Below are positions 1-64,000 of a DNA stretch of 64,000 bases, piece after piece. The stretch comes from Podarcis melisellensis (taxonomy: Eukaryota): the NCBI GenBank assembly GCA_964234715.1, contig OZ174284.1. One strand, written 5' to 3'. How positions within the stretch are numbered: position 1 is the stretch's first letter; each line of letters opens with the position of its first letter. The notes beneath the pieces are model-generated. The model saw nothing but the letters and a program-made list of their open reading frames with translations. It was not told the origin of the DNA and ran no database searches. The position numbers were made by a program, and so were the translations under genes.

Positions 1-26
1 AAAAAGAAAAGGTGTCGTAGGAGAGA

Positions 27-299
27 AACTATTTTTCGCTCTATAAGACACACCCGACCATAAGACACACCTAGTTTTTAGAGGAGGAAAACAAGAAAAA
101 ATGTTGTAAGTGGGAAAGTGGAGGCTGCCAGCAGAGCAGTGCGGCTCCCACCACCACCACCACCAAGGAGCAGCTCAGGAGGGTGCTGTACTCCAACAAT
201 TTGGCTCCAGGGACCACACATTCGCTCCATAAGATGCACAGACCTCTCCCCTTACTTTTTAAGAGGAAAAAAGTGCATCTTATGGAGCAAAAAATACGG
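27..299. mobile_element. Non-autonomous Tc1/mariner-type DNA transposon (MITE)
   Basis: Imperfect terminal inverted repeats TATTTTTCGCTCTATAAGACACAC (30-53) and GTGCATCTTATGGAGCAAAAAATACGG (273-299), followed by TA. Confidence 0.55.
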
Positions 300-700
300 T
301 AAGTATGATTTACAAAAAAGTTTAAAATGGAGCTTGCAGAATGCACAAAAAAGTATGCATTTCCTACAAAGAGATGCAAAACTTTTGATTCCTGAGCATG
401 CTAAAGCTATCAAATATTAGAAGCGCTAGGGAAGGCAGAAGTATTTTTATCACAGGTATTTCCTTTCTACATTGTAATAAATATCAGGTCTAGAATGTTA
501 ATCAGGATGTGGATTTATTAGCTGAAGTCTTGCAACTTCTTTGGTTCAAAACTGCTACATAATAAGAGAGGGAAGAAATTGAGGGAAATGCTTTTATTGT
601 TCTTTATGTGATATTTTTATTTAAAATACTTGTCTCCCTTTTTTCTAAACAAATGCATCCAAAGGAATTCACAAGTGTTTCAATAATGCCTTTCTTTTAG

Positions 701-812
701 CTGAGCCACCAAGAATACTCACTCCTCATAACGAACTCTATCAAGTCATTGCAAACAAACCTGCCCTTCTGGACTGTGCTTTTTTTGGATCACCTGTGCC
801 TGAAATTGAATG
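701..812 (+). CDS. NRCAM: NRCAM exon, Ig5 N-half (AEPPRILTPHNELYQVIANKPALLDCAFFGSPVPEIEW); the gene's 5' part lies upstream of the window
   Basis: tttcttttag|CTGAGCCA...GAATG|gtaagt; translation matches the NrCAM Ig5 start; phases 1/2. Confidence 0.95.
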
Positions 813-1213
813 GTAAGTTAATTATGATGTAAAAAACTTAAAAGATGTTCTGTTCCATTCACAACAGTTATTTAAGCAAATAATTTTGGAAATTTGTAAA
901 ATAGAAAACTGTTTTTTTTTTTTTTTCATTTGCAAACCATTTTCTTACTTAGGGAAGCAACATTAGTATATTTGCTTATTTCCCCATTTTCAACAGAATG
1001 CATATTTTCTTTCACTAGTCAGGACAAAATTAAATGATCTGTTAAATGCATGATCGTATTTAACAGGTTTTTAAAAATGTATTCTTCCTTTTAAATACCC
1101 ATTTCAGAATGGGGATCAGGTTTGTCATCCCCCCCAAAAAATATTCCATTTGCCCGCCCTCCCCAAGTGCTAGTCCCTATGGGATGATTATTTTTTTGGA
1201 ACTCTGCCATACA

Positions 1214-1335
1214 GAATAGAATACTGAGGGCCATTTAGTCCAACTGCCTGCAATGCAGGAATCTTTTCCCCAACGTTGGGCTGAAACCCACAACCCTAAG
1301 ATTAAGAGCCTTTTTCTCTATCAGCTGAGCTATCC
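1214..1335 (-). mobile_element. Degenerate tRNA-derived SINE with CR1-like tail
   Basis: Reverse complement reads GATAGCTCAGCTGATAGAG...CTCTTAATCTTAGGGTTGTGGGTTTCAGCCCAACGTTGGG (tRNA-Lys-like head). Related copies at ~13955-14100 and ~23665-23785. Confidence 0.55.
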
Positions 1336-1606
1336 TCTTTCACTCTGCAGAAATGGGCTTGTTTCTAATTGGTGGAAGCAGTTTTTCAAAAGTAAAAACT
1401 AGGCTATGTCAAATCCATCACAACAATCATACTTTGGCCGTGGGAATCTCCTCGTTGAATATTAGTATATTCTAACCCTAGTATTTACAAGCCATGAATT
1501 TACTGGTACTGGTCTGATGTATAAAGATGTATTTATTTAAAGAAACTCATTTTCACCCAATGATGTTTGAATAAATGCATAACATGATTGTGTTTTCAAC
1601 ACTTAG

Positions 1607-1773
1607 GTTTAAAGGAGTGAAAGGTAGCATTCTCCAAGGAAATCAGTATGTTTTCCATAAAAATGGAACCTTGGAAATTCCTGAAGCCCAGAAGGATAGT
1701 GCTGGCACGTATACCTGTGTTGCAAGAAATAAACTAGGGAAGGTACAAAACGAAGTTCAATTAGAAATCAAGG
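1607..1773 (+). CDS. NRCAM: NRCAM exon, Ig5 C-half (FKGVKGSILQGNQYVFHKNGTLEIPEAQKDSAGTYTCVARNKLGKVQNEVQLEIK)
   Basis: acttag|GTTT...AAGG|gtaaga; Ig F-strand motif DSAGTYTC; in phase with flanking exons. Confidence 0.95.
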
Positions 1774-1865
1774 GTAAGAAATCATGCCTCCTACCACTCT
1801 TCTAATCACAATTCCCTAAAGAATTTCCAGCTGTTAAATATCTTAATAGTAATTTTATGTTTCAG

Positions 1866-2013
1866 AGCCAACAATGATTATTAAGCAGCCTGAATACAAA
1901 GTTGTACAAAGGACTGGGCAGGTTTCCTTTGAATGTACAATTAAACATGATGCAACCTTAGTACCAACAGTTACATGGTTGAAGGACGGCGCTGAATTGC
2001 CAAATGATGAAAG
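1866..2013 (+). CDS. NRCAM: NRCAM exon, Ig6 N-half (EPTMIIKQPEYKVVQRTGQVSFECTIKHDATLVPTVTWLKDGAELPNDER)
   Basis: ttcag|AGCCA...GAAAG|gtatgt; Ig Cys and WLKDG motif. Confidence 0.95.
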
Positions 2014-2553
2014 GTATGTACATCATTTTTTCTTTCACCATTTTTTTCCAAGGCATTAAAATCCAGTTATTTATGCATTTCATAGAAGAAGTACAATTTT
2101 CCTTACATGATATTTCTAATGGGACAACATACTTTAAGGCGCCCTTTAGGACTTAAGGGGATTTGGTCATTCTAGCATTACTTTGTTACTATATTTGAAA
2201 GGTAGTGCACAAAGTGCACACATTTTGTGGAGGGGTTTCCCGTAGGGTTTATTTCAGTCCCGTGTGACTTACAAGCCACCAATCATGTATTGTGGTCTTC
2301 CCGTTGCTCAAGGAAGGTGGCAAAAACAGAAAGTTTGTTGGATAGCAATATTGTGGATCACAAATTTCGCAGGGTGTCATATTTTGGCTAACACAGAAAA
2401 ATAAGACATAATGAGAAGAGATAAAAGGGGTAGACTATGTAAGAAAATGTGATTGCCGCCTTCCCTGTCATAGGAATGCATGCAAACAGGTGTTTGATAG
2501 CTTTGCAGTCTGCTACATGCATACAGAGGCAGTTATATGATCTGCAATCTTCA

Positions 2554-3292
2554 TGTCCTTAAATAAATTCAGACAAGACTCAAATTTTGGTTTAGTTTTT
2601 GGCAGAATTTAGGCCACAACTTTATTGATTACAGCAAGTGAGTGGTTGCATAGGCTCTGGTTTGACTAGCTCCCTGCACCATTTCAGGTAGCGCTCACCC
2701 AGGTCACCAGCATAGGTCAGCCTAGGGTGAACACCTGGATAAGCAGAAAGCCGGGAACAGGCTATCTCCGCCACCCAAATGCCCCCCTGGACTCAGGCAC
2801 AGGCACAACCCCCTCTCAGGGGTTGACCAAACCATCGAGTCCCTGGATTCCTTTAATGGAATACCCTTCACATAGGGATGGTGAGAGCATTCTCCCATCC
2901 CTATCGCCTGAACCAGAGCCTATCCACAACCTTACAAGTTGTGATGATTTGCTACATGGCAGGCGAAACCCAAATGGCACCAGCCAATCAGCCAACTGGG
3001 GAAAATTCCTGCCGTGTCCCTGTCCCAATGACAGACGACACACGATGGCATAGCAAGGTCAAGCACATAGCCCTAAATATAGGGAGAGGTGGGCGGGTGT
3101 TCCGGATGCACATGCCAAAAGAGGAAGCTCTGGGACACGTGCATAGGTATATATAGGTCCCTTGATCCATTTAGCTTGTGTCCCATTGGCCTGATTAAAC
3201 CCAGCATCAAGGGACCTACCAACTGGGTGTTGTGGCTATTCAATCAAACCCACCCACAACACAGGGTTTGGTTGCCAGGTCTCACCGCAACA
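2554..3292 (-). mobile_element. Possible LTR-like insertion (GC-richer block)
   Basis: Abrupt GC increase, TG...CA ends and a minus-strand AATAAA near 2620. No clean TSD found. Confidence 0.3.
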
Positions 3293-4143
3293 CGTGCCCT
3301 CTTTAAGGAAGGACCCGATTTATTACAGCTGTTTGAAAAGGTATATAAATCAGATTGCAGAATGGGACTCCTAACAGAATTGTAACTGCATATTTCCAAA
3401 TTCCCAAGTTCCGACCAAGATTCCCTGTTCACTTTGTGGAACATGGAATTGTTTGGACCTACCCTTTGCATTCATGGAGCTTTCCTCTTCACTGAAAAAG
3501 GTGGTGCCATTGTGAACAGGCAGCTTTTTGTATATAGACATCAGAACTTCTGTGTACTCTTCAACTCGCTCCACTAGGTGTATGCAGATTCTGGAGAGAG
3601 CCAAGCCATGAATTCAGTTTAATACAATGCAACACACTATGTAAGCCAAATTGTGACTTAGCTCAATGCATCTGCAAAATGTTTTGGCAGGAGCAAAGTG
3701 TCTGTGATCTCCTGTCCTGAAGGAAAGGAGATTGATTTGGCCTAACGTTATGTGGCACTAAGGACTCCGAATAGACATGCATTAGAGGCTGTTCTGTAAA
3801 TTTTTGAAGCTACTGAATCATAACCAATTATTTTAAATTTAGCATAGTTGGATTGGGTAATACATTTTTCAACCACAGTAATTATATACCAATTATATTT
3901 AAGAAGTACTATACTCTTGTTCCTGCTTCCACTACACTATATTTTTTGATGATGCAGGCAATATTTAGTGGGTTGATATGTGACCTAAATGTGGTTTATT
4001 TACTGCATGAAGGATGCTTTCTCAATATTAGATAATATTGAAGTATTTTTCAGTACTGATATTAAGATTTTACTGTATTTTGTTGCAATATATACTTATA
4101 GTCCTACGCACCAATGGAATGACTAAATGTATTGTAATTGCAG

Positions 4144-4268
4144 GTTTATTGTCGGTAAACACAACTTGACCATTATGAATGTCACCGATAAAGATGGTGG
4201 AGCATATACTTGCATAGCTAATACTACTCTGGACAGTGTTTCCGCAAGTGCTGTGCTCACTGTTGTTG
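4144..4268 (+). CDS. NRCAM: NRCAM exon, Ig6 C-half (FIVGKHNLTIMNVTDKDGGAYTCIANTTLDSVSASAVLTVV)
   Basis: ttgcag|GTTT...GTTG|gtaaga; DGGAYTC motif. Not in the ORF track; read manually. Confidence 0.95.
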
Positions 4269-5834
4269 GTAAGATTTATTTTAACTTATGATTATGACTA
4301 TGATAAATCTATTATCTATTACTGAGTTTCAGCTAATGGTAGGGTTGCCATATATCTGGATTTATGCATGAGCATAAATTTATGTTGCCACATATACTCC
4401 TGAAAAACCACGCCAGAAGTTCATGGAACCCTTGAGAATGGTGTGGGATGGGATGCAAGGAGCTTCAGGGAGAGGAGGAAACGAGTGGAAATCAGTCAGA
4501 CACAGTTTATGTGGAGAGAAACTCTGCATGCACAAGGAAATCCTCCCCAGTTTTCATAACTCTCTACTGGAGCTCCTTGCAACCCATAATAAGTTGCTCT
4601 TGAGGGTCCTCATGCCACAAGTGGGCACAGTGGAGCTACAGTGGGGGAAAGGGGTAGGAAAGCCTTCTAATGTAAGTCTCCTTATGCTCAGACATACCTG
4701 GATCCAACCTATTTTATTTATAGATTAACTATTTTTAATGCCTTTTATTGTTTATAAAGATAATAAGCATGCACACTTTACAGATGCTTTGGCAGTACTG
4801 CACACATATTTGAGAAAGGAAGAAGGGCCCAAAATTTAGTTCCCACATGATCGAAACGGATTTTTAAAACTGCCTGTATCAGCCACAGAGACATGATCCA
4901 GCACAGATAAATACACAGCTCTGAATGTTCAATGTGTGGGTTTTCTCTGCAAGTTCTGTTTTCATACATGGATCCTCTAAACCTGATTCTACTATGGATT
5001 GCCCTAGCAATATTAGGCTTTTGTCTATAACCTCATTTACATCCCAGCTTTTTCTGTTTGTTGAATTAGAAAAAAAATCAATGTCTGCCTATGCCTGTTA
5101 AGGGGGGGGGGGATGACTTTCCTTAATCCATCTCAGGGACTGGGGTTGAGGCTGTAGAAACCAATTTTGCCTTAATCCATTGTATATTTACTTTCCTGAT
5201 GGCTTATATTATTTTAGATAGCTATCAAGGATCAGCAAGTTGCACAGAAACACATATTCCTATCTGTGTATCTGGGTGTGAGCTAATTTGCCTGTTGCAT
5301 GGGAAAATAAAACTGATACAAGCAATAGGGTAATAGACACAGATCCACCTGCTAAGCAGTCTTGTTCTGCCAAGCTACGAACAAAGCAGGGAAGGTGCAC
5401 TGTGCACAAACACACACACACGTGTGTGCTACTGTTATGGTTGTGATTTCCTGGGTTGAGAAATGAACTAGGAAGGAAACAAGGTAGTTACAATGAGCTA
5501 GTAAAATATACTTCAATATAAGTTAAGCAAGACTTTTTCGTTAGTCATTGGCTTATTCATGAATAACCCTACAGTATCCAGGCTTTGTTTTAGTTTATCA
5601 CCTGTTTGCAAAAAGTTGCTTATGTCTCAGAACAATGGATGTCATCAATTTTACTTGCTACAGTTTTCAGCTTGACCCCTAATCAGTGCATGATTAGAAA
5701 TTAATACTTATCCATATAGAAGTAACTTTGTGTTATAATATTCAGCCATTTTAATAGTAACTTACTTGTACAGTTCAGTTTCTTTTCCGGCTACTAACAC
5801 TGACTATATACTTTATATTAATATCCTTTTTCAG

Positions 5835-5864
5835 CTCCTCCAACAGCCCCACCTGTTGTTTACG
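5835..5864 (+). CDS. NRCAM: NRCAM 30-nt alternative linker microexon between Ig6 and FnIII-1 (APPTAPPVVY; 'AE10')
   Basis: cctttttcag|CTCCTCCAACAGCCCCACCTGTTGTTTACG|gtaaac; symmetric phase 1; Pro-rich like the mammalian 10-aa exon. Confidence 0.88.
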
Positions 5865-8414
5865 GTAAACTAATAAAAAAAAGTCTTGTTTGTGTCATGC
5901 ACCAAATGTTCCTAACCTTTCAAGCCTATTTCAAGCTGAGATTTTCTCTCCCCCCCCCCCCTGTTTCATTACATTTTACAAACTTATTTTGGATCTGATG
6001 ATAATTTAGTATTGTGTTACCATTCTTTTGAGCTAAATGCTTGAACTGTTTCATTATTATGATTTAATACAGCCTGTGATCAATATTTCTAATAACTGAG
6101 CAAACATTTTATCCAAAACTGTGTTCAACATACCTCTTTAAATGCACATATTTTTATCATTTAAATTATTCCTTAATACTTATCCATCCCCAAAAATCAT
6201 TTACATTTTCTCCACCAGATAATGTTTAATATTCCTTTTGACCTTTTCTATGGGCTTTTGGATATGTTTGGCTTATTCCTGAGCTGTTATATGAAGAACA
6301 GCAAAATGGATACAAGTCTGAAGTTAAGTCAACAACTAAGTGCAAGGCCTTAGACTGATGAAAATTGAAACATGAAGCTGTGCTGGGAATTAACTACTTG
6401 TTTTCATCCTTGGCCAGGGCTAGCACAAGTCTTGGGTAGACTCTGCCCTCATCTTTTCTTTACTCCCAAAACTTTAAAGATGTTTTGCTGCTGCATCTTC
6501 AATGAGTTTCACAGGTCCACCTTTCCTGAGCTTGGCAGAGTTTCAGCAGTTACGTCTAAATGTGGTCTGAATGTTCTCTTCCAAGACCTTTCAGCTCAAA
6601 ATTTAGGGGGACGATTTTCACCACCACAAGGTTTTGACAGTGGCACTCCTCAATCCCATGGAGGTGGTGCTGCATCTGGGGGCTCAGCGTATTTTAATTC
6701 TCAGAAATCCCCTGGGAATAGCCTGCTAGGGGACACATATTGTTTGGAAGGAAATGTCTTGACCTTAAAATCTCACCCAACAACCAACAAGATCCTTGCC
6801 ATGGAGCGGGAGAAAGAATCTGCCCTTCCAGATGTGAGATAAGACAAGTAAGAAAAATCCTTCAACAAAGCTGCAGGAATGATTCAAAGTCCCATTTCCA
6901 CAAATCACCAGAAACACTACATAATGCAAACTTAAAAAAACAGCACCTAAGTTTAATATATTTATGTTTTGCCCTTCCACCCAAAGGATCCTCAGGAGGG
7001 CTAATAATTCAAGGTCAAAACTGACAATGGTATGTGGTCTTTAGGGGGTTTAAAACCTTTGCCGCTGCTATTTTCCCAATTCAAACCACCCCTGTCTCAG
7101 TCATCAGTTTTTGCACCAAGGAGAGAACTCTCTATTTAATTTGGGGGTGGGTAGGGATTGCATATGGACAAGAGAAGTAGCAAAGGGTTAGTACTCCCCT
7201 ACTATCCAAGGTGATTCAAATTGAGCCTTACATGGTGGCAATTTGTGTAGAAACAGCAGCAGAAGCAACAACAACAATATCAGCTCCATATCTGTGCCTT
7301 TATCTTCTAGTTTGGTCTTCAAATAATTAAAAATATATAAAATAGTGGTACATCAAAACAGAGTTAGTTCTTCAAACCATATAAATCTAGCACCAAAAGG
7401 TTAAAATGCACCCAGACCCCTAAAATCATCTTAAAAGTTCAGGAAAAATAAAAATGTCAGGAGAACAAATCAGCATCAGCTGAACCTCTGGAGAGCAAGT
7501 TATTCACGCTGAAGCCACATTTCAAATAATTTACATATCATAATTCATTATATATCATCATGGCTTCCATCAAGGATTGGTGACAATTGTGGTTTTGGAT
7601 GAATTAGAAATGCTGTTCTAAGACCCCTGCTCTCCTTCCCCACCCACCCCATACCAATTTTGAGGGGAAGTTGTGATGCCATCACAGTTAAGCCCATTCG
7701 AAATGTATATTATCCAGAGTGAATAACTGCAGATGAATAAAAGAAAGAAGCAGCGGTGATGATAAACTATGGGCATGGTCAATAGCTGAGTTGTTGCTGC
7801 ATACTAAGACAGGAAAGGGGAGGAAGAGGTTGGTGCAGTGCAAACGTGCTGGCAGGAACATTGGATTGCACCATGTCAACCACACCCCTCTCTGTCCCAG
7901 TATACAGTAGCAACTCAGTTGAAGGATGGTCAGGTAAGTGGCACAGCCCCACTCTGCCATCTGTATTATTATTAAAAAAGGAACCTTCCTAGAAAAAGAA
8001 CATCAGAGTGTTTCTGATCACTGTAATTCTGAAACAGTTGTTTTTTGTTAATATGTATGCTTTTTATTTTCCTTTTGTGTATGAGGAGACTTGCTTTCAC
8101 ATACAGTAGTTTTCTACTCATCATCATTAATCATTAACTGAAACTGCTGGCGAACCATACTACTTCTCAACTTTGCAGTTACCATTATTTCTTAAAACAC
8201 AAGGCAATCTGGCACTGGAGTTCTTGTAACAATTCTTGCTTTTTCTTCTTTTTGCATTGTTTCCCAGCAAAATCGGTTATTCATTTTCATTGCAGTTGCA
8301 TGCTAGTGACCACTAAATCATTTGTACATGTTGAAAGCAGTTATGGTTAGATTTTGTTTTCCTGGATAGCAACTAATTTGTGTTTATCTTCCTTTGCGCT
8401 TATTTGGCTTGCAG

Positions 8415-8516
8415 ATCGTCCTGATCCACCTTTTGATCTGGAATTGACAGATCATCAAGAGAGAACTGTTCAGCTCACGTGGATACCGGGCAATGACAAT
8501 AATAGCCCTATTACGA
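8415..8516 (+). CDS. NRCAM: NRCAM exon, FnIII-1 N-half ([34 protein letters not shown])
   Basis: ttgcag|ATCG...ACGA|gtatgg; classic L1-family FnIII-1 sequence. Confidence 0.95.
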
Positions 8517-9455
8517 GTATGGTTTGCTATGTTTATTTGACTAAATTAAATTAAAAGGGGAACAATGTGTTACATTTAAAAGGGAGTGTGTTTTGTCCCC
8601 AGATTCTACGTAATTATATTTTTCATTTGCAATTTTCTTATTAGCTGTACACTTTTGTACCATTATTGGACACTAAATAAAATAAAAAGGCACAATCCTT
8701 TAAGGCAGGGATGGGAACTTTTCTTTTCATTAAGAGCTGGAGATCATGAGGGAGGGCCTTTTCTGTGACTTCTCTGTGTGTATGTGCTTGCTCTCTTTCA
8801 ACCATCCACATTTTTTTCTCAGCCACCCACCCCCTGTTTGCTTTGCCAGCACAGATATCAAGTTCTTCTCTTTCATGAGAATAGAATGCCTTTAAATGTG
8901 GCCATAGTAATGGCTCATCTCAGAGGAACTGGAAGTCAAATGCTGCTGCTTCTCGTTGTCTTCTTCTCATCTCATTTGTCTCTCTGTGGTCTGGCTTTTC
9001 TGTTTCTCTTCCCTTTAACCAGCACCAGCCCTGATGGTGTGCAGCTGCTGCTGCCATAAACAAATGCTGCAAGCTGGGTTAGATAAGTCTATTTCTAGGA
9101 CAATCTGCCAACTTTTCAGGCTATAGCATTCCTGTTTTCAAAAACATGAAAACCTCTTTTTATACAATTATCATATTTTTTAAAATATATTTATTTCTAA
9201 GAAAAAAATGTTTGCATTGCATCCTAACCATTTTTCAGTATACAGAGATAACATATCATTACATAGTGAAACCTATAATAATAATCATGTTGATATCATG
9301 CCATTCCTACACTAAAAGAGGACAATTTCTTATAAAATTATATTGACATAGATATTGTCCTCAGCTCATTATAATCTGAAACATTTCCTTTTTGCTTGTT
9401 GCATGACAGAAAGTTATCTGGTCTCTGAAGCAATCCTCTTTTATTTTATATGCAG

Positions 9456-9653
9456 AGTTTGTCATTGAATATGAAGATGCCATGCGTGAACCAGGGATAT
9501 GGAACTACCTGACAGAAATCTCTGGGATCCTGACAACTGTACAGTTAAAGCTGTCACCATATGTTAACTATTCATTTCGTGTAGTAGCTGTCAATGACAT
9601 TGGAAATAGCCAACCAAGTGAAGCCTCTGAACAATACTTTACAAAAGCTGCAA
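9456..9653 (+). CDS. NRCAM: NRCAM exon, FnIII-1 C-half ([16 protein letters not shown]...[36 protein letters not shown])
   Basis: tgcag|AGTTT...GCAA|gtaaat; [11 protein letters not shown] motif. Confidence 0.95.
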
Positions 9654-9758
9654 GTAAATAAACGCTATCACTTACAATTATCAGCTTAGACCGTAGATAG
9701 TACTGAATTATTTGGGATGGGTAAAGAGTTTACTTAAATATAAATATTTAACTTCTAG

Positions 9759-9829
9759 AGCCGGATGACAATCCTACTGGGGTTCAAGGGATTGGATCAG
9801 AACCTGATAATTTGGTGATCATGTGGGAG
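9759..9829 (+). CDS. NRCAM: NRCAM exon, FnIII-2 start (KPDDNPTGVQGLGSEPDNLVIMWE)
   Basis: ttctag|AGCCG...GAG|gtaagg. Confidence 0.93.
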
Positions 9830-9880
9830 GTAAGGATATATACATTTTTTAAAGAGTTTGAACCCTTTCAGAATTTGAAC

Positions 9881-10270
9881 CCAAAGAAGGCGTCCTCTTT
9901 GGGCTCCAGGAAGGGTCTCATCACAAGCTGTAGGGCAGTGGGACTTTGTTGAGGCTGCTCAGCCTCCCCACCTAACATCTGACGTGTGGGGTAGCGTAGC
10001 AGCAGTTGCTAACCCATAAGTCAGCTGAGCAGCCTCAACAAAGCCTCACTGCTCCTCTGGCTCATGAGGAGAGCCTCCTCAGTGCCTGAAGAGGGTGTCT
10101 TCTTTGAGCTCTAGGGAGTATCTTCCCATGTGCTGAAGGTTTGTTTAGGCTGCTCAGCTGCTACACAGGAAACCTTCCCCATGCATCAGCTGAGCAGCTC
10201 ACTATAGCCCCGCTACACCTCTGGCTTGCAAGGACACCCTCCCCAGAGCCCAAAGAGGATGCTTTCTTCA
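9881..10270. repeat. Fold-back (inverted repeat) element, probably an old MITE
   Basis: 9881-9963 is an imperfect reverse complement of 10023-10107 (core CTTTGTTGAGGCTGCTCAGC / GCTGAGCAGCCTCAACAAAG). A third partial arm lies at ~10190-10270. Confidence 0.7.
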
Positions 10271-10664
10271 GACTCTTGGGAGGGTCTCTTCGTGAGCCAC
10301 AAGGACTCTCCAGGGTGCTCCCCAGTTCCGGTTTACTGGTGTTGTACATGTGTGCAGTTGCACGTAAGTAGATCACACACAAGTGGGGAGTTGCCTGTAT
10401 AAGAATAAAATTTCACTAAATTATATAAAAAGGGGAACAATGAAACTGCTCATGAACTACAATATTTCTGAAAGGGTTTGGTTGGAAATATCTAACTATG
10501 CAAGCAATAAGATTTCACAGGAAGCACCTGGTTAAATTGGCATATTGTGGAATTCTTCAACCCAAGGTCATTGGTTTTATATAATTATTGTCTTATTTTC
10601 TGTATTTTCTTTAAATGCAGTAGCTAACTATAAATTTCTTCTTCTTCTTCACTTTCCATTTTAG

Positions 10665-10890
10665 CCCTTAAAGCATTTTCAGTCCAACGGTCCAGGGCTC
10701 CAGTACAAAGTCAGTTGGCGGCAGAAGGATGGCGACGATGATTGGACATCTGTTACAGTTGCAAATGTATCCAAATATATTGTGTCTGGTACACCGACCT
10801 TTGCTCCTTACGAGATAAAAGTGCAGTCGTTAAATGATTTGGGACCTGCTCCAGAACCAACAACAACAATTGGACATTCTGGGGAAGATT
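10665..10890 (+). CDS. NRCAM: NRCAM exon, FnIII-2 (PLKHFQSNGPGLQYKVSWRQKDGDDDW...TPTFAPYEIKVQSLNDLGPAPEPTTTIGHSGED)
   Basis: ttttag|CCCTTA...GATT|gtaagt; GHSGED motif. Confidence 0.95.
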
Positions 10891-11095
10891 GTAAGTTGAT
10901 TAATTTTATTCTTTTGCAATAATCCTTGCTGCGAGGGCTATACATTTATCGCAATGCACTGAAGCTTTGATAGTAATTACATTATGGTGAAATATATAGA
11001 TTCACAACCTAACTTCTAGACTTCTGAAGTCTCTAAAGTGTCATGGGTATGTGTAAGTTGCTCTAACCTGGGATTCATTGAATTTTCTCCAACAG

Positions 11096-11211
11096 TACCA
11101 ATGGTTGCTCCAGGCAATTTGCAGGTACAAGTTGTAAACAGCACCTTAGCAAAAGTGCAATGGGATCCAGTTCTGTTAAAGTATGTCCGAGGTCATCTAC
11201 AGGGATACAAA
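11096..11211 (+). CDS. NRCAM: NRCAM exon, FnIII-3 N-half (LPMVAPGNLQVQVVNSTLAKVQWDPVLLKYVRGHLQGYK)
   Basis: ccaacag|TACCA...TACAAA|gtaagt. Confidence 0.95.
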
Positions 11212-12133
11212 GTAAGTTAACCATTGTAGCCTCTTAAACAATATTTACTCTTTGTTTCTATTTTTGGGGTGGGAACTTCTAGCTATGAGTTCTGAACTCT
11301 AAATATTAAAGCTTATCTCTTTTTATAGCAGTCTGTTTCATTTTCAACAGCCAGTATTTGATTGAAATAGCTATTCTGTCAGCTTCCATGTGATTAAAGT
11401 AACTGCCCGAGCCATTGTGCTTCACTTTCTAGAAGAAAGGCCATTAGTTCATTCTGTCAAAAACGATTTTTAGCCTGACTGCTGATATCCTTTACCCTTA
11501 AGTGCTTCCAGAAAAGTGTGACGTGAATGGTTCTGAAAATTAATATAGCATGACTCAACCAGGAATTATTCTTTCTAGTACAACTAGCATTAGGGGAAAA
11601 AATCAGCAGGCTTGAATAGTTATTTTTTTCTACTGATAATAATTGTGAATTTTACCTTCTCATACCAGCATATTAGATAAAACTTAAAACAATTCACTTT
11701 ATAAATAATGTTCTGCATAAACCTGGCAGGTACTGTGTTATCAAATACTATCATCCTGCTGTGCCACTAAATCGCTTCAGATTTGTTTCTGATAAACCTT
11801 TTAAAGTAATAAAAATAAAGGTGAATGCAACATATATGCCGTGTAATTGTCATGGGCTAAAAAAATTAAATCACACCCTGTAACCACAGATGAACATGAA
11901 CAGTCTTAAAAGCACTTGATTAAAAGGATCTGTTGGTGGGGCTTATGGGCTTTACGTCCAAATAAACATGCATAGGATTGCATATATCCAAATAAGCATG
12001 TTTAGGATTTTGTATGCCTCATTAAAAGAGCCTCAGAACCCTAAATTGCATGTCAGAAACCTTTATCATAGTATGTTGCAAACCAGTAAAGCAGTGGATA
12101 AATATTTTTTAAAAATATATATTTAATTTTTAG

Positions 12134-12338
12134 ATTTACTATATGAAAGTGGAAAGTTTATCTGGAAGAATTAACCAGCATGTCGAAAAAAAGGCACTGT
12201 CTTTTCCTGGAAATAAGACACATGGAATGTTGCCAGGACTGGAGCCATATAGCACTTACAAATTGAATGTTAGAGTGGTTAATGGAAAAGGAGAAGGACC
12301 AGCAACCCCTGATGAAACATTTAAAACTCCCGAAGGAG
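12134..12338 (+). CDS. NRCAM: NRCAM exon, FnIII-3 C-half (IYYMKVESLSGRINQHVEKKALSF...NGKGEGPATPDETFKTPEG)
   Basis: ttttag|ATTTAC...GGAG|gtatgc; LEPYSTY and NGKGEGP motifs. Confidence 0.95.
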
Positions 12339-12661
12339 GTATGCAGTTAGAAAACAATAAAGCTACTCTATTTGCATTTAATGTTTCAAATGCATTTTAC
12401 ATTCCTGAAAATCATAATCCTATCAGTGATCACTAGGATTTCTTGAGTAAAACATGAATCAGATTAGAATGTGGGTCTTACATTGTGCTACTACCTAATC
12501 AGTATTACCGTACATTGTGTAAAAGGTGGAAGTAAATGTAGGGCTCATTTACACTGGCTTGTATTTGAACTTTATTTAATTTTAGTTAATAATGGTGGTG
12601 GTGGTGATGGCAAGTTTGTTACTTATTATCTTTAACATGTGTCATTTTGTCATCTTAAAAG

Positions 12662-12784
12662 TTCCGAGCGCACCCTCGTTTTTGAAGATTACCAATCCAA
12701 ATCTGGATTCCCTCACTTTGGAATGGGGACCACCTTCTCATCCAAATGGTGTTGTGGTAGGATATATACTAAAGTTTCAACCAA
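12662..12784 (+). CDS. NRCAM: NRCAM exon, FnIII-4 N-half (VPSAPSFLKITNPNLDSLTLEWGPPSHPNGVVVGYILKFQP)
   Basis: cttaaaag|TTCCG...CCAA|gtgagt. Confidence 0.94.
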
Positions 12785-12879
12785 GTGAGTAGACAGTTGT
12801 TTTTCATTTCTCAAAACACATGCTTACTGAATAGTTAATAGCAGCTTTTAAAGTTGATAATATATCTTTGTAGGGAACA

Positions 12880-12923
12880 GATTCAGGTAGGTAGCCGTGT
12901 TGGTCTGATGTAGTCGAAATATA

Positions 12924-12967
<44 letters not shown>

Positions 12968-13019
12968 TCCAGTAGCACCTTAGAGACCAACTAAATTTCT
13001 TCTTGGTATAAGCTTTCAT
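12880..13019. mobile_element. Penelope-like retroelement remnant with internal (AAT)n microsatellite (~12926-12966)
   Basis: GTAGCCGTGTTGGTCTG...GTAGCACCTTAGAGACCAACTAA...ATAAGCTTTC motifs typical of squamate Penelope fragments. Related pieces at ~24330-24410 and ~24870-24905. Confidence 0.5.
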
Positions 13020-13516
13020 TTATATATATATATATTGTAGGGAACAGTTTATAAAAAATGCTTCAAATGGGAATGGGCAATGCTAAATCAAATCTGTCGA
13101 CTTTTAAAACTTTCATTGTATTCCACTTCTGCATTCTTGGTGTCCCATTCTTATAGAAAGCAGGTTGCATGATAGCACTTTTCTCTCTCTCTCTCTCTCT
13201 CATGCAATCTGGCATCGTGTGGTTTTGGAATGCCACCTGATGGTTGAAGGCAAAATCACTGCTCAAAATCGCTACCTCCTCCCATCAGCCTTCAGTTTTG
13301 ATTCATGGCTGATTTATTTTTTTCAAAGCACTCCACTATGCTTGTTTCAGGTTTAGGTTTTCCATGTCTGTATGGTCTGTCTGTCTGTCTGAGTTAACCT
13401 TGCCCAACCCTCAACAACTGTTGGTGTGCTTCTTCATTTAAAAATAATAATAAAGTTCTTTCCCACTCCATTCCCTTTCAGCTTTTCCAGCGCCTGTCAC
13501 TCCCTCCAATTTTTTT

Positions 13517-13760
13517 GAGAGCCAGTGTGGTGTAGTGGTTAAGAGCGGTAGTCATGTAATCTGGGGAACCGGGTTCGCGTCTCCGCTCCTCCACATGCAG
13601 CTGCTGGGTGACCTTGGGCCAGTCACACTTCTCTGAAGTCTCTCAGCCCCACTCACCTCACAGAGTGTTTGTTGTGGGGGAGGAAGGGAAAGGAGATTGT
13701 TAGCCGCTTTGAGACTCCTGAAGGGGAGTGAAAGGCGGGATATCAAATACAAACTCCTCT
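13517..13760 (+). mobile_element. Near full-length tRNA-derived squamate SINE (Squam3-like, L2-type tail)
   Basis: Pol III A box TGGTGTAGTGG (13528) and B box GGTTCGCGTCT (~13572); core GCTGGGTGACCTTGGGCCAGTCAC; tail GTTAGCCGCTTTGAG...GGCGGGATATCAAAT. Confidence 0.8.
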
Positions 13761-14233
13761 TTTTTATTTTTTTTTTAGCCTCTGTTTTCCTCCCTGCTTG
13801 CCTTGGCTACAGCCTTAGAGGCATGAAGAAGATAACACACAAATCCATGACTTTCCACGGTACCAGAGAGCAATGCTGCATAATTCAATTTTTACCTAGG
13901 GCTGCTGAAAAACATATTGCTTAGTGTGCCAAAACATGTGTGCCATATGGCTACATAGAATCATAGAATTGTAGAGATGGAAGGGACCCTGAGGATCATC
14001 TAGTCCACCCCCTGCAATGCAGGAATATGCAGCTGTCCCATACAAAGATCAAGCCTGCGATCTTGGTGTTATCAGCACTATGCTCCAACCACCTGAGCCA
14101 CCCATGGTCACATGATTAAGGGAGTTTACTAATTCAATATATGTAGTAAAGTCTGGTGCAATGCTTTTTGATGTAACAGTTATGTGCTTCCAAACAACTA
14201 CTTAACTATATTATTTGTCCTGTCTTTCAACAG

Positions 14234-14410
14234 TTAATAACACACATGAATTAGGCCGCTTGGAAGAGATCAGTATACCAGCCAATGAGACCAGCCTGAT
14301 ATTAAGCAACTTAAATTACAGCACTCGATACAAGTTTTACTTCTACGCACAGACATCAGTTGGAGCTGGAAGTCAAATAACAGAGGAGGCAGTAACAATT
14401 ATGGATGAAG
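14234..14410 (+). CDS. NRCAM: NRCAM exon, FnIII-4 C-half (INNTHELGRLEEISIPANETSLILSNLNYSTRYKFYFYAQTSVGAGSQITEEAVTIMDE)
   Basis: ttcaacag|TTAAT...GAAG|gtaaga. Confidence 0.95.
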
Positions 14411-14867
14411 GTAAGATGGGTATGTATAAAGAACGTCCACTTACATTTGAATAATTGTGCTGTTTTCCTCTCTCTAAAAATAAGTGAATTTAGCTGTCTG
14501 TAGTAGGAGAATTGTCTCTATGGTTTTGGTTTTCAAGGAAAATGTGGTGCTCTTGGAACTGCTGTAAAGTTTATCCCTAGAAAACCTGTGCATAATTGTT
14601 TTACAAGGGACTTGCATATGCATATAGTCACTTATATCTATTGTGTCATGCTAAACTATGCCTTTTAAATTGTCACATAGCTTTCCAGGCACCATAGCTG
14701 GGCTATGGTCACACAAAATTCACTCTAAAATGGCTATATGATCATCTTGCAGCTGTCTGTATTTTATGAAATGGTTTCCTTGCTTCCCACTGCCCAATGA
14801 AAACAAGACTTTAGGTCATATCTGGATTGCACTGATTTTAGAGATTTAATTTCTACTTTTAGCATTT

Positions 14868-15030
14868 CCGTGCGCTGCTCTGGTTCGCCAGAAGCAGCTT
14901 ATTCATGCTGGCCACATGACCTGGAAGCTGTATGCCAGCTCCCTCGGCCAATAAAGCAAGATGAGCACTGCAACCCCAGAGTCGGTCATGACTGGACCTA
15001 ATGGTCAGGGGTCCCTTTACCCTTTAGCTT
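14868..15030 (+). mobile_element. 5'-truncated Sauria SINE
   Basis: CATGCTGGCCACATGACC...CAACCCCAGAGTCGG...GGGGTCCCTTTACCCTTTA tail. Flanked by a near-identical TSD, TACTTTT(T)AGCATTT, at 14854-14867 and 15031-15045. Confidence 0.75.
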
Positions 15031-16155
15031 TACTTTTTAGCATTTATACGTCCTGCAGTCCTGAATGATTCAGTCAGAGCTGCCTCCCCACCTTACATTA
15101 AACCACTGTGGATTGTGCAGTTCCACGTGGGTTTTTTTTTCTTTTCGAGTACAGATATACCCTGTGGGGAGAAATCTCTACCTGAAATATATATTTTTAC
15201 CCATACTCTCCAATATCCGACCAAGTGCACAGAAAGTTGCCATTTGGACCTGCCATTTGCTTTCGTAGCTTAATCATTGGGATGTATTTGAGCAGATACC
15301 ACAGGATCATTAGCATGAAAACAATAGTCATAAAGCCATGTAAAAGCACCTGTATACTGCAGCTGTCTATGCATTACCATCATGTATTATACCCCGAATA
15401 TAATGCATTGTATTTTGTATCAGTTCTCTAGTTTTGGCTGCTGCATCAGGATTCCTAATTAAAGCCTGTTCTGCGGGTATAATACTTTCCTCTGAATCAC
15501 TGCCCTGAATCTAATGGTATCCAAAACAGGGATTAAAGCCAAAACCAAACATAGCATAACACGTATGATGCTAAGCAGGGGCAAGTTACAAGTGAAAGAA
15601 ACTATAAAGTGGCCTTCCTTCAGAAAGCAAGTCCTGCTGTTTTTGAAGATGCCAGACTAAAAGCATCATAAAAACTGGCAAATAGAGGAAAGTAATGCTG
15701 GTCACTTAGAAAAGAAAAGAAAAAGCTGTCAGGCAAGTCCTTTATTTGGACAAAGCAACCGACAATTGTCCTAAGTTTGGCAGAACAAGGAAGTGTCTTT
15801 ATTCTGGAAAACTGCTATAGTGTGTCTGTGTGTGCGTGTGCACATGCATGCACACCTATGATTTAACTTAATTGCACATTAATAAATTATAAGACAAAAG
15901 GAAAAGTGGTTAAGAAAGATATCTTTTTTTAAAAAAATAATAGTAGGTGAAACAAATGCATGATTATTAGCCTTTGTTTTTAAAATCACTCTTTAGTGTG
16001 AGTGTTTAACTTCTTATTCCCTTCTTCTAATACTTTAACTGCATGCCTTTGTACTTTAATATATATGTGTAGATTTATAGTATAGATATATAGATATATA
16101 CGCTCCTTTTGTTGTACCTAATTATGTAGTGTTCTTTTATTTTCTTCCATTTATG

Positions 16156-16191
16156 CTGGTATTCTTCCACATGACCTAAGTGCAGGTAAAG
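16156..16191 (+). pseudogene. NRCAM: Vestigial NRCAM 12-aa alternative exon ('AE12'; AGILPHDLSAGK) with non-canonical splice sites
   Basis: 36-nt phase-1 block resembling mammalian AGILPPDVGAGK (recalled), between FnIII-4 and FnIII-5. It is preceded by TG (not AG) and followed by AT (not GT). Confidence 0.75.
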
Positions 16192-17849
16192 ATGAGCATG
16201 AATTGTATGGATTTTTGCAGATTCTAAATTCAGTTTCTTTAAATAGAAATCAGCCTGTAAAAGTGGAAGGAACAATGCAATTCATTAAAGGAGAGTGTTG
16301 CGCTGATAGAGGGAATGTTTATGGGACATCCATCAATTTCTTTAACATAGTACCTGTCTTATTGCTTCAAAAAGCATATGTGTATCTACTGTCTTTCATG
16401 ACAATGCATTAGACAGGCTCTGAGGAGGAGGCAAGTTTGTGCTACAGGGAGGAGCTCATTTTTCTATCACTAAGGCTGCTTTGTGGCAGTAATGATAGCT
16501 TGCAGGTTTCTCCTCTTTCAGAACCTCTGAGAATGCCTCTGCTAGCAATGGGGGGCGGGAGTAAAGGCTTCCCTCCCCAATTAATTAAAGCATTGGTGAG
16601 ATCTAGTGTCATGTATTTATTGGTCACACCAAGCTTTCAGATGTCTGTTTCCTGTAGAAGCAAAGTGGGCTAGTATATTGCAAATAAAGTGGAAGCAAAG
16701 ATGCTATTAAATAAAGTTCACTTTTCAAAAACACACACACAGACATGTACAGTCAGTTTATTGAATGCCATCTTTTGCTTACTTGTATCCAGTATACCTT
16801 TCTCCTTATATGTGTCGCCTTAATAAACACACAGAGAGGATAGTTTCATGACCATTTTGGTTCCTATTTTCTATTGCTCTATTGGAGAGTTTTATGTTAT
16901 CTGTGCATAGGCTGACCTGTTAAATGTTCTGTTTGGTTCACAGCTTATAGAACTTATTAGCTGAAAGTTAAGATGGCTGTTGTTATTAGCATAAGAAAGT
17001 GAAATATAAACAATAATTGGAGAAATGGTAATCAATACTACTATCTAAAGAGTAGTATAGCACTGTGATGTTGGATTAAAGCATCATGGATTAAAACATC
17101 ATAATGTTGGATTACTTCCTGTGGAATTTCAAATCAAAATTTCAGAGAATCTGGACCCATCAGCCTATTTCTGACTCATGTCAGTTTTCCCCATGTATAT
17201 ATTCATAAATTTATTCCACTGCATTATTCTCTATTTTTAAAAATCCCATATAAAAAAAATTCTGATTTAAGTTTATACTTAAACACATAATGAAACACAA
17301 TATACATATAAACTACATGTTAACCTAAAATTTGCATTGTTTTATGAATCTGGATGCTTTCTTGAAATGAGAACTGTATCGCAAAATTCAGAAAAGCTTG
17401 AAAACTGAAGGGTAATTATATTCCCGCTCTTGGATTGGTCTAGGAGGTCCTAATTAGCTCAGTTTGCTTAAAGATGTGGTCTACATGAGATTCCCACCTA
17501 TCCTTACTTGTTTTGTTGGAACACTTCAACGAAATATGATTACAAATATCAAAATAGTTTCATGCAGAAATTATTTGGTATATTGTGCTGACGTTATGTA
17601 GCAGTTTGACACCTTACAACCACAACATACTTGTTCTGGTACATCCATAAATTATGTTGTTGTTTTTACTGAAATAGATGGTTGTCATTGTTGGTATTTT
17701 GCCTATTTATATGAATTAACTGGCTATTTAACTTGGTTAATAAAAAAATAAAGCTCTCTAGATATGTAGTTTATTAACTGAAGCAGAGGATAACAACAAC
17801 AATTGTAATAATAATAGTAATAAATGATTAGTAGTAGTAGCAGTAGTAC

Positions 17850-18130
17850 CTCGCCCATCTGGCTGGGTTTCCCCAGCCACTCTGGGTGGCTCCCAACAGA
17901 ATATTAAAAACATGATAAAACATCAAACATTAAAAACTTCCCTAAACAGGGCTGCCTAAAACTCAGATAGTTGTTCATTTGCTTGACATCTGATGGTAGG
18001 GCATTCCACAGGGCGGGCACCACTACCAAGAAGGCCCTCTGCCTAGTTCCCTGTAAACTCACTCAGAGTTGGACCTCAGTGTCCGGTCTGAACAATGGGG
18101 GTGGAGATGCTTCTGCAGGCATACTGGGCC
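17850..18130 (-). mobile_element. L2 LINE 3' end fragment
   Basis: Reverse complement of the tail GCCACCCAGAGTGGCTGGGGAAACCCAGCCAGATGGGCG plus degenerate ORF2 C-terminus. The same tail occurs at 63720-63790. Confidence 0.7.
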
Positions 18131-18284
18131 AAAGCCTTTTAGGCTGGATGTTAGCATCTCCTGTTCATAATACAATCATCTGTATTGGGGTGGGGGAGGG
18201 ACCACATTGGCAAAGATGAAAAGTATTTGTTTTCCTGAAAATAATAATAGTAAGAGTAAGAGTAAATAGTAAACAAATAATTCC

Positions 18285-18560
18285 ATATGCTGCCCATCTG
18301 ACTGGGTTGCCACAGCCACCCTAAGTGGCTTCCAGCAAAATATAAAAACACAATAATACATCAAACTTAAAAAAATTCCATATACAGGGCTGCCTTCAGC
18401 TGTCTTCTGAAAGTCATACAATTGATTATCTGTTCAACATCTGATTGAAGGGCGTTAAACAAGGTGGGTGCCTCTACCGAGAAGGCCCTCTGCCTAGTTC
18501 CCTGTAACTTTACTTCTTGCAGTGAGGGAACCGGCAGAAGGTCATTGGAGCTGGACTTTA
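18285..18560 (-). mobile_element. Second L2 LINE 3' fragment
   Basis: Minus-strand ORF ...GTRQRAFSVEAPTLFNAL...TFRRQLKAALY is the typical L2 ORF2 C-terminus. Shares GAAGGCCCTCTGCCTAGTTCCCTGTAA with the preceding copy. Confidence 0.72.
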
Positions 18561-20723
18561 CCTGCTTTGTTAGATTACTCCAAGAGAAACATTTCCAAAA
18601 TCTCAATTCTCCATAAAGTTCTCTCTGTGCCTAGAGCATGAACAGATTCATGTTTGATTTTGCTCTGAATGCATCTCTGCAGAGTGGAGCACAGTTCACA
18701 AATGAGCTAACTGACTGGTAACAATGTGTTGCATCATAATGTAAACTGTTATTTTGAGGGAAGCAAAGATTAGTCTTCAGACATTTTCAAGAAATCAGTC
18801 AGAATTAAGTCCTCTTTATTGAAGGAATAATATCCAATTGTGTTTTGTCACAACTTCCTTTAATTTTGCATATCTGTTGCATCACTAAAAGGCATCTGTT
18901 TTGCAAGTTCGTCAAGGAAGGTTCCTATTTTTGAGTACCTAGAACTTACACAGGCTCAAAGTAGGGTGATTCTATATTTTGTTTTACAGATGCAGAAAGC
19001 AGGAAGTTGATTTCAGTTCCAGAAACTGGGTGATGGACCATTGTGGGGGTGGATTAGCACAATCTTAAAAATAAAAAAACCTCTGATCTTTCCCCTGACA
19101 GTTTCTTCAGCATTGTTTCCAGGGGGAAAGAAATGCATGGTATTTCATTCCTCAAATGGTTTTGCATGCTGAATAATGTTCGAGAACATGTTGTGAATTA
19201 ACCACATAGAACACACAGAGGTGCTGAAGAGGCATCACTTTACCATACCTTTTAACAGCTAAGGTTTTCATTTTATGAAACCCACCTCTTTTGCTGAATT
19301 TATGCTGTTCTTTTATGATGGAAACTGTTTTATTATTTTTACTGCTTATCTGTGTTTATTATTGTTTATTACATTGCTGTAACCCGCCCGAGGTGAAGGG
19401 TGGGTAAAAAAATCATACAAATCATTAATAAAGTAACAAACACAACCTACCATGCACTTCAGCTATAAAATCCTTTTTTACTTGGTCATCTCTGGGATTG
19501 CACAGGTTGTACCATTGCAGTTCTTGATGGGTGCCTCCTTATGATAAAAGCCTATGTCCATCAGAGTGATGAATGGATGGTTATTAGCCTTTCAAGATAG
19601 TTATAACTAATATTATTATTGATCTGCATTTTAATAATGATTTTATGTGCTTGTTTTCCTTTTGCAACTTGTTCTCCTATTGTATCGAGTAAAATGTCTT
19701 TAAAAGAACCTGCATGGGTGTCCATTTATGTATGTGTTGTGTTGACTTAACAGGTAAGATGGTGCTGTGATGTATGAAACATTTTTACTCTGTAAAAATA
19801 TTTTCGCTGTTTGTTTTCCTCTTTCCTGCTTTCTCTGATGAAGGAAATTCAGAGAAGCCTTTTGAAACCCCTTTTTGAAACCTTCCCTGTTATGCATACT
19901 GTACCAGAGACGGATTTAGGGTGGCGAGACTGGTTCCCCTGCACAGGGCGCCGAGCCGAGGGGGCGCCTTCCCGCTTCCTTCACAAAGCCTAAGTAAGTG
20001 CTTGCTTCGGGAAGGAGGCACGAGGGCTTTGACAGGGTCCCTCCAAAAGCCTAGTTAGTTCTTGCCCAACTCTGTGAAGTAGGGCTGCAGGACCCTGCCA
20101 GAGCCTTGTGCCTTCATCCCAAAGTCCACTGCCTTGCTTAGCCAATTCAGGAAGCTGCTACAAGGGCCGGGAGGGCATCAAACTTTGGCCTTGCACAGGG
20201 CACCATATTACCAGGGTCCACCCCAGACTGTACCTACCAACATATAAGGGGAAGGATATTTATCTTATGGATTTTAATGCTATCAAAACAGCTGAACTGC
20301 AATGTTCCACAGAAAGAAACTGCCGGAAAGAAATTCAAGAATTACCAAAACAATATGAAAATAGAAAGTTATATTTCTGTGTGTCTTTATGGTTTTCCAT
20401 CAATCCGTAGAATTACTGTCACTTTTGAGATGTTTGCTAGCCTTTTAGATGTGGCTAGCCTTTTAGCTGAGAAGTAGAATTATTAAACATGCCTCTTTAT
20501 CTGGAAATGTCACACTGAATTGAATGGGGCATACTCTTAAATGAGTTGCATAGAATTAAACGGTTATATAGTTAGTTGTACTTCATAATAGACTAACATA
20601 GCATGCTTACTACCATGTCATATGCAATGTCTGCTAATCCTGTAGTCACTAATTCTCCTGTGGTGCCAGAGTGGAACAGAACTCGGGGACTCACCTCCAC
20701 TGGGTTACCAGGCAGGGTCCTCT

Positions 20724-20725
<2 letters not shown>

Positions 20726-20772
<47 letters not shown>

Positions 20773-20783
20773 CAACAACAACA
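20726..20783. repeat. (AAT)n(AAC)n microsatellite
   Basis: Direct read; produces the spurious poly-N/poly-L ORFs. Confidence 0.95.
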
Positions 20784-21477
20784 AAGTACAACACCATGAG
20801 GAAGGGTTTCTCTTCAGCTTCCAGGCTTGCCTTGCATTGTTGGCAGGCAAGACAGTTGTTCAGAGCATCACACACCTTTGTAACAATTTTGAAAATAGAT
20901 TCCCCCCTCCCTTCCCTAATCCTTCTAGTTAGAAATTTGGATTATATGTAGAAGGACACAAAAGCAAATTTGGGAAGGAAAAAAGGATACGTGAACCTGT
21001 TGTCCACTTCTATTTATGGAGATTGTTTATATAGTTTGGGGAAATATGAAGACTGCTTACCTTCCAGTTTCCCAACCTCAGGGCCACCAAAGCACTCCAT
21101 TTTTTTTATAACTTTGGTAAAATCCATTTTGTCCAAACAGGTGCAAGACATTTACTGTCTTTCTAAATGTTCCAGCTTATCAGGTGGCTTTGAGAGGTAC
21201 TGAGTCCTCCTTGTCCTACCATAAACATTTTTTAAATAGAACTACAACACAAGGATATAGTGGCAGCAATAGCCACTCAGCAAAATGAGGAGAAGAAAAT
21301 GGGGACAAGAATAACTCTCATGGCTCCGATTTTCCGCCTTTTCCTGTTTGGGTTTCACTGCAACCCTCCCTGGTGTATTAGGATGACCTACACATGGGGG
21401 GTTTTGCAAAGCAATGGAAGCTAGGAGAACTAGAGTATTTCATTCCACTTTTCATTGGCAGGTCAGATTTCATGGAA

Positions 21478-21660
21478 GAGCAGCAGCTCAGTGATAGAGC
21501 ATGTGAACACCCCCAGTTCAATCTCCAGCTTTTCAAGGTAGGGTTGGGGAGGACTTCCACCTGGAATCCTGGAGAACCGCTGCCAGTCAGTACTGAGCTA
21601 GATGAACCCAGTGGTCTGAGTCAGTGTAAGACTGTAAGACAGTTTCCTATGTTCCTATCC
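21478..21660 (+). mobile_element. Degenerate tRNA-derived SINE with CR1-type tail
   Basis: AGCTCAGTGATAGAGCAT...GTTCAATCTCC head; tail ...GGTCTGAGTCAGTGTAAG...TTCCTATGTTCCTAT. Confidence 0.5.
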
Positions 21661-22641
21661 TTTCATGGTCATTCATGTACTGTTTCTGAACAGAGATTCG
21701 ATCATAGAATTGTAGAGTTGGGAGGGAGTTGGAAGTCCAACCCTCTGCAATAATCTTCAGTGGGGACAGATTTGTCCATCCTCACAATGGTTAGAAGACA
21801 ATAAAGTCTATAAGGATAAGATGCCAGCTCACTATAAATGCAATACTGCTATTTCCACAGCCTACAGAAGCTCCCCAAGTGTGCGCAAAGCTGCACCCTC
21901 AAGATTCATGCACACCTTTGCTAGACATTATCAAATGATCATACTTGTAACGATGCGTTATCCTAATGCCGCATTTCATAGAAGGCGGCTTTGGGATAAA
22001 ACAGTTGAATCTCCCTGCTGTTTGGATACAAGAAAACTTGGTACATCTGAATTGAAGGCTACCCCACCGCAGAGAGGGAAATATTGACATTGTCTATTCT
22101 CATTCTCAGTGATTCAAAGGTGGGGTAGTTTGCAAACAGGTAGATATAGAGAAAAGCTAGAGTTATATTCTTGGAAGCCCATTCAGTATCTGTAGTGGGT
22201 TTAGATAGTTTGACTCTAGTAGGAAGTTCTTTTTCTTTGTTAACCATAGCAGTACATTAGCTCCAGTGTTTTCATGCTTGTTGTATTAGATCTACTAATA
22301 TTATTAGTAGACCTCCTGTCAGAGTAAAGTTCATGGTAGAAGCTTATCCAAACTCTTGTCACAGCCCAGAGGCTGAGGGGAAGCTCCTCCCCTTGGTTCC
22401 ATTTTAAAGAGGACCGTGCTTGGTAACCAAGAGGAGGGGCTTTCACCAAGCGGAAGAGTGGTCCACCTGAGAATTGCTGCTAATGGGAATTTATGGTAAG
22501 TCCACATTTTTCATTTTTCCGAAAACGGAAACAAATCAATATTCTATTCCTTAAGATTCAGGTTAGGGAAGAAGTTAAAGCTGGATTGTATGAGATGCAT
22601 GCAGCCTTTCATATTTTGCTCTGTTTTTCTTGTGTATTTAG

Positions 22642-22767
22642 TGCCGCCAGTGTATCCAGGGATCAAAAATGTTACGGCAGCTGCTGCTGAGACCTATGCC
22701 AATATCAGTTGGGAGTATGAGGGTCCAGTTCATGAGAACATTTATGTTGAATATGGTGTGGCAGGCA
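22642..22767 (+). CDS. NRCAM: NRCAM alternative FnIII-5 exon 1 ('AE93' part 1; VPPVYPGIKNVTAAAAETYANISWEYEGPVHENIYVEYGVAG)
   Basis: tatttag|TGCCG...GGCA|gtaaga; 126 nt. Confidence 0.93.
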
Positions 22768-25066
22768 GTAAGAAGACATTTCATTGAATTCTTCCAAATG
22801 CTGTAATATATTTCAAAATATTTTAATAATAAGAAAATGGCCCAATATCGACTTAAGTTTTCAAAAACTAGTTTTGCTTCTAAAAAACTGCAGCAAACTT
22901 TTTAATATGAAGTGCATAGAAGTGTGTACAAGCACACATTTGAATTAATGTCATTTTATTGTATTGTTTTAGGAATTAGAGCCAACAGCACTTAATAAAA
23001 TGCCCCTAACTAAATGGACACGCATGGAGCTGCACATAGAGTTTTCTATCGCAGCTACTAAATTCCTGTTGATCAGCTGTTTAGTAGGTGGTGACTGAAT
23101 CAAACCCTTTCCCGCACCCCCAAACGGCAATTCAGCAGAATTTTTAGCATTGTTTTGAAAAGCACACACAGCCCCAGAGGGAATTGCTCATGCAGAAACT
23201 GTGTGAATTGGTAGTTCCCCACCAAGCAGCATATATATGTGAGGAAGCACTGCTTCTGCGTCTGCAGTTACTCCTCTTTCCCCACCTCATTCTGGTGAGA
23301 GTTGATGAGGCTGCCCATCATAGAGTACATTCAGTCTTATTAAGCACATACATATTTGTTGTGCTTGGAATTCTGTTATTAAAACCTCATTAATGCAATG
23401 CAGCTTCAGAGATACTTAACCTGAAAGGTTATGAAGCAAAATGCTTTAAACTACAGTATATTGAAACTGGGGTTTTTTTGTGCCATTAAATTCATATGTA
23501 GCCAATTAGTCTTCATTAAAACTAGAAAGCCTGATTTTCTAAACATCTTCAGGGCAGCAATTTGATGCACCTATAATCCTAAAGTGAAATGCTTGATGTT
23601 TTGATGGCAAAAGGTGTCTGCTTGTTTGCTTTCCTTTAGTTGTATTATGTCCATGAGGTTAAAATAGAATAGAATAGAGTTGGAAAGGACCAACCAATAC
23701 AGGAATCTTTTGCTCAATGTGGGGCTTGAACCCCAAACCCTGATATTAAGAGTCCAAAACCCTTCTATACCTACTGAGCTATCCCCCCAAAGGTCACTTT
23801 TTGGTGGTCAGGGCATATTACTTGCCCCATTACATGAGAAGGAAAATAATGCCATCATCAGTCCCCAATAAAGTCCAGTTTCAGAGAAGCCTTGTGTAAT
23901 TACACAATGTGTATCTTTCACATTTTTAATAAATCCTGAACAGAAAGATGTGAGAAGCATATCTGAATGGAAGGATTTTCACTCTTAATTCTGAGAAAGA
24001 TGAACTAGGCAGAAGTGGGCAGTTCAATGAGCCACACAAATTCTGGTTATGAATGAATTCCTCCCCTTTTCTTTGCTTGATTGTTGATAAATTAAGGAAA
24101 ATGTAAAGAAAAATCTAAGTAGAAAATGTGCCTTTCTTAAAAATTTAGGCTTTTAATGCCATTTTCCAAGAAAACAAAACTATAATCAAATCTTTGTGGC
24201 CATTTTAACAGTTAAAACAACCTTCCTTTCCTCTAGCAGACTGATCAAAATGAATCTTTCACAACAGATGAAAAATTAGATTGTGACTGTTTCCAGGCTG
24301 ATAGCTGCTGCAATAGAAAGAGAGAGAAATAAAGGCACCTTAAAGGCTAATAAATATATAACAGCATAAGCTTTCGTGAACTGGACTCCAGTTCATCAAA
24401 TGCATGAAGTACTATTCTAATTTGACAAGTATACACCCACATAGGGTTGGGAGCAGGGTTATAAGCAGTATATATTTCATTATGAAATGAAATGCAAAAA
24501 GTACAAACTGTGACAATTACAGTATATCTTAAATGCACATAAAATCATTTGTGACTATACTATTCATAATTATTAATGTTGCTTTGTGAATAGAGCCTGT
24601 AATTATTTTACATCCATTTAAAGTCGGATATAATTATTGTAGTCTTCAGGTTTTTTTTCAACTCGTTCCCTTCCAATCTCACTCTTTATTGTTTGCACAT
24701 GCACACACACACACACAGTGTCCTCTATAAGTTGTTCGACTACAAACCCCATCAGCCCCAATCAGCATGACCAAAATTCAAGGAGGATTGTGATTTTACA
24801 ACCTCTGGAGGGGTACCACATTGACTAAGGCTGTATTAGTCCATTAAAGCACGTACCATAATAAAAAATATTAGGCTTTAAGGTGCCACAATACTCTTTG
24901 TCATTTAGCCTACAGTTTACCTAGATATTGTATATTAGTAAATAACAGCAAAATATTTTTGAGATGGAAATCTAAACTTTTGCCAAACGGCAGTAAGAAG
25001 TGTAAGCATGAATTCAAGACAGTGAATTTAAATACTCCAATTGTTGTGTTCCTAAAAATTTTGTAG

Positions 25067-25219
25067 GCAAAGAAGATTTGAAAAAAGAAAATGTTAATGG
25101 TTCCCGGAACTTCTTTATGTTAAAAGGATTAACACCAGGAACATCATATAAAGTCCGGGTTGGTGCTGAGGGTCTTTCTGGTTTTAGGAGTTCAGATGCT
25201 GTGTTTGAGACAGGTCCAG
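25067..25219 (+). CDS. NRCAM: NRCAM alternative FnIII-5 exon 2 ('AE93' part 2; SKEDLKKENVNGSRNFFMLKGLTPGTSYKVRVGAEGLSGFRSSDAVFETGP)
   Basis: ttgtag|GCAAA...CCAG|gtgagg; 126+153 nt = 93 codons. Confidence 0.93.
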
Positions 25220-28200
25220 GTGAGGCACACCATACCAATTCTGCCCTGCATTCAGAATTGTGATGCGTTAAGTGCTGGGAATCTGAAGTAGTGTTATGTT
25301 TGTATATTTATATAAAAATTATCCTTTTCTGCTCTATCCAAGGGAGAGCTAAAATGTGTGTCTCATACTTGCACCAGCATGTCTTTGGTATGCTCCATGA
25401 ATTTGTTGGTTGTCTTTATCACTTTGCCATTTGTTGTAAGGAAGTATACATTTTTCACGGCTCCTTTTGAGGGGCCCTTTTTAATTCTTTGTTTCTGGAT
25501 TGTATATTTGTGTTAGAGAATAACTAAGTCTAAGGACATCGAACTCAGATTATCAAACTGGTTCCTTCTAGCTTAAGGATCAATAAAAATGTATTAACTT
25601 TGTTGTTCTGATAGACCAAATGTATTAAAACCAGAATACGTATAGTATTTGGCATGTTTTGTACTGAATCAAATGTAAGAAGGGAGATAAAGAGCGTCTT
25701 TCCATTTATCTTGATAGAACAGCAATAATTTAAAGAGGAAAATAATAGTTTTTGTTACCAATATTTTGTTACCAATGTCATGTTGTGTGGCATAATCATA
25801 TGTGTTTAGGGGGTGTGCTGTTGGTACAGGTGTTGGTTGCATATTGCATATACACTGCAATATTTCAAAAGCAATGCAAAGAACAAATGTTAACTTTATG
25901 ATGTGGAACAATTAGAAAGATACCAAAGAACCTGATAAAAAGGGCCAGTTTAAAAAGTTAAAGTCATGTACTCTGATTATATATGGGAGGAATGCAAAGT
26001 GTTCTTCTACATGCAACCCCATGTGTTCAGAAAGGGTCCTCTGGTACAGGAAAATGCCAGTACAGACGAATCCCCACTTCTGTGTGATCAACTTGTGTGT
26101 GACTGCCAGGAGTGCCAACTCTAGGGGGACCTGGGGGCCTGAGCACCCACAAAAAAATCTTGTGGGTGCTCAGCATCCACACTGCAGGGCCCCCTGCACA
26201 ACTTACAGTCCCTGTGAGTCCTTGTGAGACCTCAGAGATGCTGTTTGAGGCCTTGCAAGACCTCGGAACCTGACTTCCAGTGCCCCAGAGCTTCAATTCC
26301 ACTTGTGGATATTTTTAGTACAGTACTTTTGATCTGGATTGGAGAGAGAGAGAGGCAGAAAGAGTATTTAAAGGGTGTTTAGAGGGTCTCCCCACTTACG
26401 CAATTTTCACTTATGCACATGGGGTGCTGGAATGTAACCCCCTCGTAAATAGGGAGTCACCTGTACTCATAACACATGGTCAGCACTACCTATTCTGCAA
26501 GTACAAACTGACAATAAGCTTAAATTCTAGACACACATTTCATTCTTCTCCACTGCCCTGGGCAATCAGTACTGCCTAGTTAAGGGGCTATAATGTTCTT
26601 CTACATTATATATTTCCAATGTATGGCTGTTTGAAAAATTGTATGGCATTATGGTAAACTCTTAAACCATGATGTCAGTGTATTTAGTATAGTCATAGTA
26701 AAATTATATGATCTGGTCTTAGTTCAATTCCCTACAATACCTTTTATCAGTTTCCTTCTGTGTTTATAGCAAAGCTGATAAAATTTAAACAGCAGCATTC
26801 ACAGCTTTTTTATGTAGAAGTTAAGTGAAACTCTGGCGATAGGATGACACTTTTCTTGTGACTATTGCTGCAGAAGCTAACTGATTATGGGTGGGGGTGG
26901 GGATTTCACACCTGCAAAGCTAAAACTAGACAGCAGATTTCCACAAAAATAGCTCATTTCCCAGATGAATACAAAAATAGCAAACCATTGAATCATATAA
27001 TTGGAGAGGACCTTGGTGGCCTGGTTGGTGGCTTTACCAGAATTCATGGTCCTAAAGAACACTAAATGTCAGAACCTTCCTGAAGAGCTGTAGGTATTCT
27101 GATGCAGTGTAGACAGCCCATACCACAGGACATGAAACCTATAGAGGGCCCTGAATGCTAGTGAACATGCAAGGGCCAGTCCATGTTTAGAAGAACATCC
27201 CCTATAGTCCCTTGGACCTTTTCATGCTGTTAATAGTGGAGAGAAGGTGTGGAGCTGCCTTGCTAGTTCCTTTCATCACCAAGGGAAGGGAAAAGGGGAA
27301 ATGTGTTTTGGAGAATGCCGGGGACAGTTAAAGATGGGCAAGAAAGTAGCAGGAAGATAGTGGGGACAACTTCTTTCCATGCTCATGGATTGACTTGGCA
27401 CAATTCGTCTGCATTTTCCTGAGTTTTATTTATAGGAAATGCAGAGAAAGCCAAACTGAAGAGAAGCATGGCAAGATAATTACATTGCCATAATGTAGCA
27501 GCGAATTTTCATTCCTCAAACTAAATGGAATAATTCAGCATCTAAATTCTTGCTTAGTGACAATAAATATGAGGAGGTAAAATGGGGCAAGGCAGGGGGG
27601 GTCTGAAACCCCAGATTAGACTCAAATCTACATAACATGTTTGTGGTCTCTGAAAGAGTTCTTGTTCATCATAATAAGACATGATTTCATATTAAGTAAG
27701 CACAGTGCGGCCCATTCCTATGTCCTTGCAGCTTCTGTATTCACCAGGGGAAATTAGCAGTGTGCTTAAAGAAAACAATTTGTGCGACACAACTACAAAA
27801 GTTTATGTAAAAAAACAAAGAAACAAAACTTGGGAGGAATCCAGTTGATACCCTTGTGCTCACAGAAGTGTTTTTGATCCAGTGGAAGTATCTGCTAATG
27901 GAAGAAAAGTGATAGTGGTTATTTTATCCCTGTAGCCTCCAGTACATCTAAAAATGGGCTCCAGAGAGGAGCAGAGGAAAGGAGGAAACAGCTACAATTT
28001 CCTCTCTAGCTCATCCATTAACAGAGGCATTGCTGGATCAAAAGCACAAGGGTACCAGTTAGATTCCATCAACTGGGTTTTAGAAATGCGTACTCCTTAG
28101 CAGGATAAACAGTATCCTGGTATGCAAGGAATATCAGAAGCTGCAGAAGTAAGTTACTGTCTTTTCTTGTTACATATTTGGTACATTATGCATGGAGTGT

Positions 28201-29130
28201 TTCGTTTAGTTGGCATGAAATTTCAGAATACATTTGAATGTTATATGTGCATGTCTTCCTTTAATGTTTGACCCTAAACTTAATTCCTCATAACTGCATG
28301 TTTGGAATATCTATTAAGAAAATTGACTTTTAAAAATAATAAAATGTTAATATATTCATTTGAAATTGAAAGTTTTATGAATTTTAGTCACTAGCTATGT
28401 TGGTCTTATGGTTATTTTTCAGATACTTTATAAAAGAACCCCAGACCTTAACGTAATCACCTCTTATTTTTATAAAGAACGCATTTTCAAAACCACAGTG
28501 CAGTAATCCTGTAGAGTACAACTGTGAAACTTGTAAATATCTACACAGAAATCTTGTTGCACTTCCTTTTGCAGAAAGGTAAATCTACTCTGCATAAGTA
28601 ATGCCTTCAAGTGGATCATGCGGCTTAATTCCACAGATCAATTAATTTCATATACTGATGAGCAAGTGTAGGAACCTGCTTGACTGAACTAATTTGACTG
28701 TCATCGTTGACTTTAAAATCTGCTTTAGGAATGTGCTATAATCTTGCTGGTAAAATTATGCATCCTTTCTGCAGAAAGCTGTGGACTCAATGACTTTCCT
28801 CCAAATTTTGCATTATAAAAATATTAGCCATAGCCACCTCCATATATAGGGATCAGTTAGCAAAATAAGTAGAATATGCTAAAGAAGCAAATATTACAGA
28901 TCCATGACATGTGAAGCATGCTAAATAAATCAAATGCATAACGCTGAACATCATTAATTAACCTTGCTGCAAATCCATTCTGAGGTCAAATGTTCTTAGA
29001 TACCACATTCAGTGTCATTCTTCTGATGCAAATTTAATACATAGAATGTTTTTACAGAATGGTTGTGAGTGAAATTACTCTAATGTAATGGATATTTGGG
29101 AATAATAATTAATCTTTTTCCATTTTCTAG

Positions 29131-29262
29131 CAAAGGCAAGCCGGCAGGTTGACATTGCTACTCAAGGATGGTTCATTGGTCTCATGTGTGCAGTTGCTCT
29201 TCTCATCCTGGTTTTGCTAATAGTTTGTTTCATACGGAGAAATAAAGGTGGAAAATATCCAG
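29131..29262 (+). CDS. NRCAM: NRCAM transmembrane exon ([44 protein letters not shown])
   Basis: ttttctag|CAAAG...CCAG|gtacga; diagnostic L1-family TM segment and KGGKY. Confidence 0.97.
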
Positions 29263-29929
29263 GTACGATATGTTGCACTGTGAGTTTGAATATTTAATTC
29301 TATTTACATTTAATATATTCTCTACTCTTAATTGCCCAAATCCAGATTACTACATCAAGGAACCCAAATGATTGTGGGTTTTAAAATAAAATAAAATCAA
29401 ATAAATCAAATATTTTCACAGTAGTTCCCTGGGTCATATCACAAAGTGCCTTGAAAGGCACTTTGGGATTTATCCATGCTGATCAAACAGACTTCTACTG
29501 ATACAATGGGATTTCTGTCTCCATTCCTTCCCCTGATTTCCTCAAAATCTGGAGGGTCTCCCAACCTTCTGGGGCTGATTTTGAGGGTATGTTGAGGCCT
29601 AGAGGCATCATGAGAGGAAAAAGAAGTTTTGTTGCATGCATGGAAGTATTTCGTGTGGGCAGAGCTGCAGTATTAGATAAAACAGTTCGCCATACAGTGT
29701 GGGAAGAAACTGGGAGTAGAGAACTACTTGTGCTGCTCTTTGGATCTGTAATTTGATTCAGATTTATTTCTGGAATTTTTGTGAAATCTTAAGAATTTGA
29801 AGCAATTTAACTTGGCAGCAATTACAGATTCAAAAGTGTGACATAAATGCAATTATATAGAACTGTTGTAATCTTGAGTTCAACCCTGAAAATAGTTCTT
29901 CCAATTTCAAATAATGAGTTTTCATTTTC

Positions 29930-30700
29930 TCATGCTACTGATAGAAATTTAGCTTCTATCAGTGACATCTTTGGGGTTGTATCTTCCATTGGATATTTAA
30001 CATAAAATTGAATTGACATTCCTGGTAGTTTGCTGCATAAAGATCCAATTGTATGCTGCTGAATTCCAGCATAGAAATCACAAAGCAGAGGGGCATATTC
30101 TATAAAGTCTATTATTACAGGGCATACCCTTGAGCAAAGATGTTTGCCAACATAGCTTCCCCAAAGCATTTCAGATGGAAGAACATTAAATCTTGGTTAA
30201 GAAACTTGTATATAATTTTCCCCATAGTTAATAGAAAATAGTTAAGTCTATAGCTTCCTGGGTCATTAGCTTGTTCTCTTCCAACTGGAAGGGATCATAC
30301 CAGAACTGTTTATTGTAATAAGAAGGGCAACCACCAATTGTATTCACCAGTGCTGATTTACTTTTATAAAGTCTTTTGGGGTATAGTCAATCCCTGGAGT
30401 CTTCCCACTCTTAAACTGGTTAATTATAGAGGGTTGCTCAGACAGTATTATAGCGTTTTCCCATGAGCCCACCACACAAACAAGATACTGGGCAAAACCT
30501 CGCCAAGCTTTTTGCTGCAGTCTATGGGCCACAGTACCGCTGGGCAAAGGCATCCCACACTTATTGGGCTCGGAATGAGGCTTATTATACGGTTATCCAT
30601 CAAAGGAGCTTCTGTATTTTTGTTGTTCTGAAGACTTGGTATCATTAGTGATTTCATATGACCCATTAGTGTCCACTAAAGATGCAAACCTATTAACTAT
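29930..30700 (-). mobile_element. Highly degenerate non-LTR retrotransposon RT fragment
   Basis: Minus-strand pieces read FKSGKTPGIDY (K-x-PG-x-D), IPSSW, DPGSYRL and IIDF, in the order expected for a LINE ORF2 RT N-terminus; frameshifted. Confidence 0.5.
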
Positions 30701-31838
30701 TTTAATTATAAATGGCAGGCATGGTCTGTGTTGCCCAAGCAACATCATCTCTTTTACTTTATTTAGATTTGGGTTTATTAATCATATCTGAGGGTGGGTG
30801 AGACCTTTTCCTTCCTTTCATACTGGTGATGATAATAAAAATGGTCTAAAGACAATTCACCTTGATTTAAAACAAATTACACGGAAATCAAACATACAAG
30901 TACACTTCAACTAAAACTGAATATAAACATAAAAATCAGCTGTTATGCCTACCGGCGTGGTTGCTCAAGAGCAAACAGGCAAGATCCCCACTGATCTTTT
31001 CAAAGGCTTTCTTATTGGTGCAAAAACATTTACAGTGCAGAACGTCTCAATTCCATGTCTTGCTCAGTCACTAGCAGAATCTGAGAGTGGGCGGTCCTTA
31101 AGCTTTCCCTAGCAGAGTAGTCTCTTTCCCCCCCATCCGACGCCTCCCCTCTCTGCGCATAAACCTACTGCGCAGAGAGGGCATGGCTAAAGGGGGGCCT
31201 GCCTCCCCCCCTTTGCTCATGCACAGTGTCTTGGCTCTCTCTTGCATCCTCTGAGCCCTGCATCCCTTCCCCACTAGAGGCAGGGCTTTCCTCCTCCGCG
31301 GAGGAAGTGCTGCTTCTCACGATCTTTGGAGGCTCCCTGCAACCCACCTGCCCTTCAACCTCTCGCCTCTGAGCTGATGGCAGTTCCCTGACATCAGCTA
31401 AAGAAAGTATAATATAACTCCTGCAAGTTACAAAGCCTAAAATAATACCAGATACCTCTTTCCTGCTGTTTCTGTAGTAGAGGCTTCTTTAGAAAATGCT
31501 CTGGCGGGATGCAACCCAAAAGAAAGTTGCTGTGTGTTATGATGAAGATCAGCATTCTGTCTGCAGATCTTTATGTTCCATGGATATAGTTGCAGTCCAG
31601 TTTATCCTTAATAACAGCAAAGCACTGCTGGATTCCAGGGTGATTCCAGCATGAACCAAGGCAGTCCTTCCCTTTTTATAACTGCAGTAGGAGATGGAGA
31701 TTGCAAGGGTTAGGTGACTGGCATACAGCTGCTGCTGCTGCACACAGGGTCCTTCAGAAAGCACACACCCCACTAGGGGTTGGCATGCATCACACTTCCA
31801 GTCCTTGCTAATTGTTATCCTCCATTTGTATGTTTTAG

Positions 31839-31917
31839 TGAAAGAAAAAGAGGATGCTCATGGTGACCCAGAAATACAGCCTATGAAAGAAGACGACGGA
31901 ACACTTGGCGAATACAG
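31839..31917 (+). CDS. NRCAM: NRCAM cytoplasmic exon (VKEKEDAHGDPEIQPMKEDDGTLGEY)
   Basis: gttttag|TGAAA...TACAG|gtaagc; ends in phase 2. Confidence 0.96.
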
Positions 31918-33966
31918 GTAAGCAATTATGTTAATTCATACTGGTCATGTCTGCTTGATTTTGAAGAGAACTACTTATTTTTAACTCTTGCTCCACACCG
32001 TTCAGAAGTATTTAATACTGGAGGTGTTAGTAGCTTCATCAGCTCAGCATCCTCAAACATGATGTCTCACCAACATTAAGAATATCATGTGGTGTCACCC
32101 ACAAATATATTGATGTAGGACCATAGCCCCACTGCCATTACCATTGCAAGGCAATTCACAGGCATAGATACCAACATATCTGATAGTTAATGATCCACTT
32201 GACTGTAAGGGAAATTTGAAATTCTATGGGTGCAGTAATTGTGGCAAAGCATAACGCAAGGCATGGCAAGGCATGGCAGCATCTCCACTGCTGTAGGAAT
32301 GTTTCTAGAGGAAGTTGTGGAGTTCCCCCAGTGTTTCATTGTCTTCTGGTAGCCTTGTTCCCACACAGCCTCTGTGGATTACAATCTACCGGAGCAATCC
32401 TATGCATGTTTACTCAGAAGTAAGTACCATTGTGTTCATTGGGGCTTACCCCCAGGTAAGAGTGCAAGGATTGCAACCTATGTGGAAAATCTTAAGATTA
32501 TACATTATGATCAACCACAAATGTAAAATACAGATCCAAATTGCAGTATTGTTAACCGAATACTTAAAACAAATTTGGATCCAGGGTTTTACTTCATTCA
32601 TATGTCTCATATATTTGCTTCCAGTGTTCACTGTGATTTTGGGGCAGTTTTGTGCATGTGTGATTTTTATTTTTACTTATTATTTAATCTTTCTGCCTTA
32701 TTCCTTTCAAAGCAGGAATAAAGCAAAATATATGAATGTTCTGTATTAAATCCAGGCTTAGTAGTAAAAAATATAATTGATTTCAGCGGTACTCAGATTT
32801 TGTTTTTTGTCTTGGTAGTGTAATAATCAAACATAGATGAATTCTAGGCATCTTGTTCAATGGTAGGAAAAAAAATAGCTAAGTGATATATGAAGGGTAA
32901 AAATCATCAACTTGAATGGATAAAAATTAGGTGGTAGTTTCAAATTAGCTGAACTTTGTTAAGTTCAAAGCCAGTTCATTGTTATCTAATAAGAATAATA
33001 AATTAGCTATATTTCTTGCCTCACAAAGGCGTGCTATTCAAACTACTAATAACAATATATAATATAATTCAAAGAAAGCTTTATCATTTTAATCCAATGT
33101 GTTGGTTTAAAGAAGAAAGGATGATTTATTTAAAAGGTTAGCCTTTTGTGTTTTGTTTGTGCGTTCTATTATATTTTAAGATATGTTTATGTATCATTTT
33201 AAATACTTTGTTTCTTGTATGTCATGTACTGTAGTGCTCTAATTGTCATTTTTAACGAGTTCAGTATATTTTTGTAGCTTTCTATCTATAGGAAATTAGT
33301 CTTTCATTTAATTGTTCTAAGCTGTGTATTGTAGTGACAGAATTGTTCACAAAGGGAAATTATTCAAATGCTAACTTGTACCTATGATAGCTTTCTGTTC
33401 CCGTGTTACCTCATAGTCATGCAGAATTATGCCAATTCTCTGGTGAGTTTTTGTTGGGCAACTCGGTTCTAGGTGTGATCATCAAATCTATTATCATGTG
33501 GGACCTAAGCCAGGATTTTGGTCTATGTCTTGAAACAACTAGCATGTTAATGTGTGAAATCATCTATGCCATCGTCAGTTAGTTGTACGGTTAAGTAAAT
33601 GATTGCATGAATCTTTACTACCAGATTTTATATGTTTTTTAAGAAGTCGCTCATCTAATTCATTTTGCTAAAAAATCTCCTTTTAGACACAAGTTCCTGC
33701 GGCATTCACAGGTAATAATAGGATTTGCCCCCTTTTCTCTTTAGAGACAGAGCAGATGCAAGCAAATATTCAAATCACGGAATATGTGTTTGTAACTTTT
33801 GTGCAGCCCAGCACTGCTACCATTACCGGTAATCACTTTCCTGGTTCATGCTGCCTCAGGCAGTTCTAAAATGTGATTCAGTGTGTCTTTGAGGGAAACT
33901 TTTTTTGTTTTTGTTTCATTTCCCCCCCAAGAATTCGAGCATTTTGAACTTTTTTCATCACTTCAG

Positions 33967-35761
33967 GTCCATGTCTCCGTGGACAGTAAAGAAAACGGAC
34001 AAAGGAAGAAAGAGAGACTGTAGTGATGTCACTCGTTTTCCCGAAGCAGACCCTGCCTTTACCAAAGCAGTGTCTGTGTGGTCTCAGAGAGCCAACCTAT
34101 CCAGAAGGTCAGGAGAGCAATCCTTCATCACCAGATCAGAGACCTCTCACAGGACAGTCAGGAACTCTCCAAAGCATTTAAAAGTAAATTCCATCTCCCC
34201 TTCACTTTGTCGGAGGAAAAATAAACCAACGGAATGGCAGCCTGAGGGTATTTCTAGATACCACACTCTGCGGCAGCAAATAACAGAACTGGATGAAGGG
34301 TCAGATTCTCAGGTAGGACAGCGTCCCCCATATCAGCAAAGGTCCAACAAGGGCCCGGCCTCCACACAACAGTGGTTCAACCACACAATAGGCCCCAACT
34401 CAGATTCGGAAGACAACTACAGGGGCCAAGTCAAGAAGGTAAGACCTTCTGGTGCTCCTAGTATTGCTTGTAGTTGCTCCAACTCTGACAATAGTTCACT
34501 AATGAGGTCTGTTGTATTACCCAAAACTACTACCATTTTGAAGGATACCCATGCTGTGGCCAAAAATGCTGTAGCTTCTGCCATGCAGGCTGAACCTTCT
34601 TCAATAATGGACCCCAAGGCATTACACACAGTGATTACTGTGGCCTCCTATGAAACAACTAGAGAGCACTGCCAGTTATTGGTACCTGAAGCTGTGGACA
34701 GTGTGGAAAAAAATTCAGCTTCTACAAAAAAGCCTAAATTTCACAGTGACTTGGAGGATGAGTCGCCTCCTGAGAATGAAGAAGTATCATTTGCTTCCTT
34801 ACTGGAAGTAGGAAAGTATAGTGAGCCCATACGTAGGTTCAAAATGGAGACTCAGAACTACTTATTCAAGCATATTCAGAAAGAACTACAGTTAAAACAC
34901 CACAAAACTGAACAGTCAGCAGAAAGTAGCATGATAGATAAATCCCTTCCGGTTCATTCAGCTGTTCAAAAACTAATTCATAAAATCTGGAATAAACCCA
35001 ATGTAAGACATGTAGCTCCAGCAATTCTACATGAACTGTATCCTCTTCCAGTGAACAAAGCTGTGTTTTGGGGGACCATACCCAAGATAGATACTGCAGC
35101 AGCTAGTAGAAATGCTAAGACACGCTTCTCTGGAGTTGCGGGCTATGTCCCCAAACATCCAGTTGATAGAAAGGTTGAGGCTATGATCAAGAGATCATTC
35201 AGCTTAGTTTCAGCCCAGCTTAGAGTATCCCTTTATTCTGCCTATGCGTCTAGGGCTTTATTAGCCTGGCTGGAAAAGGAGCAAGCAATAAGGGGAGGCA
35301 CACTGAAGTCACCTTCAAGCAAGTGGAGAACACGTATTCTGTGTGGAATTGCAGCTAATTTCATTCATGATGCTGCTCAGGATTCTCTCGAACTCACAGT
35401 TAAAAACATAGCATGTCTCACAGTGGCATGGAGGGCTAGCTTGTTGCGTCATTGGCCCTTGGACCTAGGCATGAAATACCAGCTGTTATCCCTACCATAT
35501 TGTGGTGGAACTTTATTTGGAGACTGCTTGGGACAGGTTTTCAAAGATTATGCCCAACATAAGAAATCCCTCCAACAGCTGAAAAGGAAAATACACTCTT
35601 CCACTTCTTTTCTTTATTATCCTCACAGGTGTCACACAGCCTATCAGTTCCCCACTAGGTTAAAAAGAGGGAAAGGTTTGCAGTCCTTACATCTCATGAA
35701 TATGAAAGGGTATAACACTCAAAGAAGTCACAAATGTACCAAGAGGAGACTTCTGACATAA
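33967..35761 (+). CDS. Putative alternative terminal exon of NRCAM (~598 aa): low-complexity N-half plus LAP2alpha-like (DIRS1 Gag-derived) domain at ~34943-35572
   Basis: Pyrimidine tract ttttttcatcacttcag| is in phase with the GEY-AG donor (gives EYRSMSPW...). The ORF is uninterrupted to TAA at 35759-35761. Motifs LPVH..VQKLIHKIWNKP, PKID, PKHPVDRKVEAMIKRSF, AYASRALLAWL, NFIHDA..DSLEL, R...LRHW..D...K..L..LPYCGGTLFGDCL resemble the DIRS1-Gag/LAP2alpha consensus. Confidence 0.72.
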
Positions 35762-35793
35762 ATGCTTTCCAGGAAGCAAAAATAGTTTCAGTC

Positions 35794-35799
35794 AATAAA
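35794..35799 (+). promoter_or_regulatory. Candidate polyadenylation signal for the alternative terminal exon
   Basis: AATAAA 33 nt after the stop, followed by a GU/U-rich stretch (TGGTTTCTTGTCTTG, ~35835-35849). Confidence 0.55.
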
Positions 35800-36036
35800 A
35801 AGATGACACAAGGGGAATGAGAAGCTATTTCACATGGTTTCTTGTCTTGATCAATTTAAAATGCAGTATCAGTTTTAAACTCTTTCTGTATCACTCTCGC
35901 TGTCTCTGGTCAATTTCCTTCTTTTCACTAGGGGAATAGGTAGATTATTTAACCAACTGTGTCATTTGTTATCCATACTGGATACATCCCCCCCCCCCCC
36001 CCGATTTAGAAGGGGATATAGGAGTCTCAGAGTGGA

Positions 36037-36061
36037 GACACACAGACACACACACACGCAC

Positions 36062-36124
<63 letters not shown>
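36037..36124. repeat. (CA)n/(GA)n compound microsatellite
   Basis: Direct read. Confidence 0.95.
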
Positions 36125-36127
<3 letters not shown>

Positions 36128-39100
36128 AGACTGAGGTAATTAGTACTTTCTGTTTTGCTCAGCCAGCACAATATTTAAAGTCTCTCTGTAGAGTTTGACT
36201 TCTGGCTTCATAAAATTCACAAAGGGGTCCCCTGCCCCTTATTTTTAAAATTGTGTTCAAAATAGTAGCCCCAGCACTTCTTAGCTCCAACAGTTCTGGC
36301 AGAAATTAACCAACCATTCCTATATCATTTAAGAAAATTAAAGTTCCCAGGTGATATATTGTTAGTCCAGATAATCCAGTTATTTCATCTCAGTGGGAGT
36401 GGCTGCTGTGCCTACGTTCCTATATTACAACAGCATTGTAAAACTGATTCAGAGGGACTTTTATTCCCTTGGGCCGTTTTATTATCTAAGAGTGCTTCAT
36501 ATCCAGACAGACTTCCATCATTGCCACAGAATATTTTTAACATACGCTTGCTTCTTTAGACTGATTTGAAAATGCATTTCATATTGGTATCTTCACAAAG
36601 TGGTGCATTACTAAAAAATTAATCCAATAACACCTGCCAGCCAGTTAAATATATCCTACCTTTACAAGAAAACCAACACTGCAATCCTGACCATATTCTT
36701 ATATTAGCATTTCAAACATTACCAGTGCAGCATGGCTCCTTCTCCTGCCACTCAAGTAATATAGGGGCCCTGTGATCTCAGAGTTTGACCAACACTCTGG
36801 CAATTCCACCTTTAGGGAGTTTCATTCTCAAGAGCCAAAAAGTTATGAGTGGCCTTGTTTCTGTTGTAGAATCTCAAAACAACCTTCTTTATCTGTAAAA
36901 CAGATGCAGAGCTTATACATGACATACCCCAAGATACCCTAAGCTTTACAGTCAAAAACCTAGTATTATATCTGTCTCAGTATCCAGGAAGGGGTAGTTT
37001 TCCTTAGCTTTGAAAAACCTTGAATGATATCCTTTAAAATTACTTGTTTTAACAATGGGGAAATCATTTGTAAAAAATGTTATTTTAAAACATTTTGTCT
37101 ATTTTTTTTTAAGTTGACCTGCTACTTGTAGTTAAAATAAAAATTAGCAATACACTTCATATTCTAGATATTACTAAAAGCTAAGCAATGCAGAGATTTA
37201 TTTCATAGGAAGTGATTCAATTGTAACTGAAATAATGTAGGCCTACTGAAGCCAATTTGTCAAAAAAATCCCTAGTGAGATAAGGTAAATTTGTAATTAT
37301 CCTGAAGGCCTTTTAAATTGTTTTACAGCATAAAATTTATACTTCTGGGATGTCAAAAATTGGTCCTTTATTTCCTTTCTCTTATGGTCCCATTGATTTA
37401 GGCATCTCGTAGATACTGGAAGCATACCAACATACCCAAATTCCGATTCTGTATATTAAGAATTAGGATGAGATCAGAGCAATTTAATCATTTTCTCTTC
37501 AAGGCATTTAGGAAAAAGCAGTGCATACTGAATAATTTTGGTTATCTCCCTATTTTTCCCCTGAAGTGAGAGACAGTTGTGCTCTCAGAGCCATCATTAA
37601 AAGCTGCCAGTCAACTCAATACATCCTACCAAGTTCCTTCCCCTTCCACTGCAATGAGCGTCACTGTATTCTTTTTTGCTCCAGTGATTTTTTTAGCTGA
37701 ATATAGTGCTAATCATATTTTGAGTTATTTTGCATGTTGATCTACACAATGGGTGCATGCACAGACAAACCAGCCTTCTGCTTTTTGACTCGTTATTGCA
37801 TCTGCCTGCCCCTGAAGTGAAAAGATTATTAACAGGTAATGAATGCAATGTCGTTGGAATGATGTGACAAAGTTTACTAAGAATTTGTAAAACTTTTTGA
37901 TGCATTTCTTTACTGCTCTGTTTCACCCCCAAATATTATTTGGCTTCTGTTTACTTATGCCCATCTTCTCACTTTGTTATGTATCTCATCCATCACCTTC
38001 AAGTTTGCTATTTGTTTCATAAAACTCATAACAGTAAAGTGGAAAAAACGGTTATGTATAAGTAAAAAGAGGGAAGTTCTAATTTGGCCAGAGAGCTGTT
38101 CTTCCACTGAAAGGAAAGCACTTTGATCCAGTGGAGGCTTCCATAAACAGAACAATAAGGGAACAGATTTTTGATCTTCTGCCTCCTGTCCCCTGTTGCC
38201 AAGTCTATTCTAGATGATCTGGGGATTTTTATTTTTTTTTATTTCTTTGGAGCAGCATGGGAGGTCCTGCTGGGGGGCGGGGCTCCAAGAGAAAGGAGAA
38301 ATTGGCAGAAAAATACCTTATTTAATTCACAGAAGCCTTTGTTAAATCAAAGAAGCTTCCATCAGGGAAGGGCCACAATTAAATACATCACAACATGAGT
38401 AACAGGTGATATATATTCAGAACAGACCCCCTGAAATAAACATTAATTCCATTAATTTCAGTTGTTCTACTCTGATGTGTAGCTAACATTTGATATCACC
38501 TTCTATAATACAACTTTTAGAATTATGTTCTTATGTAATATAAAACTTCATTTAAATGTTGCTCAACTTATTAGTTTATTAAAACTGACTTTCTACTTGT
38601 AAATAGCAAGTACTGGAGCGAACTTGCTATTGTAATGCCTCATCTGACAATAAAATTCATATATCCTACAATCTATATTTTCTTTGTAATTGTTCCAGTA
38701 TTCATGCTACTTACTGATATACTTGGAGGAGGGGAAAAGCATTCTGTTTTAAGTTTTGAAGGATATTTTTCAGTTGTTGATCTTAATTTCAAAGATTTCA
38801 GTAAGTATTCATCTGCAAAGGTAGTCAATTAAAAAAAATTGTATAGGTTTTGAGGCTATCTAAGCAGGAAAAGAGAACATTCCGGGTATTATATTAAATC
38901 ATCATTAGAAATAACGCTACTGTAAAAATGCCCAAAAGCCCCAACCCTTAATGTGGAGCTCTTTAAAGCCCACAACAACACAATCAATCTTGCTTCTGAA
39001 GTATATTTCTTAGCAACAAATTAACATTCATTTCCCAGTAAGAATCAAGACTTTGGTTCTCCTCCCAGGATGTACCTGGGAGACATCTTCCTTTCTGTGC

Positions 39101-41640
39101 ATCTTCAATATACATTAACAATTAGCTACATTAACAAATTTGAAGGGCAAAGAATATGCCATCTTGAAGTAGAGAGCAGAACATTCTTTTGTATAATGTA
39201 TCATTCTTGAGTAAGTGATATTGTGTTATTCCTGGAAGAAATCCCTTTTGAGTTAAAGGCAAAATCTAGAATTCACCCGCTAAATTCCTATCTATAGAAT
39301 ATTTTGAAGGCATGTTTTACTTAACCACATGAGCAAAATGGATTTACGTTCCATGCCTCTTTTGGTGTGGCAGGATCTGCTTTTATTTGTATAGACAAGC
39401 TTCTTCTTTAGGTTTTTGTTGATTGTGCCAATTGCAAATGGTTTTAGTATTTCTTTTGTATTTGTAAGTCGCTTTGAGTCATTTCTATGCGTAAAGCGAC
39501 TAATAAATATTCATCTTGGTAATGTGATTCTCTTATTTCTGTCTGTGCCGTGGCAAAAGGTGTTTCACATTCTTTCGTGAATGATACAGATTAGGACATC
39601 TAAATACATTTAGGTATTTAAGTACATTTAGGTGCCTTGAATAGAGTGCCTCTGAGTGTGTGCAGAGTTTCAACTCAAGCAGTGTTTTAAAAGATCATCA
39701 AGACTCCTAACCATATACAGAATGCCTTTTTTGTGGTCAACATTTGTTGGAACTTATTTTCAAGTGACTTTGTATGGGCAGGAATGGAGAATCTGTAGCC
39801 CCTTAAGTTGTTGCTGGACTACAACTCCCATCATCCCTGATTATGAGCCATGCTGGCTGTGGCTGGTGGGAGCTGGAGTCTGACAATATCTGGATGGCTG
39901 CTGGATTAATTCAGCAGTATTGGGAAGCTGCCCTAGCAGCACTTGTTCCTGCTTTGCCATGGAATGTCAGATGCTCATGACTATGTGCGAAGGGGATTTT
40001 CCCGCATTGTCCCAAGCTTTGCATGTTTCTCTGACATCACAGGGGGGGGGGGAACCTGCCATTGCTGCATGCGTGAAAGCCCTGTCTTAGCTCTGCAGTT
40101 TAAAGTAGCTAGTGTTCATAGAAGAAGTCAGTCCAGTGCACACAGTCTATTTGACTTTTCTCAGGTGACCAGAAACAGATGTGATAGTTGCTCCTTCTAC
40201 TAGTTACGCAGAAGAAGGCATTTCAGTGGGAGTTGCTTCGGCATTTAGGTATGAAAGCAGCTTCACCTGCCAACATTTCCTCTTCTGCACAATTGTTAGA
40301 GGAATAATCTCCAGTTCTTCTTTAACATCTGGACATTATATTTGACAGATGTAATAAACGTTCATTCCATTGATCCAGTTTATGGAACGTATTGCTAGCC
40401 TGCGGTAATTAACTCTTTATTTACTCCCTGGTATCTGCTCTCAAGATGGCTACTATTCTCTCTTCATTCAGTTGAATTGATAGAACTTAGTTCTCAGCCT
40501 TATTCAGTTGGGACCTCTGCCACCATTCCTGTTTCTCAGCATCTAGTAATCTTGAATATATTTATATGGTCCCCCCTAAACACACAGACACACACACACA
40601 CACACACACACATGTGTTGCTGCTTTGAACATGTTCCTTACTCACTGAGAGGGGGCTCCCTTGGTTCCTGAGCTATATATTTGCTGCAATCCCTATGGAA
40701 ACATTGTTTTCACTTCCTTTTTTAGTGTGCAAAAGACTGAGGGAACCCAATTTCCAAATCTGATTTTTGCATATGCTGTAACTGTGCACTCATGCCAGTG
40801 TCCACTTCCGTGCAGGTACACACACTCGTGTAAATCTGCAGTTTTGTTCTTGTTTGTTTTTTTAATTATACAGACATTAGACTCTGCATCATTACTAGCA
40901 TATAGAAAAATCACAGAAACAATGCAACCAGCTGTGTAAGTATTTTTTCATTATTTAGATTATAACTGTAAAATAAACCTAAAAGAAATAAGAATGAAAG
41001 AGAAACTGATGAAAAGAACTTATTTCTTTGAAATAAAAAAAAAGTCCTGTATTCTACGGTAATAAATAAAACTGCTTTCTGAAGTTAGTGCCACTACACG
41101 TTACTTTTGAAACATTTTGTGTGAAATAAATACAAGATTGAAACAATTTGAAAACTGCTTATGATCCCCTTTTAAAAAAGAGTATGTATAGTTTTTTTTC
41201 AGTTAAATCCAAATATTTTGTGCTACAAAGCATAGGATACAACAATGCAATGAAAGGTATTATGTATTTCAAACCCTTTGTGCTTTATTCATGGTATACC
41301 ACCCAACCAGATCTGTCTTTGGTGGGTGATTGTGAATTTCGTTGAAACACAAATCAAAAGACATATTCATAGTATTCAAAAGGAAAAAGGAGAGCTCAGA
41401 AATATTTGGATCTGTGAATGCATATGATTATTTCGCAGGTGGCATTTCTATTTTGTGGTTAATGTGTATACAGGTGCATATTTGTATTTAATGCATAATA
41501 CAAAACTTTGGGTGATAGTTAACTAGTTATTCTCTGAGTATGATTACCTATGCACATCACCCTTTAATTTTAATTTGTTGTGTTCACTTGGGTTCCTTTT
41601 TTATTATTACTGAGAATAAATCACAAGTGTGAGTTTGTCA

Positions 41641-41848
41641 CAGTGGTACCTCGGGTTAAGTACTTAATTCATTCTGGAGGTCTGTTCTTAACCTGAAGCA
41701 CCACTTTAGCTAATGGGGCCTCCTGGCGCTGCTGCACCGCTAGAGCACGATTTCTGTTCTCATCCTGAAGCAAAGTTCTTAACCCGAGGTACTTTTCTGG
41801 GTTAGCGGAGTCCATAACCTGAAGCGTATGTAACCTGAGGTACCACTG
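41641..41848. mobile_element. Tc1/mariner (Tigger-like) MITE
   Basis: TIRs CAGTGGTACCTCGGGTTA / TAACCTGAGGTACCACTG, TA at the right end. Same family as 61460-61674. Confidence 0.8.
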
Positions 41849-43013
41849 TATACACATGACTTTTCATCACAGGAGTCATTCTATTTAGGAATTTCTCTTC
41901 ACTGATGCAGACCTGTATCACAGTTGTAGAAATGATAGTGAGCATGTTATTTCTACTTCTGAGGAAATCTATCAGGTTGACACCTGATAGTTTAAGATAA
42001 TGGTAGAGAATGTCCAGCCTATAGACCTAATTAGGTCCATCAAGCCCCATTTGGACCATCAGATTGTTTTGGCCAAGCCATGCCCATATGTCCTTCACCT
42101 GACATCAGGCTCAGGACTGATAAAGCCACAGCTACAAACATTGAATTCATTTGCAGCTTAAATTCATCACTATTTGAATGTGGTGCCTTACGTTGCACTG
42201 CTTTCAGCAGGGATCAGATACACTCAGATATCCCAGTTGCTCCCAAGTGTATCTGATCTGACAACAGTGTGACAGGAGAAGACACCAAATTCAAACTGCA
42301 CCGAAGGTTAAGCCACTTCAAAGAAACAATCGGGAGTGAACTCTTGATTGTTTCTTTACAGTCAGAGCTTTACCTCTCCTGTGCCTAATGTCAAATTGAG
42401 GTCAGGTGATTGACAAGTGGTCACTGTGTGAAGAGTTAACTACTTTCATCCAGCCTTCTTGCTAAAAGTAGCCCCAACCTTTGTTTAATATATTTAAATT
42501 TAAATTTCATTTTAAATTCCTTTCACGTTTCCCTAATGTCACCATAAAATGCACCAATTCTACGTTCACTAGGATGTGTCATTCCACGCATGGTTCTTTC
42601 CTTCAATGAATTAAAACTTTGGATCCAACCCATTATCGTAACTAACCTGTCATCTTTTCGTCCAGCCTATCTTACCAGATCAGAAATCCAGAGGAATAGT
42701 TAATATTCTCCTCACTGCTTAGGAAGGCAATACAGATGACCATTACTTTAGTAGAGGCACATACTCAACTTCCTATTAAAATGAAATGGGATTTCAAAGT
42801 GCTTAATTTGGACTAGCTCTAGATATTTTCTATGGAGTGTCTTGATTTACATTTGCATCACTTAAATACCACCTTCCCCCTCTACAGACTCAATATTGTG
42901 TACTTTTTATATAAATATATGTGTCTTCTTGTTGTTTCGTGCAATATGCATGTTAGACAAGTCGAATAAGTTAAAGGAAATAGTTAATTTTAAACAGATG
43001 GAATACAATGAGA

Positions 43014-43077
43014 GGTAACTTGTTGTCTTTTTTTATAACTTGGTGGGTAACTTGTTGTCTTTTTTTATAACTTGGTG
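43014..43077. repeat. Perfect 32-bp tandem duplication
   Basis: GGTAACTTGTTGTCTTTTTTTATAACTTGGTG x2. Confidence 0.9.
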
Positions 43078-45319
43078 GGAGAATGATATATTCTAGTTTA
43101 ACTGTGTTTCCTTTAAATTTCAAAAGATATAATTGTTTTATTTGGATAATATTTATAGATTACATCCATTTTGTTACAAAGATAGCCAATTCATATTGTG
43201 AAACAAGCCTTTAGGAATGAAGAATAAATGTGGAAGTAATGGAAGACAGAGTTGGAAATCCACTGGACTCCAATAAGTGAAAGAAACTACAATGTTCACT
43301 CAAGTCTAGGGAATGCAGAACCAAGCCAGAGCGGAAACACAAGTCAATATTCAAGGGGCACAGCCATCTTTGTTTGCAACACATTTCCAGTGTGTTAAAA
43401 ATAACCACTGTGGCTGTTATCATTTTGAACAAAAATGCATATAATTGCAGTGAAAAGCTGGTTTCATGATTTTATAATGTGGGAGCTTACATCTTATTAT
43501 ACAGTATTGTCTAATGCATATATTAGAGTGTTGTTGTTATAAATGGAGAAATGGAAGGGAAAGACACATATCTGAGCTTGCAATACATAGCTTGAATAAG
43601 AAATCTCCATAGTGCTTCCCTGAGTAGAAATCAACATTTTTTCCTGAATTTGCTGTGATGTGTGCTCAGAAATTCAAAACAAACTCATATTCCTCAATTT
43701 ATTTCAAGCTGCTGTAACAAGTAGTTTTCAGCCATAATAATAATGTGATGTTCTGCACCAAATTCAATCTGCAATCCTCAACATGCTTAATAGGGGGTAA
43801 GTTTTATTGAACTGAGTAAACAAATTGGGGTTATGCTGCTTTCTCTTCCCATGCCTCCATTAGTGTTTTTTGGGGCTCTTCAAATTAAATGGGTTTACCG
43901 CTTTGGTACTTTTCAGTTAATATTCATATTGAATGTGTAAGATATGTATAGTCTTTGACACCAACAGTTAAGTAGTGCCATGGTCAGACTGGGAAAAGGG
44001 AATCTAAGAGATTTTCCAGTGTCATATGAAGAGGCATGCAGTTTTGTTCCTGGTATGTTACTGGTTGGAAATTATCTTATGGTCCACTCTAAAATAGAAT
44101 GTCTTAAGATGGATTCAAATAACCTCCCCCCCCCCCTGCTACACAATGATGTTTTGTGGGACAAAAGTCTAACCTGCCAAATTTCCTTTCTAGATACATC
44201 ACAAACAGCTTTTTGTGAAATTCAAAGGATTATTTTGATCTACATTTAGAATCTGACAACTCTTGAGTGAACGCATAATTCTTATGCTACCTGGAAATTC
44301 AGAAGGGAGCTCTGAAGTTTCTCTTTGTAGAAGGCAAGAGAGAGATTAACTGAACAGAGTCTGAGATCTTAAGGTCAAGGATATATCCCCTAAGAGAAAA
44401 GAAACAGCAGAATTTGCCCATGAGATAATGTATCTTGATAGAAAGGATTTCACAAACACTGCAAGTAGAGATGAGTTTGGAGTAGCCTAAACATTCTGTT
44501 GTAAAGAGAGAGAGAGAGAGAACACATCTGTTGTCCTATTCCCAATACCTCTCCAATATAGTAAGCCTGCAACTTATGTGAGGTAATGTTTCAGGAATTG
44601 TTTCAAAGCAAAAATCACATATCGTCAAAACATATTGGGTTCAGTGGCAGGTAGGATTTCCCCCCCAGATGCCTGTCCCCTTTCAAAAAAAATATTTTTT
44701 GCCAAGTGCGTAAAGCTGAATGCACACAAGTTAAATGTGCATAAGCTGTGGGCTTACTGTATGCTTAAACCAGACAGTTGAACCTTGCGTAACAGATGGG
44801 CATAAAATATATTGGAGGTTACAAGAGAAGGCTCAGAGGAGTACCAGATTATAGTGGCAGAACAAAGCAATGATGAGATTGGATGCAGTAGGGAACTAAC
44901 CTTGCTGTCGGTGGATATACTGGGCTGTGCCAAAGGAGGAATGCAGGATGGGTACTTCAGATGAAAGGGAAATCCTCATACCATGCACACCTGTGGCTCT
45001 GCACACAAAAATCACAAATGTGGCCCATAAATATGTCTGTATGAAAAGTCAGATGGGCACAAGCAAGCAGCTGGATACACGGCAGGGTAAACCTGCAGAT
45101 TACACAGTCTGTGGTAGTCCCTTTTAGTCATGTAGACAATGATAAAAGTGGATAGGGAAGTATGATAAGATTTTAAGCAGAGACAACGCTGACGTAGAGC
45201 ATCAACAAACATCTCACCCGGGTTCATAGTTAATCTCAGGACTGATTGATAACATTAACAGTAGAGTACAGAAGCCATTTCCACACGGTTGTGTCCTGCA
45301 CCTTTCGGCATCATGTACA

Positions 45320-45576
45320 ACAGGTAGATCATGACCTAATGGTAGATTATTGGACATCTGTGGTAGATCACTGGCTCTCCCCAAAGAAACTCAACAACTT
45401 TGGCTCCCCTTAAAAAAGCTCAACATTTTTGCTCTGCGCTGCCCCCAAATGGGGCTTTCCTCATCCCCCCAAAAAAGTTCAACAACTTTGACCTGAACCC
45501 CCCAAAAGGGGGTAGATCACTGCCAGTTTTTAAATCTGTAAGTAGATCACAGTCTCTTGGGAATTGGCCACCCCTG
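45320..45576. mobile_element. Partial hAT-like MITE with internal GGTAGATCAC and CTCAACAACTTTG repeats
   Basis: Ends in TTGGCCACCCCTG (hAT-type terminus); multiple internal short direct repeats. Confidence 0.45.
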
Positions 45577-46222
45577 ATGTACAGGAAATAATCACAAGGA
45601 TGGCACAAAAGATGTTACTTCCCATGCTAATGGTGTGATACTGCAATGGAAAATACATGTGGCATAAAATGGTATGAGGTCCTGCTGTGTGGAAATGTGT
45701 ATAACCCAGTCTGATAAAGTATGGTTCTGTTCTTATACTGCTAATAAGCTGCATTGTCTGCAACTTCTAGCAAAACAGTCCTCTTTGCATGTGGACTAGG
45801 AAGATGCTGGTATGGACCATGGCTTACTGCCTGGCACTGTGGCCCAAATTGTGGAGATTGCTAGCCATGTATGCATATCTGCTCAGTTGCTGAAATTAGG
45901 GCATGCTGCATGTCCCTTCAGTATATGCAGGTGGTATTTGTCAAGATTTCCATTGAGAGAGATATGCTCCAGGCAGCAAAACCACCTTTGTACACAGTTA
46001 CTGTCTCAAGCAAAAGCGAAGACCGCATTTCTTCCAGCTGCTAACAATTCTTTCCAAAATATTCATTCACTCTTGAAATAGCAAGTTTGATTTAAAGATG
46101 TTGTGAATTAAGATCTGGTTTTCATTTAACTAAACACTGATCACTATCAGGATATGGACTTTGCTTTTCTTCTTAGGCTGTTTTCATTTGTTTCTTCTGC
46201 ACCCTTTTAATGGAATATGTAG

Positions 46223-46234
46223 GTCTCTGGAAAG
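46223..46234 (+). CDS. NRCAM: NRCAM 12-nt RSLE microexon (creates the YRSL AP-2 sorting motif)
   Basis: atgtag|GTCTCTGGAAAG|gtaagg; symmetric phase 2; well-known L1-family neuronal microexon. Confidence 0.9.
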
Positions 46235-46765
46235 GTAAGGTTATCAATTTCAAGCCTGGTGTGTGTAATGTAACAAATTGCTCCAAATACAACACTTCGT
46301 TTATTGTATTTTTCTAATACTGGGGAGAATCTTGGTTTGTTTGTTTTTTTCATTTAATCAAATTCATTCCTCATTCATATTCAGGAATCGAGAACAAAAA
46401 GTTTTAACAGACTAATTTCACAGCACACCATAAGCATCATATCTAAAGAACAAGGGGCCCTTTCTAATGCTTGCAACTTTTTCTACATTGCTTCAAAAAT
46501 GGGACCTGAATTTGTCACTGTGAAGCCTTGCACGGTGGGGAAAACGCACTTCCACCGCTGGAGAAATCCTGCGTTTAAACCATTACTGCACCACGTATTC
46601 ATACATCGTATTAATTTGTCTTCACCCTGTGATTGAGTTTACGAAAGGGCTGTGGGACTACACATACTTTTCAAAAACCAGCATGCATGATTTGTTTTTG
46701 TTTTTACACCTTGTCTAAGTTATATGTTAATAGTTTCTTTTCTTAAAAACCCTTTATTTTTTCAG

Positions 46766-47003
46766 TGATGCCGATGACCACAAGCCTCTAAAAAAGGGAA
46801 GCAGGACACCTTCAGACAGGACTGTGAAAAAAGAGGACAGCGATGATAGTTTAGTTGACTATGGAGAAGGAGTTAATGGTCAGTTCAATGAGGATGGCTC
46901 CTTTATTGGACAATACAGTGGTAAAAAAGAGAAAGAACCCGCAGAAGGGAACGAAAGTTCTGAGGCTCCTTCACCTGTCAACGCAATGAATTCATTTGTC
47001 TAA
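46766..47003 (+). CDS. NRCAM: NRCAM last coding exon ([13 protein letters not shown]...[29 protein letters not shown]...NAMNSFV*)
   Basis: tttttcag|TGATGCC...GTCTAA; FIGQY ankyrin-binding motif and the C-terminal SFV PDZ ligand diagnostic of NrCAM. Confidence 0.97.
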
Positions 47004-49240
47004 TTGAAAAAAAGAACTCTTGCCCCATTCATACCGCATTTCCATTATTATTATTTTCAAGCATTTGTACATCTCCCCCACTTTATGGACATGAAGGAAA
47101 CAAATATTCTACACGGCAAAGTGTTTATGTAATAAGTACATATAGGTGAAGCTGTTAAACTATATAACAGTAAGTGGTATGTTAGTATGACTCAGAATGC
47201 AAAACATTTTGCACAGATACTTGCTTTTTTACAAGACTAAAAAAAGAGCAACATCAACTAAGAATAACGAAAAGTACAGTATAACAGTATAATGCATGCG
47301 AAGCGCTGCATATGTCCTGGGCAAAGCCAGTTTATGCCACTGAAAATGGTTTTGATACTTCGTTATGCAGTCCTCAACTGAATCCCTGGATATGAAGCCC
47401 ATTTTCATTGTCAGAGTGTTATAGTAGTATTATATAGAACTTCAATGTCTTTGTGGACATTGTTGTGAAATTGGTGACTTAATTGTCTAGATATCATTAT
47501 GTCTTTTTGCAAGACAGTTAGGAACAGTATGTACAGTATATGATTGATAAATGACTTTTAAGTATGATACTTGCATTTGCTGATGCTTACTGAGATCCTG
47601 ATACCTGCTCTTTGCTCCTCTTGTAGCCTTTCTAATCCAAGTATTACTGCAGCACAGTGTTCTCTTTTTGACATCCAATGTACATTGTATCTTTCTCTTT
47701 TTTTAGGACATACAACAACATGCATTGAAATGCATTTTGGAATTTATACAGTTATGGAAGTGAAATTTTCAAATTATATAGAAATATTCCAGAAACCATA
47801 CAGGGCAAAATACATTCAGTGCCTTTATATAAGTGTACATTCAATAATGTACTGTAGCTGGTCATAACCAATCAGGAAGTTTTCTTGTGCAAGGTAGCAT
47901 TGAAATGAAAAGTTGCAAATTCAAAATTCACAATTTGATTCATTTTGATGGAACTTGTGAAGGAAATGCTCCCTGCGGTTTGTGTTGCACCTCAGTAAGC
48001 TGGTGCAATAGTATATGACTAATGAACTGACATCATTGCCAAAGTAATTTAATTATTGTTAAATTCCCAGATATGTTCAACAGGTACAGAAGAGTTTGTT
48101 TTTACGTGATATAAAACTCATTAAAGTTTCTTTCTTTTCTGGAGATAAACTATAGACAAGCTAATGCAACTTACACTTTCATGGCCTTATGCAGTTTACA
48201 CAAAGATGGCTGAATTAGTATATTTTGCTAACATAGGGAAACACAAAAAAGCTCATGATATTCTAAGATACCATGCTCACAAAAGCACATTTCCTTTCCC
48301 AGTAAGCCCAAGACCCTCTGACACCGCTTTTACCATTATGCTTGGCATGAAGCTGCTACTCAAGAGCCACAGCATTCAAGTGAAATTTGACAAATGTTAA
48401 GTAAGTTTAGTCATAAATTACCACTATCATCTGTTAGAATGTTTTCTGCAAACACATACACACAATCAATATCACAGAAATGGTTACCTCCAANNNNNNN
48501 NNNNNNNNNNNNNNNNNNNNNNNNNNNNNNNNNNNNNNNNNNNNNNNNNNNNNNNNNNNNNNNNNNNNNNNNNNNNNNNNNNNNNNNNNNNNNNNNNNNN
48601 NNNNNNNNNNNNNNNNNNNNNNNNNNNNNNNNNNNNNNNNNNNNNNNNGCTATATGCTTCTAGGTGTTTGAAAATGCTTTTGTTGTACTCTGTATGAAGT
48701 ACTCTAACCCACAGAGTGCATGGTTTTTTAAAGCATCTACCTAAATATATGTAATTCAAAATTTGAGATAACATGCCCATTAGGCTGCTACTGTGTAACT
48801 TCTATCCATTTTTTGTGCAGGTCCTTAAGGAATGGAGGTGGCACAGCAGCAGTACTTGACAGATTGCACCCAATATCATTATAGGTTGAGTTATTGCTTT
48901 TCACTTAATCACAGCACACTTGTTGCAGCTTTGATGCATATACTATGGGACCTATAGTATAGGTTAACTTATAGTATAAATTAAGCACAATTTGAAATAC
49001 TCACCTTATAAGCATGGCAACCCTTAGAGCTGGAAAACAGTTATGCAGCACTGACTGAAAAAGCACAAAAAGGATAAAACATTCCTACAAAGATTTACCA
49101 ACAGTATTGGAGACCAGCGTAATTTTACAATTAAATGTAGATGCTAAATTTATCCATGCATGTGAAAATACACAGAGGAGATTACTTCTGTAATGGTGCA
49201 ACACATTTTGTATTAAAATAAATGTGGTTTTAAAATTTCA
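47004..49240 (+). other. NRCAM: NRCAM 3' UTR (approximate end)
   Basis: AT-rich, repeat-free stretch after the stop; overlapping ATTAAA/AATAAA at 49212-49222. Confidence 0.55.
48494..48648. other. Assembly gap (155 N)
   Basis: Run of N. Confidence 1.
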
Positions 49241-51170
49241 CTTGCTGTTCAGTCTCATGCAATAATACCGAACAGATTGTTATCGTCATCCATACCCTAG
49301 CCTTATACTCTTAAGATCACACATAAGGTAAAAATAGATTAATTATAGGCTCAACAGACGAAAGTGCATGAAACTTTGTGAAACTTCTTTTTTTCCTCCC
49401 TCCCCCCCCCCCCCGGTGCCACTCTCGTGTTTTCCTAGGATTTGGGGTGGTAGGGTATTAAATAGTTTTATATATATTGCACATTGCAGATGTGTTCCTG
49501 AGTTATTCTGCCAGGCTCATCCATCAGGAACTGCATATTATAATTCTGACTCACAAAAAAGATGATAGCAATATGGTTGCAAAATGTTGAGCTATGGCAC
49601 TAAACATTATGGGTCAAGCTAGTGGTGATGCTAAATTCATCACAATGAGGCACTATAAGGGGTTTTTTAAAAAAAAAAAGTTGGAGGCATTGGTCATTGG
49701 GACCGCAGTACATAGAGAGGAGAGACTTAAACTTTCCCTCCCCATCCATGATATCTTCCCACCCTCCAATAAGAGCCCTAAGAGGAATGCTCTCATTTGC
49801 AGTAGCCATTTTCATTTCCCATAATTCCCTTAGGAATTATACTAGATGATGGCAAGCCATTTCCTGCTGCACCTTATTACAACCCTCCTTCATTACCGAT
49901 GAATGGACAAAATTGGATTGGGCTTTGTATGGGCATTGTATGTGGCTTCAAAACACAGATCAAAATGTTGTGGGGAGTAGGGGGCTGTTGCTCTCCTATA
50001 TGGGATGTTGGGGAAATTATTCAGAGCAGACTTGACTGAAGATGAAGGAATCATGTGAAAGCTATGTGGGGCCTGGCACATGGGGCCATTATTGACCATT
50101 TTGGGAAATGACTCTTATATACTGACCCCCTTCATGTACTCCTTGTCCTGCTAATTGCTAAGAGCAAATCTTTCAGCTAAGGTCACAACATTTTTCTAGG
50201 AATTACTTCAATAGACAATTGTTTTTATTGTCAATGTATAGCACCTTGGAATTCAATGGTAACACTGCTGCATGGAATGAAAAAATACTTCTCTAGGTAT
50301 AATTTAAGGAGGACTTTGACTTTACTGGGGTTACAACAATTGGCCCTGTTAAAGAAGAGTGATATGAAATGCCTTTCAGTCTACATCACTGTGGTTCCAC
50401 TATGTTTCACTGTTATTTCGGAATAAGTTTCTAAAGAAAGTACCATGACATGTTAAACAAGGAGATTTCTGGTGCTACATTTCCTCTGACAATTGTAAAC
50501 CTACGACAAAAATGCTTTGGCTCTCATATTGTGATTTGTGACCTTGATTTTGACCTTGATCTTTGCTTGATGTGGGATTGTTTCTTTCTGTGTTTCTCTT
50601 ACGTTGTATGTATTTCTTACTTGCTCATTGCTTAACTTCATGCTTTCCTGTGTTGCGCTTTCTTTTAGCTTGCAGCTGAAACAATTAAACTTTCAGGAAA
50701 GACATAGAAAATATAGTTCCCATCCTGCTCCTCTAATTTTTCTTTCCCACACATTTTTCCAAGGAGCTCAAGATGGCATATATGAAGTTATCCCATCGTA
50801 TTCTCTGTGAGGTAAGTTAGGGTGAATGTGACATGTTCACACTGTGTTTCATCTGAATTAAATGCAGGTTCCCCTCTCCTGGTCTAAATACACTGTTCAC
50901 CCTACTCACACATTGTAGGTGCCATATGTTTTTTTCTGCATAAAATGTTTGAGTGCCTGATATAGCCAAAAGCTGCAAATATCCAGGGAAATTGGTATGC
51001 AATTAAAGAATGTGGGTTTGTGGCCAATTAGCTCATATTTTGTGGTTCACTGGAAAACCCCTAACCTCAGACTGTTTCCTTGTAACTGGGTGATACGGTG
51101 CTTCAAGCAGAATATGTAAAAATGACACAGCTAAGCTTGTGACATGCCTCGAATCCAAAGTTACACTAGC

Positions 51171-52358
51171 TAATTTATAGGTCAGTAGTCCATCCTGTTC
51201 AGCAATCACACTTCATCTGTTTCAAAATTTGTCACAGCTATTCAGAGGGCAATGGCAAGCATGGAGAGTGAAGCAGCGTTGTAGGAAATAGATGGAAGGT
51301 TAAGTCACTACGGACACCATCGTTGCAGAAACAAAGATCAAAATATTCTTTGCTGTACCTTCTAGGCTTGCCAACCTTTTATTTATGATCGCTTTTTATT
51401 TAGATGATTCATAACCTGTTCATTAAAATCAATCCCAGAGCACGGTACAACTTTAAAATGTACAATAAAACAATATTTTAAAAGATCAAACCGCAGCAAT
51501 AATGAATTGAAAGTACACATCAGCACTGAGAATGGCAAAGATGTTGAGCATTTGCAGTTTAGTAGCCCTGCAGAGAGCTTGCTGGGGAGACCATGCATTA
51601 AAAAGGGACTCAAAAATAACTTTAAAAAGGTTTTAAGAACAAAAACAAAAACTCCTTATACACTAAATACATCAACAACAAACCAGACTCAACCACCAAC
51701 CCATCCCCCAGGGTAATGGGAGACATACACAATTTGTGAAATAATAATGAACCTTCACATTTTAAAGTGACCATTCAACAAAAGCACCTCCCTCGAATCA
51801 ACTAACCAACTGCCTGAGTCAATAGAAATGTTTTTACAAGATTTCTAATAACCATCAGGGTTGGTGTCAACTGAATATGTGAAGTGAAGGACATTGATCC
51901 AAGGCTCACATCCCTGTGGAGCCTCATAATATTTGCATAGGATGCTGAAGCAACTACCACCAAGTCACAGAACACCTGCTATCACCATTTATGTTTGATG
52001 GTGGAGGAACTATCTTTTTGTGCATGTCAGTGTTGGGAAATGATGTTGTAGTTCCATTGCTGAGCACATAGAGCTTGGCGCAGTGTGAGGCCAAACAAAC
52101 AGAAGAGTCTCTGAGATATGCTTAGCAGAGTCAGCAAACGAAGTCAAATCCATTTCGAGGGTCACGTAATCAGCAATCCACATAGTCAGACCATCCAGTG
52201 GTCAGGGAATCCAGTGGTCACAAAGTGAAGGGTCCAGCTGGAAAGCACAGAGGAGCAAGGTATGGTAATTTATAGGTCAGTAGTCCATCTTGTTCAGCAA
52301 TCACACTTCATCTGTTTCAAAATTTGTCACAGCTATTCAGAAGGCAAAGGCAAGCATG
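51171..52358. repeat. Dispersed 93-bp direct repeat (51171-51263 and 52266-52358)
   Basis: TAATTTATAGGTCAGTAGTCCATC...GGCAAGCATG occurs twice with about 3 mismatches. Confidence 0.88.
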
Positions 52359-53474
52359 TTTCCAGCATCTGGTTGCTGCTGAGAGCCCTGTTTAAGAAGG
52401 CTGAAGCCAGCTGGTTCTCATCAGTGCCTTCTCCTCTGTGTCCTTGAAGGCTAATCAGCTGCAGGTGGAGTCACTCCCCCTTCTCCCCCTTCAGGCTGCT
52501 GTGTAACAGTGAAGCTGAGTCCTGGCCCGTGGTTCATGATTCTTCAGGTTCAGTCATTGTGGACAGGTATGATCTCATGGTGGTTTGGGGTGGGTGGGAG
52601 GAGACACATAAAAGCTTCCTGCAATTGTGCAATTTAAATTGGACCTGTTTTGTGGGATCCGGTGTGTGTGTGTGTGTTTGTGTTTCATGTGGCACCCCAT
52701 TTCCTCTTGGCCACTCTGTTTTTCTGCTTCCAGCCTTCAAGATTGTTTACCTTTTCCTCTTGTTCTCTCTGTCACTCCACTTTCTGTTTGGCTGCACAGG
52801 TGTCATCTGAGCCTTAGAAAGCATAAATAGCTGACAGAATAAATGGGCACTCTTTCTCTAACATTTTGACGTGGGAAGGAAAAAATAACTCTCTTCGCCA
52901 CCTCATTGTTGAGAAGCTGTAAGTGCAGAGGGGTGGCACAGAGGTTTCTTGGGTGCCAGGGGAAGTTCTCAAGGTTGCCATTGCACCCATAGATACCACA
53001 CTGGCAACCTCAGATTTAGTCTGTAGGGTAAGTCAGGAGTTGTCCCACCCCTAATATCATATGTGATGACAGGTGTGAGGCAGGTAAAGGCATGGCTACC
53101 AACACTCCAGTGTTCTTTTGCAACCGTTTGCTACTGAAACTGAATGGTAGTGTTTTTCAGCCCTTTTTAGCTGATAAATGTTGACAGACATCACATTGAA
53201 GTCCACTTTCAAGCTGTTTCAATGCAAACGTCTTGCAAAGGGACTTCAAAGGCAGTGCCTCTCAGCACCAGGTTTCAAAATTATGTCTCTCAGCACCCCT
53301 GGATGCTGAAAGGCAATGTCTTTGAAGTCTATTTGCAAGCACGTTCAAGTTGTCACCTGGTGTCATTATGATGGCAGGCACTGGATGTGAGTGACCGCAC
53401 CTACCTGTCAAAGTTGTACTATAAGCCAGATTTAGCCCTCTGCTAGCCTGTTTACAGGTCCAGGCAGGTGACAC

Positions 53475-53774
53475 TTAATTCCAGATTCCCCTAATGACCA
53501 CTCCTAATGGTTTCATATCAATGGTAAACAGCACTGGGACAAAATAGGGCCCAGCACAAATGCCAGGAGACCAAAAAGCATACTTCCCAGTGCTGTTTTC
53601 TGCAAACAACCCTACAGTAGTGTCGGAACCACCATAAAATAGTGTTCTAACACCCAGCCCACATAGCAGGAGCAGGGGGTCCCCATGGTCAATGGTATCA
53701 AAAGGAAGGAAGCTCACATTCCCCTTGTCCCTTTCCTGACAAAGATCATCTGCTAGGGTGACCGCAATAACCAA
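53475..53774 (-). mobile_element. L2-type LINE RT fragment
   Basis: Translation LADDL..ERDKG..FDTIDHG...P.LF.I.MKPLG.VIR matches L2/CR1-group RT motifs. Confidence 0.65.
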
Positions 53775-53887
53775 GTTATTGTGACTTTTATATTGGATTA
53801 ATTAATGTTTGATGTTTTATTATGTTTTTATGTGTTGGTGGCTGGGGCAACCCGGCCAGATGGGCGGGGTATAAATATAATCATCAT

Positions 53888-54033
53888 CAGTGCTTTTTTT
53901 CTAAAAAATATTTTAGGGGTACTCTCATTTTCCTACTCATATTGAAATACTACCCCTCAATGAGGCCAAACTTAGATTCACAAAATGTTTAGGGGTATGC
54001 GTATCCCTGCGTCCCCCCCAGAAAAAAGCACTG
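53888..54033. mobile_element. Short MITE inserted in the tail of an L2 3' fragment (53790-53887)
   Basis: TIRs CAGTGCTTTTTT / AAAAAAGCACTG. Confidence 0.6.
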
Positions 54034-54057
54034 ATGATGATGATTGTTGTCGTCGTC

Positions 54058-54098
<41 letters not shown>

Positions 54099-54792
54099 AC
54101 AAGGCTGATTTGGTCCCAGAACTAAGTCTACCCCTTTGACACATTACTTATTACAAGATGCTTTGATAAATGTAGTTTGATAGTTTAAACATAAGTCACC
54201 AAAGCATCCTTTCAGGACGTATTTGTTTAGTTTATTGATATTCTTGTATCTGAAGCACCCTTTATTTGTATCTGGCTGAGGACAATGAAATCAATTTGCT
54301 CTGGAATGTCACTTTGTCAGCCTGCATTACTTTCGCTGGCTATCTGCCTATATGCCTTCCTGTCTAAGGGCATCAGAACCCTTCTATTCTCTGCATAATG
54401 AGAATCTGTCTCTTGATATTAATACCCCTACTGGCTTTGGGTGATAAAATGTGTCACGGGGACACAACTCTCATGATGCGGGTAAGGAAAACAGGAAAAC
54501 CTGTTACTGAGAGGGACACCCAAATACAGATTTGGTGCTACTGACAGCCTGATCCTATGTATGCAGGATGATAATGTAACGATTATAATAAATAGGGCTT
54601 TTTAGTATTTACAGGATGTACAGGATTGAAAACACTACGAGCTATTTATTTATTTATTTGCACATACCAACATGCTTGCATATATGCACATAACCTGCTC
54701 ATTACTAAATGGTTCTGGGGTGAATTACATAAAACATCACAATTTAAAACAACATGCCATTCATTCAAACCATTAAAGTAGCTTCACATATA

Positions 54793-55012
54793 CAGTGGTA
54801 CCTTGGTTCTCGAATGTGATCCATTTGACCTCCAAAACATTCGAAAACCAAAGTGTGGCTTCTGATTGGCTCAGGTGCCCCAGAAACAATAGCCAACAGG
54901 AAGTCTGGCTTCCGAAAAACATTAGAAAACCGGAACACTTACTTCCGTGTTTTCGGTGTTCAGGAGTCGGAATGTTCAAGTACCAAGGCATTCGAGAACC
55001 AAGGTTCCACTG
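54793..55012. mobile_element. Tc1/mariner (Tigger-like) MITE
   Basis: TA|CAGTGGTACCTTGGTTCTCGAA ... TTCGAGAACCAAGGTTCCACTG|TA. Confidence 0.85.
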
Positions 55013-55262
55013 TAGTATTAAGTAATTTTGATCTTACTGTAACCCTGTAAAGCAGTTCTTGTTGTCCCTACAATGCAGGCAGGCGGCTGAGAGACACAGT
55101 TGCACAATGGAATGTTGAGATGAAGTGGATCCTAAGGTTCTGGCCCCAGGAAATATGAAGGGCTCCTTGGTTTTCCATAAGTTCTGGGCAATATCTAAAT
55201 TTTGTGTAGTTTCAAGATATCTTTGAGGGTGTCTATTTTTGTTTGTATCAGTTGTGTATTAG

Positions 55263-55940
55263 TGTCATGAACTGGCAGCACAATGGGGAGGAGGAAGAGG
55301 GTACCGGCGAGGGGTGTAACCGGGACTGGGACACACTGGGACAAGCTGGGGATGGGGGAGGAAGTACTCACAGGATGACAGAGGATGGCAAAGGGATGGG
55401 GCTCAGTGAACAGAAACCAGAGCAACAGGACCCATCACCAGAGTTCTGAGTCATAGGGAGAAGTGGAAGTGGGGCTCCAGGAGGGTGAGGCAGGCAGGGG
55501 CCCACAGTCCAGCTCCCTAGCTGGCCAAGTGGGGCTCACTAGCTCAGGGAGGAGGCGTGTGATTCCTGAGCTGCAGTAGGCTCAGAACAGGTGAGGGTCA
55601 CCTGCCTCATCAAGCCCAGATGGCCAAGTACAAAAGGGGAGCAGAGCTAAGGTGTTGTGTCTGCTCAACTGCCCATGTTGATGGACCTTGGCTTGGATGC
55701 TCCTAGACATTTATGGGACTGTGCTTTGGGTTTAACTCTGGAGTGTATGCTGACTGCTGAACTTCAGACTTGGCTTACTTGGATTGACCTTCGACTGCAT
55801 TTCCTGACCTTTAGACTTAGAAATTTGCTTGCATGGATTGACCCCCAGACTTTGAACTCTGGATATGACTTACTGACTTGCCACCAAGTAGGCCTGGGGC
55901 TCAAAACACCTAACCCAACTAATGTTGGGCTCTGATGACA
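55263..55940. mobile_element. Solo LTR (Gypsy-like)
   Basis: Termini TGTCAT...ATGACA; flanks TTAG/GTAG (3 of 4 match as TSD); purine-rich 5' part and GACT-rich 3' part. Confidence 0.6.
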
Positions 55941-58369
55941 GTAGGGCCAAAAAGAAGCTGGGAAGGGGAATCCAGAATCAGAAGAATCTTTATTTGCATT
56001 GGCCACTAGCAATAATAATAATAATAATAATAAAATACAATGTACTTAAGATAGAGGTAAGAACTTAACTATACAAAATACATTCTGGAGGTTTACATCA
56101 AGAAGCTGGGAAGGGGAATCCAAAAGTCTTCTAGACACATATTTCAGAAAAGGAGAAATAGAGCATAAACTCCTAGAAACTTTTTGTTAAATGAACACAG
56201 TTGAAACTAGTCAGATTTACTTCTTGTTCCTATTCACTATAATGGGGCTGTGCAAAATGTGTACATTTTTATGGTAAGGAAGATAATTTTTATACACAAT
56301 AAATTCTACTGGCTTGTTATGAAGGTCTTCAACTGCCCAACTGATTTGTTTCCTAGAGAGGATCTCAACAGCTAAGGGTTCATTAATTTTCTGTGTACAT
56401 TTTCTGTTTCAAGCAAATGTTAAATAATTACTCATGCGTGTGAATAATTTACAAATGATTTTGAAACTGACACAGAATTAATAATACAATAGGTGGCCCA
56501 AGTTATTCCTATTGATCACACAAATGTAATCTGGCGTTCCTCACAGCAAATTTCATTCCGAGGGCAAGAGCTACAGATCATGGTAATCTGTAGGGTCACC
56601 AAGAGAACTAGTTTCGCCTTATGTTAACCATCTCCAACAGCACAGATCAGGGAATTAGGATTGCATTGTAACACGGGTGCTCCACACTGACACTGGAATC
56701 AATAAGTGCTCCTAAAAATAATGTAACCATATTTCCCACAATGAATATTGTAGGAGTGAACAGGGTTGGTGGTGCCATACTTTGCTGGCTACAAAATAAT
56801 AAATTTAAAGTGATTAGAAAATGCAAAATCTCAGAGAATCAGCTTCTAGAACACCAGCTTGGCCACTATTCTTACAAGTTTTCATACTTCCAAGGCATTT
56901 CATCTGCCTTATGATCTGCAAGCGCTGATCACTCTTATCCACACACCCTGATGTTTTAAATGCTGTTGGAATAGATATAAGGAACATATAGGTCCTGTGG
57001 GATGAGGCCCTGGCCTATCTAGTCCAGCAATCTGTTCTTTCATTGGCTAACCGGACTCATCTGGGAAACCCATAAGCAGAACCTGAGTACAAGAGCACTC
57101 TCCCCATTTTAGATTCCTCCCAAATGATATTCATAAGTATGCTGTCTCTGGCAGTAGAAGTGGACCATGGCTATCATGGCCAGTGGCCACTGATTTGCAC
57201 ATCTCATCCCTAATGTATGACTGTAGATCTTGGGATATGATGGGTTGAATTTTTGGTTCAAAAGTCCATACCCTCAGTGTTCAAGCTGTTGAAGGCTTAC
57301 TTATACATTTGCCGATTTCAGCAATCCTATTAACAAGCATGCCATTTTTGTACAAATATAGTACTAGAAAACTATTTTTTTTTAAAAAAAAATGTCATGA
57401 AACCAACAGTCATAGGGCAACTTTGCACATGCTAAATATCTACCATTTTTATTCTATGCACAGCCTTTCCCACCATCTGTGTCCACAAAAGCTGGTTAGA
57501 AGAGCACTTAATTGTTTCTATCAGCGTCTATTATTGATCCAGAATCAAGGGGAAAGCATTTAAGCATTTCCTTTGTAAGAAATCAAATGTCCAGAAGCAA
57601 AACTGGTTTCTTAGCTGTATCAGAATATACCCAGTGGGAATTTTTCTACCATTACCACTGAAAAATTCATTCCACCTCATGCAGCATATACGTGCTACAG
57701 AGGGGAACGGGACACATTAAACAGCTCAGGACAATATCCTGCCCAGAAGGAGACTCACATCATTGCCAAGGAATAAGACCTTCCCATCTTTAGCAACACA
57801 CACACACACACACACACAAAATCCCCTTCATAGAAATAATGTGTTCATCACGAACCTTTTACAACTTCGAACCAATAAAATAACATTTAGGGCAATAATA
57901 TATTGAGAGAAATATTATTACTCTCAAGTGGGAAGAGTAATTAAAGTCTTAAAAATAGCAATCCTTCCCAGTAATTATTTTGGGCCTCTGGGTATACATG
58001 ATCCACCAGAGAAAATCTGCACACACTGAGGGGTGATATGTTGCCAAGGGAGACTCCTTTGTTGCTGTGGCAACCACCTAAACAGAGCAATGCTGGGCAG
58101 GCACAATCTGTAGCAACATATTTCTAATTTTCTCTTTCTAAGCACTATATATATAGAAGATAAGGGAGATTCTGGAGCCTAGTGGCTATGTAGTGTTTTG
58201 CTAGAATATCCTGTTTAGGATAACTGAGCAAGATGATGTGATGGCCCCTCCACCTGGATGCCACAATTCAGGCCGCTGTTAGAGCACAAAGCACCCATTT
58301 ATATTGGCCTTTGGCAGCTAGGGTGCTTTGCCCACCTCTTTTGATTAATTTATACATATCTGTTGTTGT

Positions 58370-59315
58370 TTTTTATAAGATATTTATTAAAGATTTTCTT
58401 AATACAATAACAGAAAACAAACAAAGTAACATATAACATTATAATAACCATGTTTTCTTCACTTCTTTGGACTTCCTCGCATCTCTCGTTCCTGCGTTCC
58501 AAGTTTATCAAACTTTAACCAGCAATTTATCACCTTGTTTCAATTCTTGTTTTATAATTTTCCAATATTGTGTCCCTAATTTTAGATATTTTTACCCAAA
58601 CCTTAAAAGCTTAATTTTAACATAATATTTATCCAAAATTTATCTTTTCTTAGATTTTCACTTATCTTCATATTCCTTTCAACTAATTTAATGGTGCCAT
58701 ATTATTTATAATCTTACATCTTTCTTAACACCCATACAATTTACAATATTTTTGTAAATAGTCCTTAAATTTCTTCTAGTCCTCCTCCACTGCCTCTTCT
58801 CCTAGGTCTCGGATTCTGCCGGTCATTTCTGCTAGTTCCATATAGTCTATCAGTTGCATCTGCCATTCTTCCAGTGTGGGCAAATCTTGGGTTTTCCAGT
58901 GCTTGGCGACAAGTATCCTTGCTGCTGTTGTTGCGTACATAAAAAATGTTTGGTTCTTCTTTAACACCCTCTGGCCAACAATGCCTAAAAGAAAGGCCTC
59001 TGGTTTCTTAGGGAAGGTATACTTAAATACCTTTTTCAATTCATTGTATATCATTTCCCAGAAAGCCTTAACTCTAGGGCAGGTCCACCAGAGGTGAAAG
59101 AACGTTCCTTCAGTTTCTTTACATTTCCAACATTTATTGTCAGGCAAATGATATATTTTTGCAAGCTTGACTGGAGTCATGTACCACCTATATATCATTT
59201 TCATAATATTTTCTTTCAAGGCATTACATGCCGTGAATTTCAGACCGGTGGTCCATAACCTTTCCCAGTCAGCAAACATGATATTGTACCCAATGTCCTG
59301 TAATTTATACATATC
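58370..59315 (-). mobile_element. 5'-truncated L1-clade LINE (ORF2 C-terminus plus 3' UTR)
   Basis: The 178-aa minus ORF has KMIYRWYMTP and the CCHC knuckle CWKC..TEGTFFHLWWTC; the A-rich tail with AATAAA lies on the minus strand near 58385. Confidence 0.85.
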
Positions 59316-61459
59316 TATTCCATTTGGAGCAGCTTACTATATTTTATTATTGTAATGATTCTATCCATTTCTATAACTGTCGTTTTGTATTGCAGTAACC
59401 TGCCTTGGGACCTTGCAGTGAAGAGAAATGGGGGGGGGGGAATATTAAAAATAAATAAATTCATACATAGTTAATCCAGGAAAAGCTCATATATTGTGCC
59501 AGTGCATTATACTTGGCTATCTTCCCAGATGATGATAACATAGTCATATCAAGGCATACAAACTAGACCTCCCACAAATACTCATTTGATCAGTGCAATT
59601 ATCCAAGAAACATTCATTGCTTATGCTTAACTTTACTGAAATAATTGGGATGGAGCTTAATGTGCAAGGACAGGATCTGACATTAGGTGTGATGGTGTGC
59701 AGTTGTTGGCCTCCCATAGTTCCAGCACATGCTATTCTGATAGCAGGGAAATGTGCCTGGTGGTGACAACACAGTCAGTGAATTAGCCAGTTGAAAGCCA
59801 CGCCATTAATAAACTTTAAAATCAAGGGGGCTACCTCTTTGTTTCATTCAGTTGTTTCAACTATTTGTAGCCACTGGTTGCATGCTCTTTCCATGCTGGG
59901 GGGAAAGTCGGGATCTAAATATAATTATATAATTAGAACCCCCCATGCACACACATATAGTCAAAAAAGAGCAGTGGCAGCTGACTAAAAGCATATCTAA
60001 CACCTTAGTTTAGGATTTTTTCCAGACAAACTCAGTACCAAGCCTGTTGTGATCAAAATAGTTGCTTCCCCTACTTGGGGGTGGTTAGCAGTTGTGGCCC
60101 GTCACGGGCTTCCCCTCCGTTCCTAGTGGGGAGAAATCCTATATTCATGGCAAGCTGTTGGGTTTCCCCTGGCCAGTCACTTTGGACAGCGGGACAGCCT
60201 GCCAACTCTGAAAATTTGAACTGCCCAATCAGGGGCAGGCAGGGAGGTGGAGCCTAGGTGGTGAACCAGAGTCGAGAAGTCTTCAATCTGGTCCACCACC
60301 TGGGAATAAAAGCCAGCTGCACCTGAGTCTCAATACTCAACACTCAGCCTGTGGTGATCAAAACACATCCCCTTATTATTGTCAAATATGAAGAATACAT
60401 AAAGACTTTTCAGGTGTTCCCTCATATGATTTACAGTTATGCTCCCTGTGAGGTTGTGAGGGTCAGGTTTGTTGAGAGCTGTGCCTGACACACACACACA
60501 CACACACACCAGCCACAGGGTGAGTGTGTTGGTGGAGAGATGTGGAGTTGTATTACCCCAGGTGTTTTGCGGAAGTGAGAATTGGGTGGATGGACTGATG
60601 TGATGGGTACAAGGAGAGTCTGATTGTTGAATGAGTGGGTGTGACAATACGGTTCTTGAATTCCTGATATGCCGTTTTTTGGTATATAAGTCAAAACACG
60701 TGAGTAGTGCTGTGCTGTGATGTGTGGGCCCCTCTGCCCCATTGCGTCCCCTTGCCAGCTTTGCCCCCTGTACACCAACACACTGGGGTAATATCTGCAA
60801 TTGAGAAGCTCTCTTCATGATCTTGAACCCTACACAATCAGAGTCCCAGAGAGACCCTACGTCTCTCTTTGCCTGGATGGAAGTGAGTGGGGCTGGCAGT
60901 AGACATGTCAGTGGGACTGGGCCCCATCAGGCAACCAGTGTAGTCCAGCTCAGTTATCCTCAATGTGTGATTGCAAATTGGATGAGGGAACTCGCCTAAG
61001 GAGGACTTCAGATTTTCTTAATTTGTAGCACTTCTCGCAACCTCAGATCAGAACAGTGTTTTTAAAACTAAAAACGCACATTTTTCTCATTTAAATTCCA
61101 TGTCTCCCTCATCTCTCCTCCTTTGATTTTCCTTATGTCCTTCCCTTTCCTTCTGCACCGCCAAAGAAAATCTGTTCAAAGGCCGTCCATTGCTAGAGGG
61201 AGATTCACAGCAGTACATCACAGCAACTGTCATCTGATATGTGAGGCAGGCAGAAACCACTTCAAATTAACAGAATATGATGGTTTAGTTTGCAAGACTG
61301 GGGGTGGAGGTGGGGGTGGGAATGTTCCCACAAAATGCAACTGAAGTGTTACGCTTTGTGAATGATCACACAGTAATAATGATAAAATGATGGTGTCAAG
61401 AGCAAACACATATGTTGTAAGGTGACTCTCATTTCTTTCCCATGTTTCAAAGTTATATA

Positions 61460-61674
61460 CAGTGGTACTTCGGGTTAAGAACTTAATTCGTTCTAGAGAT
61501 CTGTTCTTAACCTGAAACTGTTCTTAACCTGAGGCACCACTTTAGCTAATGGGGCCTCCTGCTGCCGCTGTGTGATTTCTGTTCTCATCTTGAAGCAAAG
61601 TTCTTAACCTGGGGTACTATTTCTGGGTTAGTGGAGTCTGTAACCTGAAGCGTCTGTAACCCGAGGTACCACTG
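61460..61674. mobile_element. Tc1/mariner (Tigger-like) MITE
   Basis: TA|CAGTGGTACTTCGGGTTA ... TAACCCGAGGTACCACTG|TA; paralogous to 41641-41848. Confidence 0.85.
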
Positions 61675-63719
61675 TATTGGGAACTGATGACAGGTCTATG
61701 CAATTTTTCAAACATATGTAAGAATTTTAATAAATCTCTGTTTTTAACCAGGGAATCTATGCTATGACTTCAAAAAGACATCTCAAAAACTTGCACATGG
61801 GTTTTGAAAAAACGCACAAAAACACGTAGTGCAATGTGTCAATCTCAAATGAAACATTGCTCCTATTGGAACGACTCCAAAAAAGAGATTAGTAGTAACT
61901 CAGACAGGAAGTAATAAAACCAATTCAGCTCCCCTCTGGGAAAGGTAATATCACAATCCTTGCGATGTTCCTGAGATGATAGAACACCAGGCTGGCAAAC
62001 AAGTTGATCTGATTGATAAAAGATAGACTGGAGCCTTTCCTTTCAAAAAAATTCGTTTTGACTAAAAAAAAAGAAAGAGAAAAAACATTTCTAATGAAGT
62101 AGCAGAAGAGTGCAACTGTTGTGTCAAAATCTTATCTTACCAGTTTAAAACACAAGCAAAAAGTTCCATCATTATTTCAGTTGTGAATGCTTTCTAAAAG
62201 CATGTTCAGACACTAGATTCTAAATTAATTCAAATCATCTTAATTTAAAACCTAACAGTGTCTGCTGTGAAGGATCTCCCAGTTTATTTTTCTCAGTAAC
62301 TGTGGCCCCGTGAGCTTGTCAACATCATCTGCTGGAGTGTGATGGTTGCCATGGCAGGACTATGGAGAGGAGCTTCACCCCCTACTTGTAAGGCTTTGGG
62401 GAATCGACTTCCTTCCCCGTGGCCGTAAATGAGCAGATCAAATGAAAGGGAATTATTACCAGTTAGTTTCTTTAATAAACACAGAAAAGGATAAAAGATA
62501 GCCTCTAACCAGAATGGTGGTGCTCCTAAGTAAGGATCCCACCCCCTTCTATCCCTATTAATCTACGTCACTTCTACGTCTTGTAAGAGTTTGTACCCTC
62601 TGTGCTTTCTGCTCTGCCAATTTCTGAGGATCAGGATCAGGAGGAGGGGGTGGCTCCCACCATTCTTCCTCAGTGCAGCCCCCCTCAGCACGGTCCCTGA
62701 CATTACAAGATCTCAGCAGGCCCTGCATCTCATGTGGGATCTCACCAAGGGACATGTTGGTGAAAACCTTCAAAAGGTTCTTCTACCTTCCTGATTTCCC
62801 TCTTTGACTCTTCAGCAGCAAGGGGAAACTTTCCCAGCCCACCCCCAGTTCAGAAGCCCCCACTGCAGCTGTCAATGCCTCCTGGTTAACACTGTTGGTA
62901 AGGAATTTTACTCTCATCCACAATGGCTTTTCACCCCACCCCCTCACAGTTTCTTTCAATTTTGCCATTCAAGTCCAGTTTTCCACATTTCTGCATCAGT
63001 GTGTGTGTATTCCTCATGAAAATTCATCAGCATTTTAATGCAAATTTCTCCTAATATACACATTTGTTGTATAATTTTGCACTTCTGCAAAGCAATTTCC
63101 TCGAATATAATGATGATTTGTTTCAGTTTCTTACCTGCCCCACACCATATGGCCCCAGGGCAGGATACAGCAATTTAAAAGTACAATATTAAAAAAAGGT
63201 TAAAACAGATTATGGGCACAAGAGTAGGGTTAGTCCTAAATATATAATTATGATAGCTCGACCTGTTCCTCAGGGAATTGAGAAAAGCTGCTGGTGTTTG
63301 AAGGCTAATGTGACTAGATCTTTATTTTTTAAAAAAAACTTTGTGGCACTTTCATGCCATCAGAGGTTCAACTCAGACTTGAGCATCTCGTCTATTCCCC
63401 CTTGGGAGGGGTGCTCCTAAGCAGAAGAGTTTGCATCTACCTCAATGTATTTAACTAGAGGAAAGTGAGAGGCCACCAGAAGGAAGCTACAGCCTCTCTT
63501 TACCATGGGGACAGACGGCAGGTACCCTGGGGCAAAATGAATTTTATCATAAATTCTTAATGCTGCATAGCAGCACTGTGTTATATATACCAAATTCCTG
63601 ACACAAACATCTTGGTCTTTCACAATGCTTTTGTTTGGGGCCTATTGCTCTTCCAGGACCCTGCTGCATTCCACTCTATGCTATTTTGCATAACACAAAA
63701 CCCCACTTTGCTCTTCTGT

Positions 63720-63789
63720 ATTTTAATATTCTGTTGGAAGCCGCCCAGAGTGGCTGGGGAAACCCAGCCAGATGGGTGGGTATAAATAA

Positions 63790-63839
<50 letters not shown>

Positions 63840-63848
63840 CGTTGTTAT
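63720..63848 (+). mobile_element. L2 LINE 3' tail with (TTG)n microsatellite
   Basis: GCCGCCCAGAGTGGCTGGGGAAACCCAGCCAGATGGGTGGGTATAAATAAA followed by (TTG)n. Confidence 0.75.
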
Positions 63849-64000
63849 CTTTCCTTACCTTTTCAACTGTTCCTGCTGATTTCTTTTTGTACCACTGTGA
63901 AGACTCCACAGTTCTTTAAATGCACATGCCCTTCGCTACCCCATAAAGACTTCATTGGATGTCACCCTTGCTTAATCCACCACCTTCTCACCACCACAAT

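Follow-up and report, generated by a model that had tools for sequence, protein, structure and literature searches.

The largest open reading frame (ORF) in the window, i.e., the whole 64-kb stretch of Podarcis melisellensis DNA analyzed here, lies within an intron of a gene that we take, from the SFV end of its product, to be NRCAM rather than another L1 paralogue. This ORF is almost certainly an anciently domesticated, single-copy descendant of a DIRS1 retrotransposon Gag maintained by selection. Since it occupies the same NRCAM-intron position in the lizard and in birds, the insertion would predate the lizard/bird split and would be roughly 280 million years old. Judged by sequence comparison, it is a third, sauropsid host use of DIRS1 Gag, separate from the domestications in TMPO and ZNF451 because the host locus and the lineage are different and because transposon Gags are closer to it than mouse LAP2alpha is, in line with the independent domestication proposed in the original prediction. 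No paper on an NRCAM-intron Gag gene was found in the literature, and the gene is apparently undescribed. As to its expression, the full statement that the domesticated Gag is spliced from the upstream GEY exon as a tail of NRCAM is, in our assessment, evenly balanced between true and false.

Position and borders of the Gag-derived exon or gene

In the ORF listing, the longest frame of the window spans 33905..35761 (+) and encodes 618 aa from an upstream TTG, which is more than three times the length of the runner-up (178 aa); this difference, together with conservation, rules out a chance ORF. The Gag-derived coding exon or gene itself, delimited by alignments across six species, occupies 33967..35761 (+) and comprises 597 codons plus a TAA stop (35759-35761). 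Its start reads ...ttttttcatcacttcag|GTCC ATG TCT, with a pyrimidine-tract CAG acceptor (33964-33966) directly before the first base of the exon. The exon's second full codon is an ATG (33971-33973) that is conserved in every species aligned, as is its weak Kozak context (T at -3, T at +4). A putative poly(A) signal, AATAAA, follows at 35794-35799 (+), 33 nt past the stop.

The NRCAM "GEY" cytoplasmic exon upstream was identified by direct reading at 31837..31917 (+), and its borders are confirmed by contigs of runs X1 and X9, which cover exactly 31837-31917 with unlike flanks and are therefore spliced. The exon ends in ...GGC GAA TAC AG|gtaagc at 31917, a phase-2 donor, so that its terminal AG and the first G of the Gag-derived exon form an Arg codon and reading continues in the ORF frame; donor and acceptor are both conserved and in phase in all species aligned. 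Further upstream, a conserved block with the NRCAM transmembrane exon (29113..29271, +; approximate borders) is 85% identical to the gull and cassowary NRCAM loci, and its gull counterpart translates to the transmembrane segment. Downstream, the 12-nt RSLE microexon, ag|GTCTCTGGAAAG|gt, was located at 46223..46234 (+) by a pattern search (one match vs. 0.02 expected) and sits within a bird-conserved block. Next comes the canonical last NRCAM exon, with its coding part at 46766..47003 (+; SDADDHK...FIGQY...NSFV, stop; Pfam Bravo_FIGEY, E 1.1e-16), where direct reading gives ...FIGQYSG...NAMNSFV at the C-terminal end. The layout originally read from the letters, namely the longest ORF of the window in sense orientation between the GEY exon and the RSLE and last exons, with an acceptor in phase with the upstream donor and AATAAA 33 nt after the stop, is thus borne out.

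LAP2alpha domain and transposon origin

The C-terminal half of the encoded protein contains a LAP2alpha domain (Pfam PF11560; aa 315-527; 34910..35548, +), matched at 41.4 bits (cut-off 25; E 1.5e-10) over profile positions 21-230 of 234 and present in all orthologues. The solved LAP2alpha C-terminal domain (PDB 2V0X) is also matched (phmmer E 3.1e-9, residues 29-230 of 235), and the motif series from which such a domain had been proposed is a real LAP2alpha/DIRS1-Gag-type domain. AlphaFold2 predicts a confidently folded helical region at aa 285-550 (34820..35617, +; pLDDT 80-97), for which the top Foldseek match is again 2v0x (probability 1.00, identity 19-20%), the fold agreement being moderate (TM 0.47, rmsd 11.8 Å). 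A homodimer with a symmetric interface was predicted with an ipSAE of 0.69 vs. 0.00 for the best control, a mark that 21 of 30 solved homodimers and 0 of 23 monomers attained, although the model may be recalling this dimer from 2V0X. The homodimer runs share at least 94% of their contacts at pLDDT of at least 70, with predicted i-to-i contacts at positions 403, 407, 410, 414, 417, and 424. Most likely, the predicted helical domain would form a parallel homodimer, as mammalian LAP2alpha does. The long N-terminal half is Ser-/basic-rich and predicted to be disordered (the product of the 5' 472 nt is Ser/Arg/Lys-rich with pLDDT <50), and its first 230 aa have no detectable relative. Look-alikes found in the Atlas were LAP2alpha clusters only.

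The best non-orthologous matches are transposon Gags, 23-35% identical over aa 324-541, and several of them carry LAP2alpha together with RVT_1 and RNase H, in support of a transposon origin of the ORF. These Gags are closer to the lizard ORF (E 1e-22, 30-35% identity) than mouse LAP2alpha (E 3e-9). A tblastn search of the window with DIRS polyproteins found no RT or RNase H remnants, three Gag-RT polyproteins matching only 34823-35590, which corresponds to the Gag domain, and only chance-level terminal repeats (20-26 nt at 74-80%) were seen within 32600-37200, in agreement with the earlier observation that no such elements lie beside the ORF. In DNA run X13, a single contig of flat depth 33 covers 32400-35940, equal to the unique flanks, which means a single copy; a SINE-like piece (32394-32466) reaches a depth of >20,000 in the same run. 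A check of copy number suggested at the outset thus yielded no near-identical genomic copies. A young or multi-copy transposon is excluded by the flat DNA depth, by the lack of RT and terminal repeats, and by a Gag identity of at most 35%; none of the hallmarks of an autonomous DIRS1-like retrotransposon (RT/RNase H/tyrosine recombinase, terminal repeats, multiple copies) was found.

Orthologues, selection, and lineage-specific losses

Intact orthologues of ~610 aa are present in the same NRCAM intron of palaeognath and neognath birds and of a second reptile (L002), and the bird orthologues range from palaeognaths to passerines. In gull (L001) and cassowary (L003), the GEY exon, the ORF, and the last NRCAM exon follow in the same order. 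The six-species orthologues align end to end, every indel among intact copies being a multiple of 3. Pairwise dN/dS values (NG86) are 0.22-0.49 overall and 0.18-0.36 in the LAP2alpha domain, where dS is normal (0.4-1.1) and dN is low, which indicates protein-level selection. Between gull and cassowary, the ORF is 84-94% identical vs. 72-81% for the intron. The gene is broken in some lineages and is, therefore, dispensable there: the L005/L006 copies carry several frameshifts, and those of L004, L010, and L011/L012 are broken too. In L004, the frameshift falls at about codon 155, and the 430 downstream codons are nevertheless open, with a dN/dS of 0.38 vs. L002. The selection check proposed with the original prediction thus did not refute it, with intact orthologues at dN/dS of 0.2-0.5 and a few lineages with frameshifts. 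In databases, the orthologues are labeled "LAP2A, partial" or "uncharacterized LOC"; the expectation that automated annotation might already list an uncharacterized NRCAM isoform did not hold, the protein being entered instead as a separate uncharacterized one or mis-named LAP2A.

A conserved element at the 5' border

A conserved non-coding block (33714..33966, +; blastn vs. birds and alignments) precedes the exon and ends in the pyrimidine tract and CAG. Its last part (approximately 33927-33966) is almost invariant from lizard to birds, and the acceptor context is identical in all species aligned. Between gull and cassowary, the block is 95-97% identical vs. 72-81% in the remaining intron; a 1-nt indel in L002 just upstream of the acceptor implies that this region is non-coding. 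About 360 nt upstream of the exon, a candidate Rbfox-type hexamer, TGCATG (33604..33609, +), is present in the lizard, the second reptile, gull, and cassowary.

The conservation continues into the 5' 472 nt of the exon (33967..34438, +), where sliding dN/dS analysis revealed suppressed synonymous divergence, with bird dS of 0.00-0.15 over the first ~170 codons vs. 0.4-0.6 downstream. The suppression is strongest in roughly the first 120 codons and persists to about codon 170; within the first 60 codons dN is at or above dS. The 472-nt segment ends at a putative internal 5' splice site, AAG|GTAAGA (34439..34444, +); the ORF contains no other strong donor-like site. The 14-nt context of this donor is identical in seven copies (lizard, L002, L001, L003, L007, L008, and L010), including the synonymous positions of Val and Arg codons, and the stretch of peak nucleotide identity tails off by around +350 to +400, a little short of it. 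Neither lizard nor gull has a CpG island at the 5' end, the alignment of the upstream block shows no conserved TATA, and an Rfam search for a structured RNA behind the 5' conservation gave only a sub-threshold snoRNA match (17 bits vs. 41). Under either of the two main expression models discussed below, the 5' border, with its extreme nucleotide conservation, stands out as a candidate regulatory element that merits testing.

Transcript and annotation evidence

A contig joining 31917 to 33967 was absent from the assemblies of four runs, although contigs drop rare forms. In run X9, and probably in X1, the GEY exon runs into sequence outside this stretch, which corresponds to the canonical splice. 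The probable RNA runs cover ~75-90% of the ORF at a depth of 3-7, near the intron depth of 2.5-5, vs. 67 for the GEY exon. One X1 contig covering the exon begins precisely at 33964, the first base common to the spliced and unspliced paths, which points to a spliced path but is suggestive only. A contig of run X1 passes through AATAAA and runs >270 nt beyond. Placement of the poly(A) signal after the stop varies among species (AATAAA at +33 in lizard, ATTAAA at +141 and +168 in gull, AATAAA at +587 in cassowary), and L002 has none in the 364 nt after its stop; this non-conserved position weakens the terminal-exon model without excluding it, as signals could turn over. Logan contigs from L007, L008, L009, and L010 are collinear with genomic sequence and have no spliced 5' ends.

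No NRCAM-Gag fusion protein was among the matches of a plain search, which covered proteins of 328-1045 aa only, or among those of a representative-protein search, in which NRCAM clusters could hide one. A profile with a longer frog homologue in first place retrieved frog transposon Gags only, and the bird 5' 167 aa as query gave one genomic, frameshifted copy and no fusion; a blank in such fusion-protein searches proves little. In gull, the host-gene product around the ORF is an Ig-domain protein whose longest form, 1321 aa, is without a Gag-derived tail. RefSeq models a stand-alone gene in gull (XP_063179239.1) and in whooping crane (XP_054668417.1), both products starting with MSAW... at the conserved ATG.

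Models of expression

Our preferred explanation, held with the even confidence stated above once the NRCAM splice is included and almost certain for the domestication itself, starts from the insertion of a single DIRS1-like copy, in sense orientation, into the NRCAM intron that separates the GEY exon from the RSLE microexon. This insertion would predate the lizard/bird divergence; the copy lost RT, RNase H, recombinase, and terminal repeats, and purifying selection has kept its ~600-codon frame open. NRCAM pre-mRNA would be spliced from 31917 to the acceptor at 33966/33967 and polyadenylated past the stop. The resulting isoform would keep the ectodomain, the transmembrane segment, and the juxtamembrane part, with a dimerizing Gag-derived tail in place of the ankyrin-binding FIGQY site and the PDZ ligand SFV. 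In that case, the near-invariant element made up of the 250 nt before the exon and its first ~400 nt would regulate this splice/polyadenylation choice. Thus, of the alternative terminal exon originally proposed, the acceptor and the phase match stand, in every species, along with an identical acceptor context, a weak Kozak context, and no CpG island or TATA, whereas the junction contig was not found in the four runs, and the stand-alone RefSeq models, the conserved ATG, the non-conserved AATAAA, and the near-intron depth over the ORF speak against splicing. TMPO and ZNF451, each with a Gag domain as alternative last exon, provide a precedent (PMC4495291). An extended version of this explanation, in which sauropsid NRCAM isoforms would carry a ~600-aa dimerizing Gag tail or a ~157-aa variant and the near-invariant 650-nt element at the 5' border would switch between the canonical tail, with its ankyrin and PDZ binding, and the Gag-derived ones, we regard as somewhat less probable than its contrary.

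The strongest competitor, to which we would give about a third of our confidence, is a stand-alone nested gene with its own promoter within the NRCAM intron, the upstream 250-nt block serving as promoter and 5' UTR. The product, translated from the ATG at 33971, would be a dimeric protein of ~596 aa, unconnected with NRCAM, soluble, and possibly located in the nucleus. RefSeq models the gene exactly so in gull and whooping crane, but these two are the only named NCBI RefSeq stand-alone models among the matches. The invariance of the ATG fits a genuine start codon, but the Kozak context, equally invariant, is poor, and the conserved upstream block contains further ATGs in birds. Nowhere in the locus is conservation stronger than around the 5' border, as expected at a promoter or transcription start, but that border lacks a CpG island and a conserved TATA, as described above, and has, 4 nt ahead of the ATG, a perfect acceptor of pyrimidine tract and CAG that is invariant over ~280 My; moreover, a sense-strand acceptor and terminator in the intron would trap host transcripts anyway. 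A nuclear destination would agree with the basic KK.DK..KR cluster at the N-terminus and with the LAP2alpha-like domain, LAP2alpha being nuclear in mammals. The lack of an NRCAM-fused product or junction contig also agrees with a nested gene, as do the L004 codons that remain open downstream of the frameshift.

An unlikely possibility, compatible with either the terminal-exon or the nested-gene explanation, is a composite exon, in which 33967-34438 would double as an internal alternative exon via the donor at 34439. Joined to the RSLE or last exon, it would enter in phase 0 and meet a TGA at once, producing a short tail of ~157 aa without the LAP2alpha domain and with the normal NRCAM 3' UTR; skipping of the donor would restore the full ORF. 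The drop in synonymous divergence over the same codons and the identity of the donor context in seven copies would be accounted for, but the motif encodes a conserved peptide, KKVRPS, so that protein constraint explains part of this conservation, and such a 7-mer is expected by chance in about 1 in 10 such ORFs. Lesions at the donor or no more than 30 nt away have arisen twice independently in single lineages: L004 has lost the donor through an 11-nt deletion, and the loss of 1 nt in L011/L012 leaves a 5' piece whose length is divisible by 3, so that it is in phase with the canonical last exon. On the other hand, no read or contig supports use of the donor, nearby contig ends miss it, and peak identity is already fading before it is reached.

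Finally, it is most improbable that the ORF is not functional coding sequence at all, i.e., a decaying or young transposon remnant or a frame left open as a by-product of enhancer constraint: the resemblance of the 5' part and upstream block to a conserved non-coding element (dN >= dS in the first 60 codons), the low RNA coverage, and the frameshifts in several lineages would suit such a view, but a ~600-codon frame open in the lizard, a second reptile, and birds spanning the class, a domain with dS of 0.4-1.1, low dN, and a ratio of 0.18-0.36, a single genomic copy, and only 23-35% identity to any transposon Gag argue against it.

Discussion

For the DIRS1 Gag (LAP2alpha) domain, use by a host has been described only in TMPO and ZNF451, both mammalian, and LAP2alpha itself arose by capture of a DIRS1-like Gag ORF in a host intron (PMC4495291). 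Mammalian TMPO LAP2alpha resembles the lizard ORF in the sense insertion of Gag into a host-gene intron as one large exon, in PF11560, and in its layout, with a helical dimerization domain after a lengthy disordered part (here predicted). It differs in its host, a LEM-domain nuclear protein vs. the transmembrane adhesion molecule NRCAM, in its lineage (mammals vs. sauropsids), in sequence, similarity being low at an identity to 2V0X of 19-20%, and in the status of host splicing, which is documented for TMPO and proposed for lizard NRCAM. ZNF451-L2a of placental mammals, in which the Gag domain is an alternative last exon under moderate purifying selection (PMC4495291), is the second known case of domestication of the same domain; its host, however, is a zinc-finger SUMO ligase, and the case is limited to placentals, whereas the lizard-bird ORF is older and occupies an unrelated locus. 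In comparison with the homologous Gag (ORF1) of DIRS1-like tyrosine-recombinase retrotransposons, to which it is 23-35% identical over aa 324-541, the lizard ORF has no RT, RNase H, recombinase, or terminal repeat, exists in one copy, and is syntenic across ~280 My with dN/dS <0.5.

Should the gene be nested, it would resemble ARC, PEG10, RTL, and PNMA as a single-exon Gag-derived gene under purifying selection; however, those families derive from Metaviridae capsid folds (PMC11011659), whereas the NRCAM-intron ORF comes from DIRS1 Gag, with a different, coiled-coil-like fold. Should it be a terminal exon, its product would have the exons up to GEY and the phase-2 donor in common with the canonical NRCAM tail (Bravo_FIGEY), but that tail is of ~80 aa with ankyrin and PDZ motifs, both of which the Gag-derived tail would lack.

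Overall, these results add a third, much older, and reptile/bird-specific use of the DIRS1 Gag domain, a Gag gene that has stayed in place within a neuronal adhesion gene for roughly 280 million years. They also correct a widespread annotation slip, as the many bird proteins named "LAP2A, partial" are products of the NRCAM-intron gene and not TMPO-alpha. If the gene is a nested one, birds and reptiles would own a LAP2alpha-like protein. Splicing to NRCAM would instead make NRCAM the first cell-surface adhesion receptor with a grafted Gag domain; the receptor would gain a self-associating tail and lose its ankyrin and PDZ links, providing a testable route to lineage-specific neuronal wiring or signaling.

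Reading frame, host gene and domain

We read the host gene, an L1-family adhesion gene, as NRCAM; its last coding exon (46766-47003; Pfam Bravo_FIGEY, E 1.1e-16) ends ...FIGQYSG...NAMNSFV and follows the 12-nt RSLE microexon (46223-46234). The borders of the cytoplasmic GEY exon are settled, since spliced contigs from two runs cover exactly 31837-31917, and its 3' end reads ...GGC GAA TAC AG/gtaagc (slash, splice boundary). The intronic open reading frame (ORF) is listed on the plus strand at 33905-35761 (618 aa counted from an upstream TTG). As originally predicted, it is the longest in the 64 kb (178 aa for the runner-up), it is in phase with the upstream donor (the acceptor reads ...ttttttcatcacttcag/GTCC ATG TCT..., and AG+G yields an Arg codon that carries on the ORF frame), and its stop (35759-35761) is followed by an AATAAA (35794-35799).

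In the 597-aa product (33968-35758), aa 315-527 score 41.4 bits with Pfam LAP2alpha (PF11560; cut-off 25) and cover profile positions 21-230 of 234, so that the domain first proposed from a motif series is established; aa 1-299 matched no Pfam family. The solved C-terminal domain of mouse LAP2alpha (2V0X) was matched at E 3.1e-9 over almost the whole chain. An AlphaFold2 model, computed from an alignment of 61 relatives, has pLDDT values of 80-97 at aa 285-550, the remainder being disordered, and Foldseek ranked 2v0x at the top for this model (probability 1.00, with an only moderate TM-score of 0.47). For aa 285-552, a homodimer is predicted that has a symmetric interface along the two long helices, with an ipSAE of 0.69 (three runs) vs. 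0.00 in the top-scoring of three controls, a mark attained by 21 of 30 homodimers of solved structure and by 0 of 23 monomers; the runs agree in ≥94% of contacts at a pLDDT of ≥70. As a dimer structure of LAP2alpha is already solved, this prediction shows a likeness to LAP2alpha rather than a proof of binding.

Transposon origin and present copy number

An exhaustive HMMER search yielded ~220 non-orthologous proteins matching only aa ~324-541 (23-35% identity), several of which run on into RVT_1 and RNase H; the closest named relatives among them are frog elements. These relatives fit the origin from a DIRS1-like Gag that Abascal et al. (PMC4495291) showed for the LAP2alpha domain. The remark that no RT, RNase H or terminal repeats lie beside the ORF held up, as a search of the window with Gag-RT polyproteins matched the domain itself only and a search for terminal repeats around the ORF found none. 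Likewise, the copy-number check suggested with the original prediction indicated a single-copy ORF, since in a DNA run, probably of the source genome, one contig covers 32400-35940 at depth 33, the same as that of the unique flanks. The ORF failed all tests for an active DIRS element and classifies both as a member of the LAP2alpha domain family and as a domesticated transposon gene. Two repeats lie nearby: a SINE-like piece at 32394-32466, presumably squamate by its look, has a very high copy number (depth >20,000 in the genomic run, where unique DNA has 33) and accounts for every backward-jumping contig joint in the coverage table, and a (CT)n/(GA)n microsatellite directly downstream of the ORF (35962-36171) was excluded from the stretch used for contig coverage.

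Orthologs and purifying selection

A word-indexed protein search returned 90 relatives, all of them orthologs, with full-length forms of 606-621 aa and 42-47% identity to the ORF across 66-94% of the query length. Some 75 of them, each ~455 aa long, come from birds (cassowary, tinamous and galliforms through to passerines) and bear the name "LAP2A protein, partial"; stand-alone RefSeq models of 611-612 aa are found in black-headed gull and whooping crane. The gull ORF lies inside a 1321-aa Ig-domain gene on the same strand, in the same order as in the window and at the cassowary locus (transmembrane exon, GEY exon, ORF, last exon). A blastn comparison of window positions 28-48 kb with gull and cassowary gave blocks common with both birds only at NRCAM exons, the ORF with ~250 nt upstream (33714-35676), 37702-37737, 40720-40965, and the last exon with its 3'UTR.

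In a second reptile, contig L002 (75% nucleotide identity) carries an intact 595-codon copy. The six intact copies can be aligned end to end with all indels being multiples of three, and their pairwise NG86 dN/dS is 0.22-0.49 for the entire ORF, 0.18-0.36 in the LAP2alpha domain and 0.29-0.60 in the N-terminal 300 codons. In the gull-cassowary comparison, ORF identity is 84-94% and frameshifts are absent, vs. 72-81% and many indels in the intron around it. The ortholog and dN/dS check thus came out in favor of domestication, with intact copies in the same NRCAM intron at a ratio of 0.22-0.49, and the ORF protein is, judging by these comparisons, under purifying selection across the lizard-bird divergence (~280 My).

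Of the intronic blocks, 37702-37737 is a 36-nt piece, distinct from the RSLE exon, with 86-89% identity to both birds, and 40720-40965 is a ~245-nt non-coding piece with 77-81% identity between lizard and birds. The latter is probably a conserved regulatory element, as no consistent ORF was found across it.

NRCAM exon or nested gene

That the ORF is an NRCAM exon, reached by splicing from the GEY-exon donor at 31917 to the acceptor at 33966/33967, seems to us evenly poised. In its favor, the 40 nt up to the CAG acceptor hardly vary between lizard and birds, an indel of 1 nt directly 5' in L002 shows this region to be non-coding, and the splice phase matches in all species. No CpG island was found at the ORF 5' end (observed/expected 0-0.4) and no conserved TATA was seen, while the conserved ATG at 33971 carries T at -3 and T at +4, a poor initiation context under the Kozak consensus. 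Furthermore, in X1, a probable RNA run, the contig over the exon starts exactly at 33964, the first base common to spliced (..tacag/G) and unspliced (..ttcag/G) paths, where a de Bruijn graph break is expected if both exist; noticed after the fact, this trace of splicing is only suggestive.

On the other side, none of the contigs of the runs examined joins 31917 to 33967, and the GEY exon runs on into sequence elsewhere in X9 (another probable RNA run) and probably also in X1. Contig depth in these runs, whose classing as RNA is a guess, is 3-7 on the ORF and 2.5-5 in introns vs. 67 on the GEY exon. The acceptor is traversed unspliced by one contig, and a different one extends >270 nt beyond the AATAAA. 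The latter contig and the unconserved position of this hexamer weaken it as the supposed poly(A) signal. Of the hallmarks of an alternative terminal exon, the ORF has an acceptor and a matching phase but lacks a conserved poly(A) signal. A stand-alone nested gene, which we hold possible though less likely, would agree with RefSeq giving the ORF its own gene in two birds. The gull NRCAM lacks a long isoform, and no NRCAM-ORF fused protein was found in protein searches, whose length limits make this blank weak.

Conserved 5' zone and candidate internal donor

Conservation at the locus peaks not in the LAP2alpha domain but in the 250 nt upstream and first 350-400 nt of the exon; over a zone of ~650 nt (33714-34400), gull and cassowary have 93-97% identity. 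Over the first 120 codons, synonymous divergence is 0.00-0.14 in birds (vs. 0.4-0.6 beyond) and 0.21-0.36 in two reptiles (vs. 0.45-1.2 beyond); in the first 60 codons of birds, dS is near 0 and dN is at least equal to dS. Given this low synonymous divergence and high identity, a nucleotide-level function evidently overlaps the coding sequence; candidates for this function are a splice/polyadenylation switch, a promoter with 5'UTR and an NRCAM enhancer. All four aligned species have a TGCATG hexamer ~360 nt upstream of the exon.

The only strong donor-like motif of the ORF, AAG/GTAAGA at 34439-34444 (L001 10499 in gull, L003 10034 in cassowary), lies within this zone, and its 14-nt context is identical, synonymous positions included, in the window, L002 and five bird copies. 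The exon piece before 34439 has a length of 472 nt (reptiles) or 496-502 nt (birds), in every case one more than a multiple of 3. Use of this donor, in addition to either main reading, would join the 472-nt piece to the RSLE or last exon in phase 0 with an immediate TGA, giving a short tail of ~157 aa, but read support is nil and we consider it improbable.

Lineage losses

Lesions common to two contigs are real, whereas those seen in one contig could be assembly errors. The reptile contigs L005 and L006, which are related (97% alike), have in common a 2-nt deletion (window 35333) and carry further private frameshifts, so that the ORF is a pseudogene in this lineage. Two contigs of a bird 97% identical to gull (L011 and L012; two runs, one study) have in common a 1-nt deletion near codon 158 (L001 10469), which breaks the long ORF 30 nt before the internal donor; it also turns the 5' piece into a multiple of 3, whose phase would then fit the canonical last exon of NRCAM. 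Among single contigs, a reptile 88% identical to L002 (L004) has an 11-nt deletion at window 34429 that takes out the internal donor, with the following 430 codons still open (dN/dS 0.38), and in one anseriform-like bird contig the domain is hit by a deletion of 7 nt (L010 2733-2750). On this contig evidence, the gene is dispensable in some lineages.

Relation to known LAP2alpha genes

The bird GenBank proteins P0016-P0090 and P0246-P0259 are named "LAP2A protein, partial" or "Lamina-associated polypeptide 2, isoform alpha, partial"; they are orthologs of the NRCAM-intron ORF and not of TMPO, a naming error spread by homology. In other vertebrates, P0163, P0173, P0195, P0227, P0291 and P0174 combine LAP2alpha with BAT2_N, SCAMP, NACHT-LRR, CEP63, kinesin or spectrin domains, and LAP2alpha makes up 77% of an Atlas cluster that bears the name ZNF326. 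Such cases are either artifacts of annotating intronic DIRS copies or further exonizations.

Like TMPO-LAP2alpha and ZNF451-L2a, the ORF is a DIRS1 Gag frame in sense in a host intron, kept as a single large coding exon. In placental mammals, LAP2alpha homology is reported to be confined to TMPO and ZNF451 (Abascal et al., PMC4495291). Our literature search found no paper tying NRCAM to LAP2alpha and none on a sauropsid domestication, and the gene appears to be unreported so far. Overall, as the original prediction proposed, this is a domestication separate from the two mammalian cases, since it concerns another locus and another lineage and the ORF resembles transposon Gags more closely than LAP2alpha; should the ~280-My divergence date be correct, this domestication also predates both.
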